NCBI GenBank assembly: GCA_963713925.1
Contig: OY970212.1
Span: forward strand, 672,001-736,000
Length of the DNA stretch: 64,000 nucleotides
Source of the DNA: an uncultured bacterium
Lineage (GTDB): Bacteria; Babelota; Babeliae; Babelales; Vermiphilaceae
Reading direction: 5' to 3'
Below, in pieces: positions 1-64,000 of this stretch (positions are counted from its first letter, which is position 1; each line of letters opens with the position of its first letter). Under the pieces are notes generated by a model. It saw only the letters and a list, made by a program, of their open reading frames with translations. It did no database searches and was not told the origin of the DNA. Position numbers and translations under genes: made by a program.

Positions 1-42
1 ATTTGAAGCCGTTTTTTAAGAGCTGATTTTTTTGGAGGTTTC

Positions 43-1056
43 ATGAATAAGCTAGTTAAATATATATTTTTTTCTTGTTTCGTAACAAACATTCCTGCGC
101 ATGCTTTTTGGCATGAGGTTCAGCGTGGAGTTGCAGAGTTGCAATCGAAACGGCTTAGAGATGAAGTAGCTCAATCAGATTCATTTACTATGACAATACA
201 TCGCGTCTCTAAACCGATAGAGCAATGGGTTACACAAGCAGTGAATTCTTTCGGTGTCTCGGGAAATATTGATACATATGTTGATTCAACTGCTGAGTTT
301 GCGTCAGCTCATGGAGCCAGGTCTGTTCGTGTGAGTCCTAATATAGCATCATTCATTGCGCTTGATGCAGCAAAACAAAATAATCCAAAATTGTGGTACC
401 CATGGTCCAAAAAAAGCAACATTCAATGCATAGACCATAATAATCGAGACTTATCTTCATCTCATCTGTTTTTTCAAAGCAACCAATTTAAATCGGCATT
501 TAGTAAAAAATATCTCGTCAAATTTGGAGATATTGATCAGCGATCACTGATACGTGGTATCCTTGCGCATGAAGCAGGCCATTTAAAACATTATGATTCA
601 GCGTCGATTTTGCTCACGGTTGCGCAAAGCTTAACAGGGGGAACCATAGCCCTTATTAAATTAGGGGTTTTGATAGTGGGAGGAAGCTTTGTGACCGGGA
701 TTGGAGCAACGAAATGTATGGAAAGTAAAGATGATAAAGTACAAATCGGAGCTGTGGGAGCGATTTTGGGCGCTATGACTGGGTTTGGTATAGCTGAGGT
801 CTCATCAGGCCTTTGTAATTTGAAATTGAAAGCTACTGAGCGCGCTGCTGATGCAAATGTTCCGAACGATCCTGAACTTCTTTTTGCAAACTATCAATGG
901 CTTAATCAAAATCCTTCTAACGCAGAGGATCGGGATTACCGAAAAGTCGGTGGTTTTTTTGATTTAAGTAATCATCCATCAGATCAAGAACGAGCTGCAT
1001 ATTTCAAAAAGCGATATGAAGAGTATATGAAGAATAATTCTGCAGAATCAAAATAA
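43..1056 (+). CDS. M48/HtpX-like zinc metallopeptidase, secreted or membrane-bound
   Basis: LAHEAGH (HExxH), downstream ERAAD and HPSDQER motifs typical of M48; signal peptide and hydrophobic segments. Confidence 0.75.
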   Translation: MNKLVKYIFFSCFVTNIPAHAFWHEVQRGVAELQSKRLRDEVAQSDSFTMTIHRVSKPIEQWVTQAVNSFGVSGNIDTYVDSTAEFASAHGARSVRVSPNIASFIALDAAKQNNPKLWYPWSKKSNIQCIDHNNRDLSSSHLFFQSNQFKSAFSKKYLVKFGDIDQRSLIRGILAHEAGHLKHYDSASILLTVAQSLTGGTIALIKLGVLIVGGSFVTGIGATKCMESKDDKVQIGAVGAILGAMTGFGIAEVSSGLCNLKLKATERAADANVPNDPELLFANYQWLNQNPSNAEDRDYRKVGGFFDLSNHPSDQERAAYFKKRYEEYMKNNSAESK

Positions 1057-1077
1057 TTCGATTTCAAAGTTAATGTA

Positions 1078-1121
1078 AAAAAACTTTTAAGTCTCTATAA
1101 AACGGGACTTAAAAGTTTTTT
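1078..1121. terminator. Bidirectional intrinsic terminator-like hairpin
   Basis: aaaaaacttttaagtctc...gggacttaaaagtttttt inverted repeat after the stop codon. Confidence 0.55.
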
Positions 1122-1174
1122 ACGTTATGATACCATTAATGCATCGTATTACAATGTAAAAAAAGGTATTTCTT

Positions 1175-1939
1175 GTGTTATTCATAATCCTAATCGCCTT
1201 TATGGCATGTGGCGGAGCGAATGCAATTAGTAGAGAAGATGTTGTTGAGCAGGAATGCGTTAAGGCATATGAGAGTGCCAAAAGCATGTCTCGCACGAAC
1301 AAACTACAGCGTGGTGCGATTGTGCTAACGGTGAGCGGAAGCATCTTGTATCTTGCGTATCGCGTTTTGAACCATAAATCTGAAACTGATCGAGAAACCG
1401 GGACGCTGTTGCATCCATCATTTGCAACTTTAGGGTGGTGGTATAAAATTGGCGTTTTATCGCGAGATCTTTTTATCGCTATGGCCTGTGCTGATGGCGG
1501 CATTATGTGCGCGCGCAGCTTTCTGAAATCTTTTTTTCATTCGGGCGATTTGCAATGGTTTGTTACGACGCATGCGAACATATATGAAACCTACAAACAG
1601 CTTGAAAGATTAAGAGGGAAAGAGGGCGATTACATTGAGAGCATGCGCTGTATGTATGCACAAGCACTATTTAAAGAACTAGTCGCTATTGATGGCTTTA
1701 TTCGATACAAAATAGAGCAACTGTATAAGCAGGGAGATCGATATGCACAACAGCTTGAAACTCGATTGAAGCGAAGCATCACGCATATATTATATATGAT
1801 TTCTGACCAGCAAGTGCGTGATATTTCAAAAGAATGGGAATTTATTGATTCAGTGTGCATCAATTTTGCTCAATGGGAATATTATCAAATGGCATCGTTA
1901 GAAGACCGTGGCCCATCGTCTCATTTATGGATGGAATGA
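1175..1939 (+). CDS. Hypothetical secreted/membrane protein (start uncertain)
   Basis: 254-aa ORF with hydrophobic N-terminus; the in-frame ATG at 1154 is followed directly by TAA. Confidence 0.6.
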   Translation: MLFIILIAFMACGGANAISREDVVEQECVKAYESAKSMSRTNKLQRGAIVLTVSGSILYLAYRVLNHKSETDRETGTLLHPSFATLGWWYKIGVLSRDLFIAMACADGGIMCARSFLKSFFHSGDLQWFVTTHANIYETYKQLERLRGKEGDYIESMRCMYAQALFKELVAIDGFIRYKIEQLYKQGDRYAQQLETRLKRSITHILYMISDQQVRDISKEWEFIDSVCINFAQWEYYQMASLEDRGPSSHLWME

Positions 1940-1942
1940 AAA

Positions 1943-2332
1943 ATGAACAAGACAGATTCTCTGCAAGCGCTTGTTACGCGTATTGACACATTTATGAAAG
2001 AGCGCACGTGGCGAGCGTTTCATGATCAACAAAGCATGCTCATGGCTTTATCGGTGGAAGTCGGTGAACTTATGGAGCATTTTTTGTGGCATAAAAAAGA
2101 AGATTTGCCGCGTGTGATGCGCGACAAGAAAGAACTGATTTCGCACGAATTTGCTGATGTATTTGTTGCATTGATAGAATTCGCACTGATTAGTGATATT
2201 TCTATAGAGCAATCGGTTGAGCAAAAGCTTGCCATTTTAGAGAAAAGATACCCTGCGAAAGAAGTATCAGATATGAACCCTGATCAGTTGCGTTCTTATA
2301 AAGAAAAAAGAAAAAAAGACGGATACAAATAA
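1943..2332 (+). CDS. MazG-like nucleotide pyrophosphohydrolase (dCTPase type)
   Basis: ERTWRAFH, EVGELMEHF and HEFADV motifs; KL...KRYP tail. Confidence 0.85.
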   Translation: MNKTDSLQALVTRIDTFMKERTWRAFHDQQSMLMALSVEVGELMEHFLWHKKEDLPRVMRDKKELISHEFADVFVALIEFALISDISIEQSVEQKLAILEKRYPAKEVSDMNPDQLRSYKEKRKKDGYK

Positions 2333-2336
2333 GGAG

Positions 2337-2558
2337 GTTCGAATGGTTCGACTTCACTACGTTTTAACCCCAATCTACGCTACGCTACGATCGGAGACCC
2401 CGTTACGCTCACCACGAACGCGGTTTAGTCTCCATTTGTTTGATATTGATCAAAATCCGTGCAGGCAATTTCCGAGAAAAAACGAATTTTCTCTAGGGAA
2501 TATGCGATAATCCCTCCGTTCGTGGTGAGCGGAGTGCAACGAGTCGAACCATTCGAAC
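2337..2558. repeat. Inverted pair of family A REP-like elements (CGTTCGTGGTGAGC...GTCGAACCATTCGAAC); the first copy carries a nested family B hairpin
   Basis: 2337-2420 is the reverse complement of 2517-2558 apart from its loop insert; same motif at 28.4 kb and 54.3-54.6 kb. Confidence 0.8.
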
Positions 2559-2606
2559 GTACGAAAAAGATGTTGAATCTTGAGAAATATTTTAAAATAG
2601 GATCAC

Positions 2607-5195
2607 ATGCTCGAACAATTGCAACAAGCTGAATACACGCCCTTAATGAAGCAGTATTTTCAGATTAAAAATGAGTTTCCCGATGCGCTTCTTTTTTTCC
2701 AAGTCGGTGATTTTTATGAGCTCTTTTTTCAAGACGCAGTCACCGCATCTTCGTTTCTGGGCATCGCGCTCACCAAACGTGGAAAAATAAATGGCGAACC
2801 GATTCCTTTGTGCGGTGTGCCGATTCATGCATTAGATCATTATTTGACCAAACTTGTTAAAGCGGGATATAAAATTGCACTGTGTGACCAGCTTGAGCCG
2901 GCGGTTGCCGGAAAGGTGGTTTCCCGCGGCGTTACGAAAGTTTTGACTCCCGCGACAGTAACGCAAGATACATTGCTTGATGCAAAAAGTGCTTCCTATT
3001 TGCTTTCATGCGCGACTGAGAATGGTCAGTGTGCACTGGTGTTCGCAGAACTGCTTACCGCGCAATTATATGCGACAGCCATTCCGGTTGATCAATTGAA
3101 GACGATTGAAGCAGAACTTTCCCGCTTTTTCCCCAGTGAAGTGGTGATTGATCAGAATGATCAATCAGATTTGAAATCATACTTTAAACGCATGGGATAT
3201 TTTGTATCAACCGTCGACAAGGCGACTGTCGATGAGCAGAAATCAGATGGATGGAAGACGCAATTAAAAGGCGTTTCCAATGATCTTTCAATCGAACGTA
3301 AAAATGCGTTTGATGTCGCTCTTTCCGCTTTTTATGCTTACATGAGCAAAAATCAACAAAGCGCGATTGATCAATTTCGCCTCATTAATTGGTACGAATC
3401 TGATGATTTTCTCATTCTGGATGCACCGACGGTGCGCAATTTAGAGCTTGTGGCAAATAATCATGATGGCAGTAGTAAGAACTCATTGTTCAGTGTTCTT
3501 GACCATGCATGCACCCCAATGGGCTCTCGCATGATCAAAAAATGGATTTTGCGCCCGTTGACTGCTCGTGAACCGATTCTGCAGCGGCAAGCAATTGTGC
3601 AGCAGTATGTTCAAAATTCGCAGTTGTGTGAAGCGACACGAAACGTGTTACTTCATATTGGAGACCTTGAGCGCATTGTCGGACGAATGGCGCTTTATCG
3701 ATCACCACTGTCAGATTATCGATCATTACTTGATATCCTGCGCGTGTTGCCCGAATGTGTGAGCATCACCAAAAGCCTTGAGCATTTGCCACTCATGAAG
3801 GTCATCAGATCATACATCAGTGATTTTGCACAACTGCATGAGCTTCTTGAGCGTGCGATAAATATTGATCCAATGCATGAGTGGATGATTAAAGCGGGAT
3901 TTGATGCGACGCTTGATAGTTATCGTGAACTCATTGCTCATGCACATGAAAAAATTGTTGATCTTGAACGGGCCGAACAGGGGCGGCTTGGCATCAATTC
4001 GCTCAAAATCAGATACAATCAAGTTACGGGTTATAGCATAGAGATTACCAAAACACATCTTGAAAAAATTCCCGATGATTACAAACGATTGCAAACATTA
4101 GTCGGCAAAGAGCGTTACATCACGCCTGCGCTTGCGCAATTGCAGCACGATATTAATGCCGCACGCAATAGCATTGAACAGCTGGAAAAAGAATTATTCG
4201 ACTCAGTCAAGCGATCAGTGGCTGCGCAAAGTTCGCGTCTGCGTAAATGTGCGCATGCATTGGCACATTTGGATGCGCTGATTTCATTTGCTGACTCGGC
4301 ATATCATCAGGGCTATGTGTGTCCGACATTTATTTCTGAAAAAAGGTTTTCAATCGTGGGTGGCAAACATCCACTTCTCTCGCAAACATTGAGCCATAGC
4401 TTTATTGCCAATGACACGGAGCTCGATGCGCTTCAGGCGATTCATATCATCACGGGGCCTAACATGGGCGGTAAATCGACCTATTTGCGCCAAACGGCAC
4501 TCATTGCCATCATGGCACATACGGGTAGTTTTGTGCCGGCATCAAGCTGTGAGCTCTCCTTGATCGATCGTATTTTCACTCGAATTGGCTCAGGGGATAA
4601 CTTGGCACAAGGAAAGAGCACATTCTTGGTTGAGATGGAAGAAACGGCAACGATTTGCACGCAAGCAACAGCCCGCTCGCTGGTGATTCTTGATGAGGTC
4701 GGTCGCGGCACCAGCACCTTTGATGGACTTGCTCTCGCACAAGCGATTGTTGAATTTTTAAGCGAGCGTGCAGTGTCGACATTATTTGCGACACATTATC
4801 ATGAATTAGCACTTTTAGAAAAGACACGCCCGGGCATCGTGAGCTTCCATGCTGCATGCAAAAAAGCTGATAGAGGCATTTTGTTTTTACATAAAATTGT
4901 CAAAGGGGTGGGCGACGGGAGCTTTGGAATTGAAGTTGCCAAACTTGCCAATGTGCCGGAAGCTATTATTGAGCGCGCACAAGAAATTGCGCTGTCGCTA
5001 GAAATGACGCCAACACATTCTTATCAACCGGCACAGCGAGACGTGCCGAATAGCGAATCGGGAATGCATCAAAAAGAATTAGAATCTCGATTGAAAGCTT
5101 ATGAAGACAAGTTGGCAATATTTAATAGTATCAACATTGATGATTTATCCCCACGTCAGGCTTTTGATTTGGTACTAAAAATAAAAGCGATGTAA
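2607..5195 (+). CDS. mutS: DNA mismatch repair protein MutS
   Basis: TPLMKQY, GDFYELF, GPNMGGKST Walker A, DEVGRGTST, ATHYHEL. Confidence 0.98.
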   Translation: MLEQLQQAEYTPLMKQYFQIKNEFPDALLFFQVGDFYELFFQDAVTASSFLGIALTKRGKINGEPIPLCGVPIHALDHYLTKLVKAGYKIALCDQLEPAVAGKVVSRGVTKVLTPATVTQDTLLDAKSASYLLSCATENGQCALVFAELLTAQLYATAIPVDQLKTIEAELSRFFPSEVVIDQNDQSDLKSYFKRMGYFVSTVDKATVDEQKSDGWKTQLKGVSNDLSIERKNAFDVALSAFYAYMSKNQQSAIDQFRLINWYESDDFLILDAPTVRNLELVANNHDGSSKNSLFSVLDHACTPMGSRMIKKWILRPLTAREPILQRQAIVQQYVQNSQLCEATRNVLLHIGDLERIVGRMALYRSPLSDYRSLLDILRVLPECVSITKSLEHLPLMKVIRSYISDFAQLHELLERAINIDPMHEWMIKAGFDATLDSYRELIAHAHEKIVDLERAEQGRLGINSLKIRYNQVTGYSIEITKTHLEKIPDDYKRLQTLVGKERYITPALAQLQHDINAARNSIEQLEKELFDSVKRSVAAQSSRLRKCAHALAHLDALISFADSAYHQGYVCPTFISEKRFSIVGGKHPLLSQTLSHSFIANDTELDALQAIHIITGPNMGGKSTYLRQTALIAIMAHTGSFVPASSCELSLIDRIFTRIGSGDNLAQGKSTFLVEMEETATICTQATARSLVILDEVGRGTSTFDGLALAQAIVEFLSERAVSTLFATHYHELALLEKTRPGIVSFHAACKKADRGILFLHKIVKGVGDGSFGIEVAKLANVPEAIIERAQEIALSLEMTPTHSYQPAQRDVPNSESGMHQKELESRLKAYEDKLAIFNSINIDDLSPRQAFDLVLKIKAM

Positions 5196-5214
5196 TTATT
5201 TTGCAATAATGGTT

Positions 5215-6255
5215 CTAGTGTAGATCTATTTTATGAATAGTTACTCTATTATGGCCGTAATTGCAAACCGCTAAATAGTTCCCGTCAGGAGAAATTGAAA
5301 AGCCATGAGGGAAGCTCAATTGGGCATCCGGATTAGTCAGCGCACATTCCTTATGGAGTATATGACCGGTACTTGAATCAAAAGCATATACCACGATTGA
5401 ATCATTTCCTTGATTTGAGATAAAGATATGAGATCCGTTTGGATGAAATGCAATATTTTCCGGCACATCAAGATCCAAGGATTGAGAATAAAAGACGGGT
5501 TGAGGATTGAGAGATCCGCCCTGAGCATCAAACTTGAACGTTGCAACAGCTGCAATCGTATTGTTAGCAATAGTGCTTGCCCGTAAAGAATAGACTGCTG
5601 CTAGATAACGAGAATCAGGCGAGAAGTCTATGCCTTTGGGTTTCAGGGGATAAAAAACATTTTCCAAAGATGAGCAGAACTCAAAATTATCAGTTCCCTC
5701 TTTCTTTTTACACATATGTATGTAACCGGGTCTATTAATAGTGGTGTATGCCAAGAATTGGCAACTCGGAGAAAATCTAACGCCATGGGTGTTATATTCG
5801 CCATTTATCCCCTGTATAGTTTTTAAAAAATGTAATTGACTATCAGGACTGAGCGAATAGAGGTTTATTTTTGCACGGCTTTCTTTGAGTGGCACGTGAT
5901 CATACAAACTAACAGCATAATATTTTTTATCTTTTGATACATGATCCAGTTCAGGATTACCATTTAGATTTTGCATGACTTGTACAATTTCTGCATGAGA
6001 GCCATTAATGCGATATACATAAATCGATTTATCATAGAGGTTTGAAATAATTAACGTATGTTCGTCAAACCAACTTACACTCGTGCAGGTAGAATATCTT
6101 GATTTGCTTTCTTTAACCTGTAAGCGAAAATCAGAACTAATATTTTCCATCGTGCTGGCGGGCAGAGTGATGGAAAATAATGGTTTGTTATCTATGGTTA
6201 AGCAGTTAATAAAATTACACGCAAACAGGCTTACTATAATCATTTTATTGTTCAT
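5215..6255 (-). CDS. Secreted beta-propeller protein (lactonase/WD40-like)
   Basis: Repeated P(K/H)G.F/ISPD...LA blades; signal peptide. Confidence 0.7.
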   Translation of the reverse strand: MNNKMIIVSLFACNFINCLTIDNKPLFSITLPASTMENISSDFRLQVKESKSRYSTCTSVSWFDEHTLIISNLYDKSIYVYRINGSHAEIVQVMQNLNGNPELDHVSKDKKYYAVSLYDHVPLKESRAKINLYSLSPDSQLHFLKTIQGINGEYNTHGVRFSPSCQFLAYTTINRPGYIHMCKKKEGTDNFEFCSSLENVFYPLKPKGIDFSPDSRYLAAVYSLRASTIANNTIAAVATFKFDAQGGSLNPQPVFYSQSLDLDVPENIAFHPNGSHIFISNQGNDSIVVYAFDSSTGHILHKECALTNPDAQLSFPHGFSISPDGNYLAVCNYGHNRVTIHKIDLH

Positions 6256-6472
6256 ACAATTCTCTTTTTTTAAGCAGATCGTTAAAAAATTTATCTGGCA
6301 TTCGCTTGTTCTCGATCGAATTAGGATTCTTTTCTAAAAATTTTTTAAATGTAACTTCGATTTGAGCATAGCAAACAATTTTTTGAGAGCCAATCCCGTA
6401 TTTTGGATAAGAGCTTATACGAAAATTAAGCTTTCTAGCTAAAAAGTAATTGTGTTAAAAGTCAATTAATTT

Positions 6473-7414
6473 TTAAGCACTACATACTTCGCCCTTTTTC
6501 AAGATAACATTTGCAATGATGATCAGCTTTCGCATTACTGCAACAATAGCTACTTTAAAGCTTTTTTTGTTTGCTATTAGTCGATCATAAAAGGATTTTA
6601 AAGGAGCATAATACTTAATAGTCGTTATAGCACACATATATAATGCATTTCGAGGAATAATCCTACCGCCTTGAATGAACCGTTTGCCTGTATAGTTGCC
6701 ACTTTCTCGATCGTAAGGACAAACTCCGACAAGGGCTGCTATTTCATTATTGCTTACAGATCCAAGTTCAGGCACAAACGAAATCAATATCGCGGCCGAA
6801 GATTTACCGATTCCCGGGATTGATTCCAAAAGCTCTGTCCGTTTCTGCAGTACCGCATCTTGATCAATCAATTCTTCAATTTGTTCATCCAAAGCCTTGA
6901 TCTCTTTATTTAAAAAGAGGATCATTCTTTCGATACTTGAAACACCGAGTGCATGCGAGGGGTGTTTAAGTCGAGTTTTTTCAGTTGCCAAAAATTTGGT
7001 CAAATCCTGCTTTCGATTAACCAAAGATAGCAATGTTTCTTGGTTATGAGTTCTGCTGACTGGCTCATAATCTTGAGAATTCTTCGATGCAAATTCAGCA
7101 ATTTTTTGTGCGTCTATTTTGTCTGTTTTGCTTTTGCAACCAGTTGCGATTATAAAACCCTTTATCCTCCGTGGATCAACTATCCAACAACTATAGGAAT
7201 GTTCCTGTAATACCCGAGTAAGCAATTTTTCGTAACCACCGGTTGCCTCACATGCAATTTGCTTAATACTGTAATTGGATAATTGCTTCACAAACTTTTT
7301 TATTCCGCTTTCTGTATTGGGTATTTTAACCCATTGCTTCAACGGATGAATAAAAATGTCCAAATTGTTCTTTGAAATATCGACGCCGATAAATACTTCT
7401 GGTAGGGTAATCAT
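6473..7414 (-). CDS. IS110 family DEDD recombinase/transposase
   Basis: GVDISK, CEATG, KTDKID (DEDD residues), SIPGIG, and RESG carrying the catalytic Ser. Confidence 0.95.
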   Translation of the reverse strand: MITLPEVFIGVDISKNNLDIFIHPLKQWVKIPNTESGIKKFVKQLSNYSIKQIACEATGGYEKLLTRVLQEHSYSCWIVDPRRIKGFIIATGCKSKTDKIDAQKIAEFASKNSQDYEPVSRTHNQETLLSLVNRKQDLTKFLATEKTRLKHPSHALGVSSIERMILFLNKEIKALDEQIEELIDQDAVLQKRTELLESIPGIGKSSAAILISFVPELGSVSNNEIAALVGVCPYDRESGNYTGKRFIQGGRIIPRNALYMCAITTIKYYAPLKSFYDRLIANKKSFKVAIVAVMRKLIIIANVILKKGEVCSA

Positions 7415-7415
7415 A

Positions 7416-7625
7416 AATACCTCATCCTTGTAAACATTCGAGGTCGTATTAATACGCCTCTAGTAATTGTTCGAGGTAATTTCGTATAAGCTGATAGTCT
7501 CAAACTTTTTAGCAATCGATTACGATTAGGGTTGGCGCGAGCTCTATCAGCTTTTCCCGAGCAACTAATTTGTGAAACAATATACCGATCACAAATTAAT
7601 ACATTATCTATCAAAATTTGAATCA
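7416..7625 (-). ncRNA. IS110 bridge RNA (5' hairpin, target-binding loop, donor-binding loop); ends approximate
   Basis: Three stem-loops; guides at 7535-7528, 7513-7505, 7470-7462 and 7432-7427 match target and donor halves around the CT core. Confidence 0.88.
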
Positions 7626-7771
7626 ATTTTTAACATACAAGGGTTGGTTGTCATGCCGAACTTGTTTCAGCACCAAGGTTAAGTAGATCCTGAAATAAAT
7701 TCAGGATGACGTAACAATAAGGAACTTCTGGGATTTTCGGATAAGCTCTAAAATAAATGGGAAATCAAAGA

Positions 7772-8290
7772 TTATTGCTTATAAGCCACATGTGCTTTTG
7801 AAATCACATCGAGCGCCGTCTTTTTATCATGCCAATCCCTGACTGTGCACGATTTGCCGGCCTCAAGTTGTTTATAGGTAGCAAAGAAGTGCTGAATTTC
7901 TCGTTTAAGCTGCGAGTTAACTTGATCGATGCTCTCTATGTGTCCATAATAGGGATCATCTTGCGCAACTGCCAAAATCTTCCAATCGTGGCCCGCTTCG
8001 TCTTCCATATCAAGTGCGCCGATAGGGCGTGCTTTCAAAACGCAGCCGGGAAATGTTGGCTGGGTAATGAGCACTAAGATATCAACATGATCCCCATCGT
8101 CGGAGCGTGTTTGCGGGATAAATCCATAATCACTCGGATAAAAGAGAGTTGAATGAAGCACGCGGTCAAGATGGATCAATTCGGTATCTTCATTATATTC
8201 ATATTTGTTTCGCGATCCGCGCGGGATTTCAATCACAACGTTGACTGATTCCGGGAATTTATTACCGATGGTGAGTTTTGAAAACGACAT
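7772..8290 (-). CDS. ppa: Inorganic pyrophosphatase, family I
   Basis: EIPRGSRNKYE, YGFIPQT, DGDHVD, D.KILAV motifs. Confidence 0.95.
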   Translation of the reverse strand: MSFSKLTIGNKFPESVNVVIEIPRGSRNKYEYNEDTELIHLDRVLHSTLFYPSDYGFIPQTRSDDGDHVDILVLITQPTFPGCVLKARPIGALDMEDEAGHDWKILAVAQDDPYYGHIESIDQVNSQLKREIQHFFATYKQLEAGKSCTVRDWHDKKTALDVISKAHVAYKQ

Positions 8291-8388
8291 TTTAACTGTC
8301 CCCTTGTTCTTCGACTTGTTAAGCCATAGCCCTTATCGGGCGACGGCGAAAGCCCCCATTTTTAAATGGAGCGAAAGTAGAATTTAAG

Positions 8389-8427
8389 CAAAATCAGGAG
8401 CAGTTTTATCTGCTCCTGATTTTTTTA
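8389..8427 (-). terminator. Intrinsic terminator hairpin
   Basis: aaaatcaggagcag/ctgctcctgatttt perfect stem with T tails. Confidence 0.7.
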
Positions 8428-8474
8428 TAACGATCCAATTTTAATATAAATTATTTGAATTCGGTTCAAATAAT

Positions 8475-9860
8475 TTACTCAACAATCTTACCTTCTTTGG
8501 TCAATTGAGCATTCTTACGACCAACATACAATGCTGCGGCCATCCAAATACCCACAAGGCCAAATCCGATGAATGTACCATACATCATCAAGTCGCCGAG
8601 ATTGTGTTTGAACATATCGCTCACACGTGCACCGCCCGCTTTTGACATACGGCCACCGAACATATCAATCCAACCTTTTGATTTGAATTTAGCATCTTTG
8701 CTGGTTGGGATGTACATCATTTCTTTGGTTGGGTTACTGACTGCATATGAAAGACCTTTTGCAAGCATCATCACACCAAAAGTAGCCCACAGGAGTTGGC
8801 CTGCGTCTGGAGAGGTTAAGAAATAACCATAGAGAATTGCAAGCGCAACGCCCAAGCAAGTAGGGAACACAAGCAATGAGAAGGTCAAGCCATATTTTTT
8901 AATAATGTAGCTGGTTCCAAGCAATGCCATAACAAGCGCAAGTCCGTTGGTTGCCATTCCGTAGATTGAGAGGAATTGTTGGAAGTTTTCTTTCAACCCG
9001 TAGACTGGGTGAAGGGAAGCTTGAGACTTCATTTGGTAGTCAACGATAGTGTTGATCACTTCGTAGAAAGTTGAAACAACCAAAATACCGAGCAAATAAC
9101 CGCGAGTTAAGAGCAATTTGATACCTGCCAAGAATCCTTCAAGGAATCCTTCTTTTTTCTTTTCCGTAGCATGAGCAGTTTTGTTACCCAAACGTTCATT
9201 TTCGGGAATGACAGTCATGAACATGTTGATTGCAAACATAATAGCAAATAAGCACAGTGTGCAGAGCAAGAATAATTGCCATGGTCCGACAAAGTAGTTC
9301 AATGCTGATCCCGCAATCGCCCCAAATTGTCCCAAGGCGATGATCATCGGATAACCCTTTTTAGCGCTGTCTGCAGTGATCACACTTGCGCAGAAAGACC
9401 AGAAAAGAGCAACCAAGATTGATCCGAAAGATTCAATGGCAAAATAAGAAACCCAGCCAATTGCAGCAAGTGTTGTTTTTCCAAGGTATGCGCTACCATA
9501 TTGCGCTTGTAAGAACAAGCCGGCAACAACGCCACCAAAAATGAGAGCGTAGAATCCGCAGAGAATGTAAAACAATTTGTGTTTTTCAAATAAGTCAACG
9601 AGCTTGGAATAGACAATAACGAGCGCAAACACTACAACAACGGATAGTGTTTTTGCGAGTGGTTGGTAAAGTTGACCTTGGTGTGCAGCCCATCCGAGCT
9701 CAGCAGGGAAAGCGAGTTTGAAGAAAATTACGTCTTTTAACAAACGGACAGCCCAATAGGCGCCGATTGTAAAAAAGAATGCAAGTGCTAATATCCCGAA
9801 CTTTTTAATTTCGTCTTTTCGTAAGTCGGGATAAAAGTAGGTAACCATACTCGTAAACAT
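8475..9860 (-). CDS. TLC/NTT-family ATP/ADP (nucleotide) translocase
   Basis: About 12 TM segments; RLLKD, LFWSF, KGLSYA..NPTKEMMYIP, KFKSKGWID motifs; likely start 9860 with RBS. Confidence 0.9.
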   Translation of the reverse strand: MFTSMVTYFYPDLRKDEIKKFGILALAFFFTIGAYWAVRLLKDVIFFKLAFPAELGWAAHQGQLYQPLAKTLSVVVVFALVIVYSKLVDLFEKHKLFYILCGFYALIFGGVVAGLFLQAQYGSAYLGKTTLAAIGWVSYFAIESFGSILVALFWSFCASVITADSAKKGYPMIIALGQFGAIAGSALNYFVGPWQLFLLCTLCLFAIMFAINMFMTVIPENERLGNKTAHATEKKKEGFLEGFLAGIKLLLTRGYLLGILVVSTFYEVINTIVDYQMKSQASLHPVYGLKENFQQFLSIYGMATNGLALVMALLGTSYIIKKYGLTFSLLVFPTCLGVALAILYGYFLTSPDAGQLLWATFGVMMLAKGLSYAVSNPTKEMMYIPTSKDAKFKSKGWIDMFGGRMSKAGGARVSDMFKHNLGDLMMYGTFIGFGLVGIWMAAALYVGRKNAQLTKEGKIVE

Positions 9861-10283
9861 AGTGTTCTCACCTTTCCAAGGCAGATTATAAATCAATCAT
9901 TTTTTCAAAAATGGATGATTTATGTAATGTTATTAATTCTATTAACTTAAGATAGTTTACAGGGAATTTTCCATTCTGCAAAGAAATTTCAGCGGAGTAG
10001 GGCTTTAACGGTCGAGGTTTTCAGACTGAAAAGATCAACGCCGGACCCCCGATTTAATTATAGGATCAGAATGCAAGCCACTCCAATCAATCCATAATGA
10101 GATTGGGCAAAATAATGCGATTTTGATCTTTTGGTGAGGTTGCGAGGTCCCTAATTGAGTTTTTTTAACGAAATTGGGGTTTAATTGTCACTTTGGGGTG
10201 TACATCTTTGTATCTTATGGTACAATTAATGAAAATTGTAAAAAATTTATGACTCACGTCTATTTCTCTTCAGGATATATCAT

Positions 10284-10649
10284 ATGAAAGCGGCAAAAAC
10301 GACCCGTCAATTGACCACAAGCGATTCAATCCCGTCATTTGACAAATATGCCATTTTTAAGACCGGCGGTAAGCAATATCAAGCTATCGAAGGCAAAACT
10401 GTTGCTATTGAAAAAATCGAGGGTGAAAATGGTGCTACCCTTGAATTTAAAGAAGTATTGTTCAAAAAATCAGGTGACAGCAAGTTCGAAGTGGGCACCC
10501 CATTCTTGAGCTCCCCGGTAAAAGCTTCTATCGTTAAGCAAACCCGCGGGCCAAAAGTGATCGCCTTCCGCTTCAAACGCCGTCACAAAGTTCGCGTCAA
10601 ACGCGGCCACCGTCAAGATTTGACCGTGATTCGCATCGAAAGCATCTAA
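10284..10649 (+). CDS. rplU: 50S ribosomal protein L21
   Basis: YAIFKTGGKQY and KRGHRQ motifs. Confidence 0.96.
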   Translation: MKAAKTTRQLTTSDSIPSFDKYAIFKTGGKQYQAIEGKTVAIEKIEGENGATLEFKEVLFKKSGDSKFEVGTPFLSSPVKASIVKQTRGPKVIAFRFKRRHKVRVKRGHRQDLTVIRIESI

Positions 10650-10653
10650 GTTA

Positions 10654-10682
10654 AAAAACCTCGGCCAAAACCGAGGTTTTTT
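10654..10682. terminator. Bidirectional intrinsic terminator
   Basis: aaaaaacctcgg/ccgaggtttttt. Confidence 0.75.
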
Positions 10683-10695
10683 GTTGTCTTATTTT

Positions 10696-11562
10696 TCATC
10701 TTGCATAATCATTTGGTAGTCGATCATGAACCGCATACCAAGCAAGTGCGGCGGCAAAATAGCCCGAGATTGCAGTAAGCAAGCCGGTGCCAAAAATTGA
10801 TCCAACTGAGCTTATGAAATCAGCAATAAATGAGGCCTCTTGCTCTGCTATTGCTGGTGCGATTTTTGATATAAGCCACAAAGAGCCAATTGTAAGGCCA
10901 AGTAACAGCGGTAGCATTAGTAGTATGAGTAGAATATAGTTCAGCATCCATACAAAAAAAGCAATAATTGTTTTTGGCAGTGTAGTTGTCCATCGTTTAA
11001 AGGTTGCCATTAATGAACCAGTTTCAATAATGCTCATGGCAAATAGGTAATCGATTAGAAAAAAGACTGCGCCAGCCACCAATCCGGCTAATAATGCAAG
11101 TGCGAGTGTGCTTAGCGAACTAGTGACCAATAAATAAAACGCAAACAGTGTGAGTGTGCTTAGTGAACTATTGACCGTGTCATTAAATACAAACTTGTTT
11201 TGCCCTGTGAGCAAAACAAGTGCCCATCCCATCAAAAATAATATGGTTGCAAGAAGCATTGCAATACCAATTATATATATAAAACGATCAAAAAGTTGAT
11301 TAAAGGCAGTTTTGAAATGCGGTTGTTTTCCTTCAAAACGAACCTTTGCATAACAACAAGCAAGTGCTGCAAAAAGGAATTGAAAGAATAAGTGAATATT
11401 TGGGTAAGCGGTCTTAATATCGTTATATTGTGTGCCGGCAACCGTAAAAGCAAGGCTCAATATGACTGAAATCAGCAATAATATACCCGACATGTCTTTG
11501 AATGCGTGAGCAATGCTTTTACCAAATATCCGCTCGCTCTGTGAAAATGAAACCATTTTCAT
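10696..11562 (-). CDS. Hypothetical polytopic membrane protein
   Basis: 288 aa with about 6-7 hydrophobic segments. Confidence 0.7.
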   Translation of the reverse strand: MKMVSFSQSERIFGKSIAHAFKDMSGILLLISVILSLAFTVAGTQYNDIKTAYPNIHLFFQFLFAALACCYAKVRFEGKQPHFKTAFNQLFDRFIYIIGIAMLLATILFLMGWALVLLTGQNKFVFNDTVNSSLSTLTLFAFYLLVTSSLSTLALALLAGLVAGAVFFLIDYLFAMSIIETGSLMATFKRWTTTLPKTIIAFFVWMLNYILLILLMLPLLLGLTIGSLWLISKIAPAIAEQEASFIADFISSVGSIFGTGLLTAISGYFAAALAWYAVHDRLPNDYAR

Positions 11563-11609
11563 ACATTTCCCCTCTGATAATTCACATACTTTCTCTGAAA
11601 GTGTAACAA

Positions 11610-11810
11610 AAGCGTCGATGTTGTCGCAAGAACATTGAACCCGCTCCGCGCGGGTGAGCGCCCATGCGTCGCCTTTCCACGCCTTCCGGCTTGGCAGGCT
11701 ATGCAGGCACGGCCAAAAGAAGGTGCTGTCACCTCCTTTTTACCATTTTCGGCCAGTCCTGTGGCCACTTGATAACCAAATAGGCCAAGGCCAATCACAC
11801 AAAATTTCAT
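11610..11810 (-). pseudogene. 5' remnant of a ktrA/trkA gene, interrupted by a palindromic insert
   Basis: First 24 codons match those of 15786..16427 at 66/72 nt; a VLA..ID-like continuation follows a roughly 100-bp GC-rich insert. Confidence 0.8.
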
Positions 11811-12280
11811 AGTTCATTCCTATCATTGTTATACACTATGCTATCAATTGTAGGTGTTTTGCGTTCCGGTTGGCAAGTTTCTTCGGGCAAAGCGAAAATA
11901 TGAAGGTCACCGCTATCATCCCGTTGGATCATTATTCTTGAAGGGCGAATTTTTAGGGCATTTCCCCATTGTCTAAATGCATCAATTAATTGATCTCTTG
12001 TACATTTTAAGAAATTTTCGCATTGATTTTCCATCTCATCTAATTCACACCCAATTATTACATCAGTATCCCCTTCGCATTTGATAAATGCATAATTGTT
12101 ATAAAAGGATTTAAAACTGGGGCTAAGAAGATGGTTGATGTACTTTTCCACATCACCATACATCTCGCTAAAAAACTCGTAAAGATATAGTAAATTATTG
12201 CATGGATTATGATTTTTTGGGTAATAGTGATTGTTCAATGATTGCAAAAGCAATGTTTGCGTTTCGACATAAGACCCCAT
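11807..12280 (-). CDS. Putative immunity protein, paralog 3
   Basis: Shares NNLL.LYEFF, EGDT and QW...I.Q.D..GD.HIFALP with its neighbours; translationally coupled. Confidence 0.75.
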   Translation of the reverse strand: MGSYVETQTLLLQSLNNHYYPKNHNPCNNLLYLYEFFSEMYGDVEKYINHLLSPSFKSFYNNYAFIKCEGDTDVIIGCELDEMENQCENFLKCTRDQLIDAFRQWGNALKIRPSRIMIQRDDSGDLHIFALPEETCQPERKTPTIDSIVYNNDRNEL

Positions 12281-12672
12281 TAATCGGTCTCCCGTTTTTC
12301 TGGCAAGGCAAAAATATGAAAATCACCATCATCATCTCGTTGGATCATGATTGGATGAGGTGCGTTTTTCAGGGCTTCTTTCCATTGTTGAAGCGCACTA
12401 ACGAGCTGATCTATTGAACATTCAAATGCCCAGTCTTCAGGCTCATCGGTATGCATACATCCCATGATCATTTTGTCCTTGGGAAGTTTTTCAATATATG
12501 AAAAATTGCCGTGTGTATAATCGTATGACGTGTTATGGAGCCAAGCAATTGCCCTATCGATGTGAGGACCAACATCATCTATCAAATAATAATAAAATAA
12601 TTTTAAATCAGCATGGTCTGCAAAAACTTTGTCATAGTGTTTGTTTTTATATTCTAAAATCATTTTTTGCAT
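12280..12672 (-). CDS. Putative immunity protein, paralog 2
   Basis: Likely start MQKMILE at 12672; conserved C-terminus QQW...GDFHIFALP. Confidence 0.75.
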   Translation of the reverse strand: MQKMILEYKNKHYDKVFADHADLKLFYYYLIDDVGPHIDRAIAWLHNTSYDYTHGNFSYIEKLPKDKMIMGCMHTDEPEDWAFECSIDQLVSALQQWKEALKNAPHPIMIQRDDDGDFHIFALPEKRETD

Positions 12673-12673
12673 A

Positions 12674-13078
12674 TTATTTTTCGATTTCCTTGTGATCAGG
12701 CAAAGCAAAAATATGAAAATCGCCATTTTCATCTTGTTGAAGTATGATTTTTTGAGGTTTATTTTTCAAAACATTCCTCCATTGTTGGAGAACATCAATG
12801 AGCTGCTGGGGTGTGCACTGCAGTGTGTTTTTGTATTGATCTTCATAATCGATAACAAGGTGGGAACCTATTATCATAGTATCTCCCTCACGTTCGATAA
12901 ATGTGAAGTCGGTTTGAGTATACTCAAAATCGGGGTTAGAAAAAATTTTAATATATTCATCAAATTCGTCAAAAATATCACGAAAAAATTCGTAAAGAAA
13001 TAATAAATTGTTATTTGGGTTATAATTGATTGGCTGATAATAGCGATTCTGAGATAGTTCTAAGATCAAATTTTCCAT
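12674..13078 (-). CDS. Putative cognate immunity protein, paralog 1
   Basis: Small acidic ORF overlapping the toxin's 3' end by 13 nt. Confidence 0.78.
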   Translation of the reverse strand: MENLILELSQNRYYQPINYNPNNNLLFLYEFFRDIFDEFDEYIKIFSNPDFEYTQTDFTFIEREGDTMIIGSHLVIDYEDQYKNTLQCTPQQLIDVLQQWRNVLKNKPQKIILQQDENGDFHIFALPDHKEIEK

Positions 13079-15462
13079 TTTTCCAAGTCCGGGTATGAAG
13101 TGATGTGTTGTCCTATTTCCGAAAATACATTTCTTATTTCAATGCCACGGTTTGTGTATCCCGTTACAATGTATGCACGATCTTCTTTGGCAATTTTTTT
13201 AACTTTATCAAGTGATTCTAAAATCAGATCAAAAACTTCCGTAGGTGTTAAGTCGGAAGGAAACATTGTGTTTTTTGTACAAGTTTCACCCATATAAGTA
13301 ACTGCGCAACGGTATGTGCCGTCGGGAAAAGTTTGCGTTGTCCTAATATCAAAGACTTTTCCTATTTCGAGATTTTTTTGGTAATCATGGTGAAAGCCGC
13401 CCCATTTTTGAATTATCTTTCCCGAAGGCTTTTTGAATTTTGTTTGTTCAAATGCAAATACATGTTTTAATTGCTTTTCTGTGAAATATACCTTGTCAAA
13501 CGGTAGGTCGCTTCTATTTGCAAGATTATAAGAATCCTCTTTGAGTTTCAATAGCTCTTCAAACAGACATTCATCGGAAAATACATAGCTTTTAATAGGA
13601 ATATTTTTTTCTGGCCCCGGTCCTCCGGCTGCGGCAGTTCCCGCTTTTGCGGCAGCGGTTGCTTGAGCCGCCACGTTGACGGCCCTCTTGGCCTTATTCG
13701 CCGCTTCTTGCGTCAGGGCAATAGTTTGACCGACTTCGGCAACTTCGATGCCACCCAGTTGCATACCTGCTTGAATGGCAATAGAATCGGCTCCTTCTAT
13801 GATGGAAAAAGCATCCGGTTGTCCGGAAGAAAAAAAGCCCTTGAAAAAGTTTTTTACCTGATTGAAGAAACCTTTTGAGGTGTCGGCAGATTCAGCAAGC
13901 GCAGCGGCATCGACGGCGGCTAAGCCTTGCAAGGCCTTGCCTATTATTTTGCCCGAACCAAGCGTTAATACCGTTTCAGTTCCCAAGGCGAGCGATGCTT
14001 CCAAAAATTCTTCATTGCTCATGCTTGTTAGTTTTTCGCATACTTCCAGTTCAAAGTCTCTGAAATCAAATGATGCTTGTTTGGCGACTTCAATACCCGC
14101 CAACGGTCCTCGCAACACAGTTGTTCCGGCAATGACTCCCGCATTGAGGCAAAATTTAACCGCGACATATGAAATGACACCTGCAGCTCCTTGTGCAGTT
14201 TGAATCGGATGTTCAATCATGTTCCCAAAGCCTTCAAGACCTTGAAGAATCCCTTTTCCTATGCGCACGTAAGTGTTTCTGTTTGCGCGATTTTTCCACA
14301 AGGATTTGATGGAACTGGCAATCTTGTCGATGAGTTTTCCGGTTACGTCTAAACATCTGTCATTCCAATATTCATCGGGCCATTTTTTCAGTGCATCGGC
14401 AACGGCCCAACAATAATCAAGTGCGGCTCCCGTTAATCGATGTTGTGATTTTTCATTGCACGTCACGGCAGTGAACAGCATTTGGGAAAATTGAAACAGT
14501 TCTAATTCTTCATATTTGCGTGTTCGAGCAGCCAAATCACCGATTTGCAAAATTTCTTTGTGAAATGCATGTTGAAGCGCCGTGCCATATTTATGCTTTA
14601 ATAATTCGCAGTTTTTTTTCACGTCACCGAGAAATTCAGCAAACACATCCGACATCATATATTCCTGATATCTAAAATCTTGAGACTCTTCTTGAGCGCA
14701 TTGTGCCGCATGGCGTTCTTTCCAGGCTTCTTGAATGCATTCGGGCATGTCGTCGTAATCATCGGCGACCGCTTCGGGTCGATCATGATCTTCGATGCCG
14801 CCAATTTCGCGCGCGGATTGTTGAGTGGTGATTTGTCTGCTTTTTTCCCGCTCCGCTTGTTCGTCCAATCGCTTGGCGTTTTGTTTTGCTTCTTTTGAAA
14901 CATATTTATGAATTTTGCTCGATTGTAGTGCTGCCGCGACAGCGGGCATATAATCATGAAATCGCGGCATTGTTCTCAATGTTAAGATAAAGCGCGGATA
15001 TTCATACAAATGGAGCATTCCGTAAATTTTGCGTAAGTCATTATCATTAAAACATAAGGTTTGATTTCCTCTTGAAAACCAGGGGTATACATTGTTCTGG
15101 TGAGATCCGCGTGTGACAATGGTTCCAATTTGTTGTTCAGCCAATGCGTTCGCATAATTGTGAATATCCCAATCTTTACAAGCAGCGTGATTTTTTGAGA
15201 GCATCACCGAGCTTGGCAAAAAACGCAGGTATTGTGCTTGCGAAAGCGGAATGGGGTCCGGAATATGGAGCGTAACTTGATTGTGTCCATACACGTGGTT
15301 TTTCGTGTCATTGGCATGAAAAATGTGTTCTGAAGATTGATGAGTCGGCTGCTCAAAATTGTAATTTGGAATGACGGGGCTGAGATCAACCGGTTGATTA
15401 TCTTGATCACAAGAAATGCCGAACACAAGAAAGAGTAAAGAAAAAATAAAAATGTGCGTCAT
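13066..15462 (-). CDS. Polymorphic toxin with signal/lipoprotein peptide and C-terminal bacterial EndoU-like RNase
   Basis: C-terminal KHVF...GGFHHD...KNTMFP...ITSYP pattern; Ala/Gly-rich linker; followed by small coupled genes; likely start 15462. Confidence 0.75.
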   Translation of the reverse strand: MTHIFIFSLLFLVFGISCDQDNQPVDLSPVIPNYNFEQPTHQSSEHIFHANDTKNHVYGHNQVTLHIPDPIPLSQAQYLRFLPSSVMLSKNHAACKDWDIHNYANALAEQQIGTIVTRGSHQNNVYPWFSRGNQTLCFNDNDLRKIYGMLHLYEYPRFILTLRTMPRFHDYMPAVAAALQSSKIHKYVSKEAKQNAKRLDEQAEREKSRQITTQQSAREIGGIEDHDRPEAVADDYDDMPECIQEAWKERHAAQCAQEESQDFRYQEYMMSDVFAEFLGDVKKNCELLKHKYGTALQHAFHKEILQIGDLAARTRKYEELELFQFSQMLFTAVTCNEKSQHRLTGAALDYCWAVADALKKWPDEYWNDRCLDVTGKLIDKIASSIKSLWKNRANRNTYVRIGKGILQGLEGFGNMIEHPIQTAQGAAGVISYVAVKFCLNAGVIAGTTVLRGPLAGIEVAKQASFDFRDFELEVCEKLTSMSNEEFLEASLALGTETVLTLGSGKIIGKALQGLAAVDAAALAESADTSKGFFNQVKNFFKGFFSSGQPDAFSIIEGADSIAIQAGMQLGGIEVAEVGQTIALTQEAANKAKRAVNVAAQATAAAKAGTAAAGGPGPEKNIPIKSYVFSDECLFEELLKLKEDSYNLANRSDLPFDKVYFTEKQLKHVFAFEQTKFKKPSGKIIQKWGGFHHDYQKNLEIGKVFDIRTTQTFPDGTYRCAVTYMGETCTKNTMFPSDLTPTEVFDLILESLDKVKKIAKEDRAYIVTGYTNRGIEIRNVFSEIGQHITSYPDLEKWKI

Positions 15463-15610
15463 GCTACAAGCCATTAAGAGTTGTTTGTTTGACACACTAT
15501 ACAACGGCTTGCGTGTTTGCGCAATTTGATCATAACTACTGAACGTGAATTGTAATGTAAAGTCTAATGAGGTTCACCGAACCAATGAAAGCGATTTAAT
15601 TAAAAAGTAT

Positions 15611-15664
15611 GGCCTGCCCGCCGTAGTTTGCCAAGCCGGAACGCCTGGATAAACGTAGGCTGGG
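15611..15664. repeat. Family C palindromic element
   Basis: gcctgcccgccgtag...cgtaggctggg; gccaagccggaa also occurs in reverse orientation at about 11684-11695. Confidence 0.55.
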
Positions 15665-15785
15665 TGAGTTGAACCTCAAGGAATTTTTAAAACCTTGGTT
15701 TTAAACGCCCGAATTGCAAAAGGGTTGGCGAGAACCCTTTTGCCGCATGCTCTGCGCAGGAGCAAAAAAGTGACCGGGAGTCACT

Positions 15786-16427
15786 CTACTCCCTAGCTAC
15801 TCTCTCTAATGCCTCAGCTTCACCGGCACACACCAGCTCATCACCGGGCGTGATAATGTATTCAGGATGCGGCGGCAAAATTTCATCTCGCTGTCTGATT
15901 CCAATGCAGGTGACTTTAAATTCATGTGTCAAATCAAGCTCCTGGATTGATCGGCCCAAAAAGCTTTCCGGGGCATCAATAGGAGTGATTGCAAAATTTT
16001 TAGACAAACGCACCAACTCAGGAAATGGTGAGCTTAAGTTGTCGGCCAGGCGAATACCGATTTCTTTTTCGGGCAAAATGGTGCGATCTGCGCCGATCAA
16101 CTCCAAGACTTCCGCGTGAATATCATCAATGGCGCGGGCGATGACTGTTTTGACATGTAATCTTTTTTTGAGCAATGCTGTTAACAAAATTGATTCTGCA
16201 TAGCTTTCCGCCATGGCGACAATCACAGTATCCTTTTCATCAACACCAATGCTGCGCAAGGCTGCCTCTGTCGTGACTCTGACGCAAATTGCTTGAGTAA
16301 CTTGATCTTTGATTGACCCGACAATTGATTCATCGCTGTCAATTGCCAAGACATCTTTACCATTTTCCGCCAGTCCTGTGGCTACTTGATAACCAAATCG
16401 GCCAAGACCGATAACACAAAATTTCAT
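15786..16427 (-). CDS. ktrA: KtrA/TrkA potassium uptake NAD-binding subunit
   Basis: VIGLGRFG Rossmann motif, GAD...PE, C-terminal RCK_C. Confidence 0.9.
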   Translation of the reverse strand: MKFCVIGLGRFGYQVATGLAENGKDVLAIDSDESIVGSIKDQVTQAICVRVTTEAALRSIGVDEKDTVIVAMAESYAESILLTALLKKRLHVKTVIARAIDDIHAEVLELIGADRTILPEKEIGIRLADNLSSPFPELVRLSKNFAITPIDAPESFLGRSIQELDLTHEFKVTCIGIRQRDEILPPHPEYIITPGDELVCAGEAEALERVARE

Positions 16428-16491
16428 GGTGCCTTCCTTATAATATGTAATCTATTAAAAATGCCGCTTTTTTCTCAACAGCAACGATCTA

Positions 16492-17850
16492 TTAGCTGAG
16501 CATTACTCGCTCTTCCGGATAGCTAATTGATTCGGAAGTAACATTTTGCGGCTGATTATTACGTTTACGCAATGCGAGAACCAACGTTAATGAGCCGATT
16601 CTTCCTATAATCATCGTGAAAATAATAAGTATTTTACTCGGCAGAGTTAACAAAAATGTCAGCAATCCGGTAGTGAGTTCTATATTTGCAAAAGCAGAAA
16701 CTGCTTCTGAAACAATGTCTAGAAAATTATCATGAGGTTGTGTTATTGACAGGATAAAAATTGTTGATATCACCAATGAGGTACTTAAAATAAAAATTGT
16801 AATTGCCCTCAGTACTTGATCTTTAGGAATTCTTCTTCCTTTAATATTGATCATCGTCATATTACTGAGAGCTGATTTTATAGTAGTAGCTAGTATAACT
16901 AAGGTGGTAATTTTGATACCACTTCCCGTAGAACCCGGGGCAGCACCTATAAACGAAACTGTCATGAAAAGTAATAGCGTTGATGTATGCAATGCGCTTA
17001 TTGAAACACTGAAAAATCCAGTACTTCTTAAGGCAAATGAATTAAAAAAAGCATTAATAATTTTATCTGGCCAGGACAAATCCGCAAAGGCATGGTTATA
17101 CTCAAGCGCGAGCATGAGAAGTGCTGGGATGACAATCAGAAAAAAAGATCCCATAAATATTATTTTAATTAAAAGTGAAAATCGAAACCGTTTTTTTAAA
17201 AGGAGAGATTTGGTTGCCTTTACTACTTCTATCCAGGTAATAAATCCCGCACCTCCGATAAACATGAGAAGTGCAGTAATAAGTTGAAGGCCGTAATCTG
17301 AATGAATGTGTCGTAAATGATGAGGGCTGAATAATGTGATCCCGGCGTTGCAGAATGAAGAGATGGAATGAAAAATCGAAAAGAAGACAGCATCGTTCAG
17401 TGGATAATACTGCTTAATCGAAAAAAAAATAAAAATTGCCCCGACGAATTCAACAATGAAAGTAATACCCATAATATATATGAGGAATTTTCTCACTTCT
17501 TTCCAGCTTTCAATTTCTAATATTTGGCTCACTAAAATTTGTGTGCCGAATCTCAGGTCAAAAAAGAGATAGAGAAGAAAGAAGGTGAGCGTTATGAGAC
17601 CAACGCCACCAATTTGTATCAAAAAAAGAATAATACAATGTCCAAAATAAGTGAAACTATCAAGGGGAACCGTAAAGATTCCGGTGGCACAGGTGCTGGA
17701 AGTTGCGGTGAAAAATACGTCTATGAGAGCTAAGTCTGTTGTTCGAGCGATTGGCAACGAAAGCAGCAGTGTTCCCGTTACAATAGTGAGAAAGGTGAAT
17801 ATTAGAATTGCTCTTGCCGGAGATAAACGAGCAAAGGAATTACTAATCAT
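16492..17850 (-). CDS. ktrB: KtrB/TrkH potassium uptake membrane subunit
   Basis: FTATS...TG, IQIGGVG, FCNAG, PGSTGSGIK, MIIGRIG. Confidence 0.92.
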   Translation of the reverse strand: MISNSFARLSPARAILIFTFLTIVTGTLLLSLPIARTTDLALIDVFFTATSSTCATGIFTVPLDSFTYFGHCIILFLIQIGGVGLITLTFFLLYLFFDLRFGTQILVSQILEIESWKEVRKFLIYIMGITFIVEFVGAIFIFFSIKQYYPLNDAVFFSIFHSISSFCNAGITLFSPHHLRHIHSDYGLQLITALLMFIGGAGFITWIEVVKATKSLLLKKRFRFSLLIKIIFMGSFFLIVIPALLMLALEYNHAFADLSWPDKIINAFFNSFALRSTGFFSVSISALHTSTLLLFMTVSFIGAAPGSTGSGIKITTLVILATTIKSALSNMTMINIKGRRIPKDQVLRAITIFILSTSLVISTIFILSITQPHDNFLDIVSEAVSAFANIELTTGLLTFLLTLPSKILIIFTMIIGRIGSLTLVLALRKRNNQPQNVTSESISYPEERVMLS

Positions 17851-17929
17851 AATTACCTCAGTTGGAAAAGTTACGCTTTTAAAACAATCATATACATAGA
17901 TCTATCGCCTGGTGTATAGATTAATATTC

Positions 17930-19237
17930 TTATACGTTTATAGCAGCTTTTAAATATGCTTCAACCTGATCAATTGCAATTCGTTCTTGTTTGAGTGAGT
18001 CTCGAGAGCGAACGGTGACTGAATTGTCATTTTCCGAATCGAAATCATACGTGAAGCAAAATGGTGTTCCGATTTCATCTTGTCTGCGATATCGTTTACC
18101 AATAGAGCCTGTTTCATCAAATTGGATAGAAATCCCGGTTTTTCTGATGGCTTGGTAGATTGTGTTCATCGGTTCCGTTTGTTTTTTAGTCAAAGGGAGG
18201 AATGCTGCTTTAATTGGTGCAATTTTTGGATTCAATTTGAGCATGATACGTGGTTCACCGTCGACCACATCTTCATGGTAGCTGTCAAACAAGAGTGTTA
18301 AAAACAAACGATCAACACCGACCGAACATTCAACGACATCCGGAAGGTAACTTGTTTTTGTTTCTTCATCAAAGACGGCCAAGTCTTTTCCTGAATGCTT
18401 GGTGTGCTGTGACAGGTCAAAGTTTCCTCGGTGTGCGATTCCTTCAAGCTCTTTCCAGCCAAATGGGTAGTGGTATTCAACGTCGAAACAATCAACTGAA
18501 TAGTGTGCGAGCTCATGCTTTTCGTGTGCGCGGAGACGGATTTTGTCTGCGGCGATGCCGATATCAACGAAATACTGTTTGCGAGCTTCGGACCATTTTT
18601 TGAAAAATTCGGGGGCGGTTTCTCGTTTGCAGAAGAACTCTATTTCCATTTGTTCAAATTCTCTCATGCGAAAGAGGAACTGTTTTGGAGTAATTTCATT
18701 GCGGAACGCTTTACCGATCTGCGCGATTCCAAATGGCACCTTGATGCGATTGGTCGAGAGCACGTTTTTAAAGTTAACAAAAATGGCTTGCGCTGTTTCA
18801 GGACGTAAATAGGCGATAGAGCTTTGATCGGAGGTTGCGCCAAGATTGGTTTGGAACATCATGTTAAACTGACGCACTTGCGTCCATGCTGTTTTGCCAC
18901 AATGAGGGCATGCTTTTGCAAGGTCAATATCATCGGCACGATAGCGGTGTTTGCAGTTTAAGCAGTCAACCATTGGGTCGCTAAAATGTTCAACGTGTCC
19001 TGAAGCTTGCCAGACTTGTTGCGCGCCAAGCAAGGCACCATCAAGAAAAAGGATGTCTTCATAGGTGTTCATAATTGAACGTTTCCACGTTTCTTTGATA
19101 TTTTGGCGCATAAGATACCCAAGATGTCCAAAATCGTAAACTCCATTGAGTCCGCCGTAAATTTCAGCTGATTGATAGGCAAATCCGCGACGCTTGGCCA
19201 ATGCGACGATTTTTTCAAGAGTAACAGGGGTATTCAT
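17930..19237 (-). CDS. glyQS: Glycine--tRNA ligase, homodimeric type
   Basis: KRRGF..SAEIYGG, YLRPETAQ, FRNEITP, REFEQME, SIGKRYRRQDEIGTPF. Confidence 0.97.
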   Translation of the reverse strand: MNTPVTLEKIVALAKRRGFAYQSAEIYGGLNGVYDFGHLGYLMRQNIKETWKRSIMNTYEDILFLDGALLGAQQVWQASGHVEHFSDPMVDCLNCKHRYRADDIDLAKACPHCGKTAWTQVRQFNMMFQTNLGATSDQSSIAYLRPETAQAIFVNFKNVLSTNRIKVPFGIAQIGKAFRNEITPKQFLFRMREFEQMEIEFFCKRETAPEFFKKWSEARKQYFVDIGIAADKIRLRAHEKHELAHYSVDCFDVEYHYPFGWKELEGIAHRGNFDLSQHTKHSGKDLAVFDEETKTSYLPDVVECSVGVDRLFLTLLFDSYHEDVVDGEPRIMLKLNPKIAPIKAAFLPLTKKQTEPMNTIYQAIRKTGISIQFDETGSIGKRYRRQDEIGTPFCFTYDFDSENDNSVTVRSRDSLKQERIAIDQVEAYLKAAINV

Positions 19238-19316
19238 GAGTTTTATATGCTCCAAAATGATCATAATGTAATGCTATTTAGAGTACTGGTGAATCAAATT
19301 TTTGGCAAACGAAGAC

Positions 19317-19350
19317 AAAAAGAGGCCGCATGTTTATGAGGCCTCTTTTT
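19317..19350 (-). terminator. Intrinsic terminator
   Basis: aaaaagaggc/gcctcttttt. Confidence 0.6.
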
Positions 19351-19366
19351 GGATGATTTGTTATTT

Positions 19367-20488
19367 TTAAAGAATAGGATCTTCTTTCGCATTTACTAGT
19401 ACATCTTTTGCATACGGATTTGTTGGCGCCGCGGCGGATGCTGGGGAGGTTGGGACACGAGCAGTTGAGTTTTGCTTGTTTCTTCTGAATTGGGTTTGTC
19501 GCTCTCGGGCGTTATTTTTTATTTTATCTAAGGCCGGAGTAAGCGCTTTTTTGGAAAATGCAGTCGTTTGTTCTATGTTGATTCTGAGTTTGGCAAGTTC
19601 TGGGTGAACCTGTTCATCTGCCATCTGCGTTTCATACCGAGCGGCTATCTCAGTCTCACCGTTTCCGATGAGAGTTGTAGTCATGAGATTAATATTTCTC
19701 TGGGCATATTCTGAATCTCGCTCTGTAATAGCTTTTTTACCTTTGCTCGTGCGGATGAATTTTCCGGGCGTATTTGTAACACCGAACACTGGAATAAGAA
19801 ATTCTTCATATTTCAATTTAAGATATTTGATCCTGTCTGGGAGATATTGCCTTACCGTTTTGCCCACGGCTGCACCTTGCTCGCCGGCGTATTTCAAATT
19901 CAGCACGCTTTCAATGGGAAAGTCTTTTTTTGCAGATTCAGGATTGAATTTGAATTTATTAAGTGTCATGCGGTTAACAAACTTGTTCCATGCTTTGGCA
20001 GTTTCTTCCGCTCTTAGGTTGCCTTCTTGTTCTGTTCGATACTTCCAGAAATTTTGTTCTTTTTCTTTTTGCTTGTCAGATTTGTTTGTTTCAAGCTTTT
20101 CGTTTGCTTGATCTGGATCTTCAATGTTCCAAACATTCTTCCATGCTGTGGCAGTTTCTTCCGCTCGGCGGTTCCCATTTTCACGGTTTGGGTATTTCCA
20201 GAAGCCTTTGCTTTCTTCTCTGTCGGCTTGTTTAGGAGGTCTATTACCATGGTTGAGCACTTCTACTTGTGAAAGGTTTAATGCGTCATCAGCCGGATTG
20301 ATGAAAAGGCTTCTGAGAGTCTCTTCTTCTGTTTGATAATCTTGCACGTGCCTTGACGCCAAAGGTTGTTTAGCGTTGCGAAATAATGCTACAAAATGCA
20401 TTGCTTTTGCTTTTACCCATTCCATTGAATATGCATTCTGAGTCATAAGGCCGACCAGCAAAACAATGATTATGCTCTTTTTATTCAT
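19367..20488 (-). CDS. Hypothetical secreted protein with an internal duplicated motif
   Basis: Signal peptide; FWKY....GN.RAEETA.AW occurs twice. Confidence 0.7.
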   Translation of the reverse strand: MNKKSIIIVLLVGLMTQNAYSMEWVKAKAMHFVALFRNAKQPLASRHVQDYQTEEETLRSLFINPADDALNLSQVEVLNHGNRPPKQADREESKGFWKYPNRENGNRRAEETATAWKNVWNIEDPDQANEKLETNKSDKQKEKEQNFWKYRTEQEGNLRAEETAKAWNKFVNRMTLNKFKFNPESAKKDFPIESVLNLKYAGEQGAAVGKTVRQYLPDRIKYLKLKYEEFLIPVFGVTNTPGKFIRTSKGKKAITERDSEYAQRNINLMTTTLIGNGETEIAARYETQMADEQVHPELAKLRINIEQTTAFSKKALTPALDKIKNNARERQTQFRRNKQNSTARVPTSPASAAAPTNPYAKDVLVNAKEDPIL

Positions 20489-20512
20489 AAAAACCTCTCT
20501 TACGTGGTTTAT

Positions 20513-21388
20513 TTACATCTGTTTTTTCAATGCTTCATACCGTTCTTTCATTCTATCAATTTTTCTACCGAGGGTCTTAAGATTCGGATTGACAGACTCA
20601 AGCATTTCTCTCGTTCGATATTTCTGATAGGTGAAATCTTGTGGATCATTCTTTTTTTTCAGTTCTTCTCCCGTTTCAGAGTCAACAAAAGAGAAGCTTG
20701 AGCTCACATTAAATGCAATATCGTTTTCAATTTTTGTCTCAGGTTTGCCGGGCACTAGATATGCACCCTTCAATGATGTGCCGTGCGCTTTTTTGTAATA
20801 CTTTTGTTCTGCCGCATTTATTCTTTGCGCGAGCCTAGGAGTTACATTTTTTAGCGTTGCACGCATCACACCCGAGATGTCGTCTTTTGGTTCAATGGGC
20901 AGCTGTTCGGGGAAGAGCGGTTTTGGCTCGATTATAGTAGTTGGTAATTGTGCAAGATTAATCCTAGTCACTGGCTCTTTTGGTTTGATTGATTTTCTAT
21001 TTAATTGACGGTTTGACGTTGTCTCTGTAAAAATAAATTTTTTCTGCAAATGTGTGAACCGACGAAAATCCGCAGGGGCCATGCGGATAAAATATCCTAT
21101 GTTGCTCTGGCGGTTTTGCTTTTTGATTGTCGGCTCAGATATGGTCGAGGTTGGTTCCGGTTGGGGCTGCTTGGGTGCGTCTTGAATATCTATTCTATTG
21201 GCGTTTTGGCTGTCTGCCCTTAAAAATAGGTTTTTAATCTTTGCAACAAGCATGCTCACATGCTGCTTGGTCAATTGCACATAGGCATCCAAAGACGGCG
21301 GTTCCTGAGCAACATACCCATCATGGGCATACCCGCAGGCAATTGTTGCATTGAGCAATAGAAGGAGGAAAAAATACGTATTCTTCAT
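20513..21388 (-). CDS. Hypothetical secreted protein
   Basis: Signal peptide; 291 aa. Confidence 0.65.
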   Translation of the reverse strand: MKNTYFFLLLLLNATIACGYAHDGYVAQEPPSLDAYVQLTKQHVSMLVAKIKNLFLRADSQNANRIDIQDAPKQPQPEPTSTISEPTIKKQNRQSNIGYFIRMAPADFRRFTHLQKKFIFTETTSNRQLNRKSIKPKEPVTRINLAQLPTTIIEPKPLFPEQLPIEPKDDISGVMRATLKNVTPRLAQRINAAEQKYYKKAHGTSLKGAYLVPGKPETKIENDIAFNVSSSFSFVDSETGEELKKKNDPQDFTYQKYRTREMLESVNPNLKTLGRKIDRMKERYEALKKQM

Positions 21389-21546
21389 GCTTTTTAGATT
21401 GCCTTAAAATATCCTATTTGTCAAGTTGATTTCGGGAGGTATTTCTGTATTCTCATTTGCCTGACTTTGCAGTAGGATTGAGTTTCGTAAACATATTTCT
21501 TTAGACCCATAGTGCCAATTTCAGGCCTATAAAAAAGGGCATTGTT

Positions 21547-23223
21547 ATGATGTATGAACAACGATCTCGCTTCTCATTTGCAACTCTCCTGACGCTCGTG
21601 TGTATGGCCGGCGGGGGATATTTCTACTATGGCTTGCGCCAAGATCAGCAACAAATGCGGGCAATGCTTGCTCAACGGGCTGCCTACGAGGCTGATCTAC
21701 AGAAACATATTGCCGTCCAGGAAGCTGAACCCGAGAGAGTGGTGGTCAAAGGCGACGCTTGGAGAAATATTCAAGATAATGTGAAAAACACCGTTGTGCA
21801 GGTCTTTGCGCAAATTTCTGAGATTGATATTTTACAGCCCTATAAAGCTCCGCATCAATATGGTGCGTGCGGAAGCGCGTTCTTTATCAATGAACAGGGA
21901 GATATGATCACTAATGCCCATGTGGTCAATCAAGCTCTTTCCATTTGGGTGCAAATTCCCTGCCTTGGCAAACGCATCCTTGATGTAGAGCTTGTGGGCG
22001 TGAGCGAGCGAGATATCGCGCTTTTGCGTCTCAAGCCTGAAGGGTTAGCGCTCGTGCGGAAAGAATTGGGTTCAATTCCTTGTCTATCCCTCGGCAATTC
22101 AGATTCCATTCGACGTGCTGACGAGGCTATGGCGCTCGGCTACCCTCTCGGTCAACAATCACTCAAGAGCACGACAGGTGTAATTAGTGGAAAAGAACAA
22201 GGAATGGTGCAAATGAGCGCCGCGATCAATCCAGGCAGCTCCGGTGGGCCATTGCTCAACACAAAAGGAGAAGTGATCGGTATTAACACCTCAGGCATTA
22301 TGGAAGCAAACAATGTGGGTTATGCATTGCCAATTAATGATTTGAAAGTGGTGTTATCTGATTTGTATACTAATAAATTGTTGCGTAAGCCATTTTTGGG
22401 AGTTTACTACAATAATGGAACCGAAGCATTGACTGAATATCTGGGTAATCCGCAGCCAGGCGGTTGTTATGTGGTCGATGTTGTTAAAAACAGTGCGTTA
22501 GCAAAAGCGGGCGTGCAACGAGCAGACATGATTTATGAGATTAACGGTCACAAGCTTGATATTTTCGGCGATATGAATGTGCCGTGGTCTGAAGATAAAA
22601 TGTCATTAATTGAATACACCGCGCGACTTGCAAAAGGACAAGACATACATTTAGTGATTTATCGCAACGGGCACAGAAAAGATATTCAGCTCACATTGAA
22701 TCAGTCTGAATTGCCTGCAATTCGCAAAATGTATCCCGGTTTTGAAGAAATTGATTATGAAATTTTCGCCGGCATGGTGGTTATGCCGCTTTCACTGAAT
22801 CATATTCAGGCATTGATGAATGTGGCGCCCGGTCTGACACGCTATGCCGAAACAAAATCGCAAGGCGAGCAAGCACTGGTCGTGACCCATATGTTCCCCG
22901 GCTCCCAAATTCAAAGAAGCCGAGCTATGTTGGTCGGATCCGTGTTGCATGAAGTCAACGGTGTCTCGGTGAGCACGCTTGATGAATTGCGCTCAGTACT
23001 AAAAAAGACAGCAGATAATCCATTCCTCACGCTCAAGGCGGTAGACAATGTTACTCGATCAACGGACAATCTCTTTGTTGTGTTGACCTCAGACAAGGTG
23101 CTCAGTGAAGAGCGCATGCTCGCGCGCGATTGCAGATTCCCGATAACGCCAGCAATGCAAGCCGCACTCGCGGATTATGATCAGAAAAAAGGCACGATCA
23201 AAAAATCGAGCATTACGGCGTAA
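21547..23223 (+). CDS. HtrA/DegP-like trypsin serine protease with PDZ domains
   Basis: TNAHVV, DIALL, INPGSSGGPL; N-terminal TM anchor. Confidence 0.9.
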   Translation: MMYEQRSRFSFATLLTLVCMAGGGYFYYGLRQDQQQMRAMLAQRAAYEADLQKHIAVQEAEPERVVVKGDAWRNIQDNVKNTVVQVFAQISEIDILQPYKAPHQYGACGSAFFINEQGDMITNAHVVNQALSIWVQIPCLGKRILDVELVGVSERDIALLRLKPEGLALVRKELGSIPCLSLGNSDSIRRADEAMALGYPLGQQSLKSTTGVISGKEQGMVQMSAAINPGSSGGPLLNTKGEVIGINTSGIMEANNVGYALPINDLKVVLSDLYTNKLLRKPFLGVYYNNGTEALTEYLGNPQPGGCYVVDVVKNSALAKAGVQRADMIYEINGHKLDIFGDMNVPWSEDKMSLIEYTARLAKGQDIHLVIYRNGHRKDIQLTLNQSELPAIRKMYPGFEEIDYEIFAGMVVMPLSLNHIQALMNVAPGLTRYAETKSQGEQALVVTHMFPGSQIQRSRAMLVGSVLHEVNGVSVSTLDELRSVLKKTADNPFLTLKAVDNVTRSTDNLFVVLTSDKVLSEERMLARDCRFPITPAMQAALADYDQKKGTIKKSSITA

Positions 23224-23289
23224 ATTACAATGAAACCCCCTTGGCTTCAAGGGGGTTAGCTCTTTCGTTTCCGATCTCAGATTAAAAAA

Positions 23290-24957
23290 TTAACGAGGTG
23301 GCGTGATTGGATTGATAACTTTGTCAACATAGGTGCGAATTGTCGGTGCCATGTGCTGTGAGGTAATATATTTCTTGAGAGCTTCCTTTTGTTCTTGTGT
23401 TTTTCCGCCATAGAGGAGTGCGGACAAACCAAGATTGATTTCCAACGGAAGGAATATTTGTTTGTTTGAAATATCCCATATGTTTCCGAAATTATTTGCG
23501 AGCAAATTTCCATGAATGCATAAGCGTTGAGGCATATTTTGAGCGGCTGATCCCGCAAGAGTCATCAAAAAACGTGCGTCATCTATTTTGTTAATAGTAA
23601 TCGTATTATCTCCGGAGTTGATGGCAAATATATTATCGTCGCTCAGCGAAGTAACTATGTGGGAAGCATTATCCGTATCAATTTTGCGCAGTAACTGCTT
23701 ATTTTGGAAATCCCAAATGATGAATTGATTTTTGTTATCCGGAAATCTGTTTTTCCAGAGCAGATATTTTCCGCTTACTGAAAAACTAATTTCGGTAACG
23801 TGAGTTGTATCAGGAGTTTTGATGGGAGCGATTTTTTCAGGCGGCAATGGATCGAATTTAAAGAGTTCAATGTCACCACCCCGATCCTTAAAAATAGGGT
23901 GGGTTAATGCAAATAGACGACTATCCACAGATAAACACGCCGCCAAGGTTTGTTCTTCTGGATAAGTATCTGGAGAAAAGTAACCCATGTTTTGAACAGG
24001 ATTGTTCTGAACTAGATGAGCGCACCCATTATCATATTGAATGAAGAAATATTTATTTGAAGCGGTTGTGAATTCGATTTTTTTCGGGGGTAGTAGTTCT
24101 ATTCCGGCCGAATTAAATTTTTTGAAAATAGGAGATAGTGATACGCAGCTATTATGAGCGGAACATATTTGAGATCTATTTCTAAATGGATAATAAAGAT
24201 GCGCGGTTGGAAGATTGACTCGAGCAGGCTGAAGATTAAGATTATTTATAATAAAATAGCTTCCATTTGGGCAGACTGCGTCGGGAGCTTTTCCTTGCCA
24301 AGTATCTTGTTTGTCTATCAATCCTCGTGTACTCAGATCAAATTTGCGTATTTCATTTTTGGAGAAAAAGAGAAGAAATTCACCATCATCGGAAAAGGTC
24401 ACTTGAGTCGTCGCATTATCGCGCAAAGCAAGGGTCGATGGACTCAAATAACTGATGGGGAAAGATTCAGTCAACTCATGGGAAAGTGCGTCTTTGATGT
24501 CATGGGGAATCTCCAATGAATTCAAATACTCTTCGGGAATTTCAGAAAAAAATTCGGACGTTGAAATCAACTCTTTGATTCGACGCGCGAGCCTGTGAAG
24601 CAATTTGGGAATTCCTAAATAATTGGCACCTCGAAAGAGCAGGATGCCTTCATCAAGCGGGGTATCCAAAGAAGATGTGGCAGGAAGTTGCGCCAGCCGT
24701 AATAATTTTTTAAATCGTTTTTCTGTTATGTTCGATTTATCCGAAGGAAAATCGCTAAATTGGTATTTGTTTGATGTAACCGGATTGATATCAAAATGAA
24801 ATTTTAAAAATTGGATGTTTTCGAGCAAATCGCGATCATATGTGGCAAGTGATCCATCTCCGAATTGAATAGTATATGATGAAGGAGGAGTCTCCGGTTT
24901 GTCGGCGGCATATACACTATTGAGCGCAATGCAGATAATGAATGAAATATTTTTCAT
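23290..24957 (-). CDS. Secreted Skp1/BTB-like + beta-propeller protein
   Basis: Signal peptide (start 24957), LFRGANYLGIPKLL Skp1-like helix, degenerate WD blades. Confidence 0.65.
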   Translation of the reverse strand: MKNISFIICIALNSVYAADKPETPPSSYTIQFGDGSLATYDRDLLENIQFLKFHFDINPVTSNKYQFSDFPSDKSNITEKRFKKLLRLAQLPATSSLDTPLDEGILLFRGANYLGIPKLLHRLARRIKELISTSEFFSEIPEEYLNSLEIPHDIKDALSHELTESFPISYLSPSTLALRDNATTQVTFSDDGEFLLFFSKNEIRKFDLSTRGLIDKQDTWQGKAPDAVCPNGSYFIINNLNLQPARVNLPTAHLYYPFRNRSQICSAHNSCVSLSPIFKKFNSAGIELLPPKKIEFTTASNKYFFIQYDNGCAHLVQNNPVQNMGYFSPDTYPEEQTLAACLSVDSRLFALTHPIFKDRGGDIELFKFDPLPPEKIAPIKTPDTTHVTEISFSVSGKYLLWKNRFPDNKNQFIIWDFQNKQLLRKIDTDNASHIVTSLSDDNIFAINSGDNTITINKIDDARFLMTLAGSAAQNMPQRLCIHGNLLANNFGNIWDISNKQIFLPLEINLGLSALLYGGKTQEQKEALKKYITSQHMAPTIRTYVDKVINPITPPR

Positions 24958-25133
24958 TATGATACCTGTAGTTTTTAAAATGAGGAAAGTTGATTTTTGT
25001 AATATATAATAATTGAATTTATTCAAAAAAGTCTAGCGTTATCACATAAAAGCAATTTAAACTTTCACGTATCTATTCTATTGACAGCTTCCGGATTTTC
25101 AGAGGCTGTTTTGTTATTTCGGGAGAGTTTTTA

Positions 25134-26561
25134 ATGAAGCGAGCGCATAAAGGTTCTTATCAAGTCACTGCCGAAGATGCTGTGGTGCATCTGTATGTCT
25201 ATTGCGCAAAATTTAATTGGGCTGAGCCGTATAAAATTCGTGAACAGACGCAATCGATGGGAACCGGATTTTTTATTGATCAAGAAGGACATATCGTCAC
25301 CACGGCACATGTGGTCTTGGAAGCGTGGCGAATTGAAGTGCGGCTGCCTTCAATGGGACATGCGCCTTTGTATGCCGAGCTTGTTGGCATTTCGCCTGAG
25401 CGAGATTTGGCTCTTTTAAAACTCGTTGAGCAAGATCGTAAAAAAGTGATTGATTTGTGTGGGTTGATTCCAACGCTCCCGCTGGGTGATTCGGATCATG
25501 TTGAGCGCAGTGAACCGGTACTCGTGTTGGGCTATCCACTAGGACAATACAATTTAAAAGGCTCAACGGGAATTGTCAGCGGTCGTGAACCGATTTTGTG
25601 GCAAACAGTGTTGCAAATCACCGCTCCGGTCAATCCGGGAAATTCTGGTGCTCCGGTAATCAATCAAAAAGGAGAAGTGATTGGCATCACGCAGGCGGTC
25701 ACTCCCCAGGCAGCCAATATGGGATATGCAATTCCTTCAAATGATTTTCGTTTGATTGCTGCACAATTGAATGCAGATCACGCGCTCGTACGGCTACCCA
25801 ATCTGGGGCTTATGTATGCTGTCACCACGGATCAAGAGGCTCATTATTTGGGAAATCCCGTTCCCGGTGGATTATATGTGTGTGATGTTATTCCTGATTC
25901 GATCTCCGCTCGAGCTGGTGTGCAAGAGGGCGATATGATCTATGAGATGAGCGGATTTTCGATTGATAGTTACGGATCGGTTGCGGTGAGCTGGGCGAAG
26001 GAGCGGGTCACTATTTTAGATTTACTAGTTCGATTGGCGCATGTAAAGAAGAATAGTATCGTTGTCTATCGAAAAGGAAGTAAGCTTGTCATGCCATTTT
26101 CATTTGATGAAGAGGTTGCATTACCCATTCGGCAGGTGTATCCCGATTATGAATCGGTTGATTATGAGATCGTTGCCGGCATGGTGCTTATGGAATTGAC
26201 TGAGAATCATGTGGAGCTTCTTGCCGAACAAAATCCGGCATTGGCTTGTTATGAGCGAGCACAAGAACGCCATAAGCAGCGAGTGGTCATTAGTTACGTG
26301 ATTCCCGTTTCAATGGCTGACGATCGAGAAAGTTTTGCGCCTGGGCATGTTATTGCTTCTCTCAATGACAAAGCGATAAAGACGATTGCTGATGTAAGAA
26401 AAGCGCTTATGCTTAGCCTTGAAACCGGCGTTGTCACCTGCAAGACACAAGAGCATATCTTTGGTGCATTCCCATTACAACAGATGCTTGAGCAAGCTGA
26501 AAGGTTTCATAAAGAATTTTCATACCCAATCACGCCGGCAATCAGAAAGTTAATGAAGTAA
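25134..26561 (+). CDS. HtrA/DegP-like trypsin serine protease with PDZ domains
   Basis: TTAHVV, DLALL, VNPGNSGAP; paralog of 21547..23223 lacking the TM anchor. Confidence 0.88.
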   Translation: MKRAHKGSYQVTAEDAVVHLYVYCAKFNWAEPYKIREQTQSMGTGFFIDQEGHIVTTAHVVLEAWRIEVRLPSMGHAPLYAELVGISPERDLALLKLVEQDRKKVIDLCGLIPTLPLGDSDHVERSEPVLVLGYPLGQYNLKGSTGIVSGREPILWQTVLQITAPVNPGNSGAPVINQKGEVIGITQAVTPQAANMGYAIPSNDFRLIAAQLNADHALVRLPNLGLMYAVTTDQEAHYLGNPVPGGLYVCDVIPDSISARAGVQEGDMIYEMSGFSIDSYGSVAVSWAKERVTILDLLVRLAHVKKNSIVVYRKGSKLVMPFSFDEEVALPIRQVYPDYESVDYEIVAGMVLMELTENHVELLAEQNPALACYERAQERHKQRVVISYVIPVSMADDRESFAPGHVIASLNDKAIKTIADVRKALMLSLETGVVTCKTQEHIFGAFPLQQMLEQAERFHKEFSYPITPAIRKLMK

Positions 26562-26567
26562 GCGATG

Positions 26568-28250
26568 TTATCGTTTGAATATTTTTTGTAAAACTGATTT
26601 TTTAGACACTTGCTCAAGCTTTTGCATTAAGTAATGGTGTAAAAGAGCTTTATCTTTCTCATCACCTATTGTCGATAGAAGCGAGAGGATGAGTTCTCGG
26701 ATCTTCTTTTTATCAAATTGTGGTATCACATTTTGGTTAAATGCAGAGATGAGCATCGATACTCCAAATGGTAGTTGGCGTTTGGTGATTGATATATCCC
26801 AGATTTTCACAATTGGTGTCGAACACGAAACAAAAAAGGTCCCATCCGTAGAGAAAAGATCTGATCCATGCCGAGGAAAAGAATTGATATTTTCGAGAAT
26901 GTTTCCCGTTTGTATATTCCAAATATCAGTGTCTTCATGAAATTCGTGACATGCAAGCCACCGATTACCAGCAGAAAAATCTAATGATTGTATGTAAGAC
27001 TGAGGCGCATATTGCTTTCTGCGTATAGTTTGTAATTCATGTGCGGATATTGTGTTGTCTTTATAAATAAGTTCATAGACCATGATTGTTCTATTCATAA
27101 ATCCAATTGCAATACGGGTGTTATCATGGGAAAAATTTACTGTTGAAATTCCAGCAGTTATGCCGGTTTGTATGGTTCCAATCAACGGGAGTTCGAGCAA
27201 ATTCATATCTGACAAATTACGCAGTTCGATGGTTCCATCAGCGCACGCAATTGCAAGATAACCGTTCGAAGCGCAGTCGACTGCTTGGGCGTTGCTACCA
27301 ATATTCCCAAGCGTTTTGCGATAATTTGTTTTGATGATATCGAAGATTTTGAGCCCGGCGTCTTCGGCAGCCCAAACTAGATATTTATTATCGGTTGAGA
27401 AACGCATCATATGTTTAAAAAAATTTCTATCATAGTGTAGTGGACTGGTCAAAATTCTTGGGGGCTCGCCGGTTTGTATGTCCCAAAAATAGATTTTTTC
27501 GTTGCGATACGCAGCCGCAAGTTCCTTCCCATCGGGAGAAAAATTCATTGTGAATGCACCATGAGCGTCTTGTGCTGGGGTGAGAACTTTTATTATGTTT
27601 TTTGTTTGCAGATCAAAAATAGTGATATGTCCACTTGCATAGCCGAGCGCAAGATGATTATTGTTTGGGGAAAGAGCCATGCATCTGATGGTGGCATCTT
27701 GTTTGCCCCTAATCTGGTAGGGCTCTTGGCCTAACGCTACTTGTAGCAATGTATCTTGCACGGCGTTAGTATTAAAAAGTTTTTTTGCAAGTATAGGTGA
27801 AATACCAACATTAAATTGCGAAAGGAACGTCTGTGGATTTGACAAGAAATAGATGAGCGCTCCCGGACTTAGAATAAGATCAAATAATCGCTGCGTAAGG
27901 ATTTCTTCTATCTGTGGCAGGTTGAGAAACTTTGCGACTTCAAGCAGTTTAATGGTTTCATCATTATTTTTTGACGCCGCTTCTCGAATAATATTTTTGT
28001 CCTTTTTCTTTTTCATCCAATTATATAATATCTCAAACGTTTGCTGATCGAGTTGCTCCAAAGGTATCGGCTCATTTGACTCGCCGATGTCTTCTAGTAC
28101 ATGTTTTAGTGTTTCGGCCTTATTTAAAATCTCATTCTTATAGGTTCCTTTTTTGTTGCCAGCGAAGATCAGTGTTGTTGTCTTATCTGCAATGTCGGCA
28201 CTAAAGACAGCCGTCGTTATGCATATAAAAACAGGCAATAAATATTTCAT
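26568..28250 (-). CDS. Secreted Skp1-like + WD40 repeat protein, copy 1
   Basis: Start 28250; TLKHVLED..EPIPL..L...FEILYNW..LLEVAKFLNL; several FSPDG/WD blades. Confidence 0.8.
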   Translation of the reverse strand: MKYLLPVFICITTAVFSADIADKTTTLIFAGNKKGTYKNEILNKAETLKHVLEDIGESNEPIPLEQLDQQTFEILYNWMKKKKDKNIIREAASKNNDETIKLLEVAKFLNLPQIEEILTQRLFDLILSPGALIYFLSNPQTFLSQFNVGISPILAKKLFNTNAVQDTLLQVALGQEPYQIRGKQDATIRCMALSPNNNHLALGYASGHITIFDLQTKNIIKVLTPAQDAHGAFTMNFSPDGKELAAAYRNEKIYFWDIQTGEPPRILTSPLHYDRNFFKHMMRFSTDNKYLVWAAEDAGLKIFDIIKTNYRKTLGNIGSNAQAVDCASNGYLAIACADGTIELRNLSDMNLLELPLIGTIQTGITAGISTVNFSHDNTRIAIGFMNRTIMVYELIYKDNTISAHELQTIRRKQYAPQSYIQSLDFSAGNRWLACHEFHEDTDIWNIQTGNILENINSFPRHGSDLFSTDGTFFVSCSTPIVKIWDISITKRQLPFGVSMLISAFNQNVIPQFDKKKIRELILSLLSTIGDEKDKALLHHYLMQKLEQVSKKSVLQKIFKR

Positions 28251-28395
28251 GAGAGCTCTTCTTTTTTGGATTTTTGTTTTATTTGATACTACTATAAAAA
28301 AAGAGAGAGTCATTACGCTAGGTTTCATTGTGTTGTAATACCACGGAACTTGTATCATATCAACAGGTAACCAAAATCTCTCGCTTTAGCCGTTT

Positions 28396-28528
28396 TACCC
28401 ACGCTTTCGCAGGGGACTCAGATCTTTTGTGGTGTGCGAAGTTTCGGGCCCCATGCGAATTCGGGGCCCCGCACGTAAGTGTGGGGTATAAGCTTGGGCA
28501 AAAGTGAAATGAGTCGAACCATACGAAC
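28396..28528. repeat. Cluster of nested palindromic repeats (family A containing B containing B)
   Basis: gtggtgtgc [gggccccatgc [ggggccccgcac..gtgtggggta] gcttgggca] gtcgaaccatacgaac. Confidence 0.7.
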
Positions 28529-28532
28529 TTTT

Positions 28533-30197
28533 TTATCGTTTGAATATTTTTTGTAAAACTGATTTTTTAGACGCTTGCTCAAGTCTTTGCATAAAGTAAT
28601 GGTGTAAAAGAGTTCTATCTTTCTCATCGCCTATTGTTGATAGAAGCGAGAGAATGAGTTCTCGGATCTTCTTTTTATCAAATTGTGGTATCACATTTTG
28701 GTTAAATGCATTGATGAGCATCGATACTCCAAATGGTAGTTGGCGTTTTGTGATTGATATGTCCCAGATTTTCACAATTGGAGTCGAACATGAAACAAAA
28801 AAGGTTCCATCTGGACTGAAAAGATCTGATCCTTGGTTTACTAGAGAATCGATCTTTGTGAGAATGTTTCCAGCTTGTATATTCCAAATATCCGCATGGT
28901 TTTCATATTCGTGACATGCAAGCCAGCGATTATCGGCTGAAAAATCTAATGATTGCATATAAATTTCAGATGCATACCCCAGTGGTTTTTGCATTGTTTG
29001 CAACTCGTACGCGGATATTTTGTTTTCTTCATAAGTGAGCGCATAGACCTTGATTGTTCTATTCATAAATCCAATTGCAATACGGGTGTTATCATGAGAA
29101 AAATTGACCGTTGAAATTCCTGATTTGATATCGGTTTTGATGGATCCGACGGAAGTGAAGTCTGACAGATCAAGTAGATCGATGATTCCATCAGCGCATC
29201 CGATTGCAAGATATCCATTGGAAGAGCAGTCAACTGCATGAGGGTTGTGCGGATACATAAGGTTTTTGCTAGGATTTTTTTGAGTCGTATCAACTATTTT
29301 GACAGAAGTATCTCTCGGCGTCCAAATGAGATATCTATTATCGCGAGAGAAGCAAATTGAACGTTTTTCAGGATATTTACTATATTGTATTGGGCTCGTA
29401 AAAATTCTTGGCGGATTGTCCGTTTGGATATCCCAAAAATAGATTTTTCCGTTGGCATATGCGGCTGCAAGCTCTTTACCATCAGGGGAAAAATTGATTG
29501 TGAAGACCACAGTAGCATCTCCTGTCGGCGTGAGATCTTTTATGATGTTTTTTGTTTGCAGATCAAAAATGGTAACGTGTCCATTTGTATGGCTGAGCGC
29601 AAGATAATTATTGCCTGAGGAAAGAGCCATAGAGCTGATCATAGGGTCTTGTTTGGTACCAATAATAGAGGGGGCTTGGCCTAACGTAGCTTGTAGCAAT
29701 GTACCTTGCACGGCGTTAGTATTAAAAAGCTTTTTTGCAAGAATAGGTGAAATGCCAATATTAAATTGCGCAAGGAACGCCTGTGGATTTGACAAGAAAT
29801 AGGTGAGCGCTCCCGGACTTAGAATAAGATCAAATAATCGCTGTGTAAGGATTTCTTCTATCTGTGGCAGGATGAGAAACTTTGCGACTTCAAGCAGTTT
29901 AATGGTTTCATCATTATTTTTTGACGCCACTTCTCGAATAATATTTTTGTCCTTTTTCTTTTTCATCCAATTATATAATATCTCAAACGTTTGCTGATCG
30001 AGTTGCTCCAAAGGTATCGGCTCATTTGACTCGCCGATGTCTTCTAGTACATGTTTTAGTGTTTCGGCCTTATTTAAAATCTCATTCTTATAGGTTCCTT
30101 TTTTGTTGCCAGCGAAGATCAGTGTTGTTGTCTCTTCTTTATCAGCGCAAAAGAGGGTTGTTGATATACATATCACTATAAGTAATAGATGTTTCAT
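28533..30197 (-). CDS. Secreted Skp1-like + WD40 repeat protein, copy 2
   Basis: Tandem paralog of 26568..28250 with near-identical ends. Confidence 0.8.
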   Translation of the reverse strand: MKHLLLIVICISTTLFCADKEETTTLIFAGNKKGTYKNEILNKAETLKHVLEDIGESNEPIPLEQLDQQTFEILYNWMKKKKDKNIIREVASKNNDETIKLLEVAKFLILPQIEEILTQRLFDLILSPGALTYFLSNPQAFLAQFNIGISPILAKKLFNTNAVQGTLLQATLGQAPSIIGTKQDPMISSMALSSGNNYLALSHTNGHVTIFDLQTKNIIKDLTPTGDATVVFTINFSPDGKELAAAYANGKIYFWDIQTDNPPRIFTSPIQYSKYPEKRSICFSRDNRYLIWTPRDTSVKIVDTTQKNPSKNLMYPHNPHAVDCSSNGYLAIGCADGIIDLLDLSDFTSVGSIKTDIKSGISTVNFSHDNTRIAIGFMNRTIKVYALTYEENKISAYELQTMQKPLGYASEIYMQSLDFSADNRWLACHEYENHADIWNIQAGNILTKIDSLVNQGSDLFSPDGTFFVSCSTPIVKIWDISITKRQLPFGVSMLINAFNQNVIPQFDKKKIRELILSLLSTIGDEKDRTLLHHYFMQRLEQASKKSVLQKIFKR

Positions 30198-30282
30198 GAG
30201 GACTCTTCTTTTTTGGTTTTTTGTTTGTTTGATATTATTATAAAAAAAGTGAAGGTCTTCGCGCTAGATATAAGGATTTTTT

Positions 30283-31050
30283 ATGGCAAAACAACGACTC
30301 GATGTCAGACTGCTGGAATTATTGCCACAGTATAGTCGCGCTCAAATCCAAAGCTGGATTATGCAGGGCAAAGTAAAGGTAGATGGAACAGTGGTCAGCA
30401 AGGCGGGGATGGCCGTTTCTGATGACGCGGTTATCACCTACGATATTGCCGAGCCAAAATATGTGAGCCGCGCCGGGTTTAAGCTTGAGAAAATGCTGGA
30501 TGAAGCAGCTCTTGATGTGACCGGATTTGTCGTGCTCGATGCTGGCCTGTCAACCGGTGGATTTACCGACTGTCTTTTACAAAGAGGTGCCTCAAAAATA
30601 TACGGCATCGATGTTGGATATGGGCAAGCGCATGAAAAAATTCGGGCAGACAAGCGCGTTGTTGTTATGGAGCGGGTCAACTTGCGCGAGCTTGATAAGT
30701 TGCCCGAATTGGTTGATCTTGTCACCCTTGATCTTTCTTTTATTTCAGTGCTCAAGGTGATGGACGCAGTAACGCGACAGCTTAAGGAGCGTGGAAAATT
30801 GATTGTGTTGATTAAGCCTCAATTTGAAGCTGAAAAACATGAGGTTGGCAAGGGAGGGATCGTCAGAGATGTGGCAGTGCATGAGCGAGTGGTCAAAACC
30901 GTATGTGATGGTATTATCGCGCATGGGTTTCAGTTGCAAAAGTTGATCGAATCTCCGATAGAAGGGACAATGGGTAATAAGGAGTTTTTGGCCTATTTCG
31001 TTACCGTGTCCGCCATAGCTCATGGGAGCGACGGCTGGAAAACATCGTAG
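30283..31050 (+). CDS. tlyA: TlyA family rRNA 2'-O-methyltransferase
   Basis: S4 domain, YVSRAGFKL, STGGFTDCLL, DLSFIS, LIKPQFE, GNKEFL. Confidence 0.95.
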   Translation: MAKQRLDVRLLELLPQYSRAQIQSWIMQGKVKVDGTVVSKAGMAVSDDAVITYDIAEPKYVSRAGFKLEKMLDEAALDVTGFVVLDAGLSTGGFTDCLLQRGASKIYGIDVGYGQAHEKIRADKRVVVMERVNLRELDKLPELVDLVTLDLSFISVLKVMDAVTRQLKERGKLIVLIKPQFEAEKHEVGKGGIVRDVAVHERVVKTVCDGIIAHGFQLQKLIESPIEGTMGNKEFLAYFVTVSAIAHGSDGWKTS

Positions 31051-31132
31051 AGGCGGGGGCCTATTTCGTTACCGTGTCCGCCATAGCTCATGGGAGCGAT
31101 GGCTGGAAAACTACGTAGGCCGAGGCCTATTT
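30990..31132 (+). repeat. Two tandem 66-68 bp family C units delimited by GGCCTATTT
   Basis: GGCCTATTT at 30990, 31058 and 31124; the units are near identical. Confidence 0.9.
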
Positions 31133-31217
31133 TATAAAAAATCATAGGCAGAGCTCATTTTTTCTGGTACAAAATATACATCCACTCATATTCAAACAAG
31201 TAATGTTAGAAAATTTT

Positions 31218-31291
31218 GCGCCCGTAGCTCAACTGGATAGAGTAGCGGACTTCGAATCCGTTGGTTGTAGGTTCGAGTCCTACCGGGCGCA
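31218..31291 (+). tRNA. tRNA-Arg(UCG)
   Basis: Cloverleaf: GCGCCCG acceptor stem, CTTCGAA anticodon loop, GTTCGAG T arm; CCA not encoded. Confidence 0.95.
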
Positions 31292-31308
31292 TATAAAATG
31301 TCGGGGGT

Positions 31309-31713
31309 ATGCGCGTGAAACAAAGTACGTGTTCTTTTATGTACGCCATTTTATTTGTCGTAACGTTTGTTGCTCCAATAGGATTGTTTGGAGCAGACAG
31401 GCAAAGTAAGCATATCGATAAGATCCCGATATACAAACAGGAATTTCAGCACCCGTTTGGCTATATGCATAAGTTACCCGATGATGGTGAACAGTCTCCT
31501 GAATGTTATGAACTGCTGACAAGGGATCGAAATACAATTGCTAAAGTACATGTTCATACTATCGAACCAAAGCATTTATGGGTTAAATTGATACCGAAAA
31601 CAGAATCGAATAGAAGAGAAGTTGAAGCATTACTTCTATTGTGGCAAAACGAGTATTTTAATTCTGAAGAAATGAAGGTTCAGCTATCGCTTTGTTTGAA
31701 AGAAAAAAAATAA
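31309..31713 (+). CDS. Hypothetical secreted protein
   Basis: Hydrophobic N-terminus; lies between tRNAs. Confidence 0.55.
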   Translation: MRVKQSTCSFMYAILFVVTFVAPIGLFGADRQSKHIDKIPIYKQEFQHPFGYMHKLPDDGEQSPECYELLTRDRNTIAKVHVHTIEPKHLWVKLIPKTESNRREVEALLLLWQNEYFNSEEMKVQLSLCLKEKK

Positions 31714-31762
31714 TATCGGTGTCTCAATCTTGCCACGCACGTTTAAAACGAAGATTTTTTTC

Positions 31763-31840
<78 letters not shown>

Positions 31841-31846
31841 TTTGAA

Positions 31847-32464
31847 TTATTTTGAATTATAGGGTATCTTTTTTTCCGATTTTGCCAATAAAATATCATC
31901 CATTTTAATATCATCCGCTGTGACGGTTCGATTAAGACGGCGATTAAGTTCATCAAATTGATCAGTAATTTCAACAACATCATTGTCAGAGAGGGCTGGG
32001 TTAGGCTCGGCTGCAAGCTCCCGTAACATTGTCGGGGAAGTCACCATTGCAAAAGTTTTTACGAAATCCTCTCCGTCAGCCGTAAGTTTTTTCAGATTTG
32101 TATCATACAACGTATTGTTTTGGGTGATATAGCGATAGAATGATGGAATTGCAACTGAGATGCCTTCACCCTTTGTTAAAAAGAGTTTTGCCAAATTTTC
32201 TGCCTCAAAATGAATCTCACCGGAACTCAGGGCGAGTATAGAAAGCTCTTTTTTTAACTTTTTTCTGCTTACGTTAGTAAGCGCAGTATCATCTGGTGTA
32301 GTTTCATACGCACAATTTCGTAAATTTGAAAGAACGGCATCAAGACGCATTCGTGCTTCATCGTTTGAAGGAATCTTGGTATCCCATATACTCAAGTCAG
32401 CACATGAGATTGGCCATGAGAAGAGTAGCGTGAAAATAGCCGATGCAATAATTTTTTTGACCAT
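31847..32464 (-). CDS. Hypothetical secreted protein
   Basis: Likely start MVKKII at 32464 with RBS; signal peptide. Confidence 0.65.
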   Translation of the reverse strand: MVKKIIASAIFTLLFSWPISCADLSIWDTKIPSNDEARMRLDAVLSNLRNCAYETTPDDTALTNVSRKKLKKELSILALSSGEIHFEAENLAKLFLTKGEGISVAIPSFYRYITQNNTLYDTNLKKLTADGEDFVKTFAMVTSPTMLRELAAEPNPALSDNDVVEITDQFDELNRRLNRTVTADDIKMDDILLAKSEKKIPYNSK

Positions 32465-32550
32465 GTCTCCCTTTCTATTGGTTACTTTATATATTTTTGA
32501 CATGATCATACGAAGTTTCTTTGCCGCATGCAAGCGAGGCCTAGGAAGCT

Positions 32551-32575
32551 ACTTCTCTTATTTTCGGATGAGCTC
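32551..32575. mobile_element. Lone right end of the GAGCTT-TIR MITE
   Basis: acttct...attttcggatgagctc followed by TTA matches the MITE right ends at 7748 and 59016. Confidence 0.65.
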
Positions 32576-32665
32576 TTATAATTTCTATAGTTGTATCAAG
32601 CTTTGCAGATTCAACTTTTAGTTTTTCCGCTAAATCACGTAACTTCATACAACTTTTGCTTGATC

Positions 32666-33101
32666 CTATTGACTTTTGAAGAAGTAAAATTTTTGTATCA
32701 TAGTACCAAAAAAATATAATGATTGATATTTAATGAGCGCAAAGTATTCCTGCGAAGTCTTGGTAAAGTAGAACAATATTTTACCCAAATTCCACAATAC
32801 TCCATTTGCGTCTCCGGAGATCGTCGATTTAAGACTGCTGAATTCAGTAAGATCTAGTGTATATAGGAACTGATGTATTTGGAACAACAAACGCATAAGT
32901 AAGGAAATAAATCGCGAAGCATAAAAGAGTCAGCACAAGCGAATTAAACAAAACATTTTGTTTTTTATTATGAACAAATGATAGTAGAAAATAGAACAAA
33001 ATAAAAAAAATGAAAAAAATAAGAATCATTGAATTGCCTCCGGCATCCAAGCGCCCAACAAACGGCAATCTATGCCATAACTCAATAAAAGCTCTCAGCA
33101 T
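32666..33101 (-). pseudogene. Probable fragmented membrane protein gene
   Basis: Two short overlapping hydrophobic ORFs in different frames; very AT-rich. Confidence 0.3.
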
Positions 33102-33276
33102 ATTAATCTTCCTTATTAGGATGTTTCGTTAGACTTTTATATTCTACAAACCTATTTTCGAAAAATACAATGATGTTGATAGCATTTATTTGAGCCTAAG
33201 ATCCAAGTCATTCATTGAGAAGGCTCCTGGGCATTTCAATCGTCTATTGTTTCTCGTTTATTACAACGCTACTTTT

Positions 33277-33350
33277 ACGCCCGTAGCTCAGTTGGATAGA
33301 GCGACAGATTCCTAATCTGTAGGCCATGGGTTCAATTCCCGTCGGGCGAA
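33277..33350 (+). tRNA. Duplicate tRNA-Arg(CCU) with broken first acceptor pair (possible pseudo-tRNA or att site)
   Basis: 33278-33348 is identical to 31768-31838; the G1-C72 pair is replaced by A/A. Confidence 0.8.
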
Positions 33351-33382
33351 ATATGCGCACACTTTGTGTAATTATCCAAAAA

Positions 33383-35149
33383 TTACCAACCACCGCCTCC
33401 ACCTCCACCGCCTCCTCCTCCGGAGCGACTACCGCCTCCGCTTCCAGATGATCTACCAGGTGGAGTTGATGATGCTGAAATTGCAGAGCTCAATGATGAG
33501 GTAAGAGAAGAGGCAAATCCGTTAGAAAAGCCCCTTGAAAAAGATCGACCTACATACCATCGTGGTTGATATGGATGACCTTCAGCGCGTTTCTGCTCAA
33601 AGAGAGGAGCAAATTGCCCCGTCCATTCATCTTCTAGCCCCAGCACCATCGCATAGGGTAAATATTTTTCATAGAGCTCGGGAGTTTTTATTGGCGGCGT
33701 TCCTACTATTTTCATTCGATCAATTTCTGCTGCTTTCAAAAATAATTTGAAGCCGTCTATATGATCTTGTGTGCGTCTACCTCGTGGCGTATACACATCC
33801 CCCCATTGCACTGAAAGAAAAGCCAGTATACCCAAAATGATAAGCAAAAACATGTAATATCCAGGTGCGCCACCCAATAACATGGAAAAGACAACGGGAG
33901 CAGCAGCAAACAGTGCTATCCCACAGCCTACATAGGCAATATCATGACCTTTAAAATCTGCCTTAAACGATGTAAGATCTCGATACAAAATGTCATTGCA
34001 AAATAGTTTTGTCTTTGTTGAAAGCCAGGCTAAAGTTAATTGGTTTTTTTGTTCAATTTTAATTGATGAACCTTTGGCAAATAGCCCGAATACAATCTCT
34101 TTTTCATGAGCTGTTAATGCATCATCACTTTTTGCTTTTTTTGTTTTCTTAAGCGTATAGGTATAACGTCCCCAGGAAGATTTTTCTGCCTCTATTTCAA
34201 TAAAACCATGAATTGCCAAATTAACGATATCGGCAGCAACGAACTTTTCTTCGAAAGTTTTATCATTAAGATACCCAACAGCCGAGGGCAACATATTCTC
34301 CGGCGGATAATAATGTGGAATTACAACGCCCGGTGCGTTTATTTTCTCTCGTACGCGATAACAGTATTCCATAAATAACAATATGAGCAGGAGAGCCAAC
34401 AATACGAGGGCGATCACCCAATTATCCCTAAAAAACCACCAGAGTTTTTGCAGTAAAGTTGGTTCTGCAACCCAACCTTTGGGCCATGTAACCGCAATGG
34501 TTAAGCCTTCTTCAGGTCGCAGTGGTCGTGTGGTAGAAAAAATGGCCTCGTTCTTATCATTAATACTTGCAGTATAATTTTTTCCCTGTTGACCAAAATA
34601 TCCTGTTGCAGCTTCAATAGATTTGATGGGAACATCTTTGGGTAGATGGACAATAGCCTTTGCATAATCAATGGGTAATCGCCATCCATTACCGGTTACA
34701 TTCCAATAAAGTTCATCATGCTGTTTGAAGAAGCCAATTTGTCTCTGAGTTTCATACTCAATGGTATACGTGTAATGTCCAGGCCTTAAATAGATATGCT
34801 CACTTCCGATGTATACCTTCACGCCATTGGATTCTTTTATTTCTTTATGGTGTACCGGCTCGTCATCAAGCAATACTCTATTAAGTCGAAAGTCTACAAA
34901 ATATGAAGTTCCCAAATAATCGCGATATTTGGTTGGAAATTCTCGTACAATACCTCGTTTGATAGTTGTGCCAGTGCTATTTACGGCAATCGTTTCCGTA
35001 ACCAATATGGAGCCATCGGCACGAATCGTGATATCACTCTCAAAAAAAGTAATACGCTCACTCGCAAAGGACAGTGATGTTATACATGCTATAAAAGCAA
35101 TGATCATGTGGCGCATACCAAAGTCTCCGTCTGCCGCTTTATTTGGCAT
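33383..35149 (-). CDS. DUF2207 family membrane protein
   Basis: ERIT.F..DI, ELYWNVTGNGW, YEKYLPYA, Gly-rich GGGGGGGW tail; adjacent to lemA. Confidence 0.9.
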   Translation of the reverse strand: MPNKAADGDFGMRHMIIAFIACITSLSFASERITFFESDITIRADGSILVTETIAVNSTGTTIKRGIVREFPTKYRDYLGTSYFVDFRLNRVLLDDEPVHHKEIKESNGVKVYIGSEHIYLRPGHYTYTIEYETQRQIGFFKQHDELYWNVTGNGWRLPIDYAKAIVHLPKDVPIKSIEAATGYFGQQGKNYTASINDKNEAIFSTTRPLRPEEGLTIAVTWPKGWVAEPTLLQKLWWFFRDNWVIALVLLALLLILLFMEYCYRVREKINAPGVVIPHYYPPENMLPSAVGYLNDKTFEEKFVAADIVNLAIHGFIEIEAEKSSWGRYTYTLKKTKKAKSDDALTAHEKEIVFGLFAKGSSIKIEQKNQLTLAWLSTKTKLFCNDILYRDLTSFKADFKGHDIAYVGCGIALFAAAPVVFSMLLGGAPGYYMFLLIILGILAFLSVQWGDVYTPRGRRTQDHIDGFKLFLKAAEIDRMKIVGTPPIKTPELYEKYLPYAMVLGLEDEWTGQFAPLFEQKRAEGHPYQPRWYVGRSFSRGFSNGFASSLTSSLSSAISASSTPPGRSSGSGGGSRSGGGGGGGGGGGW

Positions 35150-35155
35150 TGAATT

Positions 35156-35719
35156 CTAGAACTGAACTTTAGGAACATCACGTTCTTGAGCTGAGTTTAA
35201 TTCAAAGTATGGTGCTTGTGTAAAATTAAAAAAATTCGCAATTATATTGGATGGGAATGAAAGAATAGATTTATTATAATCTCGCGCAGTCCCATTGTAA
35301 TAGCGGCGTGCGAGTTGGACTTCCTGCTCAATATTCGAAAGATCCTTTTGCAACATCAGAAAATTTTCATTCGCCTTTAAGTTTGGATATTGTTCTGCAA
35401 CCGCAAATAATGTTTTGAGCGTGCCAGTTAACCCACTTTCAGCAGCAGATTTCTCTGTCACCCCGTGTGCCGACATTGCGGCCGAACGCAAACGCACAAC
35501 CTCTTCAAGTACGTTTTTTTCATGAATACTATATCCTTTCACGACCGAAACCAAGTTAGGAATCAGATCATACCGACGCTTCAGCTGGACATCTATACAA
35601 CTCCAGGCCTCGTCGAGCATCGTTTTTAAGTGAATGAGACCGTTATATTTTCCAGCAACCCACAACGCTATAAGGGCACATAAGCCAAGTAGTAACAAAA
35701 GTATCATCATGATTGTCAT
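35156..35719 (-). CDS. lemA: LemA family protein
   Basis: IDVQLKRRYDLIPNLV, EQYPNLKA, ARRYYN. Confidence 0.95.
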   Translation of the reverse strand: MTIMMILLLLLGLCALIALWVAGKYNGLIHLKTMLDEAWSCIDVQLKRRYDLIPNLVSVVKGYSIHEKNVLEEVVRLRSAAMSAHGVTEKSAAESGLTGTLKTLFAVAEQYPNLKANENFLMLQKDLSNIEQEVQLARRYYNGTARDYNKSILSFPSNIIANFFNFTQAPYFELNSAQERDVPKVQF

Positions 35720-35884
35720 AGAACACCCTTGAATAAGGAGATGAAAATATCGATTAAAAACGTATAGATTTTGTATGAAATGTGATCTGTTAACTTTATT
35801 CTACCAAAACCTTCTTAAAAATTCAAAATCAATAGCTATTTTTGTTTCAATTAGCAATGTTTGCATTGAGTGAATAGTTTTTCA

Positions 35885-36037
35885 TCACTTTTTTGCGTTT
35901 GCCAAATGAACATAATGAGCGAGCCGCATCTTGATAAAATTCTCTTTTGGTTCTCGCCCTAAGCGACGGTTAAGTTCATTAAATTGCTGATAGATTTCAA
36001 TAACATCATCATTGGAAATGTCAGGATCAAGGAGCAT
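35885..36037 (-). pseudogene. 50-codon remnant paralogous to the C-terminus of 31847..32464
   Basis: PDISNDDVIEIYQQFNELNRRL vs PALSDNDVVEITDQFDELNRRL. Confidence 0.65.
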
Positions 36038-36076
36038 GAGTCGAGTGTGCAATCGTGATCGATGTTCTTTATATCA

Positions 36077-36112
36077 AAAGGGTCCCGAGCGAAGTGAGCT
36101 CGGGACCCTTTT
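36077..36112 (-). terminator. Intrinsic terminator built from a family B-like hairpin
   Basis: aaaagggtcccgagc/gctcgggaccctttt. Confidence 0.7.
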
Positions 36113-36155
36113 ATTTTAGATCGTAAGTTAGTTTTCGAAATGGATGTTCTATCCT

Positions 36156-36620
36156 TTACCGAACTTTAGGCGGCCACGTCCATTCTACAGGTTTTGGTGT
36201 TTGAAGGTTTTGGGGTAAAGAGTTCTGTTGATTTGTATCACGCACAGGTGTAGACAATAATTGGCCGGCAAATTCATTTTTAAGTTCGTTAATAAGCCCG
36301 GTTCCTTCTTCCAGCACATTTGTGGGAAGTGTGTAGTGCACATGAGCATCTTGCAAGAGTGCAAGCATTGCTTTTAAATATCCTTGTCCCGCTGGAGTTA
36401 GAATGCCGTTTTGGCTGTATTGCGGCTGCTTAAGCGCTTCTCTGGTCGCTGCTATTTGATTTTTTATAAATTCAATAAATCCTGTCGGATTTAAAGTGGG
36501 GTTTGCCGCGGTGCAATTTTTATCGCCCCGGCGGCATACGACCGCATCTGAGCTTTGTACCGTTTGACAGGAAGCAAATCCAAGTAAAGTTAAAGTTATT
36601 ATTGAAAGTTTGTTCTTCAT
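36156..36620 (-). CDS. Hypothetical lipoprotein
   Basis: Signal peptide with FASC lipobox. Confidence 0.65.
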   Translation of the reverse strand: MKNKLSIITLTLLGFASCQTVQSSDAVVCRRGDKNCTAANPTLNPTGFIEFIKNQIAATREALKQPQYSQNGILTPAGQGYLKAMLALLQDAHVHYTLPTNVLEEGTGLINELKNEFAGQLLSTPVRDTNQQNSLPQNLQTPKPVEWTWPPKVR

Positions 36621-36715
36621 ATATAGTGCTCTCTTTTCTTTTTATAATAGCATATCTTTCTTGAATATTGCCATATTTTTACATGCTTTTCATTGCCTGG
36701 TATCATTAAAAAACT

Positions 36716-37924
36716 ATGATAAAAAAACGTTTTCTATGCATTGGTGCTTCCGCTGCGGGCATTGCATGCATTAATAAATTAAAAATGCTCGATCCTAACA
36801 GGGAAATTCTCTGCTTTTCGGCAGAACCTGAAATTCCCTATAATAAATGTGTATTGGCTGATTGGTTGAGCCTGAAAAAGGCTGAATCCGAGGTTGTGTT
36901 GGCTTCTTTGGAGCAAATGCGACTCAAAGGAGTCCTTTTTTATCCAAATACTCCCATTGTGCGTATCGATCCGATCCAAAAAACAGTCATGAGCGCTTCA
37001 GGCGAGGTTTTTGCTTATGATCATCTCCTGATTGCGACTGGGGCACGGCCCACCCAAATGTCCTGCATTTGGACTCCTTTTATGGGGGCCCCCACGCGGA
37101 ACGTGGGGTACTTTACCTTTCACACCGCCGCCGATACCCGCGCCATCAGTGATTTTATTGCTCAAAAGCAGCCGAAGGAGGCAATTATTGTAGGCGCAGG
37201 GCTGACTGGACTTGAGGCAGCCGATGCACTATGGCAACGTGGGGTTACTACGATCACGATTATTGAAAAAAATGATCGGATTATGAGTAGTGTAATCCCT
37301 GAGAGCGCCTCAGATTTTTTAGATCGTAGGATGAGGTCGTTGGGAATCAATGTTGTCTGTAATCAGCAGATAGTTTCAGTCTCTGAGAATGAAATGGGTG
37401 TAACCATAGGCCTTTCTTCAGGGGAAATCCTGAAAACAAGTATGCTCATTGTTGCCGCCGGTGTGAAATCAAATAGTGAGCTTGCCCTTCAAGCGGGCAT
37501 CGCCTATGATCAGGGGGCAATTATTACTGATTCCTTCATGCAAACTTCCATTTCAGGTATTTATGCTGCCGGTGATGTTGCCCTGGTAACTGATCAGATT
37601 ACGGGTGAAAAAATCGTCAGCCGAACCTGGCCAGATGCCATGGCTCAGGGAATGACAGCCGCCCATGCGATCGCAGGCGTTCAAAAGCCCTATGCCGGGG
37701 TAGTCATGAGCCTCAACTCTGCCTTTTTTGGCCTGAAATTTGCCGCAAGTTATGCAAATTTTAATAGGGAGGTGGTCATGGAATCTATACAATTTCAAGA
37801 GGATCCCGAGCCTTTCTTTAGGTATGTCAGGAGTCACCAAGGGGTAGTTAAGGGCTATTGCCTCATTGGAGACACCAGGGAAGCTCCAGGTTTACGACGG
37901 TCCTTGGTCACCAAGCAGCCATAA
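36716..37924 (+). CDS. FAD/NAD(P)H-dependent oxidoreductase (NADH oxidase/rubredoxin reductase-like)
   Basis: IGASAAG, LIATG, VGAGLTGLE, TS..GIYAAGD. Confidence 0.88.
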   Translation: MIKKRFLCIGASAAGIACINKLKMLDPNREILCFSAEPEIPYNKCVLADWLSLKKAESEVVLASLEQMRLKGVLFYPNTPIVRIDPIQKTVMSASGEVFAYDHLLIATGARPTQMSCIWTPFMGAPTRNVGYFTFHTAADTRAISDFIAQKQPKEAIIVGAGLTGLEAADALWQRGVTTITIIEKNDRIMSSVIPESASDFLDRRMRSLGINVVCNQQIVSVSENEMGVTIGLSSGEILKTSMLIVAAGVKSNSELALQAGIAYDQGAIITDSFMQTSISGIYAAGDVALVTDQITGEKIVSRTWPDAMAQGMTAAHAIAGVQKPYAGVVMSLNSAFFGLKFAASYANFNREVVMESIQFQEDPEPFFRYVRSHQGVVKGYCLIGDTREAPGLRRSLVTKQP

Positions 37925-38106
37925 TACCCCAATTTCACTTCGCTCCAGCTTTACTATGCTATCGCTGGACCCACGCATGAGACCCGAAATTGGGGACTCC
38001 AAATCTGATATTTTCTATTTGTAACAATGCTAATTGACGGCCTGAATCATTATGGTATATTGGTATTAGTTTAAGAATCATAGAGAATCAAATGGAGGTT
38101 TATACT

Positions 38107-38679
38107 ATGAAATTCATGAAATATGCCCTATTGGCAACTGTAAGTCTGCTTTCTGCAGGTTCATTTGCAATGGACCCCTATGAAGCAGAGCTCAATTTAA
38201 AATATGCGGCTGTGGAAGTGGCTCAAGCAGTAGTAGAACAAACGGCTCCTGTTGCACAGGCAGTTGGTGAAGCTGCATCAAATCTTGGTGAACAATTATT
38301 GAATAATGTTGAAAGATATCTGGACGTATCGGCGGCATCCAATGCTTGGGAAGCTAGTAAAATTGCTGCAAAAGATGCATGGGCACCGGCAAAAAAATAC
38401 GGCCTAAAAATTGTAAATGATCTCGGTGGAGCTTGCTATGACGCTGGAATTTGGTGTTGGCATAGAACACCAAAGGTGCTCGGACATATGTTAGGCGAAG
38501 TTTCGGAAATTACAGAGGCTTTAAAGAAGACCCCTGTAATCACGACTTGTCTTGCAATAGGTGCTACTTATGGTGCTCTTTATAGTATTTGGAAACTCAT
38601 ACTTCCTACATCAGTTAAAACATCGGTTAAAGAAACAATACACCGTGTTATTACCAGAGAAGAACGCAGCAATAACTAA
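38107..38679 (+). CDS. Hypothetical secreted/membrane protein
   Basis: RBS ggagg, signal peptide. Confidence 0.65.
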   Translation: MKFMKYALLATVSLLSAGSFAMDPYEAELNLKYAAVEVAQAVVEQTAPVAQAVGEAASNLGEQLLNNVERYLDVSAASNAWEASKIAAKDAWAPAKKYGLKIVNDLGGACYDAGIWCWHRTPKVLGHMLGEVSEITEALKKTPVITTCLAIGATYGALYSIWKLILPTSVKTSVKETIHRVITREERSNN

Positions 38680-38733
38680 GATATCAAGTGGGCTGGGCGT
38701 ATGTTCAGTCCACTTTAATAAAGAGGTTATGTT

Positions 38734-39375
38734 ATGAAAATGAAAAATATATTTTTTACTATACTTGCGGCATTTCTATCTACCGGCATGTCTTATGGCA
38801 TGAAGGTTGGAAAGTATGAGTCGATTAAAATAAAAACTGATAATTTACAAACGGATTTTTTGCATGAAGGCATGACTTTATCATCTGTTTTAACGGCGAC
38901 AACTAAATATGGTGCGCTCATCGCGTTCGGCGCCAAGCTTATGCATATGGGTTTGTCTCATTATCCCAAAAAATGGTTTGATGTAAAAGCCGGTAGTCGG
39001 GACAAAGAGGGAACAGCCCGTTGGTTTGCATATAATAAAACAACATATAATCATGAGTTTTTAAAAACCACGGATAATAAAAGGAAATTGGAACGGGCGA
39101 TATTGGCAATAACGCCTTATGCGCCAGATGCTAAGCAGATTAATGAGGCGTTTCAATTTGGCGATGCGCAAAAACAATTTCGCATGAAACAGCAATATAC
39201 TCAAACTCGAACTATGACGGATTTTATTTATCGTTTGTTTCCCGGGTTTCTTCCGCAAGGAGTTAAACAGAAAACGGTAGGGGAACTATTGTATTCACTT
39301 ATTTATGTAAATGGAAAAGAAGCAAATGAGTTGCTTGTCCAATTATTAGAAATAAAACAAGATATGGTCGCATAA
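38734..39375 (+). CDS. Hypothetical secreted protein
   Basis: RBS gagg, signal peptide. Confidence 0.65.
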   Translation: MKMKNIFFTILAAFLSTGMSYGMKVGKYESIKIKTDNLQTDFLHEGMTLSSVLTATTKYGALIAFGAKLMHMGLSHYPKKWFDVKAGSRDKEGTARWFAYNKTTYNHEFLKTTDNKRKLERAILAITPYAPDAKQINEAFQFGDAQKQFRMKQQYTQTRTMTDFIYRLFPGFLPQGVKQKTVGELLYSLIYVNGKEANELLVQLLEIKQDMVA

Positions 39376-39537
39376 CTCGAGCTATCACAAGAGATTGATT
39401 AAAAGAAAGAGGAGCTTCCTACAATGGAAAACTCCTCTTTTTACTTTTCTTGGGTTACAACAGCAGCCTAAACTAGTGCTTTGAGAAGCCGCGTTAAGCT
39501 TTACCTCAAAATATGCTTTAAAATATTTACCAATTAA

Positions 39538-40758
39538 TCATTTCTGCTCAGTCAATGAAAGAATCGCAAAATCATAATGTGTTTCTTTGGTGTTGCCTGC
39601 TCGGTCAATGCGGGTGATTTGTTTGCGAGGGTCATCAAGCATTTGTTGTAAATCATCAATCGTTTTAACGTTTTTAAAGATCTTTTCAACAGGAATTTCA
39701 TGTACTTTGCCAAAACCTACTCCATAACCGCGGGCTTCAATCGCCAATGATTTTTCTGGATCTGAAATAATAATGACATGTCCCGGAAACCAAATAATAT
39801 CACCGGGCAATACGGTATCTTTTTTTGTCAGATGTTTGAGCGTCAGGTTGGCCGCGAAACTATTTTTACAAAAGTAAGGTATGCCAACAATTTCGGCTGC
39901 GCGTGCGATGAGCCCTGAGCAGTCAAAGCCTTGTTTAGGATTCTGCTTTTGATCCGAGAGTGTGTAATAACTGCATGATCCGTTTGGCGCGGTTACTTCT
40001 GAGATATATCCAGCATGTGAACGGCCGGTAAAGCTGGTTCCTCCCCAGACATAGGGAATGTAGCCATCATTATTTTCTGTCCACGTTCGAAGCAACTTAA
40101 TAAAGGCTTCTCTTTTTCCGGCCGCAGGTTTTTTGACGTCAAGCAACACAAGGTTGTTTGGAATATATGAATTGATGACTCTCTTTTTACGATCGTATAA
40201 TTTCACCATGATCGTATCCGGTTTTTTATGTGAATCGTTTTCGTTTCTTATCTTTCGATCGATTACAAATCTCGTTCCGGCTGAATAGGTTCGTTTGCTT
40301 ACGTGATCATGCCAAGGCGCAATAAGAATGACGGTATCTACCTGTTTGTACCGATCGGGGCTAAAAGAAGGGCGAGGGAATGCATTCAGATCGATGTTTT
40401 CTTTCTTGAGTTGTTCAACTGTTTTGACCGCTTTTTTTTCAATCCAATAGCGGCACTCTTTTTTCTTATTTACTAAATAATACACAGTTGGTAACTCAAC
40501 ATGGTATTCCTCATTATTTTCACCAATAATAGTAACTTGTTCATTAAAAATGGCCTGATGAATGCGGGGACAACAGCTTGCGGTTGTTGGTTTTGCACCG
40601 CAGAGCGAGATATCTTTGTATGAAGCGATCGTCGATTGACCGGTAAGAGGATTTCCCGCTAAATCGGCGATCGGATCAACCACATATCCAATGTGTGTCG
40701 CTAACATGCAGTACTGTATAAGAAGCGATACGCATGCTATCGTTTTCAATTCTTTCAT
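39538..40758 (-). CDS. NlpC/P60 (C40) peptidoglycan endopeptidase
   Basis: PYVWGG, GFDCSGL, PGDII..GHV. Confidence 0.88.
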   Translation of the reverse strand: MKELKTIACVSLLIQYCMLATHIGYVVDPIADLAGNPLTGQSTIASYKDISLCGAKPTTASCCPRIHQAIFNEQVTIIGENNEEYHVELPTVYYLVNKKKECRYWIEKKAVKTVEQLKKENIDLNAFPRPSFSPDRYKQVDTVILIAPWHDHVSKRTYSAGTRFVIDRKIRNENDSHKKPDTIMVKLYDRKKRVINSYIPNNLVLLDVKKPAAGKREAFIKLLRTWTENNDGYIPYVWGGTSFTGRSHAGYISEVTAPNGSCSYYTLSDQKQNPKQGFDCSGLIARAAEIVGIPYFCKNSFAANLTLKHLTKKDTVLPGDIIWFPGHVIIISDPEKSLAIEARGYGVGFGKVHEIPVEKIFKNVKTIDDLQQMLDDPRKQITRIDRAGNTKETHYDFAILSLTEQK

Positions 40759-40925
40759 GATTTATCCCCAAAAAATGTTGGTCCCTATTTCTCAATATGC
40801 ATATTTTGCATTCATCGAGTAAATGAAAGGGGCTTTTTAGAGTTAAAATTGTTTTGTCGAGTGATGTTGCTCTATACTCAAAGAGATAAAAGTGTGGGTA
40901 GTGTTTTTTTTGCGTGGGGTATATC

Positions 40926-41927
40926 ATGCGGTTTTTTTTTATGACGCTGTGCGTTTTCTTACAGATGAGCGCATGTGAGCCATGGACATGGACGTATCGA
41001 TATGCACGTGAGAAAACAGCAAAATCGCGGCATGGAACAATTGTTTTTAGCAGAGAACGCACGCCTTCCTTTAATCAACTCATCTATTCTTGGAATTGCA
41101 AAATGCCATTACAAGGCCATTTTTCTTTTTTTGTGCAAGTTCGTCATGAAAAGGAGGGGAAGTGGTCTGATTGGATTCATATGGCAGATTGGGGCGTCGG
41201 TGTTAAAAAAACATATCTGCAGAAAGAAAATGGACTTGATTTTCATCATGTTCGTCTTGAATTAGGCGATGCAAGAGCAAACGGATTTAAAATGAAAGTC
41301 ATTAAGTCAGATGGTCGCAATTGTGATGTTGATTGTGAGGGGTTGGGTGTCTGTATTTCAGACTTGCAAAAAATGGTCCCTGATGAGCCAGAAAACATGA
41401 ACTTGAAATCTTGTTATATTGCAGGAATACCTTTTTTATCTCAGTTCCATATAGATCATCATAAAAATGAAGCCTTATGCTCCCCCACTTCATGTACCAT
41501 GCTGCTTCGCTATTATCTTGGCAAACCATATGATCCTGCAAATGTTGCAGACTCCGTATATGATGAAGGACTTGGAATTTATGGAAGTTGGCCGTGTAAC
41601 ATGGCCGCCGTCTATGCATTATCGCACGGAAAGTTGAGTGCCTGCGTGACTCGTCTCGATCATTTTAAAACATTGTATCATTACCTTGCGCGCGGAATAC
41701 CGGTGTGTGTGAGTGTGCGTGGACCGCTTGCCGGCTCGGCAACTCCCTATGCTTCAGGACATATTTTGATTGTTAAAGGGTTTGATGCCATATCTCAGGA
41801 GGTCATTTGTAATGATCCCGCGTTTGAGTTTCAAGATGAGCGCGGAACCCGTTATCCATTAGTTGATTTTTTAAGGGCATGGGAGCGATCAAAACGACTT
41901 GCTTACATTATTTCACCCCATGTTTAG
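40926..41927 (+). CDS. Peptidase C39-like protein
   Basis: SQ...CSPTS..M, GHILIVKGF, NDPA. Confidence 0.82.
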   Translation: MRFFFMTLCVFLQMSACEPWTWTYRYAREKTAKSRHGTIVFSRERTPSFNQLIYSWNCKMPLQGHFSFFVQVRHEKEGKWSDWIHMADWGVGVKKTYLQKENGLDFHHVRLELGDARANGFKMKVIKSDGRNCDVDCEGLGVCISDLQKMVPDEPENMNLKSCYIAGIPFLSQFHIDHHKNEALCSPTSCTMLLRYYLGKPYDPANVADSVYDEGLGIYGSWPCNMAAVYALSHGKLSACVTRLDHFKTLYHYLARGIPVCVSVRGPLAGSATPYASGHILIVKGFDAISQEVICNDPAFEFQDERGTRYPLVDFLRAWERSKRLAYIISPHV

Positions 41928-42037
41928 ACTTGGGGGCCCCAAGCGAAACAACTGTGCAGCTTGGGTGAAAAGTTAGGGTAAGAATAAAAAACACCACGCT
42001 CATGCGCGGGGACCCCAATAGAAGAGCTCAGTTGGGC
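41914..42037. repeat. Cluster of back-to-back family B palindromes
   Basis: Two GGGG(C/A)CCC(C) centres, each with a hairpin on either side; overlaps the stop of the C39-like gene. Confidence 0.65.
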
Positions 42038-42118
42038 TGAAATTTTTCATCAATATTGACAAACAGATAATAAAGTCAATACGATAGAAAGTGTTACATC
42101 TCATGAGGGGAGAATGGT

Positions 42119-43348
42119 ATGAACACTTTTGTATTGAATTATAAAATATCGTGGATTGCGTTTATTTGTTATTCAGCTTGTCTTTTTTCTTTGTCGGCAT
42201 CTTTACACGCCCAAACCCAGGTCGAAAAGATTTTTTATCATGTCATGAAACCAAACAATATGGGCAATAAACTACTCGGGACATCCAATAAAAAAAAAGA
42301 TGCTCATGATAAAACGCTTGAGCTTGCAAAGCTTGTCCTTTATTTTTCTGATTCTTTTCTCATCAGTCAACTTCCGGACGGTATCGTGCCGCAATCAAAA
42401 GGTCGCAAAACGCTTGCATTTATTTTGCCCGGAGTTGGCGTTGCCGCAGGAGATGTTCAAAAGGAATTGAATAAATATGCTGCATTGGATGAACGCCATT
42501 TTCGCTTTTCAGTGGCACCGATAAATGTTCCTACAAAAGGATTAAGTATCAAAATTGCTTATGAGCCTGAATGGATTGAAGTGGCGGTGCATGAATTTAA
42601 AACAATTGGCAATCAACAAGCTTTGGTGATCACCTGTTATGATAAAAAATGCATTGAGAATCTCAAAAGTAGTCGCCCAACCGTTCTGCAAATGGCATCA
42701 CTGCAACGGCCAACTATTGTTGTCGATTGTGGGCACGGAGGGGATGACACCGGTGCATGCGGTTTTTTTAATATCAAAGAGAAAGAGCTCGTAAAAAAAA
42801 TAGGGGACCAACTGGAGCATGAACTCAAGAAGCGGGGTTGGTTTGTTGTGATGACGCGCAAGGGCGATGAATTTGTTCCACTGGACAAACGAACATTCAA
42901 AATTAATTCTGAAAAATCGGCAACAGTTGCGCTTTCTTTGCATGCAAATTCAGGAAAGTCTGATCAAGCGCAGGGCATCGAAACCTTTTATTATGACCCG
43001 GTTTTGTTGACTGAAAACATAAAGAATAGCATAGATATTTCTTTTAGCACCGACATGTCTGATAACACGTGTAAATTAAGTAAAGATTTAGCTCATTGCA
43101 TGCAAACGGCCCTCCTTTCCTCAGTATCGCACATGAACCCTGATGTTATTGACCGCACAGTCAAGCAAGGAACGGCACAAGTGCTCATGGGAAGCTCAAT
43201 ACCGGCGGTATTGGTCGAAATGGGTTTTGTGTCACATCGCAAAGAAGCGCGCTTGCTTGCAAATCAGGAATACCAAAAATTGATTGTTGCAGGCTTGGTC
43301 GCCGGTCTTGAAAAGTTCGTGGAAGATGTAAAAAAACGCGTATCTTAA
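42119..43348 (+). CDS. N-acetylmuramoyl-L-alanine amidase (Amidase_3)
   Basis: VDCGHGG.D.GA, EK, SLHANS, PAVLVEMGF. Confidence 0.93.
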   Translation: MNTFVLNYKISWIAFICYSACLFSLSASLHAQTQVEKIFYHVMKPNNMGNKLLGTSNKKKDAHDKTLELAKLVLYFSDSFLISQLPDGIVPQSKGRKTLAFILPGVGVAAGDVQKELNKYAALDERHFRFSVAPINVPTKGLSIKIAYEPEWIEVAVHEFKTIGNQQALVITCYDKKCIENLKSSRPTVLQMASLQRPTIVVDCGHGGDDTGACGFFNIKEKELVKKIGDQLEHELKKRGWFVVMTRKGDEFVPLDKRTFKINSEKSATVALSLHANSGKSDQAQGIETFYYDPVLLTENIKNSIDISFSTDMSDNTCKLSKDLAHCMQTALLSSVSHMNPDVIDRTVKQGTAQVLMGSSIPAVLVEMGFVSHRKEARLLANQEYQKLIVAGLVAGLEKFVEDVKKRVS

Positions 43349-43534
43349 AAACTTTTTTCATCTGTCTTTTTAAAATAACCTGCATATGGTACATTAACTA
43401 CACTCAAATGGAGAACATTTGGGAAGTACTACCAAGTTAGTTATAAATGAACAAAAAAATTATTCAGGTCTCATGCGTGGCATGGGTGTATATTATGGGC
43501 CCCAATCGTAATGGCAATGAAGATTGGGTATGTT

Positions 43535-44947
43535 ATGATGATTTCCTTAGATACGTTGTGGCAGGAATTTTTATCGATAATAAAGGAAGAGGCGGGTACT
43601 CGCGTCGTTGATACGTGGTTTAAGGCTGTTTCCTTGATCCGATGGGATCCTACGGGCAGCGCCGCGTATCTTGAAGTTCCGAACATTTTTATTCGTGATT
43701 GGATACAATCGCACTATATGCCCTTAATCGGCACTCATTTGGCGCGCCTGTTGCATGTTCAAGAAATTCATGCACTTCTTGTTGTTCGTGGGGCACAAGC
43801 AGCGCAAGAATCAAAAGAGATTGTGCATGAAATAGTTGTAAAACAAGAAGAAGTCGCCATCGTTTCCGAGCCGAAACATCAAACGCAGGTTGCAAAGGCG
43901 CCTACTCATCGAATTCAACCTGGCATTCGTGCGACACATACTTTTCAGACATTTGTCGTCGGACCGAACAATTCTCTTGCATACGCCGCTGCTCAAGCGG
44001 TGACCCAAAAACCGGGAGTTTTATACAATCCACTGTTCATTTATGGAGGCTCCGGACTTGGCAAAACGCATTTATTACATGCGATCGGAAATGGCATTAA
44101 ACAAGCAGATGAAAAAGCATCCATTTTATATCAGACAGCAGATCGATTCGTAAATGAGTTCATCAATGCGATTCGCTTTGATCGTGTGCATGTTTTTAAG
44201 GAAAAGTATCGCGCAGTTGATGTGCTCTTGATTGATGATATCCAGTTCATTTCCAATAAAGAGCAAACACAAGAGGCCTTCTTTCATATATTTAATACGC
44301 TGTATGATTTACATAAGCAAATTGTATTTACCAGTGATGTAATTCCTCAAAATATCGTTGGTTTGGCTGAACGATTACGATCTCGTCTATCCTGGGGGCT
44401 CGTATCTGATATTCAGGCACCTTCACTCGAGACTAAAATTGCTATTGTGCGCAAAAAAGCGGAACAATCACATGAGTCATTTCCGGACGAAGTCGCATCT
44501 TTTATCGCGTCGATGGATGTATCGAATATTCGAGAGCTTGAAGGATTGTTGATTCGTGTGCTCGCGTTTGCCTCATTGACTGGGCAGCCGATTACTCTTG
44601 GTTTGGCACAAAATGTGTTAGGAATTCAGAATCCAACACCAAAGTCACAGTCGATTGATTTTGAAGCAATTATTCGTTGTCTCTGTCGACATTTTGCATA
44701 CACACTGGATGATTTGCGCTCAAAAAATAGAAGCAAAGAGCTATCATTCGTTCGGCATGTCGCTATGTTTCTCATGAAAAAATTCACGGAGCGCTCCTTG
44801 CGTGATATAGGCGTATTCTTAGGAGGCCGTGATCATTCAACGGTTATGCATGCACTTGAAAAAATTGAAGAATCGATCAAAACAGATAGCATAATCCGTG
44901 AACAGATAGAAAAAATAGAAGCTTCTATTCTGAAAGCCAGTCGCTAA
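43535..44947 (+). CDS. dnaA: Chromosomal replication initiator DnaA
   Basis: YNPLFIYGGSGLGKTHL, LIDDIQF, RLRSR, GGRDHSTVMH; likely start 43535. Confidence 0.98.
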   Translation: MMISLDTLWQEFLSIIKEEAGTRVVDTWFKAVSLIRWDPTGSAAYLEVPNIFIRDWIQSHYMPLIGTHLARLLHVQEIHALLVVRGAQAAQESKEIVHEIVVKQEEVAIVSEPKHQTQVAKAPTHRIQPGIRATHTFQTFVVGPNNSLAYAAAQAVTQKPGVLYNPLFIYGGSGLGKTHLLHAIGNGIKQADEKASILYQTADRFVNEFINAIRFDRVHVFKEKYRAVDVLLIDDIQFISNKEQTQEAFFHIFNTLYDLHKQIVFTSDVIPQNIVGLAERLRSRLSWGLVSDIQAPSLETKIAIVRKKAEQSHESFPDEVASFIASMDVSNIRELEGLLIRVLAFASLTGQPITLGLAQNVLGIQNPTPKSQSIDFEAIIRCLCRHFAYTLDDLRSKNRSKELSFVRHVAMFLMKKFTERSLRDIGVFLGGRDHSTVMHALEKIEESIKTDSIIREQIEKIEASILKASR

Positions 44948-46014
44948 GCGCGCAGATCTTCCATTCCCAGTGCGCGAACAGGATTCATTCTTTGTCGTGC
45001 GAGCCGTTCTCTTTTGGTCAGAAAAAGTACGTCTTTAATGCATTTACTCGTCAGATGAAAATACCAATGTAAATATGATTTGAAAGGACCTTTTGAGTAG
45101 AGTCCGGTTGCTGTTGGAAAGTGTTCGGTATCAACGATGACAAGACTATGAGTGCGTTTATCAATCATAAAATTTTTGATATGAGGGTCGATCATAAGAT
45201 TCATTTTATTACACAGGGTCAGCGAACGGGATCGATCTTGCGGTGAAGAAAGACTGAATGGTCGTTCGGGTTCAATGCAATCGGCAACAATGACATAGGT
45301 GCCCGGGATTGTGCTTTCAAGGGATCGATCAGCAAAGTTATCGCCGCGTATGGTTATCATGCGACTATTGGTTGGGATCCAAAACCACTTGTTGGGAATT
45401 TCCACTTGATTTGCCAGCTGAGGATTTTTTGCGAGCTCACGTAAAACAATTTCTCTATTTTTTATACGAGTAAAACCTGTCAAATGGCGGCTGACTCCTG
45501 AACCCATATAAAAAAAGAAAATTGGCTCAATTCCTTTGTTAAACGGGTTTACAATTCCTTCAGGAGTTTCGATAAAGAGCTTCAAGACATACGGATAGTC
45601 TCTAAATTTTAATACAAGAAGCCCCCAATTTTTATCAAAATTATAATCTTTTGATTGTAAAATTTTAAAATGAGTAAGGCGTTGTTTTTTTTCGTTTAAC
45701 TCAACAAGCAATTCATTAATAAGCTGTTTCAGGCGCGAGCCCAAGACTGTTTTTCCCGGTTCATAATGAAAAGATAATGCACTGTCAGGCAGTTCATAAC
45801 GACGTAGGTGGCTCGGATCATATAAATGAAAAAAAGGATAGATCCCTAAGTGGGAATGTGTGATCTTATATGGCTTGGTATCATCACTCCAGTGGGTAGT
45901 GATGGTAGGGGTGGGATTGCGGCGAGCACGAAGTGGTGATCGCGCCTGCAGTGGGAAATTGGTGCTTATCAGCATGAGCACAAGCACATACCGAAGTAAT
46001 AGATTTGTCTTCAT
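44944..46014 (-). CDS. Secreted hypothetical protein with kinase-like motifs
   Basis: Signal peptide; YVLKLF, DPHIKNF, IVDTE. Confidence 0.55.
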   Translation of the reverse strand: MKTNLLLRYVLVLMLISTNFPLQARSPLRARRNPTPTITTHWSDDTKPYKITHSHLGIYPFFHLYDPSHLRRYELPDSALSFHYEPGKTVLGSRLKQLINELLVELNEKKQRLTHFKILQSKDYNFDKNWGLLVLKFRDYPYVLKLFIETPEGIVNPFNKGIEPIFFFYMGSGVSRHLTGFTRIKNREIVLRELAKNPQLANQVEIPNKWFWIPTNSRMITIRGDNFADRSLESTIPGTYVIVADCIEPERPFSLSSPQDRSRSLTLCNKMNLMIDPHIKNFMIDKRTHSLVIVDTEHFPTATGLYSKGPFKSYLHWYFHLTSKCIKDVLFLTKRERLARQRMNPVRALGMEDLRA

Positions 46015-46298
46015 TCACTTACATCTCTCAATGAACATTAAACCCATGCTTATACCCCCACGCGAGCTTGTAGGAACGATTCGGGATCCCGCTTGCGCAA
46101 GCATAGAACATAATCTTTTTCAACAGCTTGGCAAGTTAGAAGGGCTGTGTCAATACGTTTGAGTGTATCAACAGTGTCATCGACAGGTGAAATTTTGTTT
46201 TTTCCGCGACCTGTTGCCCTTCATCTTTAACTGGGGTATGGTCATAATAAAAGGATGAGTAAAAATAGTGAAGCCCCCCCAAAAAGAAGGAAGTTACT

Positions 46299-46832
46299 AT
46301 GGAACCTGATGGAATACTCAAACGTCGCTGTGAACTACTCCAACTTGTAACTGCGTTACCCAAAAAAATGATTTCACTCGATCATAATTTCAATCATAGT
46401 CAATTTGTGCTGCATGAACTTTCTAAAAATAATTGTTTCAATCTTCCGCGCGTTGCCTACTTTGTTGATAATCCCGATTTTAACTGTTTCAAAGGTATAT
46501 CGGGAGTGAATCATCAAGAACTGGGAACGAGCTGTGTTATTGATTGGACAAAGCCTGAAGTATTTGATGCGCAAATAGGAAAGTCTGCATTTCATCAAAA
46601 AGTGCGTGCTATAAACATGGAAAGTCCGATGCATAATAAACGTGCAGATAAAGATGTTGTTGATCAACTGGCCGATTCTCTTGCACTAAAAGAGGTGACC
46701 TACTGCTCATGGCCGCTGAAGCATGACAATCGTGGGCTTTTGGTGTATGAAAAATCAAACAAAAATGATCCGTTTGTCGATGAGCACCTGGCCGACGCAC
46801 TCTACTTGTTGAGTTTTTGCCCGATTCATTGA
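46299..46832 (+). CDS. Hypothetical protein, possibly GAF-like
   Basis: 177 aa; weak WPL....GLLVY pattern. Confidence 0.55.
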   Translation: MEPDGILKRRCELLQLVTALPKKMISLDHNFNHSQFVLHELSKNNCFNLPRVAYFVDNPDFNCFKGISGVNHQELGTSCVIDWTKPEVFDAQIGKSAFHQKVRAINMESPMHNKRADKDVVDQLADSLALKEVTYCSWPLKHDNRGLLVYEKSNKNDPFVDEHLADALYLLSFCPIH

Positions 46833-47071
46833 TTATGTTCTGCTAGCCTCTTCAAAACGGGAGCGTATTGTTCAAGAAACTCTTTTTTAAATTTTTCGAA
46901 TAGCTCGTGTCGCTTTTTCGCCCCCAGGTCTCGATCACGCGGAGTGATAATGATACTGTTATTAGCTCCGATCATATCGATTCCTGTTTGTTCATCGATG
47001 CCAATTGAGTCTAAAAAGTATTTGTCAATTTCGAGTATCAAATTGCCGTTTTTTTTGAATTTTATGTTCAA
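46826..47071 (-). CDS. AbrB/MazE-type DNA-binding protein (orphan antitoxin-like)
   Basis: K.GN.L.IDK..L..IGI, IIITP, LKRLAE. Confidence 0.7.
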   Translation of the reverse strand: MNIKFKKNGNLILEIDKYFLDSIGIDEQTGIDMIGANNSIIITPRDRDLGAKKRHELFEKFKKEFLEQYAPVLKRLAEHNQ

Positions 47072-47273
47072 TGCTATCCATTTTGATTGAGAGTCTGTTC
47101 ATTATACTTAATGTACCATATCTTGCTTTATCTTGCTTTGAAATAATAAAAATGGAGCAAAATCAACAAAATCCCCTGAGCAGCACTGTTTTTTGATTCA
47201 TAATCTTGATTTTTCAGAGTCAAATCAGATATGCTTAACATGAATATAGATGCTAATTTTTTGGGGGGGTTAT

Positions 47274-48158
47274 ATGAAGAAATTGTCATTTATCACGCTA
47301 TTCTTGATGCCATTTGTGGCATTGCAAGCAAGTCAATCATCACTGTATAGATACCGGGCACCTGCCGGCCAGGGGATGCAATTTTCTTATACGCCCAATC
47401 AAACTCAAACGATGGGCAGATCTGGCCCGCGAGAGTTGCTGGCTCGGTACAAAAATTTTATGAATAAAGTTAATTCGCCGTGGACTTCATACGTAGATGT
47501 TGATCGGGAGAGAGAATGGAGTAATGCCGAAAAAAAAGCTTTGGCGTTGCGCCTTCGAAAGCATAGAGAAGAAGAACGTGAGGGTAAAAATTTAGCCAAC
47601 AAGATGAAAGATAAAGAATTTTTTACAGGACTAGAGCAGCATGCTCTTTCTGAATCTGATCCTGACAAGAGAGCGAGCGATAAGCGTATTGCGTATTATG
47701 CAGCACTAGAAATATTAAAGCAAGACGAAGATCAAGGTAGATACACTCGTTTTCAAGGAGGACTCAAAGACCATGGTATTTGGGAAGACGATTTTGTGGA
47801 GTTTATGCCCAACTGGGGCGGTGTTACTTGGACTATGCGTGATGACGATGATAAACGAAAAGAATTTAATAGATATCGTTGGGCAAAAAATTATATTGCC
47901 AAAAATTTCCCTGAACAGTTTGCCAAACTGAGGGGGGACACTTCTTTAGTCATTTCGGACTTACAATATTTTCGTGAGAATCATTCTCCCAAAGGTAAAT
48001 GGTTTTATCTAGAGGATACTTTAAAGACATCTGATCCTGAAATAACCCTGACTCGAGAGGATATTAATATATTCAGAAAAAATAATAAAATGGACCATCC
48101 ACATTATCAAACACTCGGGTCGAAGATACGGAATTATTTCTGGCCGCCGAATAATTAG
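47274..48158 (+). CDS. Hypothetical secreted protein
   Basis: Signal peptide MKKLSF...; charged body. Confidence 0.65.
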   Translation: MKKLSFITLFLMPFVALQASQSSLYRYRAPAGQGMQFSYTPNQTQTMGRSGPRELLARYKNFMNKVNSPWTSYVDVDREREWSNAEKKALALRLRKHREEEREGKNLANKMKDKEFFTGLEQHALSESDPDKRASDKRIAYYAALEILKQDEDQGRYTRFQGGLKDHGIWEDDFVEFMPNWGGVTWTMRDDDDKRKEFNRYRWAKNYIAKNFPEQFAKLRGDTSLVISDLQYFRENHSPKGKWFYLEDTLKTSDPEITLTREDINIFRKNNKMDHPHYQTLGSKIRNYFWPPNN

Positions 48159-48282
48159 GTCAAAATGTTGTTTTCAATCTTTTACCGGTGGGTATGAGAC
48201 GATTCAAAAGTGCAACGAGCTTTGAATTAGCAAAAAATAGTATTTGAAAGAGAGAGTAGAAATTTTCTGCTCTCTCTTTACT

Positions 48283-49431
48283 TTAAAACAACTCTAATCC
48301 TGGCATTGTCTTGTTACAAATATAAGCCAACGTTGCACCGCCGCCGGTTGAGATCCAAGTGAATCTGTTTTCATATCCCAAATCGTAGGCTGCTTGCGCA
48401 GTTTGTCCACCGGCAATGATTGTTGTTCCTTGAACGTGAGCAAGCGCGTCAAAAATTAATTTATTAATATTCATTGAGTGTTCATTATCAAGAAAACCCA
48501 TCAATCCGGCATAAAGCGCGGTGTGTGACTGCTGGATGATTTTTACAAACGCTTCCACAGATTGAGTTCCAAGGCCAATAATTTTTTGATCAGTTGAAAG
48601 CTGGCCGATTGGAAGTGACCGACTTTCACCCGTCATTTCAATTGCATAGTCTTTTGGAATCGTCATATTAATTTTTGGTTGTTCAACTCTTTTAATAATA
48701 ATGCGTGCTTGTGCGACTATTTCCGGAGAAAATAGTCCTAATGATGCAAAGTAGGCAGTGTTCTCGTTGCGCGCACAGTGAAATGGAAATGATTGTGCTG
48801 GACCGACTAAAATATGGCCAGCTCGCGAAGAAAGAGCTTCGATAGCAGCTAATTTTTCAGCATATTTTGCACCGCCGATGAGTACAGTGAGTTTCTGCGC
48901 AGGGACTTGTTTGAGAGGCGCAAGATGGTGCAATTCTTTTTCGACCAGAGGACCGATACTCCGTTTACTTGGCTCAAATTCAGACGCTAATTGGTCAACA
49001 AACGGATCTCCTCGATGAGCACTCCCCCATGAATCGTTGATATAGAATTCGCATGTTTCTTGCAGCAATGAAATTAAATGTTCAGGCTCTTGGAAAAAAC
49101 GAAGATTCTCTAAAAGTAAAAATGAACCGGGTTGCAATTGATGCGCCATTTGAGGCAGGTCATGTACTCCGGGACAAAATGCAATCGGGAAGTTAGCATT
49201 CTGAAACAGCGTGGCTAATTGCTCTGTTGAAAGCCATGCATCATATCCATGTGGCCTGCCACGATGAGTGCCGATAATGGTGCGAGCTCCGGCATCGTGC
49301 AACCATTGTAATGTCGGAATAATTTTATTAAATTTAACCGTTTCTTCAAGTGATTCAATATTAAGATCAACACGCAAAAATACGGCTTTATTTTTGAGAC
49401 TCCAATCGTTACAAATCATTTTCGGTAGCAT
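48283..49431 (-). CDS. pgk: Phosphoglycerate kinase (divergent)
   Basis: RVDLN, HRGRP, LLENLRF, ND..GSAHR, GGAK, ISTGGGA. Confidence 0.88.
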   Translation of the reverse strand: MLPKMICNDWSLKNKAVFLRVDLNIESLEETVKFNKIIPTLQWLHDAGARTIIGTHRGRPHGYDAWLSTEQLATLFQNANFPIAFCPGVHDLPQMAHQLQPGSFLLLENLRFFQEPEHLISLLQETCEFYINDSWGSAHRGDPFVDQLASEFEPSKRSIGPLVEKELHHLAPLKQVPAQKLTVLIGGAKYAEKLAAIEALSSRAGHILVGPAQSFPFHCARNENTAYFASLGLFSPEIVAQARIIIKRVEQPKINMTIPKDYAIEMTGESRSLPIGQLSTDQKIIGLGTQSVEAFVKIIQQSHTALYAGLMGFLDNEHSMNINKLIFDALAHVQGTTIIAGGQTAQAAYDLGYENRFTWISTGGGATLAYICNKTMPGLELF

Positions 49432-49442
49432 GGAAACTCTCC

Positions 49443-49970
49443 CTATTTCTTGAGTTTTGCCAGAAATTTATTGGCCGCAGTCAAGTCGTTAATAGTGAGA
49501 GTTAACTTTGTTGAAGTTTGCTCGTTATGTGGATATTCAATTTTGAAAGTCTCACTTAATTTCGTATTTTTTTTATGTTTGGTTATTCCGTTCATTCCTT
49601 CGTAGTCTCGCAATTCGGGGACATCGGTAAAATGTTTTCTGTGCATATCGTTGGTTATTATTCCATTTTCAATAATATACTTGTCTCGAGCACGTATTAT
49701 ACCTCCCAATGAGACTTTTCCACTGTTTTCCGATTCAACATTGATCTCAAAATTGGTTTTATTTTGTAAATAATCTAGAGCACCCAAAAACGTTTTCAAA
49801 GCGGCTTGTCCGGAAAAGTAATCTGCTCCGTCAACCGTAATAGTAAAAGATACATTTGAATCATTAGAGCTCTGCGGAAGATCAGCGGAATACGCCGGTA
49901 TTGCTGCACATAAAATTGAAATGAACGAAACGAGTTTCATTTTCATAGTGGAACTCTCCTTTTTTAACAA
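49443..49970 (-). CDS. Hypothetical secreted protein (paralog of 50980..51507)
   Basis: Signal peptide; shared SFT, IEN.IIT, TKLS and HNE..STK blocks. Confidence 0.65.
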   Translation of the reverse strand: MLKKESSTMKMKLVSFISILCAAIPAYSADLPQSSNDSNVSFTITVDGADYFSGQAALKTFLGALDYLQNKTNFEINVESENSGKVSLGGIIRARDKYIIENGIITNDMHRKHFTDVPELRDYEGMNGITKHKKNTKLSETFKIEYPHNEQTSTKLTLTINDLTAANKFLAKLKK

Positions 49971-49988
49971 AGATTCTAAAATTACGAA

Positions 49989-50591
49989 TTAGTATTCACT
50001 TTTTAATAATGAAAAAGCAATGGCAATTTTATCTTCGGCCTTTAGGTCAGGGTCAATTAAGTTTATTCCCGCTAAAAAATTCTCGTTTTTTGGACGAAGT
50101 ACCGGATTTATAAGTGGCTTTACAGCAAGAGCGATTGCTTTCGATGCAGCTTGATTCATGTAGGTGATTTCAACAGCCATTGCATTTCTGATAGCTTGAT
50201 CGAGTACATTCTGTTCGGTATACTCATACCCCCGCTTATTAAATTCCAGCATTTGTTTTGTGATTTCTTTTTTATACAATTCGCAGGCTAGAACTTGCTG
50301 ATTTCGACCCTGTCTTACTATACGCAACTCGGCATCATTGGAAAAATGAAGTTGTATCATAAAGTCTAAATTTTCCGGTTGCAGTCTAAAAACTAATGAT
50401 CCTATCACATTGCGCATTTCTTTTTTTGAGATTTTTTGGGAATAATTTGCTACAAAAGAACCGGGGGGAGCGTCTTCATGAATTGATAAATTCATGGTAG
50501 TGCACGGAAAAAGATAATAGGGAAGCCACGGTTTTGTTTCTGCGCTATAATTTTTCAAGAAAACGATAAGCGTCAAAAGTATTCGTTTCAT
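49989..50591 (-). CDS. Hypothetical secreted protein
   Basis: Signal-peptide-like N-terminus. Confidence 0.6.
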   Translation of the reverse strand: MKRILLTLIVFLKNYSAETKPWLPYYLFPCTTMNLSIHEDAPPGSFVANYSQKISKKEMRNVIGSLVFRLQPENLDFMIQLHFSNDAELRIVRQGRNQQVLACELYKKEITKQMLEFNKRGYEYTEQNVLDQAIRNAMAVEITYMNQAASKAIALAVKPLINPVLRPKNENFLAGINLIDPDLKAEDKIAIAFSLLKSEY

Positions 50592-50606
50592 AAAGAGACC
50601 CCGTTA

Positions 50607-50951
50607 CTAAGTTGTAAGATTCGTAATGTGCAAAGAACTACCGGAAACAGTGATAGAAATTAAAGCTCTTTCAAGAGGTATTTGAATATGCCTTTTGGGC
50701 ATGATGCGGCTGTGGTGATATGCGGTCAGGGATCCATCAGCTTTTTTCTCAATCATAATGCTGCCATCTTTGACATGAGCGATAATGTCACACGTGCGTA
50801 ATTGCAAATATCCTGGAAGTATTTGTCCAATACTTGTCCGTTCAAAATGATACGTTGTCGCTTCAATTCTGACCGGTATCTGATGCGCTGAGGGCTCCGG
50901 CAAGGTGGAACATATCCATAAGGAAATGATTGTAGCGAAGATGTATTTCAT
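50607..50951 (-). CDS. Hypothetical secreted protein
   Basis: Signal-peptide-like N-terminus. Confidence 0.55.
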   Translation of the reverse strand: MKYIFATIISLWICSTLPEPSAHQIPVRIEATTYHFERTSIGQILPGYLQLRTCDIIAHVKDGSIMIEKKADGSLTAYHHSRIMPKRHIQIPLERALISITVSGSSLHITNLTT

Positions 50952-50979
50952 AAAGGCTTACTTCGATTTAATTTGTTTC

Positions 50980-51507
50980 TTATTTTTCGAGCAACTTTGC
51001 CAAACAGGTCACATCACTTTGATTTTTGACCTCGACAATAATTTTGGTGGAAACTTCTTCATTGTGAAGATTTATAGATGCGAAAGAATATACATTAATA
51101 AGAGGATATATTTTCCCGAGTACGAAGCTCAACTTTGTCTTTTTATCATAAGTTGCTGTTCTTGTTGAGCTATGGGATTCTTTTTTAGAGTTGAAATATG
51201 ACTTTTGATTACTCGATTCAGTTATAATTCTATTTTCAATAGCATAACTTGTTTGCGATTCCATTTGTAGATCAGTCGCATCACTGTTGTTACTTTTTGA
51301 TTCGATTCCGAGAGAAAAATTATTCTTTTTTTGAAAGACATCAAGCACTTGCAAGAATTTTGTGTGTGATACATGGTCAGAAAAAACAGAATTATTATTT
51401 AGTATAACAGTGAATGATATGGCCGGGAGAGTGGTGTCGGTAAAATCAGCGGCGTAAGATGCTGTTAAATTAAACAGGATTGTAGATAAATGAACCACAT
51501 ATTTCAT
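50980..51507 (-). CDS. Hypothetical secreted protein (paralog of 49443..49970)
   Basis: Shared sequence blocks and the same ORF length as its paralog. Confidence 0.65.
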   Translation of the reverse strand: MKYVVHLSTILFNLTASYAADFTDTTLPAISFTVILNNNSVFSDHVSHTKFLQVLDVFQKKNNFSLGIESKSNNSDATDLQMESQTSYAIENRIITESSNQKSYFNSKKESHSSTRTATYDKKTKLSFVLGKIYPLINVYSFASINLHNEEVSTKIIVEVKNQSDVTCLAKLLEK

Positions 51508-51635
51508 AGCAAAGTGCCTTTCGCGTATTGTTAATTGATATGCGTATTGTTAATTGATGTGCAGAGTATAGTGTAATTGAATTTTACAAAAAACCAATGT
51601 CATTCTGGGGTCCCCAAATTTAATTTGGGGTTTCT

Positions 51636-52862
51636 TTATTCTCCCTTCAACAACGTTCCCACCTGAAAGGTTGCTGATCGATATGCACTGAATCCCGACA
51701 GCATGAGAACTATAAGCATACTGCACGCCCAGCAGAGCATAATGGTTGGCAAAGAAATGTTGACCGGAAGGTGAGTGACATAATACATGTCGGGAAGTTG
51801 TATGTGAATAGTTGAGTGTAACAGCCAGGCACACAAAGTTCCCAGCAGAGTTCCCAAGCCGACAGCAAAGCCGCCAATGAATAGACCTATTAAGAAAAAA
51901 GTTATAAAGAGGTCTTTTGCACGCGCGCGGAGCAAAACTAGCAGAGCCCGTTCTTTACGCTTGTAAAAGGCATACATAGTGAGTAATGACATCAAGTTGG
52001 TTCCTGCAATTAAAAGTACGATGGCCAAAATGAAAAAAGTAACCCATGTTTGCAGAGTCAATGTTGAAAGCAATGCCGGATAAAGCTCTTGCCAGCTCAT
52101 TGCAGTCATTTTGAATCGATGCGACAGTTTCTTTGTCAGTTGATGAATATCTTGATGTGGCTGCGCCTGCATGTGGCATTGTGTGATCTGAGCGTCGGCA
52201 AAATGTGTGCTCAAAAAATCAAACGAACAGAGCATGAAAGCCATATCATATTCTTCAATTCCGGTGCTAAAAAATCCAGTTATGCGAGCATTCATCGGTT
52301 GAAATTCAAGCGATCGGGTTTTCATACGTATATCTTTTGCGACTAAAAAATCTATTTGATCACCGATTTTTTTCCCGAGAAGTTCGGCGCATTTTTTACC
52401 GATAACGACCGAGTCCGATGAAAACAAAGCATGCTTGTCTGAGGTAACTATGGTGTCCATGATGCCCCCCAATTTACGTTCCTTTGCCGGATCAATCGTT
52501 TGCTGGATCATGACCAATGGAGCGTTTGTTTGCTCACAGGGGATAATAATATGTTGCTGCGCAATCGGACTGATGAAAGCAACTGAATCTTTGAACTCTG
52601 TTGTGATGATCGATTCGATGGCATCATACGCAATTGGTTGCCCGGATGCATGCATGATGATTTGGGGGTGTATCGATTGCAATTTTTTGATTGTTTCGAT
52701 ATGGAACCCCTGCATAATGCAACAGATGAGTGTGAATGCAATACTCGTGATGGTCATTGAGAATACGCAGATTTTTATCATACCCGAAATCGCATGATCT
52801 TTATTGCGCGTGAAAATGTAACGGTATGCTAAAAAGAAGGGAAGTTTGAGTTGGGTGAGCAT
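51636..52862 (-). CDS. LolC/E-like (FtsX/MacB) ABC permease
   Basis: FLAYRY, MQGF, ITGFFSTG..EYD, SWQE, YYVTHLPV; 1+3 TM layout. Confidence 0.85.
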   Translation of the reverse strand: MLTQLKLPFFLAYRYIFTRNKDHAISGMIKICVFSMTITSIAFTLICCIMQGFHIETIKKLQSIHPQIIMHASGQPIAYDAIESIITTEFKDSVAFISPIAQQHIIIPCEQTNAPLVMIQQTIDPAKERKLGGIMDTIVTSDKHALFSSDSVVIGKKCAELLGKKIGDQIDFLVAKDIRMKTRSLEFQPMNARITGFFSTGIEEYDMAFMLCSFDFLSTHFADAQITQCHMQAQPHQDIHQLTKKLSHRFKMTAMSWQELYPALLSTLTLQTWVTFFILAIVLLIAGTNLMSLLTMYAFYKRKERALLVLLRARAKDLFITFFLIGLFIGGFAVGLGTLLGTLCAWLLHSTIHIQLPDMYYVTHLPVNISLPTIMLCWACSMLIVLMLSGFSAYRSATFQVGTLLKGE

Positions 52863-53020
52863 AAATGGTAAAGTCCATTGAGTTTTTAATGTAATGTGAA
52901 AGCTGCTTTCTTAAAGGGTACAAAAATAGTTTACTCGAAAGTAATTTTTATCAAAAACTCAACGGAGTCTATTTTTGCTTGTAAAAGGACCGACTTTTTT
53001 TTAGGATACGTAGTAATATA

Positions 53021-53098
53021 ACACCCAAGCGAAACTCCCTTACGTTTTTACCCACACTTCACTTAAAGGCTTCGTGTGGGACTTGTGCTTGGGACCCG
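53021..53098. repeat. Family B palindrome nested in family B
   Basis: cacccaagc [tacccacac..gtgtgggac] gcttgggaccc. Confidence 0.7.
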
Positions 53099-53170
53099 TT
53101 AAAAAGTTAAAAATAATTTACTCATGCTTAACATAGGTTATGTATGGGGCCCACTTATGAGAGGCATGGT

Positions 53171-53845
53171 ATGAAGCAACGCATTATAGTGAGCATCTTA
53201 TGTTCAAGTATACTTGGTTTTTCCGGGTGTGTCAGGATATATAACTGGGCACAAAGCAATTTTTATCAAGGAATTGATATTCGAGATTGTTTTGAAAATC
53301 CTGAGTGTTATCTTAAATCGGTCCATGTGTACGACCAGTTCACAACGGTTGCCATGTTTGATGCGTTGTGGGTTTCTGATCAAGTGCGCCGTGATTTTGC
53401 CCAATTGCATGCGTTTCGCCATTGCAAAACGGGTGATCAAATTAATGAGTATGTAAAAAGAGAGCTCGAAAATAGCAATGATTACATTACTTTTTATGTA
53501 TTGTCATTGTGGGATATACCATTGTCCGGCATCGATCCAGTTTGGACAATTTGTCTTGAGATTGGTAATGCAATGTATCATCCAATAGAAATCAGGCCGG
53601 TCACGCTTTCTCAAGAATATAAAGCTTATTTTGGAGAGGCATATGGGAATTTTAAAACCGCATATCGCGTTGTTTTCAATGCAAAAGATACGCGCGACAA
53701 TCCGATTCTGACTCCTTCAACACCAATGATGTCGTTGGTCTTCAGATCGATCAACAAAGAAGCGGCTCTTACCTGGTGCTTGTATGATATTTGTTCAATG
53801 GACACCAAAAATGGTGAAATTATTTCACATGAGGCGCGACTATGA
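53171..53845 (+). CDS. Hypothetical lipoprotein
   Basis: MKQRII...FSGC lipobox; overlaps the rpiB start. Confidence 0.7.
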   Translation: MKQRIIVSILCSSILGFSGCVRIYNWAQSNFYQGIDIRDCFENPECYLKSVHVYDQFTTVAMFDALWVSDQVRRDFAQLHAFRHCKTGDQINEYVKRELENSNDYITFYVLSLWDIPLSGIDPVWTICLEIGNAMYHPIEIRPVTLSQEYKAYFGEAYGNFKTAYRVVFNAKDTRDNPILTPSTPMMSLVFRSINKEAALTWCLYDICSMDTKNGEIISHEARL

Positions 53846-54279
53846 TTATAGCAATTGGCGCCGATCATCGTGGATTCGAGCTGAAAGAAGAAATAAAAAA
53901 ACGCTTGTATCTTGCCGACACACCAATTAAATGGGATGATGTGGGCGCCTTTGACGCTGTGCGCAGTGATTATCCGATTTTTGCTCAAGCAGTTGTTCAT
54001 GAATTGTTACATAAAAAAGCTGATGTTGGAATCTTGCTCTGCGGTTCCGGCGCCGGGATGGCGATTGCTGCAAATCGGTTTGCACATATCTATGCAGGGT
54101 TAGCATGGAACGTTGAAACCGCGATTTCGGCAAAAGAAGATGATAATGTAAATGTATTAATTATCCCGTCAGATTACGTTGATGCGCAAACAGCGTTGCA
54201 GATGATACAAAAATGGCTGACCGCTCAGTTCAAAGAAGAGCGATATCGTCAGCGAATTGATCAAATAGATAAAACATAA
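53842..54279 (+). CDS. rpiB: Ribose-5-phosphate isomerase B
   Basis: GADHRG, DYP, CGSGAGM.IAAN, RY..R. Confidence 0.9.
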   Translation: MIIAIGADHRGFELKEEIKKRLYLADTPIKWDDVGAFDAVRSDYPIFAQAVVHELLHKKADVGILLCGSGAGMAIAANRFAHIYAGLAWNVETAISAKEDDNVNVLIIPSDYVDAQTALQMIQKWLTAQFKEERYRQRIDQIDKT

Positions 54280-54319
54280 CCCATTAAGTTGAACACAACT
54301 CTTCATTGTAATCGCAGAT

Positions 54320-54601
54320 CCGTTCGTGGTGAGCGGAGCGTAATTTTGGGGTCCCCGATGAAGCGTAAGCGAAACTGGGCCCCATACGAAGCTCGCGAAG
54401 TATGGGTAAAAAATTGGGGCATTAGCGCAGTCGAATCCATTTGAACGGCAAAAAAAGCAAGATTCAATGAGGTCCTAATAAAATGAGGTGCTTACTTTGT
54501 AAACACCTCATTTTATTTTCTTTTTCGTTCGTATGGTTCGACTTCGTTTGCACTTTTACCCATGCTGTGCGCATGGCTCAAAACTTCGCTCACCACGAAC
54601 G
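54320..54601. repeat. Inverted pair of family A elements with nested family B inserts, flanking a terminator-like hairpin
   Basis: 54320-54447 (A>B>B) and 54527-54601 (A>B); central aataaaatgaggtg/cacctcattttatt. Confidence 0.8.
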
Positions 54602-54640
54602 ACAACTCAACGAACATCCAGAGCACTAAGGCTGAAAATT

Positions 54641-57151
54641 TTAATTAGTTACTGCTTCTAGGCCGATTTCCTTTGAAGCGGGATCAATGACTGGCGCAGA
54701 GTTTTTGACAGGAGCGTCAGCTTGCTGCTTAGATTGTGCTTCTTCAAATGCCTTTCTACCTTGTTCCATCATTTCTTTTTCTTCAGGAGTCAATTGATCT
54801 TTTGCCAAACGATCAGCAAAACCAACAAAGTATACAAATTGCTCACCTGAAAGGGATTTATGTTCCATAATCATCTGTGTCAACATATCAAGCGCTTTAC
54901 TATTTTGTTGTAAAAGCTCTTTAACTTCGTTCTCAAGTTTTATTATCAAATTATAAGCCTGAGTGAGTTTCTCTTTTTGTACTTCTTTTGGCAGTTTGTT
55001 GAGGTCCATGCCGTTAAGACATATTTTTTGAGCCAATCCGAGAGCCTGTTTTTTGTCTTCATTTTGATAATCAAGTGTGCAAGTGTTGAAGAGCATTTCT
55101 TGTGCAATAGATCCGGCAAGGAGCACTTTTATTTCAAGCTCAAGCTCTTTTTTGGAATCAATTTTTAAACTGTCAGTCGCACGGTAGGTAAACACTTTGC
55201 CGTATTGAATTGCTTCTTTGTTAAGTGGTTGTTTTTTTTCTTCGGGAGAGTACCACCACGATGGTTTTTCAGTGATTTTTATGTTCACCGGGTTGAGCGT
55301 GATGTACGATACCTTATCGGTGGTATTGAGTAATATACGAGTCAATGCTGATCCGGTCAGATAGGCAGCAATGAGCGCTTGTTCTTGTGCTGAAATGTTT
55401 TCATCTGGGGAGTGAATGATTGATCTGATTTCATCATTCAAGCTGTCCTCAAGCAACGCTTGGCTGACAGTCGTTCCCATAATTTTTGCTTTACGGAATG
55501 CACTTTTGACCATTGAATTCAGATCTTCATAGTTGCAGCCATCAGTTTCTCTGGCAAGTCTTTCAACATCAAATAGATTAACATCAAGCGCGAGCTCCGA
55601 CAATCTACGCACTAAATATTCTCGACGATTTTCAAAGTTTGGCAAATCAAAATGAAGGGTTGTTCCAAAGCGGCCTTTGCGACGCAACGCTTCATCGATT
55701 TGCTCAGGCTTGTTCGTTGCTGCAAGCAAAATGACTTGTTTAGCCGGATCGGTTTCCATAAAACCGCTCATGCCGGTCAAAAATTCACTCAACACGCGCG
55801 GATTTGATGACTGTGCGCCGAGCAAGTGTATTTCATCGATAAATACCACCACTGGAGCAATAGATCTTAACGAAGCGAACATACTTTCGACGCTGCCAAA
55901 GAGTCCACCATTTTCCAATGGTAAGAGAATTTCAGAAGCTGAGAAACTGTAGTATTTGAAATTGGTGCCATTATTTGATTTCGCTATTTGTTTTTTAATT
56001 TCTCCGCACAATGCTTTTGCAAATTCGGTTTTACCCGATCCCGGCCCGCCGATAAGCAAGTAGCCTTTATCAGGGAAGCTTTTTTTTCTGCCATGCATTT
56101 CGGCATTTGCCAGGTAGTCTAAGATAGGTAGGCATTGTTGCTTTTGATAGTCGCAGCCGATAATTGAGTTGAAATCAGACGAAATGTCGTTCCATTGGGT
56201 AATGCCGCCTTTTTTGTAACGATATTCTCCGCCACGCAAGAAGTTGGCAAGATTAGTCGCTTTTTCACTGACAAAGGCGTTGATTTCCTTTGCCAAAAAA
56301 CCATATGCAACGGCAAGAGGTGGCACAATGTAATTCAGAGGAGCTAATCCACCACGCGCATAGTCTGTGAGTGATTTAAAGATATGTCCAAGTCGATGAA
56401 CTGGTTTCTTATCATCCGGAACGGCAAGCATGTTATCCGGAACAGGAAACCCAGTGTAATTTCTGACAAATGTTGGCGATTCCCAACCACCATAAAACCA
56501 TCCGGTAAACGTAGCAGCGGCAGTTAAGCCTACAATTGCCGCAATTTTAGGAACATTGTATTTAAAGCATGGCTGCATGATTGTTCTGTCAAACTTACGA
56601 AACGCGTGGTTATACCAGGCGAGGCCGGCAGTTTTTGCGCGCGCACTAAAGATATCGCATGCTTTTGCAACACGTGTTATTTTCGTATCAACTTCTTCAG
56701 GAGAGATTTCAGTGTCAATCTCTATCGATTTTTTAAAGACCGATTCAATATCAACCGATTCGAAATCTTTAAAGTTATTTTTTAGTGACGCGTTGACTAA
56801 TTTGAGCAAAGAGTGTGTCAGAGTAGTCGCGCGCAAAAGATCTTGCGGCTGAGCGCCCAAAAATTCATTATTTTTGAGCATAAACGTCAGTTGACGGATT
56901 TCGGTTAATTTTGTGATGACATCTTCTTTTTTGATTGCCGGCTTGAGAGTGCCAACAGAGATTTCAAGAGAAAGATCTTCAATAAGAGCGTCTAATTTTG
57001 CAACAAGGGCGACCAGTTTTTCTACCAGTGGTTGCATAATTGAGGCATGAACAATGCTTTGTTTTGGTGTCGTTTCCGGGGTGTCCGAAGCAGGTAGACT
57101 ACTTGCACATGCAAGAAGGATGGATAGTAGTCCTTTTTGTATTAATTTCAT
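54641..57151 (-). CDS. FtsH-like AAA+ ATPase lacking the HExxH protease motif
   Basis: GGPGSGKT, VFIDEI, AATNKPE.IDEALRRKGRF; M41-like tail (LLAG..A.E) with AAYLTGSAL in place of AYHEAGHA. Confidence 0.8.
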   Translation of the reverse strand: MKLIQKGLLSILLACASSLPASDTPETTPKQSIVHASIMQPLVEKLVALVAKLDALIEDLSLEISVGTLKPAIKKEDVITKLTEIRQLTFMLKNNEFLGAQPQDLLRATTLTHSLLKLVNASLKNNFKDFESVDIESVFKKSIEIDTEISPEEVDTKITRVAKACDIFSARAKTAGLAWYNHAFRKFDRTIMQPCFKYNVPKIAAIVGLTAAATFTGWFYGGWESPTFVRNYTGFPVPDNMLAVPDDKKPVHRLGHIFKSLTDYARGGLAPLNYIVPPLAVAYGFLAKEINAFVSEKATNLANFLRGGEYRYKKGGITQWNDISSDFNSIIGCDYQKQQCLPILDYLANAEMHGRKKSFPDKGYLLIGGPGSGKTEFAKALCGEIKKQIAKSNNGTNFKYYSFSASEILLPLENGGLFGSVESMFASLRSIAPVVVFIDEIHLLGAQSSNPRVLSEFLTGMSGFMETDPAKQVILLAATNKPEQIDEALRRKGRFGTTLHFDLPNFENRREYLVRRLSELALDVNLFDVERLARETDGCNYEDLNSMVKSAFRKAKIMGTTVSQALLEDSLNDEIRSIIHSPDENISAQEQALIAAYLTGSALTRILLNTTDKVSYITLNPVNIKITEKPSWWYSPEEKKQPLNKEAIQYGKVFTYRATDSLKIDSKKELELEIKVLLAGSIAQEMLFNTCTLDYQNEDKKQALGLAQKICLNGMDLNKLPKEVQKEKLTQAYNLIIKLENEVKELLQQNSKALDMLTQMIMEHKSLSGEQFVYFVGFADRLAKDQLTPEEKEMMEQGRKAFEEAQSKQQADAPVKNSAPVIDPASKEIGLEAVTN

Positions 57152-57359
57152 AAGAAAATCCCTTTATAACAGACTGTCTATTTCTTTATGTATTGTCTGT
57201 TAGTATAACAGGTATTATCCGTTTGTCATTGGGCTTATGCCCAAAATTATTATTCTTTGAAAAGTAAGATATTGAGTGCGATGTTCTATTTTTTAAAATT
57301 GTTACTCATGGTACGCTTAATTGCATAAAAATATTTATGAAGTTTAAGAAAGGTTTTTT

Positions 57360-58853
57360 ATGCAATTCAATAAATCAGGTCTGTTTTCTTTTCTGCTTGG
57401 AGGGGCGGTTGTCCTTGGGCTGTCTGCTCTTTACACAATGTACACCAAATCGGCCTGTTGCGGGGGGATCTTTGAATCGGTTACTCATCCCAATATGAAA
57501 GACTTTTTGGCAACAGACCATAAAGATCGAACCTATATTCCCATAGCAATTATAGGAACGGGACCTTCAGGAGCAAGTGCGGCCATTTATGGGGCGCGAT
57601 CTATGATGAGAACGGTGGCTTTTCAGGGCTCTCGCCCGGGTGGCTTATTGACTATGACTTCCGATGTTGAAAACTGGCCGGGAGTCAAAAAGAATAAGGG
57701 AATGGAAATCATGGATAGCATTGCCAATCAGGCAAAAGAATTTGGAGCTATCTTTGCCGATGACACTATTAAATCAATTGATTTCAGTTCATGGCCGTAT
57801 AAAATTACCACCGATTTAGATAAAGAATATTATGCCTTCACGCTCGTCATAGCCACAGGGGCAAATCCGATTTTACTCGGTTTGCCAAGCGAGCAACATT
57901 TCTTTGGCCGTGGGGTGGGGACCTGTGCATTGTGCGATGCCGCATTTTATAAGGGCAAAGAAGTTGCGATCGTCGGTGGAGGAGATTCGGCCGTTGAGGA
58001 GGCTATCCAGCTGGCCGCATATGCAAGCAAAGTAACAGTGTTGGTGCGTAAGGAAAAGATGCGGGCTGCAGCCAGCATGCAACACATGCTCAAAGAGTAT
58101 CCACATATTCACATTGTATACAACACTGAGGTTCAGGAAGTATTGGGCGATGATAAGGATGGGGTAACGGGGTTGCGCCTTCTGAATAATACAACGAATA
58201 AAGTAAGCGATTTTAAAGTTGACGGGCTCTTTTTAGCCATCGGGCATGAACCGAGCACTACGCTCTTTAAAGGTAAGCTCGCCATGGATAAACAAGGCTA
58301 TTTGACAATGAAAGGGCGTACGCAACAGACTTCAGTCACCGGAGTTTTTGCTGGTGGCGATTGTCACGATCATCGCTATCGTCAGGCTGTAACCGCTTCA
58401 GGATTTGGAGCGGCGGCCGGTATTGATGCGGTTAATTACCTCAAAGAAATCGGGTTTAGCACTCAAATGCAGCAAGCTCTTGCGGATCACATCTATACCC
58501 CGGAGCCAGATCAAGCGCAAGAAGATCCTGTCAAAGAGGTGACGGACCTTGCAGCATTCGAGAAGCTTATCTCCGGTAGATACCCTGTTTTTGTCGATTT
58601 CTGGGCAGACTGGTGTCCATCTTGCATGCAAATGCTTCCAGGATATCATGCGGCTGCAAAAGAATTGCAAGGCACGGTTAATTTTATCTCGGTAGATTTT
58701 GATAAGGCATCTGAAATAGTTGAACGCTATGAAGTCAAAAAAGTGCCAACGCTGCTTGTTTTTGTCAACGGAGCTATCGCGGCTCGTTTTTCCAAAACGT
58801 TGAGCCAAAAAGAGCTGCTTGAGTTAGCACAAAACTATATGGTAGCTGGGTAA
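57360..58853 (+). CDS. trxB: Thioredoxin reductase-thioredoxin fusion (NTRC-like) with N-terminal TM segment
   Basis: GTGPSG, VENWPG, CALCD, GGGDSAVEEA, YRQAVTA; C-terminal DFWADWCPSC. Confidence 0.92.
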   Translation: MQFNKSGLFSFLLGGAVVLGLSALYTMYTKSACCGGIFESVTHPNMKDFLATDHKDRTYIPIAIIGTGPSGASAAIYGARSMMRTVAFQGSRPGGLLTMTSDVENWPGVKKNKGMEIMDSIANQAKEFGAIFADDTIKSIDFSSWPYKITTDLDKEYYAFTLVIATGANPILLGLPSEQHFFGRGVGTCALCDAAFYKGKEVAIVGGGDSAVEEAIQLAAYASKVTVLVRKEKMRAAASMQHMLKEYPHIHIVYNTEVQEVLGDDKDGVTGLRLLNNTTNKVSDFKVDGLFLAIGHEPSTTLFKGKLAMDKQGYLTMKGRTQQTSVTGVFAGGDCHDHRYRQAVTASGFGAAAGIDAVNYLKEIGFSTQMQQALADHIYTPEPDQAQEDPVKEVTDLAAFEKLISGRYPVFVDFWADWCPSCMQMLPGYHAAAKELQGTVNFISVDFDKASEIVERYEVKKVPTLLVFVNGAIAARFSKTLSQKELLELAQNYMVAG

Positions 58854-58876
58854 CATCATTTTATAAGTGGAACTAA

Positions 58877-59016
58877 GAGCTTATACGAAAATTAAGCTTT
58901 CTAACTAAAAGGGTTGGTTGTCATGCTGAACTTGTTTCAGCATCCAGGTTAAGTAGATCCTGAAATAAATTCAGGATGACATAGAATCAGGACTTCTGGG
59001 ATTTTTGGATGAGCTC
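58877..59016. mobile_element. Intact 140-bp MITE carrying an internal REP-like doublet (empty IS110 target)
   Basis: TIRs gagcttatacgaaaat/atttttggatgagctc; internal gtcatgctgaacttgtttcagcatc and gatcctgaaataaattcaggatgac hairpins. Confidence 0.85.
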
Positions 59017-59202
59017 TCATTAAAAATTGCGGAGCATTGGGCTTTTCCCAGTGCTCCGCTTGTTTTTAACTAAAAAATCTCAGTTGTGGCAACATTATTT
59101 TTTGTTTTTGTATAAAATATTGCAGACTGAAATGTTAAAATGATACTCTCATTTATGAAATTGATTTTTAAAAATAGGGGCTTGTTTTTAGGTTATTGTT
59201 TC

Positions 59203-59268
59203 GGGTCCCAAATAGTTTTTCACGCCACAGGCTTCAGGCGACGGCGGAAAAACGAAGTTGAATTTGGT
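59203..59268. repeat. Family B palindrome with a nested family C element
   Basis: gggtcccaaat [cgccacaggc..gcgacggcgg] atttggt. Confidence 0.6.
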
Positions 59269-59280
59269 GAAAGGTGGCTC

Positions 59281-60408
59281 ATGAAAAAGAGAATTGGTTC
59301 GCGAAAAATATTAACGAGTTGTTTTGCGTTGTTGACGGTTGTCACAGTAGCACGATTTTGGCCGAACCGGTTGCATGCGGGACATTATGCAGTAAATCGA
59401 GCGCCGATCAATGCTTTAATGAGTAATGCATATGGTTCCGTTATTGCTCGTGACCAATCCTCAATTCCCGGAGCGATTGTAGAAAAAGTGGCTATTTACA
59501 GCCAAAAAGATTATCAAGAGCCGCATCAACGGGTTGAGCGAACGGGCATGTTAGTGCGTTACCCTCATGCCAAGGGGACTATTTTGATCTGTCATGGATT
59601 TATGTGTGATAAATATGATACCGGCTTTTTGCGTCAGTTATTTAACGCAGGTGAATATAACATTATGACCTTCGATTTTAGAGGCCATGGTGAAAAACGG
59701 GACAATCAACATTGTACGCTCGGTCAAAATGAGGCATATGATGTGATCGCGTCAGCTCATTTTTTAAAAGAACATGAAAATATGAAGGGCTTGCCATTGA
59801 TAGCATATGGTTTTTCAATGGGAGCGGTGGCTGCAATTGAGGCGCAAGCAAAAGATTCTATGTTTGCGGGGCTTATTTTAGATTGTCCGTTTAGTTCCTC
59901 AGAGCGACTCATTTATCGAGGAATTGATCAAATTAAATATAATATTTTGGGATATACATTTGATTTGCCGGGAAAATCGGTCTTGCAAAAATATGCCTTC
60001 CATCCCTACATACAATCAATGGTGAAAATGGTGTTGAAAGTAGTGTCGAAATTAGACAGCAAAGATGTGAATTTATTTGTGCCGGCATTCCATCCGGTAG
60101 AATCGGTGAGAAAAATTTCAGCTCCCTGTCTTTTTATTCATTGCAAAAATGATGAATTAGTTCCTGAAAATGCGGTGAATGAGCTCTTTAATGGAGCAAA
60201 AGGCTATAAGCGTTTGTGGTTGACCAATGGACGTAAGCACTATGATTCATTCTTCTACAATCCAGAGCGTTATGTGTACCAAGTTCGTGAGTTTGTGCAT
60301 CAAGTTGTTGAGCATACATTGCCGATGTTGCGCAACGGCGAAGTAGCCATTGATGCGGAAGATATTTTTAATCCGGAAAAAGCAGAGACCAATTTTGCGA
60401 TTAATTAA
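59281..60408 (+). CDS. Alpha/beta hydrolase
   Basis: HGF, DFRGHG, GFSMG nucleophile elbow, IH...DELVP, KH. Confidence 0.88.
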   Translation: MKKRIGSRKILTSCFALLTVVTVARFWPNRLHAGHYAVNRAPINALMSNAYGSVIARDQSSIPGAIVEKVAIYSQKDYQEPHQRVERTGMLVRYPHAKGTILICHGFMCDKYDTGFLRQLFNAGEYNIMTFDFRGHGEKRDNQHCTLGQNEAYDVIASAHFLKEHENMKGLPLIAYGFSMGAVAAIEAQAKDSMFAGLILDCPFSSSERLIYRGIDQIKYNILGYTFDLPGKSVLQKYAFHPYIQSMVKMVLKVVSKLDSKDVNLFVPAFHPVESVRKISAPCLFIHCKNDELVPENAVNELFNGAKGYKRLWLTNGRKHYDSFFYNPERYVYQVREFVHQVVEHTLPMLRNGEVAIDAEDIFNPEKAETNFAIN

Positions 60409-60480
60409 AAAGTTGTTTTAAAAAGGGAATTTTTGGTTACACTATCTGCACAACAAAAGAATCATAACGAGGATTATACG

Positions 60481-61485
60481 ATGAATTGGTCAGTCAAAAC
60501 GATGGTGTGTATCATGAGTATGCTTGTTTTAAGCGTGCGATCTGCCGATCAAAGCGGAAAGTTAATTATAAGCGATAATAGTAACGCGTATATCTTTGGT
60601 AAAAAATATAAAGATGGGCAGTATAACATATCATCTCTTTTAACAGGATTAATCAAAGTAAGTGATAATTCCAAATTCGTGATTGACGGTGACCAATCGT
60701 TCAAGTTCGGAATCGTGAATATAACGGTCGGGGATAATAGTCACATTGATATTCATGCCGAACAGTCTCAGAGCCATCCTATGAGTAATCTTCTAAAAAG
60801 TCTTGAGGCTTATGATAACAGTCACATTATTTTGAATAACTTTGGTCGTTCAAAAACATATGCAAAATTAGCGCTGGTGGCAAGGGATAACGGGAAAATA
60901 GTTGTAAACGAAGAATCATCCGTTTTTAATCCTGCACTTGATCCTCAACCGGAGGGAACTATTGTTGCACGCGACAATGGTAAACTTAAAATTAATGGAT
61001 GGAATAATCTGTATCAGGAATTCATTGATAAAAAAATTGAAGCACGAGATGGCATATCGCGGACCATCGGCACCGAAACTTCGTCGAAACGGCTTGATAT
61101 TCCTTCCAACAGACCAACTGTTGTTAACCAACCAATAATTATTAATCGGGCAGGAAATTTGGAAGGACCGCAGAGAGCGGAAAAAGTATCGTGGCTCGGG
61201 TGGCTTACGAGTTTCATGAAACCACGTATGACTGTTATTGCCGGGCAAGGATCTAACAACGCATCATTGACGTATCGGTTGGCACGATTATGGTATCGAT
61301 GGGGGACGCAATTGACCGGGGTGGAGCAAGATCCGGTTTTACGAGAAAAAAGAGAACGAGAACTCTTGGGCCGCAGCGTGATCGTCGATCAAGAGCCATT
61401 GCTTCCCGAATTTGACGAACCGGTTGCTCAACGACAAGGGAGATCATCGTGGTGGCCATGGATTAAGGGCTGGTTTGGTAAATAG
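60481..61485 (+). CDS. Hypothetical secreted protein with short DNS/DNG repeats
   Basis: Six (S/G/Y/R)DN(S/G) repeat units; signal peptide. Confidence 0.65.
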   Translation: MNWSVKTMVCIMSMLVLSVRSADQSGKLIISDNSNAYIFGKKYKDGQYNISSLLTGLIKVSDNSKFVIDGDQSFKFGIVNITVGDNSHIDIHAEQSQSHPMSNLLKSLEAYDNSHIILNNFGRSKTYAKLALVARDNGKIVVNEESSVFNPALDPQPEGTIVARDNGKLKINGWNNLYQEFIDKKIEARDGISRTIGTETSSKRLDIPSNRPTVVNQPIIINRAGNLEGPQRAEKVSWLGWLTSFMKPRMTVIAGQGSNNASLTYRLARLWYRWGTQLTGVEQDPVLREKRERELLGRSVIVDQEPLLPEFDEPVAQRQGRSSWWPWIKGWFGK

Positions 61486-61538
61486 ATACAAAAATAGAGC
61501 GCGTTACACTCAACGCGCTCTTTGATTTTTTACGAACA

Positions 61539-62630
61539 TCACTCAATTGAATGAGTTTCGCCGAATTTTAAAATCTTATATTGCTCTTCCGATCCTACAA
61601 AACAACTCTTGAGTATTTTTATCGGATCAGCAAATGAGTCTGTTCCCAATCGGAATGTTCCCCAATGAATGGGAATAAAAAGCTTTGCATTCAGATCTTT
61701 AAACGCGTGGAATGATTCTTGCGTGCTCATATGAGAATGTTCCATCAAATGACGCGGCTCATTGGGGCCGATTGGTATGAGAGCAACATCGATCCGATTG
61801 AAAAGAGAAGCAATTTCTTTAAAATGGTTGCCTTTGGCAGAATCGCCGGCAAAGTAAATAGTTTTTTGGGGTGTTTCGATCATCCAGCTCCCCCACAAGC
61901 TTGTGTTTACGTCGGCTACCATTCGTTGGCACCAGTGAATTGCGGGAAGAAATGAAAAGAAGATAGGAGATTTTGCGTTTCCATACCCGAGTTTCACAAA
62001 CGTCAGCCTGTCGCCCCAGTTACATTCATAAACGTTTTTGAACTTTCTTTCTTTAAACCATGATGCAGCGCCAAGCGGACAGAGAACGGTCGGATTATAT
62101 TTTTCTTGGATGGCGAGCAAACTTGGTTCATCCATATGATCTCGGTGGGTGTGAGATATGATAATAAAATCAATTTCGGGCAACTGCTCAAGACTAATTC
62201 CCGGATTGCAACTTCTATAATAGAGTGGCGGCATATTAAAAAAATGAGGATCAGAAATAATGTTAAAGTCGTTAACTTGTATGAGCACCGTTGCATGTCC
62301 AACCCACGTGATATTTAATGATTCTGAACGTTCAGGCCCGACATATTTTGTTTGCCATTTTTTGATATCTTCTCCATCAAAATAGGAGCGCATATTGAGC
62401 TTAGTTGCAAGAAAAAGCTGTAAAGCATCGGCAACGTGGCTATGGTCATGGCACTGTTCATCTTGATAAAAAATGCCATCTTTCTGGTATGCGGCTTGAA
62501 TTTCTGCAATTTTAGACCGTTGTATGATCATTCGGGTATCGGTGATTGGGTTATCAACGACCTCTTCACAATGAATTCTCGAGGTATGTGCAATTGTCGC
62601 AATAGAGACCAATAATAATATCTTTTTCAT
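61539..62630 (-). CDS. MBL-fold hydrolase, NAPE-PLD/RomA type
   Basis: WVGHAT, SHTHRDHMD, HW..R, YFAGD, PIG, IHWGTF. Confidence 0.9.
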   Translation of the reverse strand: MKKILLLVSIATIAHTSRIHCEEVVDNPITDTRMIIQRSKIAEIQAAYQKDGIFYQDEQCHDHSHVADALQLFLATKLNMRSYFDGEDIKKWQTKYVGPERSESLNITWVGHATVLIQVNDFNIISDPHFFNMPPLYYRSCNPGISLEQLPEIDFIIISHTHRDHMDEPSLLAIQEKYNPTVLCPLGAASWFKERKFKNVYECNWGDRLTFVKLGYGNAKSPIFFSFLPAIHWCQRMVADVNTSLWGSWMIETPQKTIYFAGDSAKGNHFKEIASLFNRIDVALIPIGPNEPRHLMEHSHMSTQESFHAFKDLNAKLFIPIHWGTFRLGTDSFADPIKILKSCFVGSEEQYKILKFGETHSIE

Positions 62631-62838
62631 GGATTGTACTCCTACTTGATAGAATCTATCTTTCTCCAGCATACCCAAGAATGGAAAGAACGCGACCGGT
62701 ATGTTTTCATATAGAAAAGATCAGTGATTGAGTGCATAGGTCAAAGTCATTGGCGATTGACAATGTTATTTCTATCTGCAAAAATTAAAAATGATATGAT
62801 ACGTACTGAAACACCTGAAATGTTTGAATGGGGTTATT

Positions 62839-63492
62839 ATGAAACGAGTAATTCGATACGCTCTTTTTTTGTTTGGCTTTATCCTTGGTCTCAAGACTGA
62901 CGCCAATGATTTTCAGAAGTGGAACACACGAGCTCGCTCTGCAAAATTTTTCAGTATTGGAATGCTTTCCGGATTTGTAATTGCAAATCAAAGCATTGAT
63001 AATCAGAAATATGCACAAAATAATCCGGGGGCACGGAATACTTCCAATCTAAAAGAGCTTGTAAAGTTTATGCCTCCGCAGGTTTTTCGGGCGCTAATGT
63101 CCGCCGGCGTTATAACGAGTGGAGATATATTATCTCGAGTGAAGATAGGTGAATGGTCGAAGCTTGTTGATCTTGCCAATGGTGATAAAACCGTTTCAAA
63201 CGTTTATGAACATTATTCTGGATTGGAGATCAGCTCTATCATTGGAGAGCCAGATAAATATGATCATGCGATCTATTTTACCGGCGACGCATTAGCTCAG
63301 TTTGCCGTAGATGCGTATCGACAAAAGCATGCAGGTCAACCGTTTACCTTTCAATGGAACCCATCGATGATTTTTGCCGCGACTGCGTGGCTCTATATAT
63401 GGAAGACTCGCACGCAAGAAAATCAGATAAAAGAAGAACCGAAAATGCCGGTTTCTAAATCATGGTTTCCGGTGAAAATTCGTTTCAGATAA
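62839..63492 (+). CDS. Hypothetical secreted/membrane protein
   Basis: Signal peptide; C-terminal hydrophobic patch. Confidence 0.6.
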   Translation: MKRVIRYALFLFGFILGLKTDANDFQKWNTRARSAKFFSIGMLSGFVIANQSIDNQKYAQNNPGARNTSNLKELVKFMPPQVFRALMSAGVITSGDILSRVKIGEWSKLVDLANGDKTVSNVYEHYSGLEISSIIGEPDKYDHAIYFTGDALAQFAVDAYRQKHAGQPFTFQWNPSMIFAATAWLYIWKTRTQENQIKEEPKMPVSKSWFPVKIRFR

Positions 63493-63713
63493 AATGAGTG
63501 AAATGGTAAGAGCAATAAAAAAACTATAAAAACGCTCTTTTGAAGATATCTTTTTAAAAAGTAAGATTTAGTAGCAATAGAACCCGAAGGGGATGTATTC
63601 TGAGAATCCTCTTCAAAGCGATCTCTATTGATTAATTCAATCAATAGTTTGCAAGAAGTGGACAAATTTTCGCAAGAAATAGTGAGTTTACTACCGTTTA
63701 TTCCAATGACCAG

Positions 63714-64000
63714 AAAACCCCAAGGGTTTCAAACCCGGGGATGAATGGTCATCCGCTAGGCTGGATGTGAGCAAAGCCTGAAAGGGTTTGCGAAGAGCCA
63801 ATGAAAAAAGCATACTTAAAATCATGAGGTAAATATTGGAAAGGCACTCAAACAACGCATCGACTTATGATTCACTTAGTATGGATACCGAAATACAGAA
63901 AAAGAGTATTGAAGGGTGAAGTAGCAGATCGAATTAAAGAGTCGCGTGGAACTTCTCCCAAAGGACATGCGCGGAGTCACTATGATTTCGTACATTGGGA
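63714..64000 (+). mobile_element. tnpA: IS200/IS605-family remnant: left-end hairpin plus frameshifted tnpA 5' part
   Basis: Frame from 63831 reads YWKGTQTTHRLMIHLVWIPKYRKRVLKGEVADRIKE; the ATG at 63824 is out of frame; cccc..gggtttcaaacccgggg hairpin upstream. Confidence 0.75.

Follow-up and report, generated by a model that had tools for sequence, protein, structure and literature searches.

The locus analysed here raises the question whether an IS110-like element in an uncultured bacterium of the Vermiphilaceae (phylum Babelota) is directed to its insertion site by an RNA from its own non-coding end. The window, which here means the whole stretch of 64,000 nucleotides that was analysed (GenBank assembly GCA_963713925.1, contig OY970212.1, positions 672,001 to 736,000 of the forward strand), is numbered from its first letter, and the features of the locus are collected in Table 1. 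From the pairing and covariation described below, the element very probably moves in the manner of IS621: a bridge RNA of about 210 nt, predicted in the left end, would recognise by base pairing both the joined ends of the element and 14 nt within an IS5-derived MITE, and the recombinase would exchange strands at the CT that donor and target have in common. The element is a clean new example of a probably RNA-guided IS110 element and not a new system.

The element, its recombinase and its host repeat

The recombinase frame carries the RuvC-like DEDD domain (PF01548) and the Tnp domain (PF02371) of the IS110 family and scores over the NCBIfam IS110 cut-off (NF033542). Residues 8-309 align to the IS621 and ISCro4 chains (PDB 9t56 for ISCro4) with E about 1e-37, and residues were put in register with IS621 by sequence alignment to the IS621 chain. 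Homologous proteins number 327; when 50 among the 120 of them listed were aligned, D12, E56, D98, D101 and S238 did not vary. The hydrophobic wedge (Y259, M260, I263) is kept here and conserved in relatives. One of the homologs listed, at 65% identity, carries a Dependentiae name, which together with the ATP/ADP transporter gene nearby makes a Dependentiae host most likely. Domains, catalytic residues and open frame agree with the intact IS621-type recombinase of the original prediction, which had also called it compact; the size of 313 aa is correct and lies inside the range of 300-460 aa published for IS110 recombinases (PMC11208160, available text).

The genome (1.32 Mb) holds three copies of the element, two of them identical and the third with two substitutions, and all three encode an identical protein in an open frame. 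Each copy is inserted at the same CT in a different MITE copy, so that both further copies occupy the same MITE target sequence as the first; all three are intergenic and spare the host genes. The ends are fixed independently, as identity to the other two genomic copies stops exactly at the CT pairs, and the CT-core junctions and all strings that had been reported for this locus were confirmed by direct sequence check. With a CT dinucleotide core at both ends and three of three copies at one site of one repeat, the element falls in the IS110 family; the frame is preceded by 227 bp and followed by 28 bp, and this long left end, in which the predicted RNA lies, and short right end place it in the IS110 group as opposed to IS1111. 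In the window the MITE with its element lies between genes for a beta-propeller protein (5215-6255, minus strand) and an inorganic pyrophosphatase (7772-8290, minus strand), neither of which is broken, and a TLC ATP/ADP transporter gene follows (8475-9896, minus strand). Elsewhere in the window a short stretch at about 63855-63944 on the plus strand (G000:C1 735855-735944), within a frame of 74 aa, matches the Y1 (HUH) transposase family above the Pfam threshold and is possibly a remnant.

Table 1. Features of the element and its host repeat (positions in the window).
Feature	Positions	Strand	Remarks
IS110 element, 1,197 bp with both CT cores	6445..7641	-	ends set by copy identity
Recombinase ORF, 313 aa	6473..7414	-	D12 E56 D98 D101, S238, wedge Y259 M260 I263
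Predicted bridge RNA	7416..7625	-	ends inferred from junction promoter and last stem
5' hairpin	7566..7598	-	in MFE and centroid structures
Target-binding loop	7488..7553	-	outer stem 7553-7544/7497-7488, inner stem 7527-7523/7518-7514
Left target guide, 9 nt including core	7528..7536	-	8 Watson-Crick pairs and 1 wobble here; 9/9 in third copy
Linker equivalent to IS621 G72-U73	7512..7513	-	G in 16/16 elements
Right target guide, 7 nt including core	7505..7511	-	7/7 in all three copies
Target-loop handshake dinucleotide	7503..7504	-	first base pairs donor position 7 in 15/16, own target in 1
Donor-binding loop	7418..7478	-	outer stem 7478-7473/7423-7418, inner 7460-7453/7448-7440, bulged A7444
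Left donor guide, 9 nt	7462..7470	-	9/9; varies with donor in relatives
Right donor guide	7427..7437	-	ACAAG 7431-7427 plus U7432 (contiguous) or AU 7437-7436 (discontiguous, IS621-like)
Donor-loop handshake dinucleotide	7425..7426	-	first base pairs target position 7 in 16/16 (27/27 insertions), own donor in 1
Junction-promoter -35, TTGACT	6460..6465	-	17 nt from -10 across circle junction
Junction-promoter -10, TATGTT	7632..7637	-	would form promoter only at joined ends
Sub-terminal inverted repeat, 8 bp, right-end arm	6453..6460	-	partner 7635-7628
Host MITE, left part	7642..7748	-	16-bp TIR 7748-7733, 3-bp duplication 7751-7749
Host MITE, right part	6411..6444	-	right target, TIR 6426-6411, duplication 6410-6408
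REP-like hairpin pair, CGTC/TGTC tails outside	7649..7711	-	inside MITE, abuts left target; sequence and DNA fold

The host repeat, of about 143 bp with 16-bp inverted ends and 3-bp duplications, is present in 20 TIR-bounded copies in the genome, the 17 empty ones measuring 140-268 bp. Identical 3-bp flanks were found in 15 of the 20 copies and in all 14 where both flanks are TWA (TAA or TTA; shuffled pairing 2e-5). Of 261 genomes examined in the phylum, 35 contain the 16-mer end and none matched the reversed control, and in four related genomes the same 16-bp ends with a TWA duplication bound elements of 861-864 bp; both proteins scanned from these score over the IS5-family cut-off (NF033580), and the elements are candidates for the IS1031 subgroup. 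The TIRs, the TWA duplications and these same-ended transposase elements of relatives bear out the original view of the target as a MITE. An IS5 transposase for the MITE was not found in this genome by tblastn with positive controls (completeness 95.75%). The hairpin pair inside the MITE resembles, in tails and layout, the head-head CGTC REP dimers described in the available part of PMC3733652. Two long MITE variants (G000:C1 1277391-1277551 and 1121058-1121218) contain an insert of about 53 bp like the repeat targeted by the related elements of genomes G156 and G191, small repeats thus being nested within each other. In three other genomes (G232, G107, G012) MITEs with the same 16-bp ends have unrelated, hairpin-rich interiors and lengths of 163-441 bp (L145-L148).

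The predicted bridge RNA and its covariation in relatives

Folding of positions 7416-7625 returned the three parts that had been described for the non-coding end, namely a 5' hairpin and two modules of stem and internal loop (z -3.15; one of 200 shuffles as good), with the guides inside the loops as in the IS621 bridge-RNA layout. For the two loops alone (7416-7557) the z was -4.33 and none of 200 shuffles folded as well. No more than two of the four guide matches turned up in any of 20,000 dinucleotide shuffles of the leader, two being present in 44 of them, and the spacing of the guides is within one base of that in IS621 (31 against 30 nt and 43 against 42 nt). An Rfam 15 search of the bridge-RNA region gave four weak matches, all far below the gathering score.

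Relatives were collected within the phylum, where 19 of 261 genomes have a match at E 1e-40. Ends were located by a donor-only motif in 29 of 39 loci with at least 38% identity and missed in 10; after removal of L029 (no right flank) and L012 (a duplicate of L011), the covariation set comprised 27 insertions of 16 distinct elements. A metagenome scan returned mostly distant IS110s, with four of 80 loci at 38% identity, two of which were used in the covariation set, and a genome-contig scan gave one locus only, the same as L012. At the loci L021, L031 and L119 (G073), which make up a clade further removed, the motif rule did not recover the usual CT core or left end. L013 (G120:C9) shows a 19-bp direct duplication of the left end of its element.

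Across the 16 elements 20 of the 31 stem pairs change on both sides, which none of 500 shuffles matched, and 85.6% of stem positions are paired, as against 34-40% in slid controls. The outer stem of the target loop is 93.7% paired, with changes on both sides in six of ten pairs. Its inner helix is only 57% paired in the alignment; folded per sequence, the inner 4-bp stem has four of four pairs in 11 elements and three of four in the other five. Target loops agree with the flanks of their own element at 8.44 of 12 non-core positions and with those of other elements at 3.71, and none of 100,000 permutations reached the own-flank value; as the relatives are kin, this permutation test and the shuffle tests overstate significance. 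The own target is the strict best in 10 of the 16 elements and best or tied in 14. Counted in without being strict best were L038 (a register slip), L013, L018, L023, L036 and L002, and the left-target match is poor in L032 and L034 (off-consensus copies), L002 and L036. The fixed register failed for the left target guide of L038 and for the left donor guides of L004, L023 and L018. Donor guides likewise change along with the donor sequence.

The guide strings of the original prediction were found where it had placed them, with changes at the borders of some guides. Its left target guide, CCAACCCU (7535-7528), is present as given, the full guide being 9 nt long (7536-7528), and the first G forms a wobble in two copies and a Watson-Crick pair in one. 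The left donor guide, ACAAUUACU (7470-7462), stands unaltered with nine of nine matches. UACAAG (7432-7427), proposed as the right donor guide, is found in the sequence; the guide may instead be discontiguous, as in IS621 (AU 7437-7436 with ACAAG 7431-7427), and AU followed by a bulge of 1-4 nt was seen in this region in all 16 elements. In L019 a two-base compensatory change links right donor guide and donor. Pairing of the donor-loop handshake base with target position 7 uses three different pair types across the elements, and such handshake pairing to non-cognate DNA is the pattern favouring insertion in IS621 (PMC11208158, PMC13626964, as far as the available texts go).

The linker at 7493-7478 was considered as an additional guide, given its resemblance to the MITE TIR (2 mismatches in 16), and rejected; it was taken for scaffold with a chance likeness, because relatives aimed at unrelated targets have nearly the same linker. 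In the outer donor-loop stem, the 3' strand (7423-7418, minus strand) overlaps the probable ribosome-binding site that immediately precedes the start of the recombinase. GAGG is kept at this site in most relatives, and folding could damp translation.

By eye, the relatives L019/L030/L035, L038, L016/L028/L033, L014, L015 and L017 are aimed at small palindromic repeats that differ from one another, and a separate guide pair goes with each. Of the five copies of one relative that were inspected, one, L032 (G156:C6:252517-256446), is inserted in an apparent coding sequence, with a poor left-target and a good right-target match, and is possibly a natural off-target insertion. Low conservation of target loops has been reported before in the literature available. 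Turnover of the guides was compared with that of four-fold degenerate sites in four pairs chosen among the 14 closest, which have members in common. Target guides are identical at 1 of 12 positions in L014/L016, with 59% identity at four-fold sites (binomial 0.0004), at 6 of 12 in L004/L023, with 81% (0.014), and at 1 of 12 between the present element and L011, with 42% (0.013); the fourth pair is opposite (7 of 12 against 0.51 at four-fold sites). Donor guides are unchanged in close pairs whose target guides diverge. The faster turnover of target guides is a lead on natural retargeting and not a result.

Right-guide length, site choice and activity

The right target guide is best read, from the sequence of the loop and its targets, as 7 nt (7511-7505), longer than the 4 bp of wild-type IS621 and equal to the extended length that was engineered there and improved specificity (PMC11208160). 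The original prediction of a naturally long right-target guide holds in this measure and not for the 9 nt it had given: GCUAAAAAG (7513-7505) matches nine of nine bases in the window copy only, and in the other two copies the ninth base meets T. Naturally longer right guides have already been reported in IS110 elements (PMC11208160). In 15 orthologs Watson-Crick matches of guide and right target number 14, 13, 11, 9 and 7 at +1 to +5, 2 and 2 at +6 and +7 beyond the guide, and 3 and 4 at the next positions. The 7-nt reading rests on this drop after +5, on T opposite the ninth base in two of three copies, on the invariance of G7513 and on the kept wedge residues. Pairing of the same system over 9 nt, with a 16-nt target, is unlikely. 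It would account for the nine of nine matches here and in L011/L012, of which L012 duplicates L011, for the Watson-Crick pair at +6 in all three copies and for pairing at +6 in 10 of 15 orthologs when wobbles are counted, whereas the ninth base is G in all 16 elements whatever the target, meeting C in the window copy alone of this genome's copies, and Watson-Crick matches at +6 and +7 are two of 15 each. Its counterpart in IS621, G72 of the linker G72-U73 ahead of the right target guide, is in the syn form and contacted by the Tnp domain, and at position 14 the duplex is split by a hydrophobic wedge (PMC11208158, available text), the residues of which are conserved here.

The 7-nt guide could be set against the occupancy of sites in the genome itself. 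With the three copies removed in silico, and with the 14-nt register taken from IS621 and wobbles allowed, the genome contains exactly three sites without mismatch, all filled, and 14 with one mismatch, all empty. Among 27 repeat anchors the match is perfect in three of three filled and none of 24 empty ones (Fisher p 3.4e-4; 4 of the 24 are partial or divergent repeats). Seven of the ten copies whose left target is intact are empty, and their differences lie at +3, +4 or +5 (p 0.008), mostly owing to the length of a T-run. Since these positions lie beyond the native 4 bp of IS621, the result suggests that the extended right guide decides site choice; it rests on three insertions, and the guide may have drifted to fit occupied sites.

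Two other accounts of the same occupancy were weighed. Site choice might need the MITE hairpins besides base pairing, as proposed for ISPpu10, where a target stem-loop is reported to raise efficiency (preprint 10.64898/2026.03.19.712850, available text). The REP-like hairpin pair directly adjoins the left target, and several ortholog flanks are palindromic by eye; but guide match alone divides filled from empty sites, the empty repeats bear the same hairpins, and the left target of ISPpu10 lies within the stem, whereas here the REP-like arms end before it. That site choice needs the hairpins is less likely than not; since this genome has no perfect site without a hairpin, they may still have a helper role. 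It is highly improbable that one old insertion was multiplied by IS5-type transposition of the MITE, which would make the copies uninformative on guide choice. All three copies are indeed bounded by MITE TIRs, and at two of them the 3-bp duplications match; yet the MITE shells of the three copies differ by 11, 12 and 16 substitutions, with a 53-bp indel in two comparisons, and the elements by 0-2 in 1,197 bp, which argues for separate recent insertions, and the search for an IS5 transposase in this genome described above came back empty. Co-transposition inside the MITE was rejected on the far greater divergence of the shells.

With site choice by guide pairing retained, the following course of movement may be proposed. 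Read-through from the co-oriented frame that lies upstream of all three copies would yield a little RNA and enzyme; in IS621 read-through RNA is reported to suffice for excision, after which the junction promoter drives the RNA (PMC13626964, available text). Circularisation would bring together TTGACT-17-TATGTT, a putative promoter with at least 9 of 12 consensus matches, judged by sequence, in 15 of 16 elements; a promoter scan of the linear sequence expectedly called none at the junction. Among the 16 elements, the sub-terminal inverted repeat measures 4-9 bp in 14 and is missing in two; its 8 bp here exceed the 2-3 bp of the IS110 group and reach the range of 7-17 of IS1111 (PMC11208160, available text), and its length may be constrained, as the left arm overlaps the -10 box. 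The donor loop would then pair with the joined ends, and the target loop with 7+2+5 nt of the MITE, in line with the complementarity and covariation observed. D12, E56, D98 and D101 together with S238 would cut the top strands, and handshake bases would drive the exchange forward, by the chemistry of IS621, in which composite DEDD/serine sites cut and exchange strands (PMC11208158, available text). Landing in an intergenic repeat would spare host genes, as seen for the three copies. According to the available text of a preprint, IS621 releases a single-stranded circle and hence copies and does not cut (10.64898/2026.08.31.748434). That the element is no longer active is quite improbable: the frame is open, all catalytic residues and both promoter halves are intact and the protein is identical three times over, against which stand the lack of a perfect empty target in the genome and the lack of a circle joint in contigs from two of four DNA runs, which cover parts only, none spanning, and give no evidence either way. 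Among the sequencing runs listed for the stretch there was no RNA run.

Comparison with known systems

Long right guides, REP or MITE targeting and a protein of this size are all already published. New here is a natural test, in which three mismatch-free 14-nt sites are all filled and 14 one-mismatch sites are empty. The mechanism of bridge recombination is unchanged by these findings; bridge recombinases are now mined as editing tools, and the native 7-bp right guide has the length that improves IS621 specificity, so that the genome is a small natural test of length. When 72 bridge-recombinase orthologs were screened in human cells, a product could be detected for 18, and the activity of one could be quantified (Perry 2025, 10.1101/2025.05.14.653916, available text); with so few orthologs active, a distant clade with fully read guides would be a usable candidate set. 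A bolder and rather improbable view takes the clade as a natural library for retargeting that is unusually strict in its choice of sites, in which target guides outpace synonymous sites while the donor guide is almost fixed, the native 7-bp right guide would discriminate single mismatches in vivo, and one-base T-run slips would let MITEs escape; if true, natural guide reprogramming would become testable in this clade, which would offer a high-fidelity recombinase without guide engineering. Searches for literature on IS110 elements or transposases in this phylum (Dependentiae, Babela, Babelota) found none, most subscription papers and the ortholog supplements of PMC11208160 lying outside their range.

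The element is like IS621 (Durrant 2024, PMC11208160; Hiraizumi 2024, PMC11208158; Hiraizumi 2026, PMC13626964; available texts) in its DEDD and serine residues, CT core, RNA in a long left end and order of 5' hairpin, target loop and donor loop, and also in its 9-nt left guides, conserved linker Gs, bulged A, handshake bases, junction promoter and repeat target. IS110 elements often target repeats, and IS621 targets REPs (PMC11208160). Unlike IS621, it has a distant protein (E about 1e-37), a native right target guide of seven of seven matches, a length that was engineered into IS621, a donor-guide bulge of 4 nt, and an IS5-derived MITE instead of the E. coli REP as target. It shares with the ISCro4/IS622 model the recognition of 14 nt in both target and donor and the handshake guides (Perry 2025, available text); ISCro4 is 88% identical to IS621 and was tested in human cells, whereas the element here belongs to a distant clade known from sequence alone.

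Among elements aimed at repeats, the nesting seen here, in a small intracellular bacterium, of an IS110 element within an IS5-derived MITE with REP-like hairpins follows a pattern known from Coxiella burnetii, where IS1111 in QMITE2 is an IS110-family element at a REP inside a MITE, in 20 of 21 copies (Wachter 2018, PMC5896051, available text). The Coxiella element is of the IS1111 group, with its RNA in the right end and long STIRs, and there the REP is of the GTAG kind and duplications measure 7-11 nt. The present element has its RNA in the left end, and its host MITE has hairpins resembling the CGTC type and duplications of 3 bp. ISPpu10 is likewise an IS110-group element aimed at an intergenic repeat, with strict right-guide pairing reported (10.64898/2026.03.19.712850, available text); its left target is part of the target hairpin, whereas here the left target comes after the REP-like arms. 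The MITE itself is like the IS5 family in its 16-bp TIR and TWA duplication and unlike it in that its cognate transposase was not found in the genome.
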